This document shows, one piece after another, positions 1 to 44,489 of a stretch of DNA of 44,489 bases; position 1 is the first letter of the stretch; each line of letters begins with the position of its first letter. The position numbers were made by a program, and so were the translations under genes. The notes beneath the pieces were generated by a model. The model searched no databases. It saw only the letters and a list, made by a program, of their open reading frames with translations, and had not been told where the DNA came from. The stretch comes from Chitinivibrionales bacterium (GTDB lineage: Bacteria; Fibrobacterota; Chitinivibrionia; Chitinivibrionales; WJKA01), in assembly GCA_038247415.1 (NCBI GenBank), contig JBBRUX010000034.1:1-44489 (forward strand), read 5' to 3'.

Positions 1-237
1 ACCCCTTCGGGTATTTCCAAGGGTCACAGAAAAAGACAAGAAAATTCAGGGGGGGGGGCTCCTCGGCAGGTACTCCGAAGCGTCGCCGGAATGAAGAAAG
101 AACTTAAAGCCCTTAAATGCAGAGGCTATTTTAAGATCAAGAGCCGCGCCCCAAGACAGACCCGGTCGTCCTTGCTCGATTAAGCCAACATACGATGCCA
201 GGGTGTCTTTTTTATAATAATAAATTCGACAAAAGTG

Positions 238-288
238 TTGCCAAAATTTTATGTATGCATTATATTTGTTAGTGAGTATTAACTAACA
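238..288 (+). promoter_or_regulatory. sigma70-type promoter and probable TetR operator of the efflux operon
   Basis: TTGCCA(238-243)-N17-TATATT(261-266), followed directly by the palindrome TGTTAGT-N8-ACTAACA (267-288), 12 nt upstream of the TetR ATG. Confidence 0.75.
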
Positions 289-300
289 TCGGTGGGGGCT

Positions 301-882
301 ATGCCAGAATACACAAAAAGACAACTCCAGATTATCCATGTGGCGACCGAAATAATTGCAGCACAGAGCATACAGGATCTGACCATCGCTAATCTGGCTG
401 AAAAAATAGGTATTTCGGAGCCGGGTATCTATCGCCATTTTCAGAACAAAATGGAGATACTCGAAGCAGTCCTCGGCTTTTTTGGAAGCGAAAATAAAAA
501 GTTTTTTTCAGAAGTAATTGCCTCCAACACTGGGGCTATAGAGAAGATTGGTGCAATTTTTCATCATCATTTTGAAGTATTTACACGACAACCAGCACTT
601 GCGGCAGTAATTTTTTCCGAAGGAATTTTTCAGAATGATAAACGCTTGGCAAAAAGTGTTCTCAATGTCATGGCCCAATCGCAGGAAACTTTTATAACAA
701 TACTAAACGGTTCCGATACTCTGCGTGATGATATCTCAAAGCAACATCTGGTATTAATTATCATGGGAACACTGCGTTTAATAGTAAACAAATGGCACTT
801 GAGTAAGCATGGATTCGATTTGGTGCACGAAGGAAGTATGCTATGGGAATCGCTGAGAACAGTTATCACCAAAGCAACATGA
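301..882 (+). CDS. TetR/AcrR family transcriptional regulator
   Basis: N-terminal TetR HTH (LTIANLAEKIGISEPGIYRHFQNK); first gene of the RND operon; ATG at 301 preferred over GTG at 292. Confidence 0.93.
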   Translation: MPEYTKRQLQIIHVATEIIAAQSIQDLTIANLAEKIGISEPGIYRHFQNKMEILEAVLGFFGSENKKFFSEVIASNTGAIEKIGAIFHHHFEVFTRQPALAAVIFSEGIFQNDKRLAKSVLNVMAQSQETFITILNGSDTLRDDISKQHLVLIIMGTLRLIVNKWHLSKHGFDLVHEGSMLWESLRTVITKAT

Positions 883-1034
883 CTGGTGTAACAACATTTA
901 TCAATTCCAATTTAGTGCTGCATGTTTCGAAATGGATGCACAACTGGATGATGGCCTATGCAGTCGCATTACCGTGCATGATGTTGCTATCGCCACCACT
1001 AAGAAAAGCTATCGGTAAAGTTACCGCACAGTAA
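879..1034 (+). CDS. small DUF2798-like membrane protein, possibly N-terminally truncated
   Basis: ATGA overlap with the TetR stop; WMHNWMMAYAVALPCMMLLSPPLR resembles DUF2798. Confidence 0.6.
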   Translation: MTGVTTFINSNLVLHVSKWMHNWMMAYAVALPCMMLLSPPLRKAIGKVTAQ

Positions 1035-1066
1035 AAATGGTTGAAACCTTGGGTTCAGGAGCGCGT

Positions 1067-2395
1067 ATGAAACCACATAAAATTCCCTTGTACGTACTTG
1101 TAATTGCAGCGCTTACGTTATCTGCGCATGCGCGACAATGGACACTTCAACAATGTATTGATACCGCACTTGTACATAATAAAAATTTGCAAATCAGTAG
1201 AAATAATGTTTTGCTGGGAAACCAAAAATATCAGGCTGCCATCGCCAATTTAATACCTAAAGTAACTGCTCATGCAGATTACCGCTACTACACCGACCAA
1301 CCCTACCAGTTGATGCCAATGTCTGTTTTTGGCGGACCTCCGGGCAAATTTAAAGAAGCCCAGTTTGGTGTCCCGCATAACATCAATGCTAATATGCAAA
1401 TAGCTATACCATTATATAATCCACAAACGTATGGCGCTATTCAAACGGCAGCAGTCGCATCGGAAATAACCGTCCTACAGAATAGGAAAACCGCTGAACA
1501 AGTCATTGTTGAAATAACGAACCTCTACTACAATTTACAAATACTACTGCACCAACTCGTTTTTATTGACAGTAACCTTGTGAACACGACAAAACTTTTA
1601 AAGAATATGCAATTACTTAAAGAACAGTTGATGGCAAAAGAAACCGATGTTAGCAAAGTTCTATTACAGATTGAACAGCTGACCACACAACGCGACATTG
1701 TCACAAACAAACACGAGCAGGTCTTGAATTTATTGAAATTAACGTTAGGAATATCCAGCGACCAAAGCATTCAAATTGAAGAAACAATCGGCTTCCAGAA
1801 CAGTAATGAATATGTAAATTTACCATCAGTTGATATCCGGATTGCAGAAACCCAGAAACGACTATTGACAAGTGAGCTGAGTACCTTGAAATATTCCCGC
1901 TTACCGTCTCTTTCATTATATGGGTCATATGGTACCACCGGATTCGGCTACGACAAGGAACCAAATGAGTTTCTGGACTTTTATCCTGTTGGTTTTGTCG
2001 GTTTGCAACTATCATATCCGTTTTTTAATGGAACCGTTACCCATAGAAAAATCAATGAGAAGAAGCTTGAAATCAATATTAGCGAATTGCAAATAAGTGT
2101 GCTATCCGAACAACGCGCCATGCTGATAGAAAACGCAAAACAGCATAGAATCGTAGCTTTACAATCAATAGAAACCATACAGGCTCAAACCAAACTTGCA
2201 CAAACCATTTACGATCAAACCGTTTTGCAGCAAAATCAAGGCGTTGCAAATTTAACTGATGTTCTCTTGTCTGATAATTCTCTAAGAGAAACACAGCAGG
2301 CATACATTTCGGCAGTCATTGACTATTTAACGGCAGATTTAGAGCTCAAAAAATTATCAGGAAACATTCCACAGGAAAGAATGGAAAAACAATGA
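1067..2395 (+). CDS. TolC family outer membrane efflux protein
   Basis: RBS AGGAG before ATG 1067; signal peptide; TLQQCIDTAL..N start; OEP repeats; operon context. Confidence 0.92.
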   Translation: MKPHKIPLYVLVIAALTLSAHARQWTLQQCIDTALVHNKNLQISRNNVLLGNQKYQAAIANLIPKVTAHADYRYYTDQPYQLMPMSVFGGPPGKFKEAQFGVPHNINANMQIAIPLYNPQTYGAIQTAAVASEITVLQNRKTAEQVIVEITNLYYNLQILLHQLVFIDSNLVNTTKLLKNMQLLKEQLMAKETDVSKVLLQIEQLTTQRDIVTNKHEQVLNLLKLTLGISSDQSIQIEETIGFQNSNEYVNLPSVDIRIAETQKRLLTSELSTLKYSRLPSLSLYGSYGTTGFGYDKEPNEFLDFYPVGFVGLQLSYPFFNGTVTHRKINEKKLEINISELQISVLSEQRAMLIENAKQHRIVALQSIETIQAQTKLAQTIYDQTVLQQNQGVANLTDVLLSDNSLRETQQAYISAVIDYLTADLELKKLSGNIPQERMEKQ

Positions 2396-3477
2396 ACACG
2401 ACACTCCATAAAACAAAAAGATTTATTCTGCCATTGATACTGATTCTTATAGTTGCCGTTGTCGCGATACGCCTTAAAACCAATAAAGCCAATGCGCAAA
2501 AAAAGGTGTATCACTACAATAAAGAACAAGCTCAGCTTGTGCGGGCCGATACCTTGAAGCTTGAAAATATTAACACAGAATATTCCTATTCGGGGATATT
2601 TGATCCGAACAAGGAAACCAGAGTCAGTGCCGAAGTGCAGGGAAAGATACATGCGGTGTATGTTGACGTTGGCAGCAGTGTAAATAAAAATCAGCCGATA
2701 ATCCAATTGGATAATTCCGTGCTCAATTTACAATTGCAAGCAATAGAGGTGCAAATCGAAGGTCTGGACGCCGATGTAAACCGCTACACCGTTCTTGCAA
2801 ATGCCGATGTAATTCAAGGTGTACAATTAGAAAAAGCGAGTCTGGGACTAAAAACCGCAAAAATCCAAAAAAGCACGATTCTGGAACAAATCAGTAAAAC
2901 CACCATCAAGGCACCTTTCGGGGGAATTGTTACTGCAAAATTAAGTGAAGAAGGGGCATTCGCTGCACCAGGCGTTCCCTTAGTTCAAATTACCGATATC
3001 ACCATGTTGAAATTTATCATAAACGTTCCCGAGGGCGATTTGAATGTATTCACCATCAAACAGATCTATCGTGTAACTGCCGATGTTTATCCCGACACGG
3101 CTCTTAATGGTACCTGTTCGATGATCGGTAGCAAAGGAAATGCAGCAAATAGTTTCCCCGTACAATTTACTGTAAAAAACACCGTAGGCTTGGATGTCAA
3201 GTCCGGAATGTTCGGGAAGGTGATGTTAAAAAAAGGAGAGTCCGAAAAACGTATTGTCATTTTGGCATCTTCACTTGTTGGCACAACGCAAAATCCGCAA
3301 GTATATCTGATTAAAAACAAACGTGCAGAGCTCCACTCCATTACGGTATTAAAGCGAATTGCCGACAAGGCCATTGTTTCCAGTGGATTAAATCAAGGAG
3401 ATATACTGGTAAACAGCGGATTTATCAACCTCTACGATGGTGCAAACGTAGTGGTCAGTGAAAAGGGAATACAATGA
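2392..3477 (+). CDS. RND efflux periplasmic adaptor (membrane fusion protein)
   Basis: N-terminal anchor; VSAEVQGKI..V.V..G and IKAPFGGIV lipoyl-like halves; KSGMFG; ATGA overlaps at both ends. Confidence 0.93.
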   Translation: MNTTLHKTKRFILPLILILIVAVVAIRLKTNKANAQKKVYHYNKEQAQLVRADTLKLENINTEYSYSGIFDPNKETRVSAEVQGKIHAVYVDVGSSVNKNQPIIQLDNSVLNLQLQAIEVQIEGLDADVNRYTVLANADVIQGVQLEKASLGLKTAKIQKSTILEQISKTTIKAPFGGIVTAKLSEEGAFAAPGVPLVQITDITMLKFIINVPEGDLNVFTIKQIYRVTADVYPDTALNGTCSMIGSKGNAANSFPVQFTVKNTVGLDVKSGMFGKVMLKKGESEKRIVILASSLVGTTQNPQVYLIKNKRAELHSITVLKRIADKAIVSSGLNQGDILVNSGFINLYDGANVVVSEKGIQ

Positions 3478-6400
3478 ATATTACCGAAATATCAATTAAC
3501 AGGCCGTCACTTATAATCGTTCTTTTCAGTGTATTCATATTGTTGGGATACATTGGATATAAAAACTTGAGTTACGAACTGATGCCGGATTTTAATCAGC
3601 CGGTAGTCGTTATAAAAACTATGTATCCCGGCGCCGAACCCGGAGAAGTCGAAACATCTGTTTCGCGCAAAATTGAAGATGCTCTTTCTAACATGGAAGG
3701 AGTGGATTACCTTGTAACAAAATCATTACCCAGCGCATCAGTGATCATTGCAAACCTTAAATATGGAACCAATTTAGATAAAGCAATGCAGGATGCTCAG
3801 CGATATATAGACAATATCCGCAAAGATTTGCCGCCGGCAATTTTAAGCCCTGTTATGAGTAAAGTATCACCCAACGATCTGCCGATTATGTCTATCAGCG
3901 CAACAAGTAATTTGCCGGAAACAGAATTTTTGCAGAGAATGAAAGATGAGTATTTGCCGCAACTGCAGCAATTAAAAGGTGTGGCGGAAATAACAGTATT
4001 GGGTGGTAAAGAAAGAGAAATACAGGTTAAAGCCAACCAGGATAAACTAAAGCTATATAAACTTTCTATATATCAACTTGTTGAAGCCATCAACCGCTCC
4101 GGGTTAGATTTGCCTGTTGGCAAAGTTCAAAATGCTACCGAAAACAATGCGGTACGGTTAACCGCCAAATATACGACAATCGAGAATATAAAAAATGTCC
4201 AGGTTGCTATGCCGGTACCCGGTAGCCCCGTTTATGTTAAAGATATTGCAACCGTAACTGATGGTGTTAAAGAGATCACGTCGATAAGTCGTTATAATGG
4301 AAAAGAAGGAATCGGATTACTCCTGAAAAAACAAGGCGATGCAAATGCGGTAAGCGTTTCGCGGCTTGTTCGGGATAAAATTAAAGCAATCGAACGAAAA
4401 GACGCCGGTGCTGGTGTAAAATTTATCATTGCAGATGACAACACCGAAAACACTATAGCGGCGGTTGAGTCTGTAGTGTTTGATTTGATCTGGGCCGTGA
4501 TACTGGTTTCTTTGGTAATGATGTTGTTTTTGCGGAGTATCAGGAATTCATTGATTGTATTGGTGGCTATTCCAACTTCCTTGATAACGGCATTTGGTGT
4601 CATGTGGATATTGGGGTATACCCTTAACCTTATGACATTACTGGCAATGTCGTTGATTATAGGTATTTTGGTAGACGATGCCACCGTTGTTTTAGAAAAT
4701 ATACAGCGTCATCTGGACAAAGGAAAAAATAAACGAACAGCGGCATTGGACGGCCGGATGGAAATCGGATACTCCGCAATGTCAATTACGTTGGTGGATG
4801 TGGTTGTTTTCCTGCCGATTTTATTTTTGCAGGTTTTTATAGCTGATTTACTCAAACAGTTTTCCGTCGTTATAATTACCGCGACGTTGACCAGCTTACT
4901 CGTCGGCTTTACTCTAACGCCTTGGCTGGCATCACGGATCGGCACTTCAAAAGAGTTACAACCTACAAATTTCTTTAATCGTTTTCTTCTGTGGTTTGAG
5001 CATCAATTAGAAACCTTTATAACCTGGTATGAAAAACAATTAAAATGGGTTCTCGACCATAAATTGATTTTTACCGGCATAGTACTGTTCTTATTTGTTT
5101 TAACCGCCTTCATGATGAAACAAGGCATTATTGGGTCGGAGATGATGGCAACCGGTGACCAGGGGAAATTTCGATTAAAAATTGAGTTTGATAAATCAAC
5201 ATCCATTCAACAGAACAATGTGGTGTCGCAAAATATAGAATATTATATACAGCAACAAGCAGTGGTGGCCTCTGTTTTCAGCAATATCGGCGGCCCCGGG
5301 ACAGGCATAGGGAGTTTGGGGGTTGGCGCTGCAAACAAAACAGAATTTACCATTCAGTTAAAACCTGCAAAAGAACGCAATAAAAAACCCACCGAAAAAT
5401 TCATGATCGCGCTGAGGGATTCCCTGTATCATAAATATCCAGGTATTAATTACTCAATTGCTGCGCTCGGCTTAATTCCTAAATCGGCACCTATTGAGAT
5501 AACTTTAAGCGGAAGTCAGTTAGATTTGGTAATGAAATCAGGCCGGGATTTAATATCGGCACTTGAAAATATACCGGGTATCGACAATGCCCGTCTTTCC
5601 GTGGAAGAGGGTAGCCCTGAATATAAAGTAATACCCGATAAAGACAAAATGCAGCGCTTGGGTTTGACAACCGCGTATGTGGGCTTGAATCTCCGTACAG
5701 CCTTTGCAGGAAATGACGATGCAACATTAACCGAGCGGGAAACAGAATATCCCATAAGAATATGGATGGATGATTTTAACAGGAAAAACTTTGAGGACGT
5801 TAAAACATTGTGCATTGTTAACCCTTCCGGATTTCCAGTCTATGTTTCTCAGTTTGCGGAAGTTGTTCAGGACAATTCACCGTCTTTACTGGAAAGAAAA
5901 GACCGGCAACCGTCGGTAACTCTCACAGCAGACGCTCTTGGCAGACCTTCGGGCTCTGTAGCAAGCGATGTCGTAAAATATGTTAAGAAGCACCCGTTAC
6001 CTGCTGGAATCCAAATGGCATGGGGCAGCGACAAAAAAAACCAGAACCAAAGCTTTGGGGCATTAGGGTTTGCGTTAATGATTTCGTTTTTATTGATCTA
6101 CCTTGTTCTGGTTGCACTATACAATAATTTCATTTACCCGTTTGTGGTACTGTTTTCTATACCGGTTGCAGCAATCGGAGCATTTTTAGCATTGAATTTA
6201 TCCTTCAACAATATAAGTTTGTTTGCGTTACTCGGCATGATCATGTTAATGGGTTTAGTGGCTAAAAATGCTATTCTGATCGTGGATTTTACCAACCAGC
6301 TCAAATCGCAGGGCATGCATTTTAGGGAGGCCCTGATAACAGCAGGTAAGGAACGCATGCGCCCTATTTTAATGACCACCTTCGCCATGGTTTTCGGCAT

Positions 6401-6578
6401 GCTCCCGATAGCATTGGCAAAGGGGACTGCCAGCGAATGGAAAAACGGGCTGGCATGGGTTATTATCGGCGGACTGCTTTCATCCCTTGTCTTGACGGTA
6501 TATTTAGTGCCTATGGTTTACTATGTAGTGGATAGTATTAAAGAAAAGTATAACAAAAAGTCCGGTAACTTGTCATAA
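3474..6578 (+). CDS. RND efflux permease (AcrB/AcrD/AcrF family)
   Basis: 1034 aa; GILVDDA, AKNAILIVDF and RPILMT proton-relay motifs intact. Confidence 0.96.
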   Translation: MNITEISINRPSLIIVLFSVFILLGYIGYKNLSYELMPDFNQPVVVIKTMYPGAEPGEVETSVSRKIEDALSNMEGVDYLVTKSLPSASVIIANLKYGTNLDKAMQDAQRYIDNIRKDLPPAILSPVMSKVSPNDLPIMSISATSNLPETEFLQRMKDEYLPQLQQLKGVAEITVLGGKEREIQVKANQDKLKLYKLSIYQLVEAINRSGLDLPVGKVQNATENNAVRLTAKYTTIENIKNVQVAMPVPGSPVYVKDIATVTDGVKEITSISRYNGKEGIGLLLKKQGDANAVSVSRLVRDKIKAIERKDAGAGVKFIIADDNTENTIAAVESVVFDLIWAVILVSLVMMLFLRSIRNSLIVLVAIPTSLITAFGVMWILGYTLNLMTLLAMSLIIGILVDDATVVLENIQRHLDKGKNKRTAALDGRMEIGYSAMSITLVDVVVFLPILFLQVFIADLLKQFSVVIITATLTSLLVGFTLTPWLASRIGTSKELQPTNFFNRFLLWFEHQLETFITWYEKQLKWVLDHKLIFTGIVLFLFVLTAFMMKQGIIGSEMMATGDQGKFRLKIEFDKSTSIQQNNVVSQNIEYYIQQQAVVASVFSNIGGPGTGIGSLGVGAANKTEFTIQLKPAKERNKKPTEKFMIALRDSLYHKYPGINYSIAALGLIPKSAPIEITLSGSQLDLVMKSGRDLISALENIPGIDNARLSVEEGSPEYKVIPDKDKMQRLGLTTAYVGLNLRTAFAGNDDATLTERETEYPIRIWMDDFNRKNFEDVKTLCIVNPSGFPVYVSQFAEVVQDNSPSLLERKDRQPSVTLTADALGRPSGSVASDVVKYVKKHPLPAGIQMAWGSDKKNQNQSFGALGFALMISFLLIYLVLVALYNNFIYPFVVLFSIPVAAIGAFLALNLSFNNISLFALLGMIMLMGLVAKNAILIVDFTNQLKSQGMHFREALITAGKERMRPILMTTFAMVFGMLPIALAKGTASEWKNGLAWVIIGGLLSSLVLTVYLVPMVYYVVDSIKEKYNKKSGNLS

Positions 6579-6609
6579 CAAGATTTAAATTAACAAAAAG
6601 GCAACAGCG

Positions 6610-7053
6610 ATGAAATATTTTTACTATCCTTTAATTGCAATAGCATTACTTGTCCCGATTACGCTTGCTGCGGATGGAACAGGTTTTTCTATTACAGTGA
6701 AAGTACAGGGGCTTCGTAACTCTCAAGGAACAGTACTGTTTTCGTTATACAACAGGGAAGATGCATTTCCAGATGAAAAGTATAAAAAACAGCTTAAACA
6801 AATTACAGGAACTATTGTTGATAGTGCGTCGACCACAACTTTTAAAAACCTGCCAGCAGGGAAATATGCAGTTAATATTCTGCATGATGAAAACAATGAC
6901 GGGAAAATTAAAAAAGGAAGAATCTTGCCAATAGAAGGGATAGGTTTCAGCAATTACCACTCCATTGGATTGTTCAATAGACCTACATTTGAAAAAGCAT
7001 CTATTGATTTACAAAAAGATATGACCATCTCCGTTATTATATTGTATCTGTAA
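6610..7053 (+). CDS. DUF2141 domain-containing secreted protein
   Basis: Signal peptide; F..LPAGKYAV..LHDENNDG and P.EG.GFSN motifs. Confidence 0.88.
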   Translation: MKYFYYPLIAIALLVPITLAADGTGFSITVKVQGLRNSQGTVLFSLYNREDAFPDEKYKKQLKQITGTIVDSASTTTFKNLPAGKYAVNILHDENNDGKIKKGRILPIEGIGFSNYHSIGLFNRPTFEKASIDLQKDMTISVIILYL

Positions 7054-7419
7054 GCGTTTTAAAATGCGCATTTCAGACTCGAATCTCTTTATTTTCAGAT
7101 ATTTTCAATTAATCCGGTAACTGATTGCTCTTCAAAAACGATACCAATTTTGCCTATAATAATGTACATCTGCATGATATCAAGAAAGATCACGTATTAA
7201 AAATTATCAGCTTGTAATTTATTAAACCGTACTGATTTTACCGCAGAATATCCGCGTCTTCATGGCTCCGACGGCAAAACAGAAGAAGAAGGCACCCCCC
7301 CCCAAAAAAAAAGAAGAAAACGAAAATTAAAGAAGATGCGCCGCCAGAAAAACAAAAGAGAAATAACCAGAGAAGCGCGCGCGAAAAGTTGACATATGGT
7401 ATCGTGCCTGGTTTGCATT

Positions 7420-7531
7420 CGCACACAACGTAAGGGATGCAATGGCTGGTTTGACGCTTTCGTTGGTGCCCACTCGCAAAGCCTCGGGCACCGTCATGTC
7501 GGCAATCAGCCCGCAGCACACGTTGGGCGCG
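7420..7531. repeat. attC-like imperfect palindromic element
   Basis: Ends CGCACACAACG and CGTTGGGCGCG are 9/11 complementary around AAC...GTT; inner arms GGCTGGTT/AATCAGCC and GGTGCCC/GGGCACC; 23-nt core recurs inverted at 43585-43607. Confidence 0.5.
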
Positions 7532-7574
7532 GTCAGGTGCACGAGCGCTGTTTCTGGCGGCTGGTTGCGTGCTC

Positions 7575-7603
7575 TTGACTAATTTTTGCAAAAGTGATAT
7601 TCT
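7575..7603 (+). promoter_or_regulatory. putative sigma70 promoter
   Basis: TTGACT-N17-TATTCT upstream of RBS AAGGAG and ATG 7655. Confidence 0.55.
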
Positions 7604-7654
7604 AAAATCTCGGGACCAAATGTGGGATTGCACTCAATTTTTAAGGAGTCTTTT

Positions 7655-8410
7655 ATGAGAATAATTCGCAAGGTAGTGCTCATGGGATGCGCAAGTGCGT
7701 GTTTGATTGGATCTGCTCTGGCTCAAGATGGGCTATATGGATCGTTTATTGTGGGTCAAAAGCTTCTCAATACCGAAGGCCTCAATAAGGCAATTAAAGA
7801 TGCTGGAGTGACCATAGCAGATTTCCCTTCCAATTATTGGTCGTTTGGTGGAGAAGGGCACGTGATCATTGCTGATCATTTTGTTCTTGGTGGTAAAGGA
7901 ACTGCGATTTGGTGGGAACTTGAAATGGAAAATAATCCGAGTAATCCTGCTGATACACTGAGAAAATTGGCTAAAGTATCGGGAGGAATGGGAATCGGAA
8001 GTGTTGGGTATGCCATTGGCAATAAAACGTTAAGATTAATTCCTCAAGTAGGTGTTGGCGTTGCCCCCTTTGTGTTTCAGACAAAATCTGCCTTTGCGAA
8101 TGATACTCAAAAAACATTTGAGAATATCATAAAAAACGGCGATAATATGGTCGTGCTTGCAAAGGGTGGACTTGTGCTTGATGCCTGTTTAGCTCTCGAC
8201 TGGTATATGCCCATTATCAAAATGGTAAGCATTATTCCAGGGTTAGAAACTGGTCTTTTAATTCATGCTGAACTTGGCTATACTTATTCGCCGGCTAATA
8301 TTTACTGGATGCGTGACACCGATCAATTGAATTCATATTATCCCGACATGAAATTTGATGGTATGTATATTCAAGCGGGTGTTGGAATAGGACTTTCTTC
8401 TGCTAAATAA
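7655..8410 (+). CDS. hypothetical exported protein, probable outer-membrane beta-barrel
   Basis: RBS AAGGAG; signal peptide (..GSALA-Q); Gly/aromatic-rich alternating beta strands, ending GMYIQAGVGIG. Confidence 0.7.
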   Translation: MRIIRKVVLMGCASACLIGSALAQDGLYGSFIVGQKLLNTEGLNKAIKDAGVTIADFPSNYWSFGGEGHVIIADHFVLGGKGTAIWWELEMENNPSNPADTLRKLAKVSGGMGIGSVGYAIGNKTLRLIPQVGVGVAPFVFQTKSAFANDTQKTFENIIKNGDNMVVLAKGGLVLDACLALDWYMPIIKMVSIIPGLETGLLIHAELGYTYSPANIYWMRDTDQLNSYYPDMKFDGMYIQAGVGIGLSSAK

Positions 8411-8432
8411 GCGCGTTTAAATAGTAGTGCAT

Positions 8433-8465
8433 AAAAAAGGCGCCATGTTGCATGGCGCCTTTTTT
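8433..8465. terminator. bidirectional intrinsic terminator
   Basis: AAAAAAGGCGCCATG-TTG-CATGGCGCCTTTTTT. Confidence 0.9.
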
Positions 8466-8682
8466 ATATCTTTGTGCACGGGCGTACACGGATCAAGCAT
8501 GTATTCGATCGTGTTGATATTTTCTTTCCGGTCCCATCCTCAAGCCTGATGGAATCGGGTATAACCCAATCAAACTTTCCCCGTGACCCTTTTAATTGCT
8601 CCATGCTCAACCCATAATTCTCTGTAATATTTGTAAAGTTCTTGCCATTGTCGGTTGATAGATCGATATAAATTTGCCTCAT
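8464..8682 (-). pseudogene. fragment of an Ig-like secreted-protein domain paralogous to 18510..19175
   Basis: IDLSTDNGKNF...FDWVIPDSI...STRSNTCLIRV aligns by eye with MSFSNNNGKDW...YNWIIPDSM...STLGDACMIKI; no signal peptide. Confidence 0.55.
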
Positions 8683-8781
8683 TTGAATCGTATCATTTTC
8701 CCATGAAAAGAAAACGGTATAACCAATTGAAAATATATTGACTTGGAGGCATAATGTTTCTTTTTTTAAAAAGTTGATAAA

Positions 8782-9721
8782 TCACCTGTTGCGTAAAGTT
8801 ACGATTCTGCCTTCGGATACCTGCGTTCCTGCGACAACTTTGTGAACTGAGCCCGTGACTCCGTTTTTGTAGATATGTATACATTGGTTACGTTTGGAAA
8901 CAGAGGTGCCGGGCATTTGTATGAGTCGGCCGTTTATTGAATAGTACTGTCGCTTTTCGAGGGTTGCCGCAATGCGTGTATCCTTGAGGTTTGGTATTAC
9001 CGACACGGCGCTTGGGAGCCGAATCTCAATGGTGGTGCCCGAGTTCATAAGATTGCATGAAACTGTATTTTATTCACCATTCAGGGTTGCGGTCACCGCA
9101 TAATCCCCCATAAACCCCCGAACTTTATACGATCCACCGTTGGCCGAAATACCGCTCGCATTTGTCCACCAGTCTTTGGTGACAAGATCGATCCAAGCTT
9201 GTCCGTTTGGTTTGATTTCCCAGCTGCTGTCGAAGAGCGCGGTCATGAAATCCTTGAGGTAGGCAGCTTGATAGGCGCGATCGATGCTCTTGATGTCAAA
9301 TTCGGTTGACTCAATAGAGAGGTTAAACCTTCCGAACCGATCAAGAACTGTCCATAATTTCTCGGCCCCGGTGGGTGTTTCGCCAAAGTGGCTTTGCATG
9401 CCAATTCCGCCAAGGGGAGCTTTATGTGCAATAAGGAATTGAATCGTGCTATCGTAATTATTCTGATGCGCCGGATCGTTACCAACGCCCGAGAGAATTG
9501 AGTAGTTGTTAATAAAAAGTTTCGGCCCTAAATCTGCCTGATGCGCGAGTTGAAACCAGCGAACCATTTCTTCTCGTCCTAGAATGTCCATGAGATCGTG
9601 ATTTGCGTAAGCTTCGTTGACTCATGTTTTCCCACGGAGACCACTTGAGTTCATTCTCTATCACGACGCGGTTGAAGAGTTTTTTGATCCACGAGACATA
9701 GGTTCTATTATCGCTTGTATC
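8782..9721 (-). pseudogene. GH10 endo-1,4-beta-xylanase remnant with C-terminal tail
   Basis: FNRVVIENELKW (about 9640-9680), frameshifted join to VNEAY (acid/base) at 9621, then KLFINNY, GIGMQSHF and STEFD (nucleophile); in-frame TAA at 9070-9072, then a tail with YYSINGR. Confidence 0.85.
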
Positions 9722-9913
9722 ATTATAATAACATAGGTGATTTTTTAGACGATGGCTACCGGTTTATGATGTCCTGAGAAATGGGGAACCGATCATCTCT
9801 GTGCAAGAAATGGAATAGCCAGTATTTTCGGTATACTCAATAGTAGTTTTGCTGCCAAGAAGTAACTGTTTTTATTGTAGCAGGTGCTTAGATCTATACC
9901 CTTGACCAGAGTC

Positions 9914-10146
9914 ATGCACCGTAGAGCCCTTCGGTACCTTAGAGAATGGAAGAACCGGTCCACCCGCAAGCCTCTGGTTATTCGGGGGGCACGCCAGGTT
10001 GGAAAATCGTACCTTGTACGTCAATTCGCTCAACAGGAATACAAACACCTCCTCTACCGCCAGGAACTTTACCGTGAATCGGAACTGCACTACTGGGTGC
10101 GGGAGGCGTCTACATCCGGCGCAGAGGTTGACTTTGTAATATCGCA
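9914..10146 (+). pseudogene. AAA_14/DUF4143 ATP-binding protein remnant
   Basis: RKPLVIRGARQVGKS (Walker A) joined almost directly to the C-terminal LHYWVRE..S.AEVDFVI motif. Confidence 0.8.
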
Positions 10147-10745
10147 GGATCCGGCGCTACCTCCGAAAGTCAGGGATACGCATGGAAACTGGGTTTGATT
10201 GAAACTGCCATGGGTCACACAGTTCTTAATAGATCGATAGGCGGAAACACCACTGCCGACCTTATGGGACGCTTCCAGATAGACCTTGTTCCCACCAAAC
10301 CGCGTTATGTCCTGATCGGCCTCTCTTTGGCAAACGAAGGCCTTACAGATCAGTCTAACGCTGCCGCGTGTCAGACCGTGTATGATCTCAGTATCTTAAA
10401 GGTATCAAGGATTTGGCAAAGAGGTGTCAGGATAGTGGTTACCAGCCCATTGTCGGTCTCTGTTATCCTAACAATGATTACACCGCACTCCATTACCTAT
10501 ATCTCAAGAAGATGAATGTCGCACTCAATGCAGAGGGTTTTTCGTCTGTTAATTTTCTTGGCGCATCAGACAACGGCAGTGGGCAGAGGGCAACTCTCTT
10601 GGCCAGTGTGTCTCAGGGCCGCAGCGACAAGGGTATGTTTGATGTGAGCGGAAAATACATGAAGGACTCTTTTCGGTCTACTGGTACTATGCTTGCGGTT
10701 GACAAGAGAACGGGAACAATGCGAGTTGTTCTGCGGCGCCCCTAG
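10147..10745 (+). pseudogene. SGNH/GDSL hydrolase remnant
   Basis: GSGA..QGYA, NRSIGGNTT (block II), IGLSLANEG (block III); frameshift near 10390; block I and DxxH missing; ends in an FDVSGK-type tail. Confidence 0.75.
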
Positions 10746-10928
10746 CGCTTGGGCGAAATCCATTGCTACATAAATCTAAAGCTGAGGTCACGAGGTGCGC
10801 ACCTAACCCCAGTGCTCACACAGATGCGGTTAGTAATGGTTAAAACTGACAGCGTCCAATGCGAGCGGGCCGCAAGACTTCGGCATGTGCAAAACCACAA
10901 CTACTGAATAAATCTTTTTCTGCTCGAT

Positions 10929-12212
10929 TCAATCGGCGCTCGCTGCCCTTCCCGAGCCGATTTTCAAGAGAAAATACGTTGACAAAGCAACCGATCCTAA
11001 AGCAGCAATTCCAAGAACCGAGAAACTCTGCGTCCCATTCCACACCACAGTGCTCAGCGCTGAGGCGATCAACATGCAGGGGATCGTGACTGCTGATATT
11101 ATTGACAAATATGTGGTTCGGTCGTGACTCGGTGACAGGGTGATGTTCATTGTGGAGCTTCCAATAAGATTGCATGAGCTTGACATCCCGTATAGGACAA
11201 ATACCGCCAGAACCTGCCACTGCGCATGCGCAAGGATCGCTCCTAAACACGTGACAATGAACAACACGCGACCGATAAACATCGGGGCGATTCCCCCATT
11301 GCGGTTCCCGAAAAGACCTGCGATCACGTTTCCCCCAATTGCTCCTACCATTTGTGCACTAACCAGGAGGCCAAGAAACGATGCGCTCATGCCGGTGACC
11401 TGCAACGAATGAATTGACATGAATGGTATCATGATCATTGAGCCATTCATAAGAGCACTCGATAGAATGTAGTTTGACAATCGGCGATCATTTCTCACAA
11501 GACCAGGCACGCGCCTCAGATTCTCGACCAGTGACCTCGTTTCGACATTGGAAACGGGTAACTTCGGCTCGTAGATAAACGAGAAGGCAATTGCAGATCC
11601 GATTCCGAAACCGAAGGCAATCAGGTAGAGCATGCCAAACCCGCTGAGACCGGGGTTTTTGGCCAGCACCACGGCAACCACACCGCCTGCAAGGATTCCT
11701 AGAAGTGTGCTGATGGTGTAGCGGGCGGCCCACATTGACGAAAGACGATCATGGGGAACGGTCTTTGCTACAAGCCCTTGCCATGCTGAAAGGGTTGTTC
11801 CGTTGCAGAGGCCAGCAAGAAACTGGGCGCCAACCACCACAACGATTGCAAGGCCAGCTCCTTGAGGCGAAATAAGAAGCAGAATCAATCCCGCTATGAG
11901 GAACAGCAGACGGCCCAAGAGGGCGGTTCCAAGTACGAGAGGTTTGAATTGTTGAAGACGCTCGAGTTTGTGCGCGGTAAAAAGCGGTGGGATCATAATC
12001 CCTAGTGTAAAGAGAACTGGCGTCAGTGAAATGAGCCAAGTTGGCCCGCCCAAGGATTTGATAAGTGGTGGGGCAATGGTATCTGCTGCAATAAAAGCCA
12101 TGCCTCCGCTCGCCAGCCCGCCTTCTATGCTGTGAGCCAGGTAGTTGCGCCAGAAATGACGCCGCATGGTCTCGTCAGTTGAAATTGTAGAGTCCGGTAG
12201 AGCTTGACTCAT
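10929..12212 (-). CDS. MFS transporter
   Basis: 427 aa with about 12 hydrophobic segments; W..LVAKTVP.DRL motif. Confidence 0.88.
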   Translation of the reverse strand: MSQALPDSTISTDETMRRHFWRNYLAHSIEGGLASGGMAFIAADTIAPPLIKSLGGPTWLISLTPVLFTLGIMIPPLFTAHKLERLQQFKPLVLGTALLGRLLFLIAGLILLLISPQGAGLAIVVVVGAQFLAGLCNGTTLSAWQGLVAKTVPHDRLSSMWAARYTISTLLGILAGGVVAVVLAKNPGLSGFGMLYLIAFGFGIGSAIAFSFIYEPKLPVSNVETRSLVENLRRVPGLVRNDRRLSNYILSSALMNGSMIMIPFMSIHSLQVTGMSASFLGLLVSAQMVGAIGGNVIAGLFGNRNGGIAPMFIGRVLFIVTCLGAILAHAQWQVLAVFVLYGMSSSCNLIGSSTMNITLSPSHDRTTYLSIISAVTIPCMLIASALSTVVWNGTQSFSVLGIAALGSVALSTYFLLKIGSGRAASAD

Positions 12213-12289
12213 GCATCAAATGCCTTTCCCAAAAAGCTGCGCAACCCGCTTGCTGCGCCGATGATGGCGATGTTCGGCTTCTTTGACAT
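12209..12289 (-). pseudogene. 26-codon remnant of a Rossmann-fold (GH4-like) gene
   Basis: RBS AAAGGAAA, then MSKKPNIAIIGAASGLRSFLGKAFDA*; stop overlaps the MFS ATG (ATGA). Confidence 0.5.
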
Positions 12290-12405
12290 CGTATTTCCTT
12301 TCAGAGGATCGTCCTTTTCATGATTTGTTTCATTGTTATAGAATCTACATTATTCACCACGGTGTTTGAACAATAGAAAAAAAATCCGGTATCAAATATA
12401 TTGAC

Positions 12406-13267
12406 ATGAGGCGGTACCGTAACGGCATGAAGAATAATCTCCCCGGCCGTTTCGATTGAAACCCAATCGTTATGCTCTTCGCTATGGGGAGGCTTATCAA
12501 TTCAAAATGCACTTACATGACGCTTTGTAAATCGGCTGCTGTCTCGAAGGGCAAGGAATTTTTCAGATAGGTGAGACTCTTTTTACGTTTCAGGCCGGGG
12601 ATGTTGTGGTGATTGCAGGCAATGAACCGCATTTGGCACGGGGAGAGCGGAGTCGATGGATTTGGGCCTTTCTTGATCCTGTCAAGCTCTTTCGTCCTTT
12701 CGTTAAGGATGCTCTGTTACTCGACAGCAAAAGTTTGCAAGGGCCAGGATTCGAGAACCTATTTCGCGACGCAGAATGGGCTTTCTTGCGTTTCCATATG
12801 CAGCGTCTCGCACAGATAACCGAATCTTCCGAGGCTGCATCCCGGGACACCATCAGGGCACATTGCATTAGCATGTTCGCCGGAATTGAGAGTCGTCGCA
12901 GCTTGGATAAAAGTACCGTGTATAACATCACCGTAATTGCTGACAAGATGCAACGTTTGGCTCCGCCCCTTCGTTATATCCAGGATCATTATGCTCAGAT
13001 TGTTGACATAACAGGTCTTGCCCGGGGTGCGCCATGAGACTGTCGGGGTTTCGTGCGCATTTCCGCGCCTGCATGGGACGCAATGTTTATCAGTATATTA
13101 TGGCTTATCGCATTCACTCTTCCATGATAGACTTAAAAAAAGGCGATCAGAATGTGGCGTTTGTGGCGGACAGAAATGGATTTCCCACACTGTCGTGCTT
13201 TTTGCGGAAATTCAAGAAGGCAACGGGCGTCGCACCGCGGAGTTGGGCGACATTACAAACCGAATAA
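12406..13267 (+). pseudogene. AraC family regulator (cupin plus HTH), disrupted
   Basis: MHLHDAL*IGCCLEGQG (TAA 12528-12530); frameshifts near 12590 and 13035; C-terminal VA...GF.TLS.F.R.FKKATG..P. Confidence 0.85.
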
Positions 13268-13336
13268 CAAAGAGTTAATCGTTACTATGAGAGAATCAAA
13301 GAAAGTGTTGTTTGTGAATTGATATTCTAATCAAAT

Positions 13337-13367
13337 AAAAAAGGCAAGCACGCATGGCTTGCCTTTT
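13337..13367. terminator. intrinsic terminator downstream of pfp
   Basis: AAAAGGCAAGC-N7-GCTTGCCTTTT. Confidence 0.85.
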
Positions 13368-13387
13368 GATGTGCAATGAGTGTTAGT

Positions 13388-15043
13388 TTACCTACGTTCG
13401 AGCTGCAATGTTATGGTCGTGAGATCGCATACTTCTGTTGGCCCAAAATATTGGATTGGACCGGGATACAAATAAGCATCCTCAAGTGCCCAGGTAGCCC
13501 GATTGGTAGCAAAATAGGCAAATGGTTTTCCATCAAGTTCAACCAATGCTTTTTTGATAACGGGCTTATTTTTTCCGTGCCGACGTTCGAGGTTCATCAT
13601 CATGGTAAGTGGAATACCGCTTGCAATCCATTTGTCGGCTGCTTGTATCGAATTTCGTATTGAAGAAATATAGCCAGTTTTTGAAGCTCCAACAAGTGCC
13701 GCAGCAGTAAACCCAAGCCCATAACAATAATCTGCATCGAAGTTGCTTGGAGCTGCGCACCGACCTTCGTAGCCAAAGAAATGAGCTTGACTACTAAACT
13801 TGCCCTTATAGGTCCCCTTGACTTTCCATTCGTGCAAGAGTTCGCCTACCATCTCGATAAGAAGCTTTTCGGTTTCGATACGTGATACCTGAACATTGCC
13901 ATGGGGATCACGATCTGCAAGAAGTTGCATTTGTATAGAACGTGGAAGGCTCGAGAATGCGTGAGAGGATTCTGCATCGAGCTTAGTGTTGATAAACTGG
14001 AATTTATCATCATCGTGATGGAGTGTATCTAAAAAAGCAGCGTATTCGGCAAGGAGATCGTTGAGATCCCCGATAAGTTTTTTAATTTCAGGAATAAATT
14101 CGATAAGACCTTCAGGAATGAGAACGATACCAAAATCCTTATTGGCCTCTGCACGAGTTTTGACCACAGTAGCAAGTTCAACTACAATTTCTCGAAGAGT
14201 TTTCTTTTTTTCTGCGATTTCTTCTGAAATAATGGTGAAGTTTGGATGCGTCTGGAATGCACATTCAAGCGCAATATGTGAAGCGCTTCGACCCATAAGC
14301 TTGATAAAATGCCAATATTTTTTTGCAGAATTGGCATCGCGCTGAATATTTCCAATAAGTTCGGAATACACTTTTGTTGCGGTATCAAATCCAAATGATG
14401 TTTCAATCCACTCGTTTTTAAGGTCTCCATCGATTGTTTTCGGGCAACCAATGACTGCGACACCGCTTTTTTTCTGAGCGCAATATTCAGCAAGCATACA
14501 TGCATTTGTATTTGAGTCGTCGCCACCAATCACGATAATTGCGATAATGCCAAGGCTTGTGCAATTTTTAATTACCACATCGAAATGCTCTTCGGTTTCA
14601 AGCTTTGTGCGTCCTGAACCTATAATATCGAATCCACCGGTGTTGCGGTAGGCATCGATAAAAGCGTCGTCAAATTTTACATATTTATTTTCGATAAGCC
14701 CAGAAGGCCCGCCCAAAAATCCGTAGAGTTCCGAGTTTACGTTGAGCTTTTTGATTCCATCATAAATGCCAGCAATTACGTTGTGACCCCCTGGCGCCTG
14801 TCCTCCTGATAGAATTACGCCTACTTTAACCGCGCTCGATACTGATCCCGCACCATCAAAGGTAATGACGGGAAGTCCGTAGGTATTAGGGAAAAGAGCC
14901 TTGATTTCTTCGCGATCTGCTACCGACTCTGTATTGGCGCCTAGATTTGCTTTTACCGACGAGCCAAATTGAATAAGCGACTTGGGAAGCTTTGGCTGAT
15001 ACGCAGCGCGTGCTTTTTGAAGCGGAGAGATGTTCTGAGACAT
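13388..15043 (-). CDS. pfp: pyrophosphate-dependent phosphofructokinase
   Basis: [21 protein letters not shown] (PPi-type GGDD), [20 protein letters not shown]; likely start MSQNISPLQ at 15043. Confidence 0.96.
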
Positions 15044-15451
15044 AATAAATGCCCTTTTTGGATTAATGAAGGATGTGAATAATGGTGCCATCATACGGCA
15101 GCCATAAAAATAGTCCGTTTAAAAATACATTTGACCACAAAAAATGGGGGATTAAGCCTTTGGATTAAATAGGCATCAGCAATCCCCTTGTGATGAACTT
15201 GGTACGCTGAGGTATAGGATCAGACTTTAATTGCATGTGAGATGACAAGGTCGGCATGATCAAAAATAATTATGAAGACATGCAAATCGTTTTTTATCAA
15301 TTAATCCCGATTCACGCTCAGGCATCCTAAGCCACCGTTTTCTATCTATAATTTGGGTCAGATGCTATTTTAAACCCTCATCGTCCTGTCGCCTTCCCGC
15401 ATATCGGGCTGCCCCGACGCATACTTACTATTTAAGAAAAGAGCTGCTTTC

Positions 15452-17437
15452 ATGCGCTATTCAATTCTTGGGAACACCGGGTTGCAAGCATCAGTCCTAG
15501 GTTTTGGTTGCATGCGGCTACCCATGAAAAACGGCCTTGTCAATCGCGAAAAATCCACTCCGTTGCTTCTTCGTGCGGTGGAGCTCGGTGTCAACTTTTT
15601 CGATACCGCTGTTTTCTACTGTAACTCCGACAGCCAGGCAGCAGTGGGCGATGCCATGCTTGGCATTCGCAATAAGGTTGTTTTGTCAACAAAGAACCAT
15701 CTGCGTGCAAATCCGGTTGCCGAGTGGCGCACAGTGCTCGAAGATTCTCTTCGCCTGCTGCAAACCGATTACATCGACATCTATAATATTCATGGTCTTA
15801 ACTGGAAAGATTTTGTGGAACATTTCGATCCTGCCAAAGGCGGCAAGGTTGCTGAGATGCTGCGTGCCCGAGAAGAGGGTCTGATCCGTCATGTAGCATT
15901 CAGTTTTCATGATACGCCAGAAAACCTTGTCAAATGCATTGACACTGGGTACTTCGAAAATGTTATTCTCCAGTATAACCTGCTAGATCAGGCAAACGCG
16001 CAGGCAATGCATCATGCACGGGAAAAGGGTCTTGGCGTTGTGGTAATGGGGCCAGTGGGGGGTGGGAAGCTTGGGCTGCCCAGCGAACGTATTAGCGAGC
16101 TGTGTGGGGGGGATACTCACTCCACACCTGAGGCTGCCTTGCGATTTGTATGGGGGCATCCTGCTGTCAATGTTGCGCTTTCGGGTATGGAGAACCTGGC
16201 GATGCTTGAGGAGAATGTCCGTATTGCCGATCAGACCGAACCTTTTTCTGCAAAGCAGCTCCAGGCACTCGATCGAATGGTCGAGGATCGAAAAAGCAAA
16301 AGCGGCCTCTATTGCTCGGGCTGTGGGTACTGCCTTCCTGTCTGTCCGCAGGATGTCAATATTCCCGAAAATCTCAATCTGCTGAACCGGCACCTTATAT
16401 TTGGGCTTTCGAAGCTCTCTAAAGACGCCTACAACTATTTCGGTGGCAAGGCTGCCGATTGCATTGCCTGCGGAGCATGCGAACCAAAATGCCCCCAAAA
16501 GATTCATATCCGCGACCGGCTCAAAGAGACAGCACTTGCTCTTGACTCTCGGGCTGGATCGGTAGTAGTTAATGCAGCCATAACGTCTGTTGAGAACAAT
16601 TGCTTTACAGCTTGTGTGGAAACGCAAAACTTTGGAGACAAGCCATATGATATTTCAGTTCGGATTGAGCCGGTTTCTGAACTTGATTCCTCTACGGTTA
16701 CAAAGTTCTTTCCTGCGCTAGCACCCATGAAGCAGGGAAAACTGTCTTTTCAAGGCACCATTCCGGCCAATTGTGAAATTAATTACCAGGCCCACCTAGA
16801 ATACAATGGCGCCAACCATGTGATAGAGGGGCCCTGCCGATCAATCCTTCTGAGTAAAGGACTTTCCGATACTTGGGAGAGTGGGCCATGGTTTCGCAAG
16901 GATGCCACGGCATCGGAATTCGAAGCGTTTCCCGCTCTGGCACCGCTGCATGGGTTTTTATTCAAACTCAGCTATGACGAATCGGGCTTGCTGCTTATGG
17001 TTGATGTGAGGGACGACTTTCTCTTTCCTAGCAAAGAGGAATCGCATAAGGGTCTGCTTATTGACAACCTTGAAATATTTCTTGATGGCCGCGGTCCCGA
17101 CCGGATCGGACGCCGAAGCTATGAGCAGGGTGTGTGTCAACTTTTTCTCTACCCAGGAACTCCCGGAGAGTATCCAGCTTTTGTCAACTCACACCAAAAG
17201 GTCGACGTGCAAAAAATCCGGATCGAAGGAACCCCAGCACCTCAAGGCTACCGGATAAAAGCGTTTATCCCCTTTGATTTTTTCTGCACCGGTACAGGAA
17301 TTCCAAAACAGATTGGTTTCGATATCGCAGCCGACACTGCCGATGCAGATGGAAACCGGATAGCGCACTATATTTACGCAGGAACATCGCAGAACTGGCA
17401 GGACGCCTCTGCATTCAAGGATATTTGGCTCGTGTAG
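15452..17437 (+). CDS. aldo/keto reductase with 4Fe-4S dicluster and C-terminal CBM9/DOMON-like domain
   Basis: LGFGCMRLP, FDTA..Y, CSGCGYCLPVCPQ and CIACGACEPKCPQ; C-terminal DVRDD...DNLEIFLD...GY.I...IPF...IGFDIA. Confidence 0.85.
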   Translation: MRYSILGNTGLQASVLGFGCMRLPMKNGLVNREKSTPLLLRAVELGVNFFDTAVFYCNSDSQAAVGDAMLGIRNKVVLSTKNHLRANPVAEWRTVLEDSLRLLQTDYIDIYNIHGLNWKDFVEHFDPAKGGKVAEMLRAREEGLIRHVAFSFHDTPENLVKCIDTGYFENVILQYNLLDQANAQAMHHAREKGLGVVVMGPVGGGKLGLPSERISELCGGDTHSTPEAALRFVWGHPAVNVALSGMENLAMLEENVRIADQTEPFSAKQLQALDRMVEDRKSKSGLYCSGCGYCLPVCPQDVNIPENLNLLNRHLIFGLSKLSKDAYNYFGGKAADCIACGACEPKCPQKIHIRDRLKETALALDSRAGSVVVNAAITSVENNCFTACVETQNFGDKPYDISVRIEPVSELDSSTVTKFFPALAPMKQGKLSFQGTIPANCEINYQAHLEYNGANHVIEGPCRSILLSKGLSDTWESGPWFRKDATASEFEAFPALAPLHGFLFKLSYDESGLLLMVDVRDDFLFPSKEESHKGLLIDNLEIFLDGRGPDRIGRRSYEQGVCQLFLYPGTPGEYPAFVNSHQKVDVQKIRIEGTPAPQGYRIKAFIPFDFFCTGTGIPKQIGFDIAADTADADGNRIAHYIYAGTSQNWQDASAFKDIWLV

Positions 17438-17479
17438 CGAGGGTTCGCTTTGCTTGGGGAGTGAGCCAGTGTCTTCTCA

Positions 17480-18442
17480 TCAGGAACGTGTGCTCTCCCA
17501 GTGCCACGGACTAAAAAAGGCAATTCGTATAACCTCTCCGTCAATAAAAATCGGCAGCCAAACATACGTCGATTCGCTCACATTTTCAATCTTCCATCGG
17601 TCCGCTACACCAATGATAATATCGGGCCGGTTTCTTGGTGAAAACACAGCACTGAATTGTGAATCGAACGAGGTATGCTTTGTATCGCTGCAACAAGGAT
17701 CTCCCATCACCTTCCAGGGGCCATGGATCAGGTCTGCAACAGCATATTCCGATTGATTGGGGGAATAGCCCGTTGTGGCGGATGTAATCATGTAATAACG
17801 GCTTTTATACTTGAAAAAAGCAGGTGCCTCGCGCCCAAGAGGCGGGCCTGGTTGTGGAAAGTGGCACGAATAGTGACCAGTAACATTCAGGTAGTCATCG
17901 GTTAAATCTGCAATGACTATTTCTGTATGTGGCCGTTGAAAAATTACATATGCTTTTTGGTCGCGATCCTCGATGTAAAGATTAAAGTCTCCGCAGTGCA
18001 TACTCAGAGGTTTGAATACATTGACAAGCTTAAAAGGTCCCGTAATCCGATCGGATGTGGCAATGCCCATAGAGCTATCATCCCAATTGGTTGGCGTATC
18101 ATTGGTGCCTACAAGCTTCATCCACATAACATAGGTTCGGTTTTTTTTATTGTAAATAATATGTGGGCGGTCCATGATGCGCGTTGGATGCAGCGGATGC
18201 ATTGGATCATTCTCGACAGGCGGTAAAATCAACCCTTCATTCTTCCAATTGTAGAGGTCGTAGGAGGAATACATCTTTACGCCAAAATGCCAGTGCTTAG
18301 ACCCGGGTATCGTAGTCTCTTTGTTTTCTCCGTAGAAATAATAGTTGTCTTCGGCTACAAAAACCTTGCCGCCATGCGCGTGGATTGGCTTTCCATCGGT
18401 ATCCAGCCATTCTTGTCCGGGCTTAAAATTCGTGTACGACAT
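17480..18442 (-). CDS. glycoside hydrolase family 43 (GH43_24/CtGH43-like, putative beta-1,3-galactanase), no signal peptide
   Basis: WLDTDGKPIHAHGG, YSS.DLYNW, DRPHIIYN, REAPA, SFDSQ, ADRW, YVWLP. Confidence 0.9.
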   Translation of the reverse strand: MSYTNFKPGQEWLDTDGKPIHAHGGKVFVAEDNYYFYGENKETTIPGSKHWHFGVKMYSSYDLYNWKNEGLILPPVENDPMHPLHPTRIMDRPHIIYNKKNRTYVMWMKLVGTNDTPTNWDDSSMGIATSDRITGPFKLVNVFKPLSMHCGDFNLYIEDRDQKAYVIFQRPHTEIVIADLTDDYLNVTGHYSCHFPQPGPPLGREAPAFFKYKSRYYMITSATTGYSPNQSEYAVADLIHGPWKVMGDPCCSDTKHTSFDSQFSAVFSPRNRPDIIIGVADRWKIENVSESTYVWLPIFIDGEVIRIAFFSPWHWESTRS

Positions 18443-18509
18443 GCAATCCTCTTTCTAACGTGATAGAGCTTTTGTTTGTTCGAGCTTTCTGCTTGCTTGA
18501 AAAAGCACT

Positions 18510-19175
18510 TCAATTACGGATCGCTCTGGTGGGTGATGTAATCACAATAGCCTGCATCGAGGCTTTGCCTGCAGTCCCACTAGTCTGCTTGGTAAAAGCA
18601 GGAAGGATTTTTCCGTTAGTAGCAAAGAATAATGCCCCGCCTGCAGGTGCTTTTCCAGTAAAATTCAAAAGCATATTACCTTTTTGACCAAGTAGTTCAG
18701 GAGATCCATTAACAGAGTGCAATGCTTCCCGCAGGATGTTAGCAGAGCGATTGCGAATCATGAAAATACTAGATGTTCCCATAACCTGCTTGGTGTCATA
18801 GGTAGAGATCTTTATCATACAGGCATCACCCAGCGTGCTCATAGCTTTCGTACCACTATGCATTGAATCGGGGATTATCCAGTTATAATGTTTCTTTACA
18901 CTAACGCTATCCACTCCATTGAGAGCTACGGGCAGAAAGATCCAGTCTTTTCCATTATTATTGCTAAACGACATCGTGTTTTTCGTTAGATGTATGCTTG
19001 TGTCGGGCATATCAAACTGGACTAAGACGGTATCGCCTACGAAGTGAACTGTGTTGGCTACTGGATACGAAAAAACAATGTCATTTTCTCCGGCAGCAGA
19101 CTGATTCACAAGAATTGTCACACTGATGATATAAACTAATGTGAGCTGTTTGAAAAAACTAATATTCATACGCAT
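18510..19175 (-). CDS. hypothetical secreted protein with Ig-like domain
   Basis: RBS GAGGA; signal peptide; YP......VGDTV.V.F...S.NNGK.W...YNW.IP pattern. Confidence 0.7.
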   Translation of the reverse strand: MRMNISFFKQLTLVYIISVTILVNQSAAGENDIVFSYPVANTVHFVGDTVLVQFDMPDTSIHLTKNTMSFSNNNGKDWIFLPVALNGVDSVSVKKHYNWIIPDSMHSGTKAMSTLGDACMIKISTYDTKQVMGTSSIFMIRNRSANILREALHSVNGSPELLGQKGNMLLNFTGKAPAGGALFFATNGKILPAFTKQTSGTAGKASMQAIVITSPTRAIRN

Positions 19176-19228
19176 AAAGATCCTCACTGTTGCTAGAGTG
19201 TTTTATTCTGAGTACTTGAGTATTCATG

Positions 19229-20710
19229 TTATCGTCCGCACGATACGACTACCTGGACGCGTCTGTCGCCTTGCGAAATAGATACAATGTAAACACCTGT
19301 CCCAAATCCACGTGTGTCAATAATATTTTTGCCTACTATGGTTTTTACAATACTTCCCTGAGAGTCAATGACATTGATTGAGACAGGCTCAATTCCGTTT
19401 GTTCCAACGATCACCTGAGAACCTCTTCGAACTACGGACAACCTTGGGAGCTGGGCTGTGTGGTTTTGCGCAAGAGCTCTTGTGGTGGTGCAAGGATTTC
19501 CATACGTTGTCCCATTGCAGATCCATCCATCACCGGTGTACTGCATATAGCGGGGGTCCGCGCCGACCATGATCGATTTTTCCTGCGTCTTGAAGTCAGC
19601 GGCAAATTTACCAATAAAGAACTTGGGGACCTTGATCAAACTGAGCTTCTGTACCGAAGCTGCTGATAGTCCCCACAAGGATGATCCGTTATCGTTCATC
19701 CATCCCTCATCACTCTGGTCATTGGGGTTGGCACAATAATTCTCAAAATTGTCTCCCATTGGGCATTGGGCGGTGAGGTACTGCACATGGTTGGTCCAGC
19801 GCGGTGCCATAAAGTCCATGACGGTTTCTTTATTCGGATTCGGCACGCCGGCAAGATTAATACTGAGATTGACGAACCAATTTGTGTTGTCCTGCAAGTC
19901 CGAGCCAAACATCATAATGCCCAGGTGGTCGTCTTCACAATGAAAAAAGCGATAGCTGTTGTCGGGAGCCAGGTTAGGCTGACAGCCGAACATGCCGTTA
20001 TGGCGATCTAACAGGTTACCGGTGGCGATGTCGAGGATTTTGGTATCGGGCCATGGAAAGGCTGCCCCAAGTTTCTTTCCGTCGGCGGAGACGCTGATGC
20101 CCCCGACAATATAGGCGGCGCTGTTGATCTTCACTTTGGTCGCGGCGCCTGCAGTGCCATCGGCGTTGACCTTGAATCTCCAAATTGCGGTGCTTCCCTT
20201 GTCTGTGTTATCGGTAGCGAAAACATATTCATCGCCGTTCGCAGGGTCAATCCACCAGCAGTTTGCATAATAGTAGGCAGAGGTGGTTGTAGCGTCAAGC
20301 AGTACCTTCTTAACGGGTGTACTGGTCGTCAAATCTACGATGTAGCTCTTTTTATCCTCGGTAAAGGTCGCCCACTTGCCCGAGCGGGAGATACGGGGCT
20401 CGCCGGCGTTTTTCAGTCCCGTGGCCAGGGCGCGCTCCGTACCTTCGCGGGTATCCATGAGCATCAGCGACATTCCTTCGGCGACGGCTGCTGCCTTTGT
20501 TTTTGGCTGGTAGTTCTCGTTACACCATGCCCACCGAGGCCACACAAACTTGGCATGCGCGCCACCGAGGAAGGTGACGATCGAGTCGGTCTTGGGCGAT
20601 GCTTGAAGGCTCTGCGGGATTAATGCTGCCGAAAAGGCACATGCAGCTGTAATGAGCAGGGCATTTCGTTTTAGACTTTTTGCTAGTGAGCCGACAGGAT
20701 GTTTAGACAT
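19229..20710 (-). CDS. secreted TolB-like beta-propeller protein with T9SS-type C-terminal sorting domain
   Basis: RBS AAGGAG; signal peptide; PRISRSGKW, SVSADGKK, PNLAPDNS blade motifs; tail VSINVIDSQGSIVK...IDTRGFGTGVYIV. Confidence 0.72.
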   Translation of the reverse strand: MSKHPVGSLAKSLKRNALLITAACAFSAALIPQSLQASPKTDSIVTFLGGAHAKFVWPRWAWCNENYQPKTKAAAVAEGMSLMLMDTREGTERALATGLKNAGEPRISRSGKWATFTEDKKSYIVDLTTSTPVKKVLLDATTTSAYYYANCWWIDPANGDEYVFATDNTDKGSTAIWRFKVNADGTAGAATKVKINSAAYIVGGISVSADGKKLGAAFPWPDTKILDIATGNLLDRHNGMFGCQPNLAPDNSYRFFHCEDDHLGIMMFGSDLQDNTNWFVNLSINLAGVPNPNKETVMDFMAPRWTNHVQYLTAQCPMGDNFENYCANPNDQSDEGWMNDNGSSLWGLSAASVQKLSLIKVPKFFIGKFAADFKTQEKSIMVGADPRYMQYTGDGWICNGTTYGNPCTTTRALAQNHTAQLPRLSVVRRGSQVIVGTNGIEPVSINVIDSQGSIVKTIVGKNIIDTRGFGTGVYIVSISQGDRRVQVVVSCGR

Positions 20711-20923
20711 AACGTCTCCTTTAAGAAAATTGTTTTTATTTTGGATAACATGTTTAATGATAGAGCTAGACCTGACTTGGGTGCTCAAGAAACACTTTCA
20801 CTGTGAAATAGGATACCAATAAAGAATTTCTTAAACCATTTTATATAACAGATTAGATGCTATTTGATATATATATTTATATTTCAAAGTTGGTGTCATG
20901 CTTGATTCAATAAGGAAATACTG

Positions 20924-22513
20924 ATGTCACATTCTTCTGCGCATTCTATTAAGCGAGCCCAATCCTCGATCGAGAGGTTTATCGTAGAGAAAATGCTTCG
21001 CTCTGGAGACGAGCTTCCCCCTCTCAAGCAGCTTGCTGCACTAGCAGAAGTGTCTTACGTCACCATGTGGAAGGCGGCAACCAAGCTCAAAGAGGACGGA
21101 TTGCTCGATGGATCATCCGGCCATCCATTCCGCGTGAAGGTTACCTCGAGCGAAAACGCGGAGGATGAAAAAAGCTTAACGAAAAGAGTCCCACGAGCCC
21201 CGTTTCAAATAACGGCTTGGCGCAGAACAGCTCATCGAATGCGTTTAGATATCCTCAACGGAGTTTACGCTACAGGAAGTCAACTGCCTTCATTGAAGGA
21301 ACTACAAAAACGCTTCGCCGTTTCATGTTCACCTGTCAAAAAAGCGCTTGAATCTCTTTGCGACGCTGGTCTTCTACTTCCGCGAAAACGGGGGTTTGCT
21401 GTGCCAGCCTTCCCCTCGTCAAAAGTTCGTTCGCGCATTGTCCTTTTAACACATACATTTGATGATTTCACCATGTATCTCTCGCAGCATGACGAGGAGA
21501 TTTTTAAGACTTTCGAACGTCATTGTCACCACGCGAACATCACCCTTGATGTGTTTTTGCTCTATTGGGGAGGTCTTGATTCCCCCAAAAAAAGTCGACA
21601 TCTCATGCGTGAGCGCCGCACAGGCCATGTGTATGAACTCAGTCACCTAGACAAAATTGACGATCCGATAGTTTTAGGATTTGTGCTTGTAGTACCAGGT
21701 CTCTTTGGCGAGCTCGAGGAGAATCTGCTGCGCATTTTCTTCAAAGTAAATAAGCCGGTTGCTATCATCGACGAGTTGGGGACCAATACTCTGCCTGGCA
21801 TATATGCGCGCTCTCGTCGTATCCAAACGTTTCCGGTTGCCGGTTCCGTGCGGTCCGCTCAAGCCGTCGGCCGGTATATACTAACATTAGGACACCGCAG
21901 CATTGCTTTCGTTTCTCCTTACCACCAATTTTCATGGTCGCGCAGCAGGCTCGAGGGGTTGTTTTCCTTATGTCAACCAACATCAGACCTGTTTACTGTG
22001 CGCTCCTTCGTAGCTGAAAATGACCCTATGAGCGGTCAAGCGCCTTCTAAATTCGTTGATTTTTATCGCTCATTTCGGACAACTATCGACCCAGCGCAGC
22101 AAGTGGAATACGATTCGCTCATGACCAATGTCCATGAAAAAACAGCACGACAAGCACAAACGCGTGGATCTGTACATACAATGATGGATCGAATGCTCAT
22201 GGAAATTCAATCTGGCCTCATCACAGCTATTGTTGCGGTGAACGACCAGGTGGCAGGTATGATTTTAGGGTATCTTAAAACGCAAGGAATTGCTGTGCCT
22301 GCGCAGGTATCTGTGATATCCTTCGATGACTCAGCCAGCGCATTAAGTCTTAATTTAACAAGCTACAATTTTAACGCCAGCGCAGCGGCTACGGCCATGA
22401 TGGGCTACATCCTTGGCGTTCGCCCATTTACAAGAGAAAACCCTGGTCACAGAGATGAAATTGAAGGATATATTGTTGAACGACAGACTTCTGCACGGCT
22501 TTCGCGTGATTAA
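20924..22513 (+). CDS. GntR family regulator with two wHTH domains and a LacI-type effector domain
   Basis: GDELPPLKQLA...VSYVT and GSQLPSLKEL...VS; LGHRSIAF, VNDQVA, VP.QVSVISFDD. Confidence 0.9.
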   Translation: MSHSSAHSIKRAQSSIERFIVEKMLRSGDELPPLKQLAALAEVSYVTMWKAATKLKEDGLLDGSSGHPFRVKVTSSENAEDEKSLTKRVPRAPFQITAWRRTAHRMRLDILNGVYATGSQLPSLKELQKRFAVSCSPVKKALESLCDAGLLLPRKRGFAVPAFPSSKVRSRIVLLTHTFDDFTMYLSQHDEEIFKTFERHCHHANITLDVFLLYWGGLDSPKKSRHLMRERRTGHVYELSHLDKIDDPIVLGFVLVVPGLFGELEENLLRIFFKVNKPVAIIDELGTNTLPGIYARSRRIQTFPVAGSVRSAQAVGRYILTLGHRSIAFVSPYHQFSWSRSRLEGLFSLCQPTSDLFTVRSFVAENDPMSGQAPSKFVDFYRSFRTTIDPAQQVEYDSLMTNVHEKTARQAQTRGSVHTMMDRMLMEIQSGLITAIVAVNDQVAGMILGYLKTQGIAVPAQVSVISFDDSASALSLNLTSYNFNASAAATAMMGYILGVRPFTRENPGHRDEIEGYIVERQTSARLSRD

Positions 22514-22699
22514 TCCTGGTGATCGGCAGCTGCGATCTGCAATGAGTGGTCGTGCTCCGCTAGCAACTACGGTTGTCAAGGCGAACTAACCGCTCGCTGG
22601 GATTGCCCAAGCCCCAGTATGCTTGGTAGCTGTTCAAAATGATGATCCGGTAAGCAAGTATGTGTGGCACACAGGGGGAAATCTCAAACGCGCCTTTTA

Positions 22700-23303
22700 A
22701 ATTACTTCAGTATGCAATGCAACCACCACTGCCTCTCGCATGGTTCACACAATCACCATCTCTTCACCAATAGCAATACCAATTTCAAGTATGCTATCTC
22801 CCTGTAACTTAAATTTTTTTCCGCTGCACTCACCAATCCATGTTTCAAGGGGGAGTTTAATCGGAACATTTTCATCCACGCATGCGCGGATGGTTGCCTT
22901 CATCAGTACTCCATTGCTCCTTTGAATAGCAACCACAAATCCACCCCAGGTGCGCAATCCGTAATCTCTTCCCGAAGGACACTCGTGGCCAAGACGACGG
23001 TTAAGGGTAATTTTTGCTGCATCAAATTTTTTTTATCTCGCAAAGGAATCTTTCTGTTGCCCGGGCACACTCCATACAGATGGGAAATATGTCGATGCTC
23101 CGGTTCCATTTCATCTAAATCATCCTGCCACTCTTGTAGCTGTCCATGCTTTCCAACCTCATAACCGGGGAGCTTAGCAAGAATCGATTCCCAAATTTTC
23201 TCTGTGAAGCATCTATGCCAAGAACGACTCTTGCCTCGATGGCGCTATAAAGAAGTTCGCGAATCAGCAGATAATCCATTGTTGCACCAACGCAGAGACT
23301 CAC
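22700..23303 (-). pseudogene. GH95 alpha-L-fucosidase remnant
   Basis: GATMD..LIREL, then (frameshifted) VGKHGQLQEW..D..EPEHRHISHLYG..PG, then AAKITLNRRLGH joined to the C-terminal GLRTWGGFVV. Confidence 0.82.
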
Positions 23304-24298
23304 CGGTTAGGCGCCACTGCACTCTTTGAGATCAAAAAGCGCCGTGCAGGAATGACCTTTCGTCCGCGCATATCATAACAGATCTCGCCGAATTCGTTAG
23401 CTCGAATTGACAATTGGTTTGTTGAATTAACAACAACCCGGAAACCATTGGGTGGGTGCAACCCCCGTGCCGGTAGAAATTATGGCTTGACACCCACACT
23501 TGAGCCTTTAATTCGGAACATAGTGCAACCGTGTGCAGGAATGTCTGGCGCTACAAGGCTATCATGTATTGTGCCTTTATCGGTATGCGTCCAGAGATCG
23601 CGAACCGTGGCGGTGCCTGATATAACAATATCACTCTATTTGGCTGTTATTGCTTTTGGGGTTGTTGAGAAATTTACCAGCAATACAGCTTTGTCGCCGT
23701 TCTTGAGGTTCTTTGACCAGACCTCGCATGAAGTTCCAACAATGGACTTTATCCTGCGCCCCTGATACCCAAGAAAGTCTTGGTCAACAGCAATGACCTC
23801 TGCATTAGTCAAGACTTCGAGCGACGAAGCCTTCAGATCACTAACATCGGTTCCAATGATCAAGGGCGCTGCGGAAAGGCACCAGAGGCTGAAGTGCGTC
23901 TTGTTCTCGTCATAAGTGAAGCCCCCCACATTGGGATCGGTCCAGCCGTCGGAGGTTGTGCGCCACATGTTCGCCACACCGGTCAAGGTTGTGGTTGCAA
24001 TGTGATCGGACCAATGAGCAGAGTAGACAATCGGGCGTCCTGCGGCTGCCAAGGCATTGCTCATATTGACAAAAGTGGCATTTGAGGCTGGTGAATTATA
24101 TGCATCCCACTTTATATAGTCGGCACCGGCTGCAACCCACTTTGTAACCCAGTCAGCTTCTGACGTTGTGCAATTGATATTGTTGCCCTACATGCCGAAC
24201 TTGAATCCCTTTGCATGAAGCCAATCGCCTAGAGATTTATTGTTGGCATACGTACCGCCACCATCTTGATTCATATAAATGTAACCGGCTTTTTGCAT
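23300..24298 (-). pseudogene. GH27 alpha-galactosidase remnant
   Basis: Single frame: AGYIY.N.D, H.KG.KFGM*, DYIKWD, NMWRTTSD, THFSLWC...APLI.G.D, VRDLW, YDMRGRKV; in-frame stops at 24188-24190, 23636-23638 and 23480-23482; N-terminus missing. Confidence 0.88.
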
Positions 24299-24449
24299 TT
24301 TTTTTCCTTGAGTTTTGTATTTCTGGAGATCGAAGTATGCTAGTCAATATACCCGCACAGAATAGATTTTGAGGCTAATTAAAGTGCAAATTATGTATAT
24401 TTGCTATAATTATATATCAGAAACAGATTCATATTAATCAAGAGCATGT

Positions 24450-26021
24450 ATGGAACAATCTAAAAACCGAAGAAGACCAGCGCAATCCGTTGCAATGAAG
24501 TACCTCAGAGCCTACATCTGTACCAATACTCTAAAGCTTGGTGATCCGCTTCCGTCGACCCGGACTTTGGCTGCAATGGCAGATGTTTCCTATGTAACTC
24601 TTTGTCAGGCACTCCAAGAACTTGCTATCAGTGGGGAAGTGAGTTTTCAAGGAAAACGCCGATACTTAGTTGCGCGTGAGGGAATGAGTCTTCGCCTTGA
24701 TTATCATAAACCCAGTGCAAGCACGAGCCCGTCAACACTTCGTCCATGGCAGCGGGTTGCGGATAGTATAATACTCGATATTGTCAATGGAGTTTTTAAG
24801 TCAGGTCGCGAGCTACCGCCTAAAAAAGAACTCGGGCACCGGTATTCTGTTTCGTACAGAACCCTCATGCTAGGCCTCAACAAACTCCTGCGTGAAAGTA
24901 TCCTTTCGCAGCTTCCTAACGGTGGTTATGCCGTTGCGTCTTTGTCGCTCAATTCAAAGAAGTCTCGACTTGTCTGCTTTGTCCAGTCTATCGATTCGTA
25001 TAGTATAGATTTCAGCCAGCACGACGAAGCGCTCTTTCGGGAGCTGGAGACTCAGTGTGAGCAGTCGAGAATAAAATTTGATGTGTATCTTGTATTTGCT
25101 GTTATGGAGATTTTAGACCATCGGCTACGGCACAAAGATACGGGTAAAATTATGGATACCGCTGATGTTGTTGCCGCCGATGACTTTTCAATTCTGGGCT
25201 ATGCGTACTTTATCCCATGGGAGCCAGAGAAAGTCGACCGCAGAACTATCATTGCGCTCGAGGGACTAAAGAAGCCCATTGTTGTTATTGATGAGACAGG
25301 ATTACTCTCGCTTCCCGCACCTCTAGAAAAATCGCGCTGGTTGCGGAAATTGACTGTGGCGACATCCCTAAAGCCCGCCCAGGACGTCGCTCGCTATTTG
25401 CTGCGGCTTGGTCACCGCACAATCGCCTTCTTCTCAGCCGATCACCAGTTTGTCTGGTCGCAACGAAGGCTCCAGGGTTTGCAGGAAGAGTATGCTAGTG
25501 TAAATGGATCTGTTGAAGTTTTTACCGAAGAGTCAGAGCCGTATCCTTTTACGAATACCCTTAAGCACTGTGGATTTGATTCCTTCGACAAATTTTATGC
25601 CCAGTGGCGAGAGACTCTGCAGGCTCCCTTTCAAACAGAAATAGATCGTGCAATTGAGCGATTGCGTATTGACACTCCGCAAAGCGCGCAACAGCGCTTG
25701 ACGCTTGTGCCTATGCTTGAGGAGGCGATCAAACAGCCGGAGATTACCGCCTGGGTAATGGTCAATGATTTTCTTGCGTCAATAGCCAGAGATTTCCTGA
25801 AGGAAAAGAAGGTCAGGGTTCCCGCCGACCTATCACTGATCTCCTTTGACGATTCGCGCGAGGCTCTTCGCAACAACCTATCCAGCTACAACTTCAATCC
25901 TTCGGCTGTTGTTGCATCGCTTTTGGGGTTTGTGCTCAACCGTAAACCTTATTCGCAATCGGATGTCAATGTCGCAGGATTTATTGTTGATCGGGGAAGC
26001 ATCGCAGTCGCGAGGAAATAA
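24450..26021 (+). CDS. GntR family regulator with two wHTH domains and a LacI-type effector domain (paralog of 20924..22513)
   Basis: GDPLPSTRTLA...VSYVT and GRELPPKKEL...VSYRT; LGHRTIAF, VND, VP.DLSLISFDD, SYNFN. Confidence 0.9.
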   Translation: MEQSKNRRRPAQSVAMKYLRAYICTNTLKLGDPLPSTRTLAAMADVSYVTLCQALQELAISGEVSFQGKRRYLVAREGMSLRLDYHKPSASTSPSTLRPWQRVADSIILDIVNGVFKSGRELPPKKELGHRYSVSYRTLMLGLNKLLRESILSQLPNGGYAVASLSLNSKKSRLVCFVQSIDSYSIDFSQHDEALFRELETQCEQSRIKFDVYLVFAVMEILDHRLRHKDTGKIMDTADVVAADDFSILGYAYFIPWEPEKVDRRTIIALEGLKKPIVVIDETGLLSLPAPLEKSRWLRKLTVATSLKPAQDVARYLLRLGHRTIAFFSADHQFVWSQRRLQGLQEEYASVNGSVEVFTEESEPYPFTNTLKHCGFDSFDKFYAQWRETLQAPFQTEIDRAIERLRIDTPQSAQQRLTLVPMLEEAIKQPEITAWVMVNDFLASIARDFLKEKKVRVPADLSLISFDDSREALRNNLSSYNFNPSAVVASLLGFVLNRKPYSQSDVNVAGFIVDRGSIAVARK

Positions 26022-26372
26022 TGGGTTGAGAACTATGCATATGGTCAAAAATAGCCTGCACACAAAGAAACTCTGCTGCAAAAAATTGCCATGGATGGAG
26101 ATTCCATTGGGACCACAAACACTGCTATAGTTACTATTTCTGCGGGAATCCATACTATTTGTTTATCCAAAGATACTTGTGATACGTGTTTGTCAATGAA
26201 ATTTGTGAGTGGTGATAATCCATCGCGGATGGTAACAATTTCTTGCCCTTAGAATAGTACAGATACGTTCAGTAAAGTTTCTTACGAGACCGAACAAAAA
26301 TGTTGATTGTGGTGGGAAAATCTTCACCTTCGTTGTATTTTATAAATAACAATCAAATTAAAGGAGCTCACC

Positions 26373-26569
26373 ATGTCCAGCACAGCCGAACTTATACGTG
26401 AAGCTGAATCTCTTCCCGTGGAAGAGCGGACTACTGTTGTTACTCAGCGCAGATTGGATGAGCTTCGCTCCGGCAGGATTAAGCCGATTCCCGGGGAATA
26501 TGTTTTTAACAAAATAAGAGAACAATTCATCCCATGACCTTTCCTTTTTATCCTAAATGTAAATCTTGA
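26373..26569 (+). pseudogene. degenerate toxin-antitoxin module: addiction-module antitoxin with internal deletion plus a stub of a RelE/ParE toxin
   Basis: RBS AAAGGAG; MSSTAELIREAESLPVEER..VV|TQRRLDELRSG.IKPIPGE.VF (26373-26537); ATGA overlap into MTFPFYPKCKS*. Confidence 0.75.
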
Positions 26570-26792
26570 TCTGAATAATAGTTTTGTAAGGGATACATGG
26601 TTCAATATCCAACAGAAAACCTTTGATGCAGGAATCTTCTCATTTTTTGAATTTTTAGATTTATTTGGATTTGATTAGAATTCTATTTTTTTTAAAATGT
26701 ATTTCTGTTAGTATCAGTGGGCTTTATTATTTTGATAATGCTAAACTTAGATATCGTTTATTGATCGAATAATTCATGGGGAGAAAGACTGC

Positions 26793-28178
26793 ATGGCACA
26801 GAGCGCATTCAAGAAGAATATTCTTTGCATTGGAGCGGGTTATGTTGGCGGGCCAACCATGGCTATGATTGCAAGCAAATGCCCTACGTATAAAATTACC
26901 GTTGTTGATATCAATCAAAAGCGTATCGATGCCTGGAAAAGCGACGACTTGCCCATTTATGAGCCGGGCCTTTTGGAACTTGTAAAGAATGCTCGCACAA
27001 AGAATCTCTTCTTTTCTACTGCTATCGCTGAAGCAATCCACGAAGCAGACATCATTTTTGTTTCGGTAAATACTCCAACTAAATCTTTTGGCGAGGGAGC
27101 CGGACGTGCAGCCGATTTGCAATATTGGGAAAAAACTGCGCGCGATATTATTAAAGCTTCAGATTCAGATAAAATTGTGGTAGAAAAGAGCACCCTGCCT
27201 GTTCGTACTGCTCATGCCATGGAAAAAATCCTTAACGCCAATACCAAGGGAATTCATTTTGAGGTGATTTCTAATCCAGAGTTTCTTGCCGAAGGTACTG
27301 CCGTGGCCGATATGCAAAATCCAGATCGTGTGCTCATTGGATCTCACGAAACACCTTCAGGACTTCTTGCTCGTCAAGATATTGTTGCTATTTACGCGCA
27401 TTGGGTGGCGGCCGAAAAAATTATTACAAGCAATGTGTGGAGTGCCGAGCTCTCTAAACTTACCGCAAATGCATTTTTAGCGCAGCGCATATCGTCAATA
27501 AATAGTATCTCTGCCCTATGCGAAAAAACAGAAGCTGATGTCAATGAAGTATCGCGAGCTATCGGACTCGATTCACGCATTGGTTCCCGATTTTTGCGAG
27601 CCAGTGTTGGTTTTGGTGGATCGTGCTTTAAAAAAGACATACTCAATCTGGTTTATATTTGTGAGCATTATGGTTTGCACGAAGTTGCCCGCTATTGGGA
27701 GAGTGTTGTAACAATCAATGAATATCAAGAATCTCGTTTTGTAAAAAATATGCTTGATGCAATGTTTAATACCGTTGCCGGCAAACGTATTGCACTCTTT
27801 GGCTTTGCGTTTAAAGCAGATACCGGAGATACCCGAGAGTCTCCTGCCATCACAATTGCTCAAAAACTTGTTGCAGAGCATGCAAATGTTATCGTCACCG
27901 ATCCACAGGCGATACATAATGCCCGCAAAGATTTAGCCGATTGTGGTGATGGTGTTTCTTTTGTTGAAGACCCGTATGAAGCAGCTATGGGAGCTCATGC
28001 TATTGCAGTATGCACCGAATGGGACGAATATGCAACCCTCGATTACGCAAAGATTTTTGCCACCATGGAGCGGCCTGCGTTTGTATTTGATGGACGCAAT
28101 ATTTTAGATCATCAAAAACTTTTTGATATTGGGTTCTCGGTATATCCTATTGGTAAACCACCTCTGGTTCGCCGATAA
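26793..28178 (+). CDS. ugd: UDP-glucose 6-dehydrogenase
   Basis: IGAGYVGGPT, EKSTLP, SNPEFLAEG, GFGGSCFKKD, FAFK..T.DTRES. Confidence 0.96.
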   Translation: MAQSAFKKNILCIGAGYVGGPTMAMIASKCPTYKITVVDINQKRIDAWKSDDLPIYEPGLLELVKNARTKNLFFSTAIAEAIHEADIIFVSVNTPTKSFGEGAGRAADLQYWEKTARDIIKASDSDKIVVEKSTLPVRTAHAMEKILNANTKGIHFEVISNPEFLAEGTAVADMQNPDRVLIGSHETPSGLLARQDIVAIYAHWVAAEKIITSNVWSAELSKLTANAFLAQRISSINSISALCEKTEADVNEVSRAIGLDSRIGSRFLRASVGFGGSCFKKDILNLVYICEHYGLHEVARYWESVVTINEYQESRFVKNMLDAMFNTVAGKRIALFGFAFKADTGDTRESPAITIAQKLVAEHANVIVTDPQAIHNARKDLADCGDGVSFVEDPYEAAMGAHAIAVCTEWDEYATLDYAKIFATMERPAFVFDGRNILDHQKLFDIGFSVYPIGKPPLVRR

Positions 28179-28187
28179 CCGACTAAT

Positions 28188-28217
28188 TTGACACTTTAGG
28201 GTGACGGAAAGTATACT
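28188..28217 (+). promoter_or_regulatory. putative strong sigma70 promoter of the lipoprotein/LysM pair
   Basis: TTGACA-N18-TATACT. Confidence 0.6.
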
Positions 28218-28274
28218 GGAATAAGGGTCTGATTATATTGATTGTTGTATTTTCTTTGCAAAGGGGTTTGTAGT

Positions 28275-28538
28275 ATGAAAACGTTTCGCCTATCCCGCTG
28301 GCTCGGAATTGGCCTTGTTGGTTTGGCGCTTATGGCGCAAGGGTGCACACGTCATCCTAGTCAAGATGACGTAAGTAGGCTCGAAGAAAATCGTGCTGCT
28401 GCCGAAAGCGCCGAAAAAAAACTTGGCGAACTTAAGACCGAACGTGCACAATTGGAAACTACCTTGCAGGATAAGCAGGCAGAGCTTGCTAAAAATGAGC
28501 AAGAGCGCGATGAATTAAAGTCTAAAATGGGTAAATAA
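28275..28538 (+). CDS. small coiled-coil lipoprotein
   Basis: Lipoprotein signal ending MAQG-C; heptad-rich mature part; C-terminal Lys. Confidence 0.8.
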   Translation: MKTFRLSRWLGIGLVGLALMAQGCTRHPSQDDVSRLEENRAAAESAEKKLGELKTERAQLETTLQDKQAELAKNEQERDELKSKMGK

Positions 28539-28592
28539 TCAAAAGGATTTGACCACACTGTGTAATCGCGTTCCATTACCAAGGAGCAATTC

Positions 28593-29324
28593 ATGATGTT
28601 TGCTAAACATTCAATTTTTTTAGTACTCGCTTTTTCGATGGCAGTATCGGCTGCAAAAATAGAGATGACCTACGAGCAGTATCAAACTGAGCTTTCGGCT
28701 GTCCAACAACGGGAAAAAACAGCGCGCGAAGAAATTGCTGTAGAACAATCTAAGATAGAAGCACTGCGTCAACAAATCAACGATCTTGAACAGCGCATTA
28801 GTGCAACCCAGCAAGAGAAATACGCAATTCTTGGCATCACTGAAGCAGATGTGATTGCAATAGAATCTGAACTTGCTTCTATTCGTGATCTCTTGCAAAT
28901 ACTTTCTTCCCTCTCCAACGAGGATCTTCTCAAACGCAAAAAAGATGTTGCAAGCGCCGAACAACGCCTGGGCGATGTCAAGAAAAAACCCGTTTCATTT
29001 TTATGGCGTGTTCGAGATCAGATCGCTCCCCTGGATCAGATGCTTGCCGATCTTAAATCGCGTTTGTCTAGTGCCGTCGCTTCTCCTGCATCATCGTCAA
29101 CCTATCGCGTGGAAGATAATCCTACGCGTCGCGATTGTTTGTATCGTATTGCAGAAAAATCGGAAGTTTTTGGAGATCCTGCACAATGGCCCGCGTTGTA
29201 TCGCGCGAACAAGGGATTGCTCGATAGATCCTATGATAGATTCGTTAAAAAGACGGGTTCGTCTAAATATTCCGCTGCATCGGATCTTTTGTTCCCAGGG
29301 CAGGAATTAGTAATTCCTCGATAA
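28593..29324 (+). CDS. secreted coiled-coil protein with C-terminal LysM-like domain
   Basis: RBS AAGGAG; signal peptide; long coiled coil; TYRV...DCLYRIA...FGDP.QWP.LY.AN...LLFPGQELVIPR. Confidence 0.85.
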   Translation: MMFAKHSIFLVLAFSMAVSAAKIEMTYEQYQTELSAVQQREKTAREEIAVEQSKIEALRQQINDLEQRISATQQEKYAILGITEADVIAIESELASIRDLLQILSSLSNEDLLKRKKDVASAEQRLGDVKKKPVSFLWRVRDQIAPLDQMLADLKSRLSSAVASPASSSTYRVEDNPTRRDCLYRIAEKSEVFGDPAQWPALYRANKGLLDRSYDRFVKKTGSSKYSAASDLLFPGQELVIPR

Positions 29325-29344
29325 CCGCTGCAGTTTTGCAAAGC

Positions 29345-29381
29345 AAAAAGGCCTTCCTCTGTAAAGAAGAAGGCCTTTTTT
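29345..29381. terminator. bidirectional intrinsic terminator between the LysM gene and lexA
   Basis: AAAAAGGCCTTC...GAAGGCCTTTTTT. Confidence 0.88.
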
Positions 29382-29422
29382 AATGGGATGCATTTGAATG
29401 AATCACATACCGATTTTAGTAG

Positions 29423-30049
29423 TTAGCATTTTCTCAGTACCCCCGACAGTTTTCCAACAACCCACACGTCCTGATCCGAAAAGACAATAATATCGCCATA
29501 AGCAGGATTCTCTGCGCGTAGGATTATGTGATCGTTGTGTCGTATGAATCTTTTAAGCGTCGCCTCTCCGTCGATAATGACAACGGCAATTTCGTTGTTG
29601 TCTACGGTAGGTTGTTGACGTACTATAACGATATCACCATCAAGAATACCAGCACCAATCATGCTATCGCCGCGTACCCGCAAGGTAAAGAGACTATCGT
29701 TGCCAAACATTGTCTTGTCTATAGAAATATAGCCTTCGATGTTTTCTTCGGCGGTTATGGGCATTCCGGCGGCAACTCTACCAATAAGAGGGATGCTGCG
29801 GCTTTCGACTGTTTCAACTGGTTCTTCCAAACCAATAACAACTTCAATTCCCCTAGATCGCCCTGGTATTCTGCGTAAATAGCCTTTTTGTTCGATAAGC
29901 TTTAAATGCTGGTTTGCACTATTGGGGCTTGAGCAACCAAGATAGGCTGATATTTCACGCACAGTGGGCGGCGAGCCTGCAGTTTTTTGTTGGTGAATGA
30001 TATACGAAAGAACTTTTTTCTGATCGGGTGTTAGTGTTTTTATATTCAT
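29423..30049 (-). CDS. lexA: SOS repressor LexA
   Basis: PPTVREI...G.SSPNSA..HL wHTH; VAAG.P cleavage site; GDSM catalytic Ser; TLKR catalytic Lys. Confidence 0.96.
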   Translation of the reverse strand: MNIKTLTPDQKKVLSYIIHQQKTAGSPPTVREISAYLGCSSPNSANQHLKLIEQKGYLRRIPGRSRGIEVVIGLEEPVETVESRSIPLIGRVAAGMPITAEENIEGYISIDKTMFGNDSLFTLRVRGDSMIGAGILDGDIVIVRQQPTVDNNEIAVVIIDGEATLKRFIRHNDHIILRAENPAYGDIIVFSDQDVWVVGKLSGVLRKC

Positions 30050-30071
30050 GAAACTCTCCAGGGTCTAGGGG

Positions 30072-31328
30072 TTATTCTCCAAAAAGTGTACGGTATTCCT
30101 GATTTGATTGTAATTGTGCAGTGTGTCGAATTGTGTCAACTTCATCGAAATGGTTTAAAAGGGTGTCGATGATTTTTCCATCGAGTGCTGCAGCATGCTG
30201 CATGGTTTTCAAAATAGAAACCACCTCAGATTTTTTCATGGCGCTTCGATATGGTCTGTCTTCTGCTAAAGCGGTAAAGACATCTGACACACACATAATA
30301 CGTGAACCAAAGGGAATTGTCTCGCTTGTATGATGAAATGGATAGCCTTTTCCATCGAGACGTTCGTGATGAAATGTTCCCCATTGATTGATTGTTTCAA
30401 AATTGGGGATCGTATCTAAAATGCGAAATCCGTGATACGTATGACTGCGAATAACATTGAATTCGGTAGGGGTGAGCTTGCCTGTTTTTTCGAGAATTTC
30501 GGAGGGAATGGCTAGTTTGCCAAGGTCGTGTAGGTATCCTGCAATGCGCATGATCTTGCTCTCACGCGCAGAAAATCCACATAAATACGACAAATACGAT
30601 GATGTTGCAGCAACCCCGCTGGAATGCGTTGCAGTAAAGGCACTACGAAAATCGATAATTTTTGCATACAGCATCGCAAGATCATTGAGTTGTGTCATGT
30701 CAAGAGATACCGTTTTAAGACGCGCAGATTGGCGCAAAATCCTAAAAATAGAGCCACTCGTTGCATCAAGCCAGAAATACTCACGTTCGGCTATTCTGAG
30801 AAAAGCATCTACTACTACAGGCGCGAATTGTGTGCCACTTTTTTCCTTAGCACGAGCAACAATGCCCGGCACCTGTCCCAGTATTTCTTCGTTTTTGTTG
30901 ATACACACCGCAACTCGATCGGCGAGGTGGAGGATTAAACTTGAGAGCGGAACAGGGTTGCCATTACTTTCTTGTGTCAATGTATCAAAGCTGTCATGAT
31001 GGTGCCGTATGGTAGGGGCCAAATGGGCAAGAGGGCCAAAAATGCTTATGAGACGTGCGCCATATTCGGCATGACGATCTTGAATATCGGTTTCGAAATT
31101 GAGTAAGTCAAGTCTTTGTGCAAGAGAAAGAGCCCCAATATCGTGGAGGGCGCCTGCAAGAATAATATCTTTCTGGTCATCAAGCGATTGACCAAGTTCC
31201 GCAGAAATCATGTAGGCAATATAGGCAACATGCTTATGATGGCTCATTAGCGATGGACTAATAAGATCTATCGCATCGGCAAGGCACACCACAAGATCAA
31301 AGAGAAAAATTTGGGGATCGCGAATCAT
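30072..31328 (-). CDS. tandem HD/HD-GYP cyclic-dinucleotide phosphodiesterase
   Basis: First HD domain (HHKHVA, LHDIG, HHHD, LAD); second domain THS..VA, LHDLGK, HHERLDGKGYP, D.F.AL..DRPYR. Confidence 0.92.
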   Translation of the reverse strand: MIRDPQIFLFDLVVCLADAIDLISPSLMSHHKHVAYIAYMISAELGQSLDDQKDIILAGALHDIGALSLAQRLDLLNFETDIQDRHAEYGARLISIFGPLAHLAPTIRHHHDSFDTLTQESNGNPVPLSSLILHLADRVAVCINKNEEILGQVPGIVARAKEKSGTQFAPVVVDAFLRIAEREYFWLDATSGSIFRILRQSARLKTVSLDMTQLNDLAMLYAKIIDFRSAFTATHSSGVAATSSYLSYLCGFSARESKIMRIAGYLHDLGKLAIPSEILEKTGKLTPTEFNVIRSHTYHGFRILDTIPNFETINQWGTFHHERLDGKGYPFHHTSETIPFGSRIMCVSDVFTALAEDRPYRSAMKKSEVVSILKTMQHAAALDGKIIDTLLNHFDEVDTIRHTAQLQSNQEYRTLFGE

Positions 31329-31355
31329 ACCTGTTCCTTCATTTATATTAGTTTA

Positions 31356-31384
31356 AATATACTGTACAGGCGAACAGTATTCAA
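31356..31384 (-). promoter_or_regulatory. sigma70 promoter with overlapping LexA (SOS) box
   Basis: Minus strand TTGAAT-N17-TATATT; palindrome ATACTGT-acaggcga-ACAGTAT at 31359-31380. Confidence 0.85.
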
Positions 31385-31391
31385 TAAAAAC

Positions 31392-32213
31392 TTATTGTTC
31401 GTCGATTACAGTAGAATCTTCGGTGGTATCCCGCGGTGGGGGAAGATTTGTTATCAGTGTATAATCGGTGTCACGAAGTTGGCCACGAAGATAGAGATTT
31501 GTGGCAATCATTGAGAGCCGTTTGCTCATACAGAGGGTTTTTGAGGTTTTAGGAGAAAGCTTTTCGGGCATTGCCAATACAGCAGCCATACGGGCCGACT
31601 CGTACTGTGTCAATTTGCGGCTCGATTTACCAAAATAGAGTTGCGTTGCTGCCTCGCATCCAAAAATATCCGGGCCCCATTGCGCATAGTTGAGGTATAA
31701 TTCAAGAATTCTTTTTTTGCCAAGAATCTGTTCCAATAAAACGGTGTAAAAAAGTTCTTGGTATTTACGCGAAAATGTCCGGTCGCTTTTTAAAAAGAGA
31801 TTTTTAGCAAGCTGTTGAGTTATTGTGCTTGCGCCCCGCTTAATGCTATTATGAGACCGGTTATATTGCATCGCTTCGAGCATTGCTTCGAGGTCAAATC
31901 CCGGATGTGAATAAAAGCCATCGTCCTCAGCAGCAAGCACTGCAGAAAGAAGGCTTGGCGCAATAGAATCGATGGGGATAAAAATCTGCTTCTGTGCAAA
32001 GGGGAGATTGCGCAATTTTTTTGTCGCTTCATAGTTTTTCATGAAGGAAGTTTGCAATGGGTTGTGTGTCGAGAGTCCTTTTACCTGCTTGATAGGTGCA
32101 TAAACAATGGTTCCTAAATAGCAGAGCCCTATGGTTGCGGCAAGGGAAAAAAGAATTGCATAAACAATAAAGGTGTTCCAGATTATTTTGAGAATCAGAC
32201 GCAAGATTTTCAT
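31392..32213 (-). CDS. mtgA: monofunctional biosynthetic peptidoglycan transglycosylase (GT51)
   Basis: EDDGFYSH.G, RGASTITQQLAKNLFL, RK..E, K.RILELYLN; no transpeptidase domain. Confidence 0.9.
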   Translation of the reverse strand: MKILRLILKIIWNTFIVYAILFSLAATIGLCYLGTIVYAPIKQVKGLSTHNPLQTSFMKNYEATKKLRNLPFAQKQIFIPIDSIAPSLLSAVLAAEDDGFYSHPGFDLEAMLEAMQYNRSHNSIKRGASTITQQLAKNLFLKSDRTFSRKYQELFYTVLLEQILGKKRILELYLNYAQWGPDIFGCEAATQLYFGKSSRKLTQYESARMAAVLAMPEKLSPKTSKTLCMSKRLSMIATNLYLRGQLRDTDYTLITNLPPPRDTTEDSTVIDEQ

Positions 32214-32340
32214 GCAGTAAGCCAATCAGGGTAGGGGTAGAGTTTGCACGGCATAGCATATCATAATGTTATGGGGATTTAAAAATTAAGTGATTGCAGG
32301 GGGAATTAAAAATAAATAAGAAACAGAAAAGTAATACGTA

Positions 32341-32445
32341 AGAATTTGGGCGTTCCAGCTTCGCTGTCGGGCCTCACCCCTTTGGGTGCCCGGAGGGGTG
32401 TGCCGTAGCGGCTCCCGACGGTGGCAACCGTGGCGCCCAGGGTTT
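32341..32445. repeat. GC-rich REP-like intergenic element
   Basis: GGGCGTTCCAGCTTCGCTGTCGGGCC followed by hairpin CACCC-CTTT-GGGTG in an AT-rich spacer; ACCCCTTTGGGT matches window positions 1-12 at 11/12. Confidence 0.5.
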
Positions 32446-32507
32446 AATGAAGAATTTTTTTAGAAGTTGGGCGTCCAAAATCAGATTTTAAATGTAGGGA
32501 TTTTAGC

Positions 32508-33083
32508 ATGATAAAAATAAAACCACTTTATGTAATTGCCGTACTACTGTATGCTGGAATATCTGGTGCGTTTGGGGGGCAAAAGATGGAAGCCGTAACG
32601 GTTACGCCCGCGTATGCCCAGCCCGATAAACAACTTCTCCCTTCGGGGTATTTTAATAAGAGTGAGAAGGTGGAGATCGATTCTTCCTTGGTTGATTCAA
32701 TGGGAGTGGCTTGGATGCGCGCTCGAAATCAAAATTCTCTTGTTTGGATACTGGCTTCAACACTTCGCCCCGTTTCCACCGATACCTTAGAGGCAGCGCA
32801 AACAGGTACCGTTTCCCCTATTGATATGGCACGCCGCAATGAGGCACTCAAAGCGAATGCTTCGTGGCCACGGCGCATGAGAAAAGCAATTCATAATGGT
32901 CGCATTTGTCTGGATATGGATTCTGTACAACTTGTGGCATCGTGGGGGAAACCGCGTAGTATATCGCCGGCATTTGCCATAGGCTTAGGTAATCATAGTA
33001 TTTGGTACTTTGGAGAAGCGGGAGATGTTCCCTTGGTTGTCTTTATATCTAATGGTCGGGTTATTGGGTGGTCAAGCAAATAG
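32508..33083 (+). CDS. hypothetical exported protein (SH3-like N-terminal part, SmpA/OmlA-like C-terminal part)
   Basis: Signal peptide; I..G.I.L.M....L.ASWGKP...W.F.......F..NG.V pattern. Confidence 0.65.
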   Translation: MIKIKPLYVIAVLLYAGISGAFGGQKMEAVTVTPAYAQPDKQLLPSGYFNKSEKVEIDSSLVDSMGVAWMRARNQNSLVWILASTLRPVSTDTLEAAQTGTVSPIDMARRNEALKANASWPRRMRKAIHNGRICLDMDSVQLVASWGKPRSISPAFAIGLGNHSIWYFGEAGDVPLVVFISNGRVIGWSSK

Positions 33084-33105
33084 CATGAGCTACCCAAAAG
33101 GTACA

Positions 33106-33477
33106 TTATAGGTGTTTACGGGTAAGATTTGGGAGATCGCCAATGGAAGTTGCCATAGCTAAAATGCTGTTAAAGTGTATATTTTCAATCATTTCACGCA
33201 TTTCGATACTCGGAGAAAGAATAGCAAGCATTCCTTTGTTTTTTCGTAGGGGATCCAGGCACTGGATAATAACCGACAACGATTTTGTAAAGAGATAGGT
33301 TCGGGGAGTAAAAAGCAGCGCAATCAATAATGTTCCGGATGCAATTTTATCAAGAATGCACCGTCTAAGAGAGTCGAGATTTGTATTCATACCAATATCA
33401 TACAGAACTTCAATGATAAGAAATCCTGACCCAGGGTCGGTATATACTCTATGCGAAAGCGTTTCGTTGGTGTCCAT
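33106..33477 (-). CDS. STAS-domain (anti-sigma factor antagonist-like) protein
   Basis: About 123 aa with STAS-like pattern (I.L.F....YL....LS.II.C......G.LAI..P); RBS GAGG before ATG 33477. Confidence 0.65.
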   Translation of the reverse strand: MDTNETLSHRVYTDPGSGFLIIEVLYDIGMNTNLDSLRRCILDKIASGTLLIALLFTPRTYLFTKSLSVIIQCLDPLRKNKGMLAILSPSIEMREMIENIHFNSILAMATSIGDLPNLTRKHL

Positions 33478-33695
33478 AGGTGGTAACCTCTGGTAAAATT
33501 TTTTTTTGGGTTTCAGGTATCCTTTGTGTTTTATCAATTCTCTTGAGTATATCGCTATGGCATCAAATTTTCTGTATTAAAATGAGGTGTTCGATGCTTA
33601 GGCGTGGTTTATTCCAAAAAAGAGAATGGGACAGTGTATTTTTAATCATTCTGAAATAGTTATTCTACAACCAATTAATCAGGCTGTTTGGAAAT

Positions 33696-36203
33696 ATGGG
33701 ATCGTATAAATATACGGTGCTGCGATACCTTAAATATGGGTGGTTTGCTCTTTTTGCAGCGTACATCATTCCATTGTGTACCTTTGCAGCAACGCAAGAT
33801 TCTGCTCATTCTGGATTTTCTCTGGTGCTCTCGGGTGGTGGAGCTCGTGGCTTGGCCCAAATTGGTGTACTCAAGGCCTTTGATGAAGCGCATATCAAGC
33901 CAGCACTTATTGTTGGTAATAGTATGGGCGCTCTTGTGGGTGCACTCTATGCAGCGGGCTTATCTGCCGACAGTATTGCAAAGCAAGTGTCTTGGAACGA
34001 TTTCTACCTCAATGCGGCAAATCGTAACCAACTCTTTGTGAGCAGAAAAAATGAGGCTTCATCGTCTCTTTTTGAGGTTGTATTTGATAAAAATTTTGTT
34101 CCCGTTTTGCCAAAGGCTATTTCTAACGGTCAATCTTTTTTTGATCTCCTTGCTCCGCTTATGGCGCCCCCCATGTATCAGGCCCACGATGATTTTGATC
34201 GATTGAAAACACCTCTAAGAATTGTTACCACCGATATCGTAACCGGTAAAAAAGTGGTTTTTAAATCAGGGAATATAGCCTATGCATTGCGAGCTTCGTG
34301 TGGTGTGCCCTTCATGTTTGCGCCGGTGCCCTATGGCGAAATGCTGCTGGTTGATGGTGGGTTTGCCGAAAATTTGCCCGTTGCTACGGCACAAGAGATT
34401 TCTCACAGACCTGTTGTGGCTGTCAATGCATCGTCTCCCTTGTGGAAAAAAGACGATCTTGTAAATCCTCTCATGTTTGCCGATCAGCTCTTTGGGATTG
34501 CACTACACCCCAGAACCGATCAGATGCGCACCGATGCAGATATCCTTATCGAGCCAGATCTAGCCGGATTTCGTAACACCGATTTTACCATGACCGATTC
34601 TATTATCGAGCGGGGATATCAGGCCGGGCGCGCTGCTATCGACCGTATTCGGGAGGTATGTGGTATAGAAATAGTACCCCCCGATTCGACCGCCCGCCCT
34701 GTTCCGCGACTATCTATTGCCGGTGTTACTGTCTTGGAGCAGCGCCTTTTTGATTCGCTGTATAGTGCATATGCGCAGTCGCATACGGATATTTCTCCTC
34801 TTGCGTGTGTCGATTCTATCGGTAGCTCGTGGGCGCTTGCTTCGGGAAATGCTTTTCGAAGGGTAACCACCTGTCAGCACTATGGGGATTCGCTTGCGAT
34901 AACTATCCAGGCGGGGAAAGTGCGCAGTATTCAAGTAACGGGCAATACAAAAACGAATTCGAGAGTTATCTTGAATGCTATTCCGGTAAATATCGGGGAT
35001 ACCTTGTCAAGAGATCTCATTGCCGCGGTAATTCGGGTGCTGTATGCGACCGATCTTTTTGAGACGGTTAATGTAAGTGTTGACGCAATGGATATTCTTC
35101 ATATTTTCTTAAAAGAAAAGCTTTATCTTGGATGTCGCGGGGTACTGCGATACGATGAGTTTCATCTTCTCGAAGGTTATATAAAACCCTATTACGACAA
35201 TTTGCTCGGGATGGGGCTTAATACATCGCTTCATTTACAATACGGACTAAAACGGGAGAAATATGCAGCAGAACTGAGTGCTAATCACGCATTATTTGGG
35301 ATGGTAAATGGTTTTGCCAAAGCAAATGCCTATGTTTCCCGAGAGCATATTCGCGAAGTAATAGAGCCAACAGTGTCCGATACCGAAATTAGCTCACATT
35401 TTTTCTTGCAGGAACAAACGTTGCGCAAGGTTGGGGTTTTGGGAGTAACGGGGTTTGAGCTTGGCACAGTTTCCCAGCTTGAGGTTGGAATCAGGCTCGA
35501 ACAATTCAAGGTCCATCAATCCGATCGGAATATTTTTAGTGACCCGCTCAGTTCTTTTAAAAATGGGATACGATATCTCTTTGTGAGGTTAACCATAGAT
35601 GATCTCGATAGATTTCCCCTTCCTAGCAGAGGTCGCCGGTATTCGATGGTTCTGGGGGGAGCGCACGATGCACTTGGCGGTACAGAAAGCTTTCTTAAAA
35701 CCTCTGGAACTTTTCTTCGTTTTATCCCGTTAGGTTTACGTCATACGATTTCATTGCGCAGCGTGGTGGCTTGGGCAAATCGACAGCTTCCCGATGTAGA
35801 ACGCGTCTTCATGGGGGGCTTAATTCCTTTCGAGAAGTATCAGGATTTGGCAGTCTATAATTACGTTTCATTTATGGGATTACAGCCGCGAGCATTGCCG
35901 GGCGATGACGTGCTCTTGGGTGAAATTGCGTATCGCTATTCTTTTGCTAAAAATCTGGATTTAACCACTACGCTCGATTGGGGACAAGTTTGGGACTTTC
36001 AAGATTTCTCCTTCTCTAGAAGCAGTCTTGATGATATTATTAAAGCAGGTCCAATTGGTTTAGGGCTTAGTATTGCATATGGAAGCCCAATAGGTCCAAT
36101 TCGTGGCGGATGGGGGAGAATTATCGGCAATACACGTGCCCTTTCGGCCAAGGGAATTTCTGACAATAATGTATTTTATTTATCCGTAGGTTACGATTTT
36201 TAA
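33696..36203 (+). CDS. patatin-like phospholipase fused to POTRA and Omp85-type barrel (PlpD-like)
   Basis: Signal peptide; LSGGGARG, GNSMG, DGG; POTRA I.V.GN.KT...VI; C-terminal SPIGPI...FYLSVGYDF. Confidence 0.9.
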   Translation: MGSYKYTVLRYLKYGWFALFAAYIIPLCTFAATQDSAHSGFSLVLSGGGARGLAQIGVLKAFDEAHIKPALIVGNSMGALVGALYAAGLSADSIAKQVSWNDFYLNAANRNQLFVSRKNEASSSLFEVVFDKNFVPVLPKAISNGQSFFDLLAPLMAPPMYQAHDDFDRLKTPLRIVTTDIVTGKKVVFKSGNIAYALRASCGVPFMFAPVPYGEMLLVDGGFAENLPVATAQEISHRPVVAVNASSPLWKKDDLVNPLMFADQLFGIALHPRTDQMRTDADILIEPDLAGFRNTDFTMTDSIIERGYQAGRAAIDRIREVCGIEIVPPDSTARPVPRLSIAGVTVLEQRLFDSLYSAYAQSHTDISPLACVDSIGSSWALASGNAFRRVTTCQHYGDSLAITIQAGKVRSIQVTGNTKTNSRVILNAIPVNIGDTLSRDLIAAVIRVLYATDLFETVNVSVDAMDILHIFLKEKLYLGCRGVLRYDEFHLLEGYIKPYYDNLLGMGLNTSLHLQYGLKREKYAAELSANHALFGMVNGFAKANAYVSREHIREVIEPTVSDTEISSHFFLQEQTLRKVGVLGVTGFELGTVSQLEVGIRLEQFKVHQSDRNIFSDPLSSFKNGIRYLFVRLTIDDLDRFPLPSRGRRYSMVLGGAHDALGGTESFLKTSGTFLRFIPLGLRHTISLRSVVAWANRQLPDVERVFMGGLIPFEKYQDLAVYNYVSFMGLQPRALPGDDVLLGEIAYRYSFAKNLDLTTTLDWGQVWDFQDFSFSRSSLDDIIKAGPIGLGLSIAYGSPIGPIRGGWGRIIGNTRALSAKGISDNNVFYLSVGYDF

Positions 36204-36227
36204 AAGGCTTAGAGAAATAGAGCATTC

Positions 36228-37355
36228 ATGCGTATAGGTATTGCACTAAAAGTTTTTATTGGTTTTCTTATTATTATATCGCTCAATGCGACCTATGTCT
36301 TTTTTGCGTATCGGCTCTCGGCACTTAATAGCATTGCGCATATTCTTAAAAAGCAGGATCGTATTGCACAAAGTTTTTTGCGCGTTGGTACCCTCCACGA
36401 AAAACGTAAGAAAAACCTCCTGGTATATACCCAGTTGCATAAAGAGGAATCCTATGCAACTTTTATTGAGGTGTCAAGAACTATCGAACGCATATTCGAT
36501 ACCCTCAGTATCGAGCTTGACAGTATAGCTTCGCTCGATTCGGTTTCCAATGGGGGAGTTTACCACGAAAGCCCCATTCTTGAATCCCTTGTTGATCAAA
36601 TGCGCAATGGTATAACCGTCGACAATAAAAACTATATCAATCTGGTGCCACAGCTAAGTATAAGCGAAAGTCCCGAAAACGCCCTGCAACCTACCATCAT
36701 CCCTGTGGCAAAAGGTCGAACAGCCATCGAGATGGCCGATTCGGCATTTCGACAAAGCCTTTTGCGTATTAATGAAACCATAGACAAAGAGACTCAACAG
36801 CGCATTAAAGAGATCGAATCGCGCATTGGCGATGCCAATAAAACCATGACCATTGTTGTTGCAGGCACATCGCTTTTTGCCATTATATTCGCGCTTCTTT
36901 TTTCGGGCGCCATAACGCGTCAACTGCGTAAGCTCAAGCAATCTGCGCAATACATTGGAAAAGGCAATTTTTATTTTGACCCACGTGGATATGCCAAAGA
37001 CGAAATCGGTGACCTCGCGACAGCGTTTTTTGATATGGCCCTCGATCTTAAAAAGGCACAGGAAGAACTTGTCAAAACTAAACGGCTGGCAGCAATAGGA
37101 GAGATTGTTGCATCGGTAAACCATGAAATTAATAATCCGCTCATGATCATTTCGGGGAATGCTCAATTTCTGGAAATGATGCTTACCGAGAACGCCCCCG
37201 AGGAATTGCGCGAGCGAATCCGTATTATCCTCGAAGAAACCGATCGCATCTCTCAGGTAACTAAGAAATTACGAGAAATCAGGACTCCTGTTGTTGAGGA
37301 TTATACCTCAAGCGGAGAACAGATGATTAATCTTGATAAGTCAACCCGTGCATAA
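36228..37355 (+). CDS. membrane sensor with HAMP and HisKA (DHp) domains but no HATPase domain
   Basis: Two TM segments; DEIGDLA.AF HAMP; SVNHEINNPL H-box; protein ends about 75 aa later without N/G1/F/G2 boxes. Confidence 0.85.
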   Translation: MRIGIALKVFIGFLIIISLNATYVFFAYRLSALNSIAHILKKQDRIAQSFLRVGTLHEKRKKNLLVYTQLHKEESYATFIEVSRTIERIFDTLSIELDSIASLDSVSNGGVYHESPILESLVDQMRNGITVDNKNYINLVPQLSISESPENALQPTIIPVAKGRTAIEMADSAFRQSLLRINETIDKETQQRIKEIESRIGDANKTMTIVVAGTSLFAIIFALLFSGAITRQLRKLKQSAQYIGKGNFYFDPRGYAKDEIGDLATAFFDMALDLKKAQEELVKTKRLAAIGEIVASVNHEINNPLMIISGNAQFLEMMLTENAPEELRERIRIILEETDRISQVTKKLREIRTPVVEDYTSSGEQMINLDKSTRA

Positions 37356-37359
37356 GTTT

Positions 37360-37923
37360 ATGAAAAATTTTTTAAACGCGCTCATACCTTGTTTTCTTGT
37401 TATGGGATTGGTTGGGTGTGCAGGCCGTTTTGTAACAACAACCGATAAAGAACTCCAAACGGCAGACTCTCTTTTTTATACCGCAGGTAACTATACTCAC
37501 GCACGTCTCAATTATTTAGGGCTCGTAACCTCACGCTATCGCGGAGAAACTGCCGAAAAAGCTCAGTTTATGTTGGGGTATGTTAATGTTTTCTACGATA
37601 ACCCCTTTGCAGATCGGAGCGCTGCTGTTCGGGAATTTGAGGTTTACCAGTCGAAATACGCTTCGGGGAAACGAATCGACGAAGTGAATTCCTGGCTTGT
37701 TTTGTTGCACCAATTGCAGTCGTATCAAGATGGTTACGACTCTGCTAAATTGGTTCTTAAAAAATGCGAAGAGTCTACCTCTAATAGTTCTCGTACTTCA
37801 AGCCTCCTCACTAATGCCGTGCTTCGTTCCGAATTAGTTAATGACTCTTTGCTCAAACAAATCGAAATGTATAAAATGAAAGTTACCACTCTCGAAGATC
37901 TTATCCGGACTCTCTCAAAATGA
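37360..37923 (+). CDS. TPR/BamD-like helical lipoprotein
   Basis: Lipobox LVG-C; A.F.LG......DNP..D...A...F..Y...Y..G; coiled-coil tail. Confidence 0.75.
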   Translation: MKNFLNALIPCFLVMGLVGCAGRFVTTTDKELQTADSLFYTAGNYTHARLNYLGLVTSRYRGETAEKAQFMLGYVNVFYDNPFADRSAAVREFEVYQSKYASGKRIDEVNSWLVLLHQLQSYQDGYDSAKLVLKKCEESTSNSSRTSSLLTNAVLRSELVNDSLLKQIEMYKMKVTTLEDLIRTLSK

Positions 37924-39074
37924 AACACAAGCTTGTGTCTACAGTTCTGCCTCTACGATTGGATCTGCCCCCCCTCACTACAGTGGTTATTAAAATTGGA
38001 AGCCGAATCGTTGCAGAAGGCACTGTTGTGGCCTGTCAATCGCGTATGCGCACTCTGGTAGAAGATGTTGTTGCGCTCCGAAATAGTGGCATACGGGTTG
38101 TTGTGGTTTGCAGCGGTGCAATCGCACATGGTATGAAGGCTTTAGGCCTAGAAAAACGGCCAAAAAATATTCCTGACAAGCAAGCCTGTGCAGCAATTGG
38201 TCAATATCGGCTCATGGAGAGTTTTCAAACTCTGTTTGCACCGCAAAAAATTGCAGTGGGGCAGGTGTTACTTACCTGGGATGATCTTCGCGATAAGCAA
38301 CGGTACCTTAATTTACGTAATACATTGTACACACTTCTCGATTATGGCGTTGTACCAATTATCAACGAAAATGATTCGGTAGGTGTAGAAGAAATTCGAT
38401 TTGGCAATAACGACCTATTGGGCGCGCAAATAGCTTTGCTAGCTCAGGCCGATCTGTATGTCATGCTTACCGATGTCAATGGCCTCTACTCCGATAACCC
38501 AACAAGCAATAAAGGGGCGATACATTTTCCTGTTGTCGAAAAGCTCGATGCGCATGTTGTAGCTATGGCGAAGGCTAAGGGAAGTGAACTTTCGGTTGGC
38601 GGTATGGCAACTAAGCTTTCGGCAGCTGATCTTGTATGTAAAGCAGGCATGCCAGCGCTTATTGGGAATGGTTTTAGCACAAGGCTCTCTGCCATGATGA
38701 AAGACACTCTTTTATCGACTTTGTTTTTGCCGCGTACTGTTAAGATGAACTCTCGTGATCGATGGATTGCCTTTGCGGGAAAACCTCGCGGCATCTTGCA
38801 TATAGATGGCGGAGCAACTAAAGCCCTTGTGGAAAAAGGCAAAAGTTTGCTTCCAGCGGGGATCCTTTCGGTAACGGGAACCTTTGGTGTTGGGGATATG
38901 GTATCCATGGTAGATCCCGACAATGTCGTACGCGGTTCTGGCCTTGTCAATTACACTGCCGATGATATCCGGCGCATAAAAGGTATGAGTACGCTTGCGG
39001 TTAAAACTATATTAGGAAATATACGTTCTTCAGATGAAGTGGTTCATCGAGACAATCTGGTTGTTCTTGGATAA
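37920..39074 (+). CDS. proB: glutamate 5-kinase
   Basis: VVIKIGS, SGAI, PIINENDSV, FGNND, GGM.TK; C-terminal PUA domain (GKSLLPAGI, VHRDNLV). Confidence 0.96.
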   Translation: MKHKLVSTVLPLRLDLPPLTTVVIKIGSRIVAEGTVVACQSRMRTLVEDVVALRNSGIRVVVVCSGAIAHGMKALGLEKRPKNIPDKQACAAIGQYRLMESFQTLFAPQKIAVGQVLLTWDDLRDKQRYLNLRNTLYTLLDYGVVPIINENDSVGVEEIRFGNNDLLGAQIALLAQADLYVMLTDVNGLYSDNPTSNKGAIHFPVVEKLDAHVVAMAKAKGSELSVGGMATKLSAADLVCKAGMPALIGNGFSTRLSAMMKDTLLSTLFLPRTVKMNSRDRWIAFAGKPRGILHIDGGATKALVEKGKSLLPAGILSVTGTFGVGDMVSMVDPDNVVRGSGLVNYTADDIRRIKGMSTLAVKTILGNIRSSDEVVHRDNLVVLG

Positions 39075-39088
39075 TTTATGGAGGGGTC

Positions 39089-40462
39089 ATGGATAAAAGC
39101 AAGCTTAAAGAACAGGTCGATGTCATTCGGGAGGCATTTACCTATATAAACCACTTTAAAAATGATACTTTTGTCATTCACTTGGATAGCTCGCTCCTTG
39201 CACATTCTCTTTTTCCCCTGCTTATCAAAGATATTGTATTGCTTCATAAAATGGGTATTCGCATCGCACTGGTGCCGGGTGCCAAAATTCGGATCGATGA
39301 AGTTTTGTCAACGTATAAAATCTCTTGGAAAACGGTACAAGGTGTTCGGATTTCGTCTGAAGAGGCAATTCCGTTTATCAAAATGGCTGCTTTCGATGTG
39401 AGCAATACCATAATGACCATGCTTGCCGAAAATAATACCGATGCCATTGTAGGTAATTGGGTGCGAGCTCGGGGCATTGGGGTTCGCAATGGAATCGATT
39501 TTCAGAGTTCGGGAAGTGTCGACAAACTCAAAACAGAAATTATTCAAAATGTTCTTGAACAGAAAATGGTTCCCATTTTCCCAAACATTGGCTGGAATAC
39601 AAATGGCAAGCCCTATAATATATCATCCACCGAATTAGCTTTTACTCTTGCGGCACAGCTACAGGCGGCAAAGCTCTTTTTTATTACCGACTGTGGTGGG
39701 ATTAAAGCATCCGCTTTCAAGGTTCTTCCCGATGTCTATATTGCATCGGATGGTATTGTTTCGCAGCTCACCCTCGAAGAAGCGCAAAAAATCCTGCAAT
39801 CCAATCCGCAGAAAGATTCTGGGCCATCGCTGCATCATCGCGAGCTTCTGTCCTTAGCGTATAGGGCGTGTAACGCCGGAGTGCAACGTGTACATATAGT
39901 AAATGGTCTTGTTGAGGGTATGGTGCTCAAGGAGATTTTCAGTAACCGCGGTCTTGGTACCATGGTGTATGCAAACCAGCACGACAATATTCGGCCCATG
40001 TCGTATGCAGATATTCCCGATGTTATTCGTATTATGCAACCGCTTATCGAGAGCGGTACCTTGGTTACCCGGAGTGCAGAGGATCTCGAAAAACAACTCA
40101 ACGATTTTGTTGTGTATGATGTTGACGGAACTATTCACGGATGCGCTGCGTTACATCTTTTCAAGAATAATTCTGCAGAAATTGCAGGGGTGGCAGTAGA
40201 TGATCTCTACGCAAGCCTTGGTATTGGCAGGAAAATGATTTCGTATTTTCTTGAGCGGGCGCACAAAGAAAAATTGGCATACGTATTCGTCCTTACAACA
40301 CAAACAGCAGACTGGTTTGTAGGCTTGGGTTTTAAAGAATCCCAGAGTAGCGCATTGCCGCCTCAGCGAAGAAAAACGTATAATCCTGCAAGAAATTCTC
40401 AGGTGCTTGTGTACCGCGTTGGTTCTCGGCGCAAAATTACCCGCATCATTGCAGTTGATTAA
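39089..40462 (+). CDS. argA: amino-acid N-acetyltransferase (N-acetylglutamate synthase)
   Basis: REAF.YI..F...TFVI AAK-like domain; EIFS..G.GT; GNAT domain with FVLTTQTADWF...GF and Y...RNS. Confidence 0.94.
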   Translation: MDKSKLKEQVDVIREAFTYINHFKNDTFVIHLDSSLLAHSLFPLLIKDIVLLHKMGIRIALVPGAKIRIDEVLSTYKISWKTVQGVRISSEEAIPFIKMAAFDVSNTIMTMLAENNTDAIVGNWVRARGIGVRNGIDFQSSGSVDKLKTEIIQNVLEQKMVPIFPNIGWNTNGKPYNISSTELAFTLAAQLQAAKLFFITDCGGIKASAFKVLPDVYIASDGIVSQLTLEEAQKILQSNPQKDSGPSLHHRELLSLAYRACNAGVQRVHIVNGLVEGMVLKEIFSNRGLGTMVYANQHDNIRPMSYADIPDVIRIMQPLIESGTLVTRSAEDLEKQLNDFVVYDVDGTIHGCAALHLFKNNSAEIAGVAVDDLYASLGIGRKMISYFLERAHKEKLAYVFVLTTQTADWFVGLGFKESQSSALPPQRRKTYNPARNSQVLVYRVGSRRKITRIIAVD

Positions 40463-40502
40463 TTCGATAAAAACAAGCCGTACGTTGTGTGTAAACGCAC
40501 AT

Positions 40503-40541
40503 AAAAAAGGCCCCCTGCAATGCGTTGCAGGGGGCCTTTTT
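40503..40541. terminator. bidirectional intrinsic terminator
   Basis: AAAAAAGGCCCCCTGCAA-TGCG-TTGCAGGGGGCCTTTTT between convergent argA and aconitase. Confidence 0.92.
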
Positions 40542-40564
40542 GTAGTCGCGTGGGATCTTGGTCT

Positions 40565-42502
40565 TTAAGATTTTAGCGATTGTATAAGCCCACCAGCCAA
40601 GAGGTATTTGCGTTCGCGTGGTGTAAAATCCAAATCGACCACAAATGAGGTTTGCTTGGTTGTATTCACAATAGTCGCTTGTGTTTCACTAGTAATAATA
40701 GATCTGATATTGTCAAGAACAAGGACGTCGTCCATGCCCAGTGTATCGTAATCGGCTGGATTTTTAAAGAGTGCCGGTACAATACCAAAATTGATAAGAT
40801 TTGCTTTATGAATGCGCTCTATTGATTTAGCCAAGACAACCTTGACGCCAAGATACATGGGGCAGATTGCTGCGTGTTCACGCGATGACCCTTGCCCATA
40901 AGATTCCCCTGCCACGATAACAGATGGAATTCCTTTTGCTTTGAGATCTAATGCTTTAGCCGCAAATCCAGGTGCCGCTTTTTCAAATACAAAATCGGAA
41001 TACTTGGTTATGTTGGATCGATATTTAAGACGGCTACCAGCGGGCATAATATGATCGGTGGTTATTTTGTCTCCCAGTACTACAGCAATAGTAGCTTGCA
41101 CCGATTGTGGAAGCGGTGTGTTTGTGGGTGGAGCTCCAATATTGGGTCCGCGTACAAGCTCAATGGATTCTGGATTCTGTGAGGGAAGAAGAATCATCGA
41201 ATCATCTGGTTTAAAGCTGTTGGGCATGGCGATATCGGGATACGGGAAGTCTTTAAAATATTCCCGTGGGTCAACAATTTCTCCCGCAAGTGCCGATGCC
41301 ACTGCTGTTTCGGGAGAAACGATATACACCTGTGCCGAGTCTGTTCCGCTTCTGCCAAGAAAGTTGCGGTTATTAGTACGCAAAGACACCCCGTTAGTTT
41401 TAGGCGCCATGGAATTGCCAATGCAAAATCCACATGCACTTTCCAGAATGCGAGCGCCGCCTTCAACAATATCTGCAAATCCGCCATTGCGCGAAATGAG
41501 CGATAACACCTGGTGTGATCCTGGGGCCACGCCAAACGATACACCCGGGGCAACTCGTTTGCCAGCAAGCGCCGTTGCCACTACCATGAGATCGCGATAC
41601 GAAGAATTTGTGCAGGAGCCTACAATCACCTGGTCAACCTTGGTGCCTGCAAGTTCCTTGACTGTTTTGATGTTGCCAGGGCTATGAGGGCACGCCATCA
41701 GTGGCTCTAATGTGTCAAGATCTATGGTGATGGTTCTATCGTAGGTGGCATCGGGATCGGCACTCAATGGTTTGTAACATTCCATTCTACCTTGTGCTGC
41801 CAAAAAGGCCTTAGTTTGTTCGTCGGAAGGAAATATGGAGGTTGTAGCGCCTGTTTCAGCGCCCATATTTGTAATGGTAGAGCGTTGGGGTACCGATAGC
41901 GATGCAATGCCCGGTCCGCTATATTCCAAAATGCAACCCACATTACCTTTGGTAGAAATAATTTCCAGCACCTTGAGTATAATATCTTTAGCTGCTACCC
42001 AGGGCCTGAGAGTTCCTAGTAATTGTATGTTAATAATAGTAGGGTAATTGATATAAAATGCGCCGCCACCCATTGCTACGGCAACATCGAGGCCGCCTGC
42101 TCCAATGGCGATCATACCAATGCCCCCGCCAGTTGGCGTATGCGAATCGGAACCAACGAGGGTTTTGCCAGGTTGACCAAATCGTTCGAGATGAACTTGA
42201 TGACAAATACCATTGCCTGCCTTGGAATACAGAATGCCAAATTTTTGGGCGATCGATTCCAGATAGGCATGATCATCCGAATTTTCGAAACCTTCCTGAA
42301 TGGTATTATGATCGACATACGACACTGATAACTCGGTTTTGACCCGATCAAATCCGAGTGCCTCAAACTGCAAGTATGCCATGGTTCCCGTAGCATCTTG
42401 CGTGAGGGTTTGATCGATTTTTATGCCAACTTCAGAACCTCGCAAAGAGGCGCCATCTACAATATGGCTATCAAGAATTTTTTGAACAAGATTTTTTCCC
42501 AT
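40565..42502 (-). CDS. aconitate hydratase (single-chain ~645 aa putative-aconitase type)
   Basis: QDATGTMA, DHN, GSDSHT, GSCTN, CGFCIG, ITTDHI, YGQGSSREHA. Confidence 0.93.
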   Translation of the reverse strand: MGKNLVQKILDSHIVDGASLRGSEVGIKIDQTLTQDATGTMAYLQFEALGFDRVKTELSVSYVDHNTIQEGFENSDDHAYLESIAQKFGILYSKAGNGICHQVHLERFGQPGKTLVGSDSHTPTGGGIGMIAIGAGGLDVAVAMGGGAFYINYPTIINIQLLGTLRPWVAAKDIILKVLEIISTKGNVGCILEYSGPGIASLSVPQRSTITNMGAETGATTSIFPSDEQTKAFLAAQGRMECYKPLSADPDATYDRTITIDLDTLEPLMACPHSPGNIKTVKELAGTKVDQVIVGSCTNSSYRDLMVVATALAGKRVAPGVSFGVAPGSHQVLSLISRNGGFADIVEGGARILESACGFCIGNSMAPKTNGVSLRTNNRNFLGRSGTDSAQVYIVSPETAVASALAGEIVDPREYFKDFPYPDIAMPNSFKPDDSMILLPSQNPESIELVRGPNIGAPPTNTPLPQSVQATIAVVLGDKITTDHIMPAGSRLKYRSNITKYSDFVFEKAAPGFAAKALDLKAKGIPSVIVAGESYGQGSSREHAAICPMYLGVKVVLAKSIERIHKANLINFGIVPALFKNPADYDTLGMDDVLVLDNIRSIITSETQATIVNTTKQTSFVVDLDFTPRERKYLLAGGLIQSLKS

Positions 42503-42601
42503 ATATTCCTTCTTTCATAAAACATTTCAAAAGTAGTATATTCGAAAAATAAATCAGGACATGCATTACGTGGATACTTGAACCAATGAAAACGTGGGAT
42601 T

Positions 42602-43465
42602 TTATCGAGGAAGATCCATTGAATCCGAAAAAAGGGATACTTCGTTAAAAATAGGCGCTACAAGCTGATCTTTTTGCTCTGGGGTGAGGGTAATGACACG
42701 AGCATGATCTTCTTGAAAGCGCATATGCCGATTCCATTGACAAAAGCCATATTCTTGCAGAAGCGAGTCTGTATAAGAAATAATAATCCTATCGTGCTCT
42801 ATGGTTGGGTATTCTTTAAGCGTGCTTATGGGCGGATTGTAAACAAAAAGAATACTCGAGGGAAGGTTCCAGCGCATGGCAAGGAAGTAGGAAAAGGTTC
42901 GATGAGTTGGGTATCCCAGCGATTCGGCTGTTTGTTCAAACGAGAGTCGTAACGATCGCGACATCGAGTAGATATCGTAAAAAATATCGGGAAAATGTTG
43001 ACGCATGATCAAAATGCCAAGATCCCGCATGAGGGCTGCTAGATAGGTGTTTTCGGGGTCGGATACTCCTTGACTTAGCGCTACTGATTTGGCAATGAGC
43101 GCTCCGGCATACGAATGTTTCCAGAAGGTTGTATCGCTAAATTGTGTTGCATTGGTGTTGCTTTTAAAGAGACCTATGAGTTCTATTGCAGAAACAAGAT
43201 TGCACACAGTTGTCAATCCAAGGTGCAAAGCTGCTTGGGGTAAATTAGTAAGAGTATTTCCTCGGCTAAAGTGAGCGCTATTAGCCAGTTTTAAAATAGC
43301 AAGGCACACCGCAGGATTGGGACGCAGGCATTCTATAATGTCATTGATGGAGATTGTGGGATCTTTGGCCAGAGAAAAGAGTTTGAGCGAAAGCTCAGGA
43401 GCTGCACCGATATGCTCGATAGCTGCAAGACGGGACATGATTTTGCTGGATTCGGTAGGCGTCAC
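42602..43465 (-). CDS. HDOD domain protein
   Basis: ILKLANSA.F, A...LG, FWKHS, Y.AAL.RDLG (HD replaced by RD), WNLP. Confidence 0.88.
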   Translation of the reverse strand: MTPTESSKIMSRLAAIEHIGAAPELSLKLFSLAKDPTISINDIIECLRPNPAVCLAILKLANSAHFSRGNTLTNLPQAALHLGLTTVCNLVSAIELIGLFKSNTNATQFSDTTFWKHSYAGALIAKSVALSQGVSDPENTYLAALMRDLGILIMRQHFPDIFYDIYSMSRSLRLSFEQTAESLGYPTHRTFSYFLAMRWNLPSSILFVYNPPISTLKEYPTIEHDRIIISYTDSLLQEYGFCQWNRHMRFQEDHARVITLTPEQKDQLVAPIFNEVSLFSDSMDLPR

Positions 43466-43552
43466 AAAAAACCTTTCTGTAGAAATTGCCTGTATTAGTA
43501 TATCACAGAAAGCGCGGGGCTACGAGGGAAAAATGAGGTAGCGCTCATGGAG

Positions 43553-43607
43553 AATAACGTTTCACGCACTGCCGAAGTTGCCGCATTGGCGACATGACGG
43601 TGCCCGA
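43553..43607. repeat. half of an attC-like element
   Basis: AATAACGTTTCACGCACTGCCGAAGTTGC end; 43585-43607 is 22/23 identical to the reverse complement of 7484-7506. Confidence 0.5.
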
Positions 43608-43629
43608 TGGAGGCTGTTTTTATTTATCC

Positions 43630-43767
43630 AGTCCCTCAAGTATCCTTACTTCCGAAGTCCACGGATGGACAAGTGCCGCGAAGACCAAGGAGGGTCGGGA
43701 GCGGGCCTTCACGGTCTTCTGCCGTTCCATGGCGATAGCCACCGGCCTCGCTTGCGGCATCCTTGCC
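43630..43767. repeat. GC-rich hairpin-forming insertion (MITE/REP-like) truncating rhuM
   Basis: Abrupt GC rise; GAAGACC...GGTCTTC inverted repeat; GGATGGACAAGTGCCGCG and GCGGCATCCTTGCC motifs; RhuM similarity stops at its edge. Confidence 0.4.
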
Positions 43768-44234
43768 TCGTTCGGCTTGCCGTTCGGCAAAATCGAGATA
43801 CCCCGATACAATTAGTTCCAGCGAACGAAGTTCTTTTTCACTTAAATAATTTTTTGCAACAACAGCATCTTTCAGGTACGGACGACTACCGGTAAACGAC
43901 ATCAGCCCCATAAATTCTTTTTCGGCATCGGCCCGATTGTAAATAACTTCCGCTGCGGTTTGTCCGTGTACTGCATTGAGTTTGTTTGTGTTTTTCCTTC
44001 AATAGCACCATGTTGAGTGGTTAGTCGGAAATCCCGAACAACCACTTTCTCCTCTAATTCACCCTCTACAAAAATATATTTTATATGTTCACTGATTGTT
44101 GATTTTGCTTTTTCGAATAACCCGGACATTTGATCCTGTGTAAGCCAAACCGTATCTTCTTCAATACGAACATCTACCGATATTTTTTCGTCTTCGGTTT
44201 TAAATAAAATAAAGGATGATTGGTTGTTGTTCAT
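43768..44234 (-). pseudogene. RhuM family DNA-binding protein remnant
   Basis: TVWLTQ.QM..LF......ISEH...IF..GEL and TTQHGAI.GKTQ, then a frameshifted jump to AVHGQTAAEVI..RADA.K..MGL...AKNYL...EL..L...VS.YLDFAE.QA. Confidence 0.85.
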
Positions 44235-44235
44235 T

Positions 44236-44489
44236 CTATTCTTTAAGTTTTTTATTTTCTTTTTTAGGTGGTAAAAAGTTCTCATTGTTTACTACTTCTT
44301 TACCTGTTTTTTGTTCCAAAGCCAAACGGGCATCTTTGGCAATTTTATCACCTTTTTTACCGGCAACTGCATTTTGCTCAATACCTTTTGCATTGTCTGT
44401 TTCGGCAATTTGGCGGGTTGATAACTCCGCAAGTGCAGTAAAAATAAGTTCGGCTTCGCTCATGTGGTCGCGTAGGTTTTGCGATTTTA
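44236..44489 (-). CDS. Bro-N/phage antirepressor-like protein, C-terminal part (5' end outside window)
   Basis: NLRDHMSEAELIFTALAELSTRQIA...A..AR..LE.KTGK.VV..ENFL. Confidence 0.8.
   Translation of the reverse strand, partial: KSQNLRDHMSEAELIFTALAELSTRQIAETDNAKGIEQNAVAGKKGDKIAKDARLALEQKTGKEVVNNENFLPPKKENKKLKE

Follow-up and report, generated by a model that had tools for sequence, protein, structure and literature searches.

The window considered here, that is the whole stretch of 44,489 nt analysed, comes from a Chitinivibrionales bacterium, an uncultured sediment organism known from metagenomes alone. On its minus strand, the gene mtgA for a monofunctional peptidoglycan transglycosylase (31392–32225, stop codon read at 31392–31394; TIGR02070 196.8 bits with a cut-off of 182.65, plus Pfam Transgly) lies upstream of a gene for a 418-aa HD/HD-GYP protein (30072–31328, with the ATG at 31328 and the stop codon at 30072–30074), which is followed by a type-1 lexA of 208 aa (29423–30049, ATG at 30049; TIGR00498 203.2 bits with a cut-off of 110.95, Pfam LexA_DNA_bind and Peptidase_S24). 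By direct reading, the gap between mtgA and the HD/HD-GYP gene is 63 bp long and contains, on the minus strand, a -35 hexamer TTGAAT (31379–31384) and a -10 hexamer TATATT (31356–31361); a promoter scan independently returned TTGAAT-17-TATATT at the same position. The 17-nt spacer is occupied by the palindrome ATACTGT-N8-ACAGTAT. We considered as the predicted operator of type-1 LexA its 20-nt part TACTGT-N8-ACAGTA (31360–31379, no strand assigned), a perfect match conserved in relatives, which overlaps the final base of the -35 hexamer and the first two bases of the -10 hexamer. Both the gap with its promoter and the palindrome in the spacer had been claimed in an earlier note on this DNA, and we recovered the former at the same place and the latter exactly.

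A Shine-Dalgarno-like AAGGA (31335–31339, minus strand), read from the sequence, stands 6 nt ahead of the HD/HD-GYP ATG. The intercistronic gap on the same strand is 22 nt long (30050–30071), as previously claimed, and carries GGAGAG at 30059–30054, with neither a terminator-like site nor, in the promoter scan, a promoter-like one. Between the promoter/operator and lexA there was no other LexA-type box and no minus-strand terminator, and no second CTGT-N8-ACAG box was found within the locus. Beyond lexA, an intrinsic terminator made of a 16-bp hairpin and a U-run (29340–29380, minus strand) was predicted at -33.2 kcal/mol (z -4.73; none of 200 shuffles reached this stability), and it is faced by a convergent plus-strand gene (28593–29324) against which the operon end lies. 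GC content is even across the locus (0.437 in the HD/HD-GYP gene, 0.440 in lexA and 0.429 in mtgA). Both junctions are bridged by contigs of the metagenome run X3, and the arrangement mtgA, box and HD/HD-GYP gene is bridged with zero differences by a contig of X4, an independent study; the 30050–30071 junction was not covered by any X4 piece listed, hence the independent bridging by X4 concerns the upstream junction only. Run X5, with a small share of words, gave short, partly fitting pieces only.

The tandem HD/HD-GYP architecture that had been proposed for the first gene was confirmed. Precisely, the protein has an N-terminal HD domain (aa 29–140, nt 31244–30909, minus strand; Pfam HD 7.2e-24 and HD_5 2e-40 on the protein) and a C-terminal HD-GYP domain (aa 222–385, nt 30665–30174, minus strand; PF13487 (HD_5) 138.8 bits with a cut-off of 27.2). 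The HD-GYP residues H235, H267-D268, H296, H320-H321-E322, G328-Y329-P330 and D349 are all present, and across 72 orthologues these catalytic residues do not vary, save for H321, which at least 90% of them share; the metal ligands of the N-terminal HD domain, whose HD pair is at 62–63, are kept in 72 of 72. The closest solved structure was V-cGAP3 (PDB 5z7c), with a profile E of 8e-57 and both domains aligned, and a predicted model with a pLDDT of 88.5 superposed on it in Foldseek with a TM of 0.65/0.65 over 428 columns at 22% identity.

As regards second messengers, the genome gave 10 GGDEF, 6 PilZ and 6 HD-GYP matches, 0 EAL matches and, at a completeness of 96.17%, 0 CD-NTase/SMODS (PF18144) matches, PF18144 being the one synthase family that the CBASS search covered. 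Because of these counts for GGDEF, PilZ, EAL and CD-NTase, we favoured c-di-GMP over CBASS signalling, and the idea of the earlier note that the enzyme might damp cGAMP-based CBASS signalling found no support. The enzyme probably breaks down c-di-GMP, and no c-di-GMP-degrading enzymes other than HD-GYP proteins were found in the genome. According to passages of PMC8177086, HD-GYP enzymes most commonly act on c-di-GMP, which the Vibrio enzymes cut as well, and the determinants of HD-GYP specificity are not agreed upon.

The type-1 LexA encoded downstream is intact: a winged-helix domain for DNA binding is joined to an S24 domain for self-cleavage, and solved LexA proteins align with it at the AAG cleavage site, at the Ser of GDSM and at the Lys of LKR. 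The genome contains a second LexA paralogue, of type 2 (C4:112910–113515), with 37% identity, and our survey of the order shows that two LexA lineages coexist in Chitinivibrionales. The operator of type-2 LexA, represented by two short motifs from relatives, was absent from window positions 29300–31500 at up to 3 mismatches, and the same two motifs were absent genome-wide at up to 1 mismatch.

We then considered how far the box stands out within the genome. With as many as 2 mismatches allowed there was 1 match in the window against a shuffle mean of 0.96, which is not significant alone; with 1 mismatch allowed at most, the genome-wide count was 6 and that of the reversed control 14, hence no enrichment, and the bare core CTGT-N8-ACAG occurred 32 times in a genome in which 12 control palindromes ranged from 11 to 196. 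Perfect 20-mers, in contrast to these relaxed patterns, were only 2 in 3.84 Mb, namely the lexA-operon site and a site at a gene for a UvrD-like helicase, both of them intergenic, promoter-overlapping and of the extended form ATACTGT…ACAGTAT; the chance expectation for such sites, with 14 specified bases, is about 0.03 (our own estimate from base frequencies, obtained with no tool). A weight matrix built solely from the lexA operators of 10 relatives ranked the helicase site 1st in the genome, an intragenic site 2nd and the window site 3rd, the last scoring 18.8 bits vs 26.2 for the helicase site. The centre of the box is G+C-rich here (TCGCCTGT vs TCAAATGT in the clade), and for this reason, together with the difference in bits, the operator here may be a weaker one. 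The one-mismatch sites and the matrix ranks 2, 4 and 5 were also considered as operators and, being intragenic, were dismissed as chance. The recA gene of this genome has no type-1 box. Given two promoter-placed sites, a recA devoid of the box and the presence of a second LexA, the type-1 regulon looks very small.

It is conservation in relatives that places the window site above chance. We searched the 81 genomes of the order with a 29-nt promoter/operator pattern (hereafter, the module) and obtained 31 matches in 28 genomes, with 0 control matches. TATATT is invariant in the 31 matches since it was fixed by the search pattern, and it is present too in looser read-outs; at the place equivalent to the -35 hexamer the relatives have TTGCAT or TTGTAT. 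In a 41-genome subset, the module was found in 10 of the 18 holders of type-1 lexA and in none of the 23 non-holders. In two relatives (G002 and G004) the lexA box is the sole perfect box of the whole genome, and two genomes in which no LexA was found (G001 and G006) have zero perfect boxes. The second perfect box of a further genome (G032, locus L147) stands before an ORF of 489 aa, truncated by the end of the locus, which matches no Pfam family and does not resemble the UvrD-like helicase.

lexA lies downstream of the module in 23 of the 30 module loci examined, directly in 4 cases, through a small ORF in 17, through a VOC-like fragment in 1 and through the HD/HD-GYP gene in 1, which is the present genome. 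In the 22 other loci of this kind the module was the only box seen, and since an ORF intervenes between module and lexA in 18 of them, lexA regularly comes as a downstream cistron in the clade. The usual order in relatives is module, small ORF, lexA and radical-SAM/HHH gene, the radical-SAM+HHH gene following lexA in 16 of the 23 loci. The module or box is also found ahead of GyrI/SbmC-like genes (Pfam in 3 loci; 2 near-identical loci), and the other putatively module- or box-driven genes, i.e. those of GyrI/SbmC-like, UvrD-like helicase and radical-SAM+HHH proteins, are of SOS type by their predicted families. On these grounds the module is, as predicted from its distribution, a conserved operator of the type-1 LexA lineage in this order, and the survey shows a putative SOS box of E. 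coli type in use in Chitinivibrionales. The regulatory reading of the earlier note, that is a LexA operator at the lexA promoter, thus has good in silico support, box and promoter being conserved with type-1 lexA.

The gene order itself is another matter. Among the 30 module loci, only this genome has an HD/HD-GYP gene as the first cistron before lexA. No lexA was found within about 1.5 kb of the HD/HD-GYP gene in the 6 order-level orthologues (one locus, L012, being cut at the contig end), nor beside it in 80 family loci of other phyla retrieved with an alignment-based query, where the neighbours include RuvA (2 loci) and SSB (2 loci); single-protein scans of genome and metagenome contigs gave no close relatives. 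As to what the relatives have instead, tblastn with their small first-cistron ORF gave nothing significant in this genome (best E 0.078), their radical-SAM+HHH gene was not found at tblastn E ≤ 1e-5, and 0 of 10 small first-cistron ORFs matched a Pfam family. No relative searched keeps the order on which the proposed synteny check depends, and the box is conserved with lexA, not with the HD-GYP gene. With an arrangement known from one genome, selection for the linkage cannot be shown. The first cistron of the lexA operon looks, from the loci that our survey shows, evolutionarily exchangeable.

We consider it quite probable that the locus is a LexA-repressed bicistronic operon, in which a sigma-70-type promoter with a perfect SOS box of E. 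coli type drives an HD/HD-GYP cyclic-dinucleotide phosphodiesterase and lexA. Precisely, we infer a co-transcript that would start from TTGAAT-17-TATATT and would end at the strong terminator about 2.0 kb downstream. With no damage, the type-1 LexA encoded in the same operon would bind the box as a dimer and block RNA polymerase; upon DNA damage, RecA-stimulated self-cleavage of LexA would free the promoter, and phosphodiesterase and fresh LexA would be co-produced. Since the two would be made together, the pulse of enzyme may be self-terminating. Its likeliest effect would be hydrolysis of c-di-GMP, tying DNA damage to the c-di-GMP network with whatever physiological output this may have. As regards its origin, the ancestral lexA promoter/operator of the clade would have been kept and the first cistron swapped, the HD/HD-GYP gene, inherited vertically, having moved from another place in the genome into a slot that in relatives holds a small conserved ORF or nothing.

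Different explanations of the same features have to be weighed against this operon. The palindrome lies 12 nt past the mtgA stop codon on the same strand and could, as such, be the transcription terminator of mtgA and not an operator. We rejected this reading, which appears highly improbable, on fold energy, weak stem and conservation before lexA: the predicted fold of the gap skips the palindrome hairpin (z -0.87, with 40 of 200 shuffles as stable), the stem would have 2 G-C pairs and has no U-run after it, and in relatives whose upstream genes are unrelated the same sequence stands before lexA. Since no terminator-like fold separates mtgA from the genes downstream, which share its strand, a LexA-independent read-through from mtgA is possible. 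It could also be that the SOS promoter serves only or mainly the HD/HD-GYP gene and that lexA depends chiefly on a promoter of its own in the 3′ part of that gene, with no functional operon. In fact, a minus-strand site with 9/12 matches lies about 250 nt before lexA (30323–30295), and module and lexA are 1311 nt apart here vs 43–430 nt in relatives. The promoter-like sites inside the HD-GYP gene have, however, 9/12 matches only and occur at chance level (5 found vs 4.4 expected), and the one at issue has no LexA box, while the 22-nt gap has its own ribosome-binding site and is free of terminators. Moreover, a separate promoter would mean that the autoregulation of lexA had been lost, and the module is the sole box in 22 of 22 other module-lexA loci. 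We thus regard a separate lexA transcript as unlikely, a weak internal lexA promoter being possible.

The linkage might instead be real and devoid of physiological meaning, as a neutral, recent rearrangement of one lineage, or it might come from the assembly. No other relative or family locus that we looked at has this order, the centre of the operator has diverged from the consensus of the clade, and the small ORF and radical-SAM gene of the ancestral operon are lost here. Against this, the HD/HD-GYP gene is intact with all invariant residues kept, and so are the promoter with its box, the terminator and the ribosome-binding sites. Since separate contigs of X3 and of X4, an independent study, span the junctions with no differences, an artefact of assembly is unlikely, and, whatever the origin, LexA must control the HD/HD-GYP gene if it controls lexA. 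We hold this explanation to be doubtful. There is a somewhat greater, though still minor, chance that the operon is real and that c-di-GMP is not the main substrate of its enzyme, which would act instead on 3′3′-cGAMP, like the V-cGAPs, or on pGpG, or with its intact N-terminal HD site on another nucleotide; the pool of nucleotides tied to SOS would in that case be another one. The best solved relative is named a cGAMP-specific phosphodiesterase, the N-terminal ligands are kept in all orthologues at the place where V-cGAP3 has KD, and family neighbours such as RuvA and SSB are found elsewhere. The lack of SMODS/CD-NTase matches, within the scope given above, argues against it, as do 10 GGDEF and 6 PilZ matches beside 0 EAL, and the substrate preferences quoted above from PMC8177086.

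Starting again from the LexA-repressed operon, a broader idea can be put forward tentatively, namely that the interval between operator and lexA is an evolutionary plug-in slot for effectors of the damage response, occupied by a small KGG..RR..GKI protein in most genomes, by a VOC-like fragment in one and by nothing in some, and that here it holds a c-di-GMP phosphodiesterase through which damage would directly and transiently lower c-di-GMP. If so, there would be a hard-wired link from SOS to a second messenger, possibly with dispersal or a cell-cycle checkpoint replacing the function of the small protein. The SOS response and c-di-GMP signalling are each linked to biofilm formation and persistence, and most of the reported links between them are indirect. 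Should the wiring work as read, it would be a compact, natural and self-limiting second-messenger pulse triggered by damage; its weight is limited by a single lineage known from metagenomes; it is lineage-specific, and its function is read from sequence.

In E. coli, recA and lexA have the SOS operator CTGT-N8-ACAG inside the promoter. The present locus has the same class of palindrome, with the box filling the spacer between -35 and -10, and the recognition helix and cleavage residues of its LexA align with solved gammaproteobacterial LexA. The host, in contrast, belongs to Chitinivibrionales/Fibrobacterota and not to Proteobacteria, and its type-1 regulon looks tiny, with the two promoter-placed sites, the recA gene devoid of a box and the second LexA paralogue already described. 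With the lexA operon of its own clade it shares the 29-nt module and lexA as a downstream cistron; it differs in having a 418-aa HD/HD-GYP protein as the first product in place of a 70–100-aa KGG..RR..GKI protein of no known family, and in that small ORF and radical-SAM gene were not found in this genome. We know of no SOS control of the Vibrio V-cGAP enzymes. V-cGAP3 of Vibrio cholerae (PDB 5z7c) is similar in combining an N-terminal HD-type domain with a catalytic C-terminal HD-GYP domain and different in showing KD where the N-terminal ligands H/HD/H/HH/D are kept here.

The HD-[HD-GYP] subclass is named in the reference lists of PMC13090378 and PMC10882959. Our literature search, which covered full texts on LexA or SOS together with HD-GYP, c-di-GMP or diguanylate cyclase, returned no cyclic-dinucleotide phosphodiesterase inside a lexA operon; the parts of PMC8428550 considered give no direct link between LexA and c-di-GMP, and in those of PMC9380542 c-di-GMP appears in the reference list only. 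The earlier note had taken the wiring as undescribed, and this holds, within that search, for a phosphodiesterase placed in the lexA operon but not for LexA acting on c-di-GMP breakdown at large, given the in-silico LexA site reported in part of PMC6473078 for the pde2 promoter, at a c-di-GMP phosphodiesterase gene of Dinoroseobacter shibae. That case differs, as far as the same part of the source goes, in being a separate gene outside the lexA operon, in an alphaproteobacterium with another LexA motif, and in an enzyme not stated to be HD-GYP. Two lexA genes are described for Leptospira interrogans (in the portion of PMC3789691 considered), and the present genome resembles it in having two LexA paralogues, as it resembles Dinoroseobacter shibae in a putative government of c-di-GMP breakdown by LexA.

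On the minus strand of the window, mtgA (32225-31392; TIGR02070, 196.8 bits) is followed by a promoter-bearing gap of 63 bp (between 31392 and 31328), an HD/HD-GYP ORF of 418 aa (31328-30072), a 22-nt gap carrying GGAGAG (between 30072 and 30049) and lexA, of 208 aa (30049-29423; TIGR00498, 203 bits). In the 63-bp gap, a promoter scan and direct reading of the sequence gave a -35 element TTGAAT (31384-31379) and, after a 17-nt spacer, a -10 element TATATT (31361-31356). Spanning this spacer is a perfect palindrome, TACTGT-N8-ACAGTA (31379-31360), which reaches into the final base of the -35 and the first two of the -10, and AAGGA lies 6 nt upstream of the HD/HD-GYP ATG. The coordinates and distances reported in the earlier note for the promoter, the palindrome and the gaps were all correct when checked on the sequence.

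The same scan found no minus-strand terminator between the HD/HD-GYP gene and lexA, and its remaining promoter-like matches were at chance level (5 found versus 4.4 expected). A 16-bp hairpin with a U-run was predicted about 45 nt past the lexA stop (about 29380-29340, minus strand), with a fold energy of -33.2 kcal/mol and a z of -4.73, none of 200 shuffles being as stable. The gap on the 3′ side of mtgA folded without any terminator-like structure, so read-through from mtgA into the HD/HD-GYP gene and lexA is possible. Convergent with lexA is an ORF of 243 aa (28593-29324, plus strand), which starts with a signal-peptide-like stretch and has no Pfam match; the two genes share the predicted terminator, which is bidirectional.

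An assembly artefact is unlikely to explain this arrangement, since separate metagenome contigs bridge the junctions. In run X1, a possible source of the assembly, one contig (12,971 bp) covers this whole stretch; two contigs of X3, a run of the same study, bridge the lexA/HD-GYP junction (28900-30337) and the HD-GYP gene, box and mtgA (30504-31845); and a 393-bp contig from an independent study (X4) covers 31067-31459 with no difference.

The organism was placed in the Chitinivibrionales/Fibrobacteres by the titles of related records. Relatives carry two LexA lineages, which are 45-66% (type 1) and 34-40% (type 2) identical to the window LexA, and the host genome holds both. Upstream of type-1 lexA in relatives we found CTTGCAT-ACTGTTCAAATGTACAGT-ATATT, the same promoter-with-box as in the window. 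We refer to the 29-nt promoter plus LexA box as the module. Searching the order's 81 genomes for it as TTGNATACTGT-N8-ACAGTATATT gave 31 matches in 28 genomes and none for the control. Precisely, 30 loci were analysed, one match having no assigned locus. The module precedes lexA directly in 4 of them, through a small ORF in 17, through a VOC-like fragment in one and through the HD/HD-GYP gene in one, the host genome being the only case of the latter; lexA is not downstream in the other 7. Of 41 genomes compared, 18 hold type-1 lexA and 10 of these carry the module, which was absent from all of the 23 that lack type-1 lexA. The lexA box is the sole perfect box genome-wide in two relatives (G002 and G004), and two others in which no LexA was found (G001 and G006) have none. 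Aligned with solved LexA proteins, the window LexA retains the AAG cleavage site and the S24-domain Ser and Lys, and its recognition helix lines up with theirs. Together, the conservation of the module with type-1 lexA and the intact LexA are strong comparative evidence that type-1 LexA would bind the module box and autoregulate through it, in agreement with the LexA autoregulation proposed earlier. With lexA downstream in 23 of the 30 loci, the gene order also shows that lexA is commonly the downstream cistron of the predicted module-driven transcript in this clade.

Taken alone, the box evidence from mismatch and bare-core counts in the host genome is weak. A match like the window box is expected by chance when up to two mismatches are allowed, 6 box sites versus 14 for the reversed control were found with at most one, and the 32 copies of the bare core CTGT-N8-ACAG are inside the range of control palindromes. 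The perfect 20-mer stands apart from these counts: there are just two copies in 3.84 Mb, both in the extended ATACTGT...ACAGTAT form, intergenic and overlapping a promoter. The other copy (L001:1501-1520 = G000:C8:85722-85741) is at a UvrD-like helicase gene, where the box overlaps the ATG and also the probable -10, TATATT, which falls at its centre; this suggests a leaderless or near-leaderless transcript under LexA control. With a weight matrix built solely from the lexA operators of 10 relatives, the helicase site ranked first (26.2 bits) and the window site third (18.8 bits), ranks 2, 4 and 5 being inside long ORFs; the window box has a G+C-rich centre and scores below the clade norm. The type-1 regulon of this genome seems to comprise only two promoter-placed sites.

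No type-1 SOS box was found in the upstream region of recA of the host genome. The region (L151:2600-2680, minus strand; G000:C49) carries two copies of the direct repeat CATTTATGTGCT about 35 nt apart, which might be a type-2 LexA half-site. The type-2 paralogue (G000:C4:112910-113515, plus strand), outside the window, is 37% identical to the window LexA. Type-2 lexA genes of relatives (L055-L065) have upstream a different palindrome within a TTGACA promoter, e.g. TGTGTATATTATACACA or GGTGTATATTTATATACC, and no site with at most one mismatch to these palindromes was found in the host genome.

In relatives, the small ORF between module and lexA (70-100 aa; e.g. L046:2126-2392(-), L050:1158-1373(+), L054:2257-2496(-), L042:2213-2476(-)) was present in 17 of the 23 module-lexA loci. 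It ends in the motif F-x-[IM]-KGG-x-[VI]-x-x-G-x-x-RR-x-x-[IV]-x-GKI, matches no Pfam family, has no homologue in the host genome and may be a novel SOS effector. In 16 of the 23, tblastn found type-1 lexA to be directly followed by a radical-SAM plus helix-hairpin-helix gene, about 375-394 aa long (e.g. L038:2131-3270, L043:276-1418, L049:366-1493, L050:2281-3399, L054:218-1402), which was not found in the host genome; a DUF72 gene is 3′ of lexA in 2 of the 23. Among the lexA-less module loci, 5 of 7 drive a GyrI/SbmC-like gene of 150-164 aa, called in five genomes (3 loci by Pfam, 2 as near-identical copies); stand-alone examples in relatives of family f5 are L157:1596-2054, L160:1531-2025 and L174:1591-2052. 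E. coli sbmC, a parallel to these genes, is SOS-inducible. In one relative (L164:1374-1496, minus strand) the module precedes a short ORF resembling a reverse-transcriptase fragment, with no lexA, a possible sign that an insertion has broken up the operon.

Of 40 relatives, 6 have a full-length HD/HD-GYP orthologue (40-59% identity), and lexA, mtgA and the CTGT-N8-ACAG box are absent from these loci, one of which (L012) is truncated by the end of its contig. Across 185,579 species genomes, an alignment-based scan for the family yielded 80 loci (43-58% identity) in Nitrospirota, Bacillota, Desulfobacterota, Chloroflexota and others, none with lexA in the flanking sequence retrieved (at most 3 kb). 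The shared order of box, HD-GYP gene and lexA, which the earlier note had named as a check, was not found in either set. Same-strand neighbours were varied (hemerythrin, flavin reductase-rubredoxin, GGDEF/EAL, RuvA, SSB), with RuvA upstream in 2 loci (L102, L108) and SSB in 2 (L126, L143). In other phyla the gene is often directly 3′ of a hemerythrin gene (L076, L095, L104, L112, L123) or beside a flavin reductase-rubredoxin gene (L069, L077, L138), a hint that the family may be under redox or O2/NO control. Because the host genome has one full-length family member only, the HD/HD-GYP gene has the same even GC content as its neighbours lexA and mtgA, and the closest homologues are in the same order, we infer a vertically inherited gene that was relocated internally, not one acquired from a foreign source.

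By Pfam, residues 29-140 of the 418-aa protein form an N-terminal HD domain and residues 222-385 a C-terminal HD_5/HD-GYP domain. In 72 orthologues, H30, H62-D63, H86, H110-H111 and D137 of the former and D226, H235, H267-D268, K271, H296, H320, E322, G328-Y329-P330 and D349 of the latter are invariant; at least 90% of the orthologues keep H321. The host genome has 10 GGDEF, 6 PilZ and 6 HD-GYP matches and none for EAL or SMODS; no c-di-GMP-degrading class other than HD-GYP proteins was found in it. A review (PMC8177086) gives c-di-GMP as the most common substrate of HD-GYP enzymes and states that VCA0681, VCA0931 and VCA0210 hydrolyse c-di-GMP as well as 3′3′-cGAMP. Because of this and of the GGDEF, PilZ and SMODS counts, c-di-GMP is the likeliest predicted substrate; the absence of SMODS matches leaves the idea of CBASS-type signalling, raised previously, without support.

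The most likely mechanism is a LexA-repressed bicistronic operon, in which type-1 LexA would repress a transcript of about 2.0 kb carrying the HD/HD-GYP gene and lexA. DNA damage would induce the phosphodiesterase together with fresh LexA, and the co-made LexA would make the phosphodiesterase pulse self-limiting. We consider the feature real, a predicted SOS operon carrying unusual cargo; its weight is limited by its occurrence in a single lineage, and the reading is a sequence-based prediction of function.

A full-text literature search, whose scope did not include the key HD-[HD-GYP] papers, returned no report of a cyclic-dinucleotide phosphodiesterase in a lexA operon. The best solved relative of the protein is V. 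cholerae V-cGAP3 (5z7c; E 6.7e-34 by sequence, 8e-57 by profile), to which both domains align, although V-cGAP3 has KD where the window family has HD. The AlphaFold model (pLDDT 88.5, pTM 0.86) aligns with 5z7c along its entire length (TM 0.65), and its next structural matches, PmGH, DvhD, PA4781 and Bd1817, are via their HD-GYP domains. For the regulatory link, the closest earlier case is a LexA site predicted in silico at pde2 of Dinoroseobacter shibae (PMC6473078).
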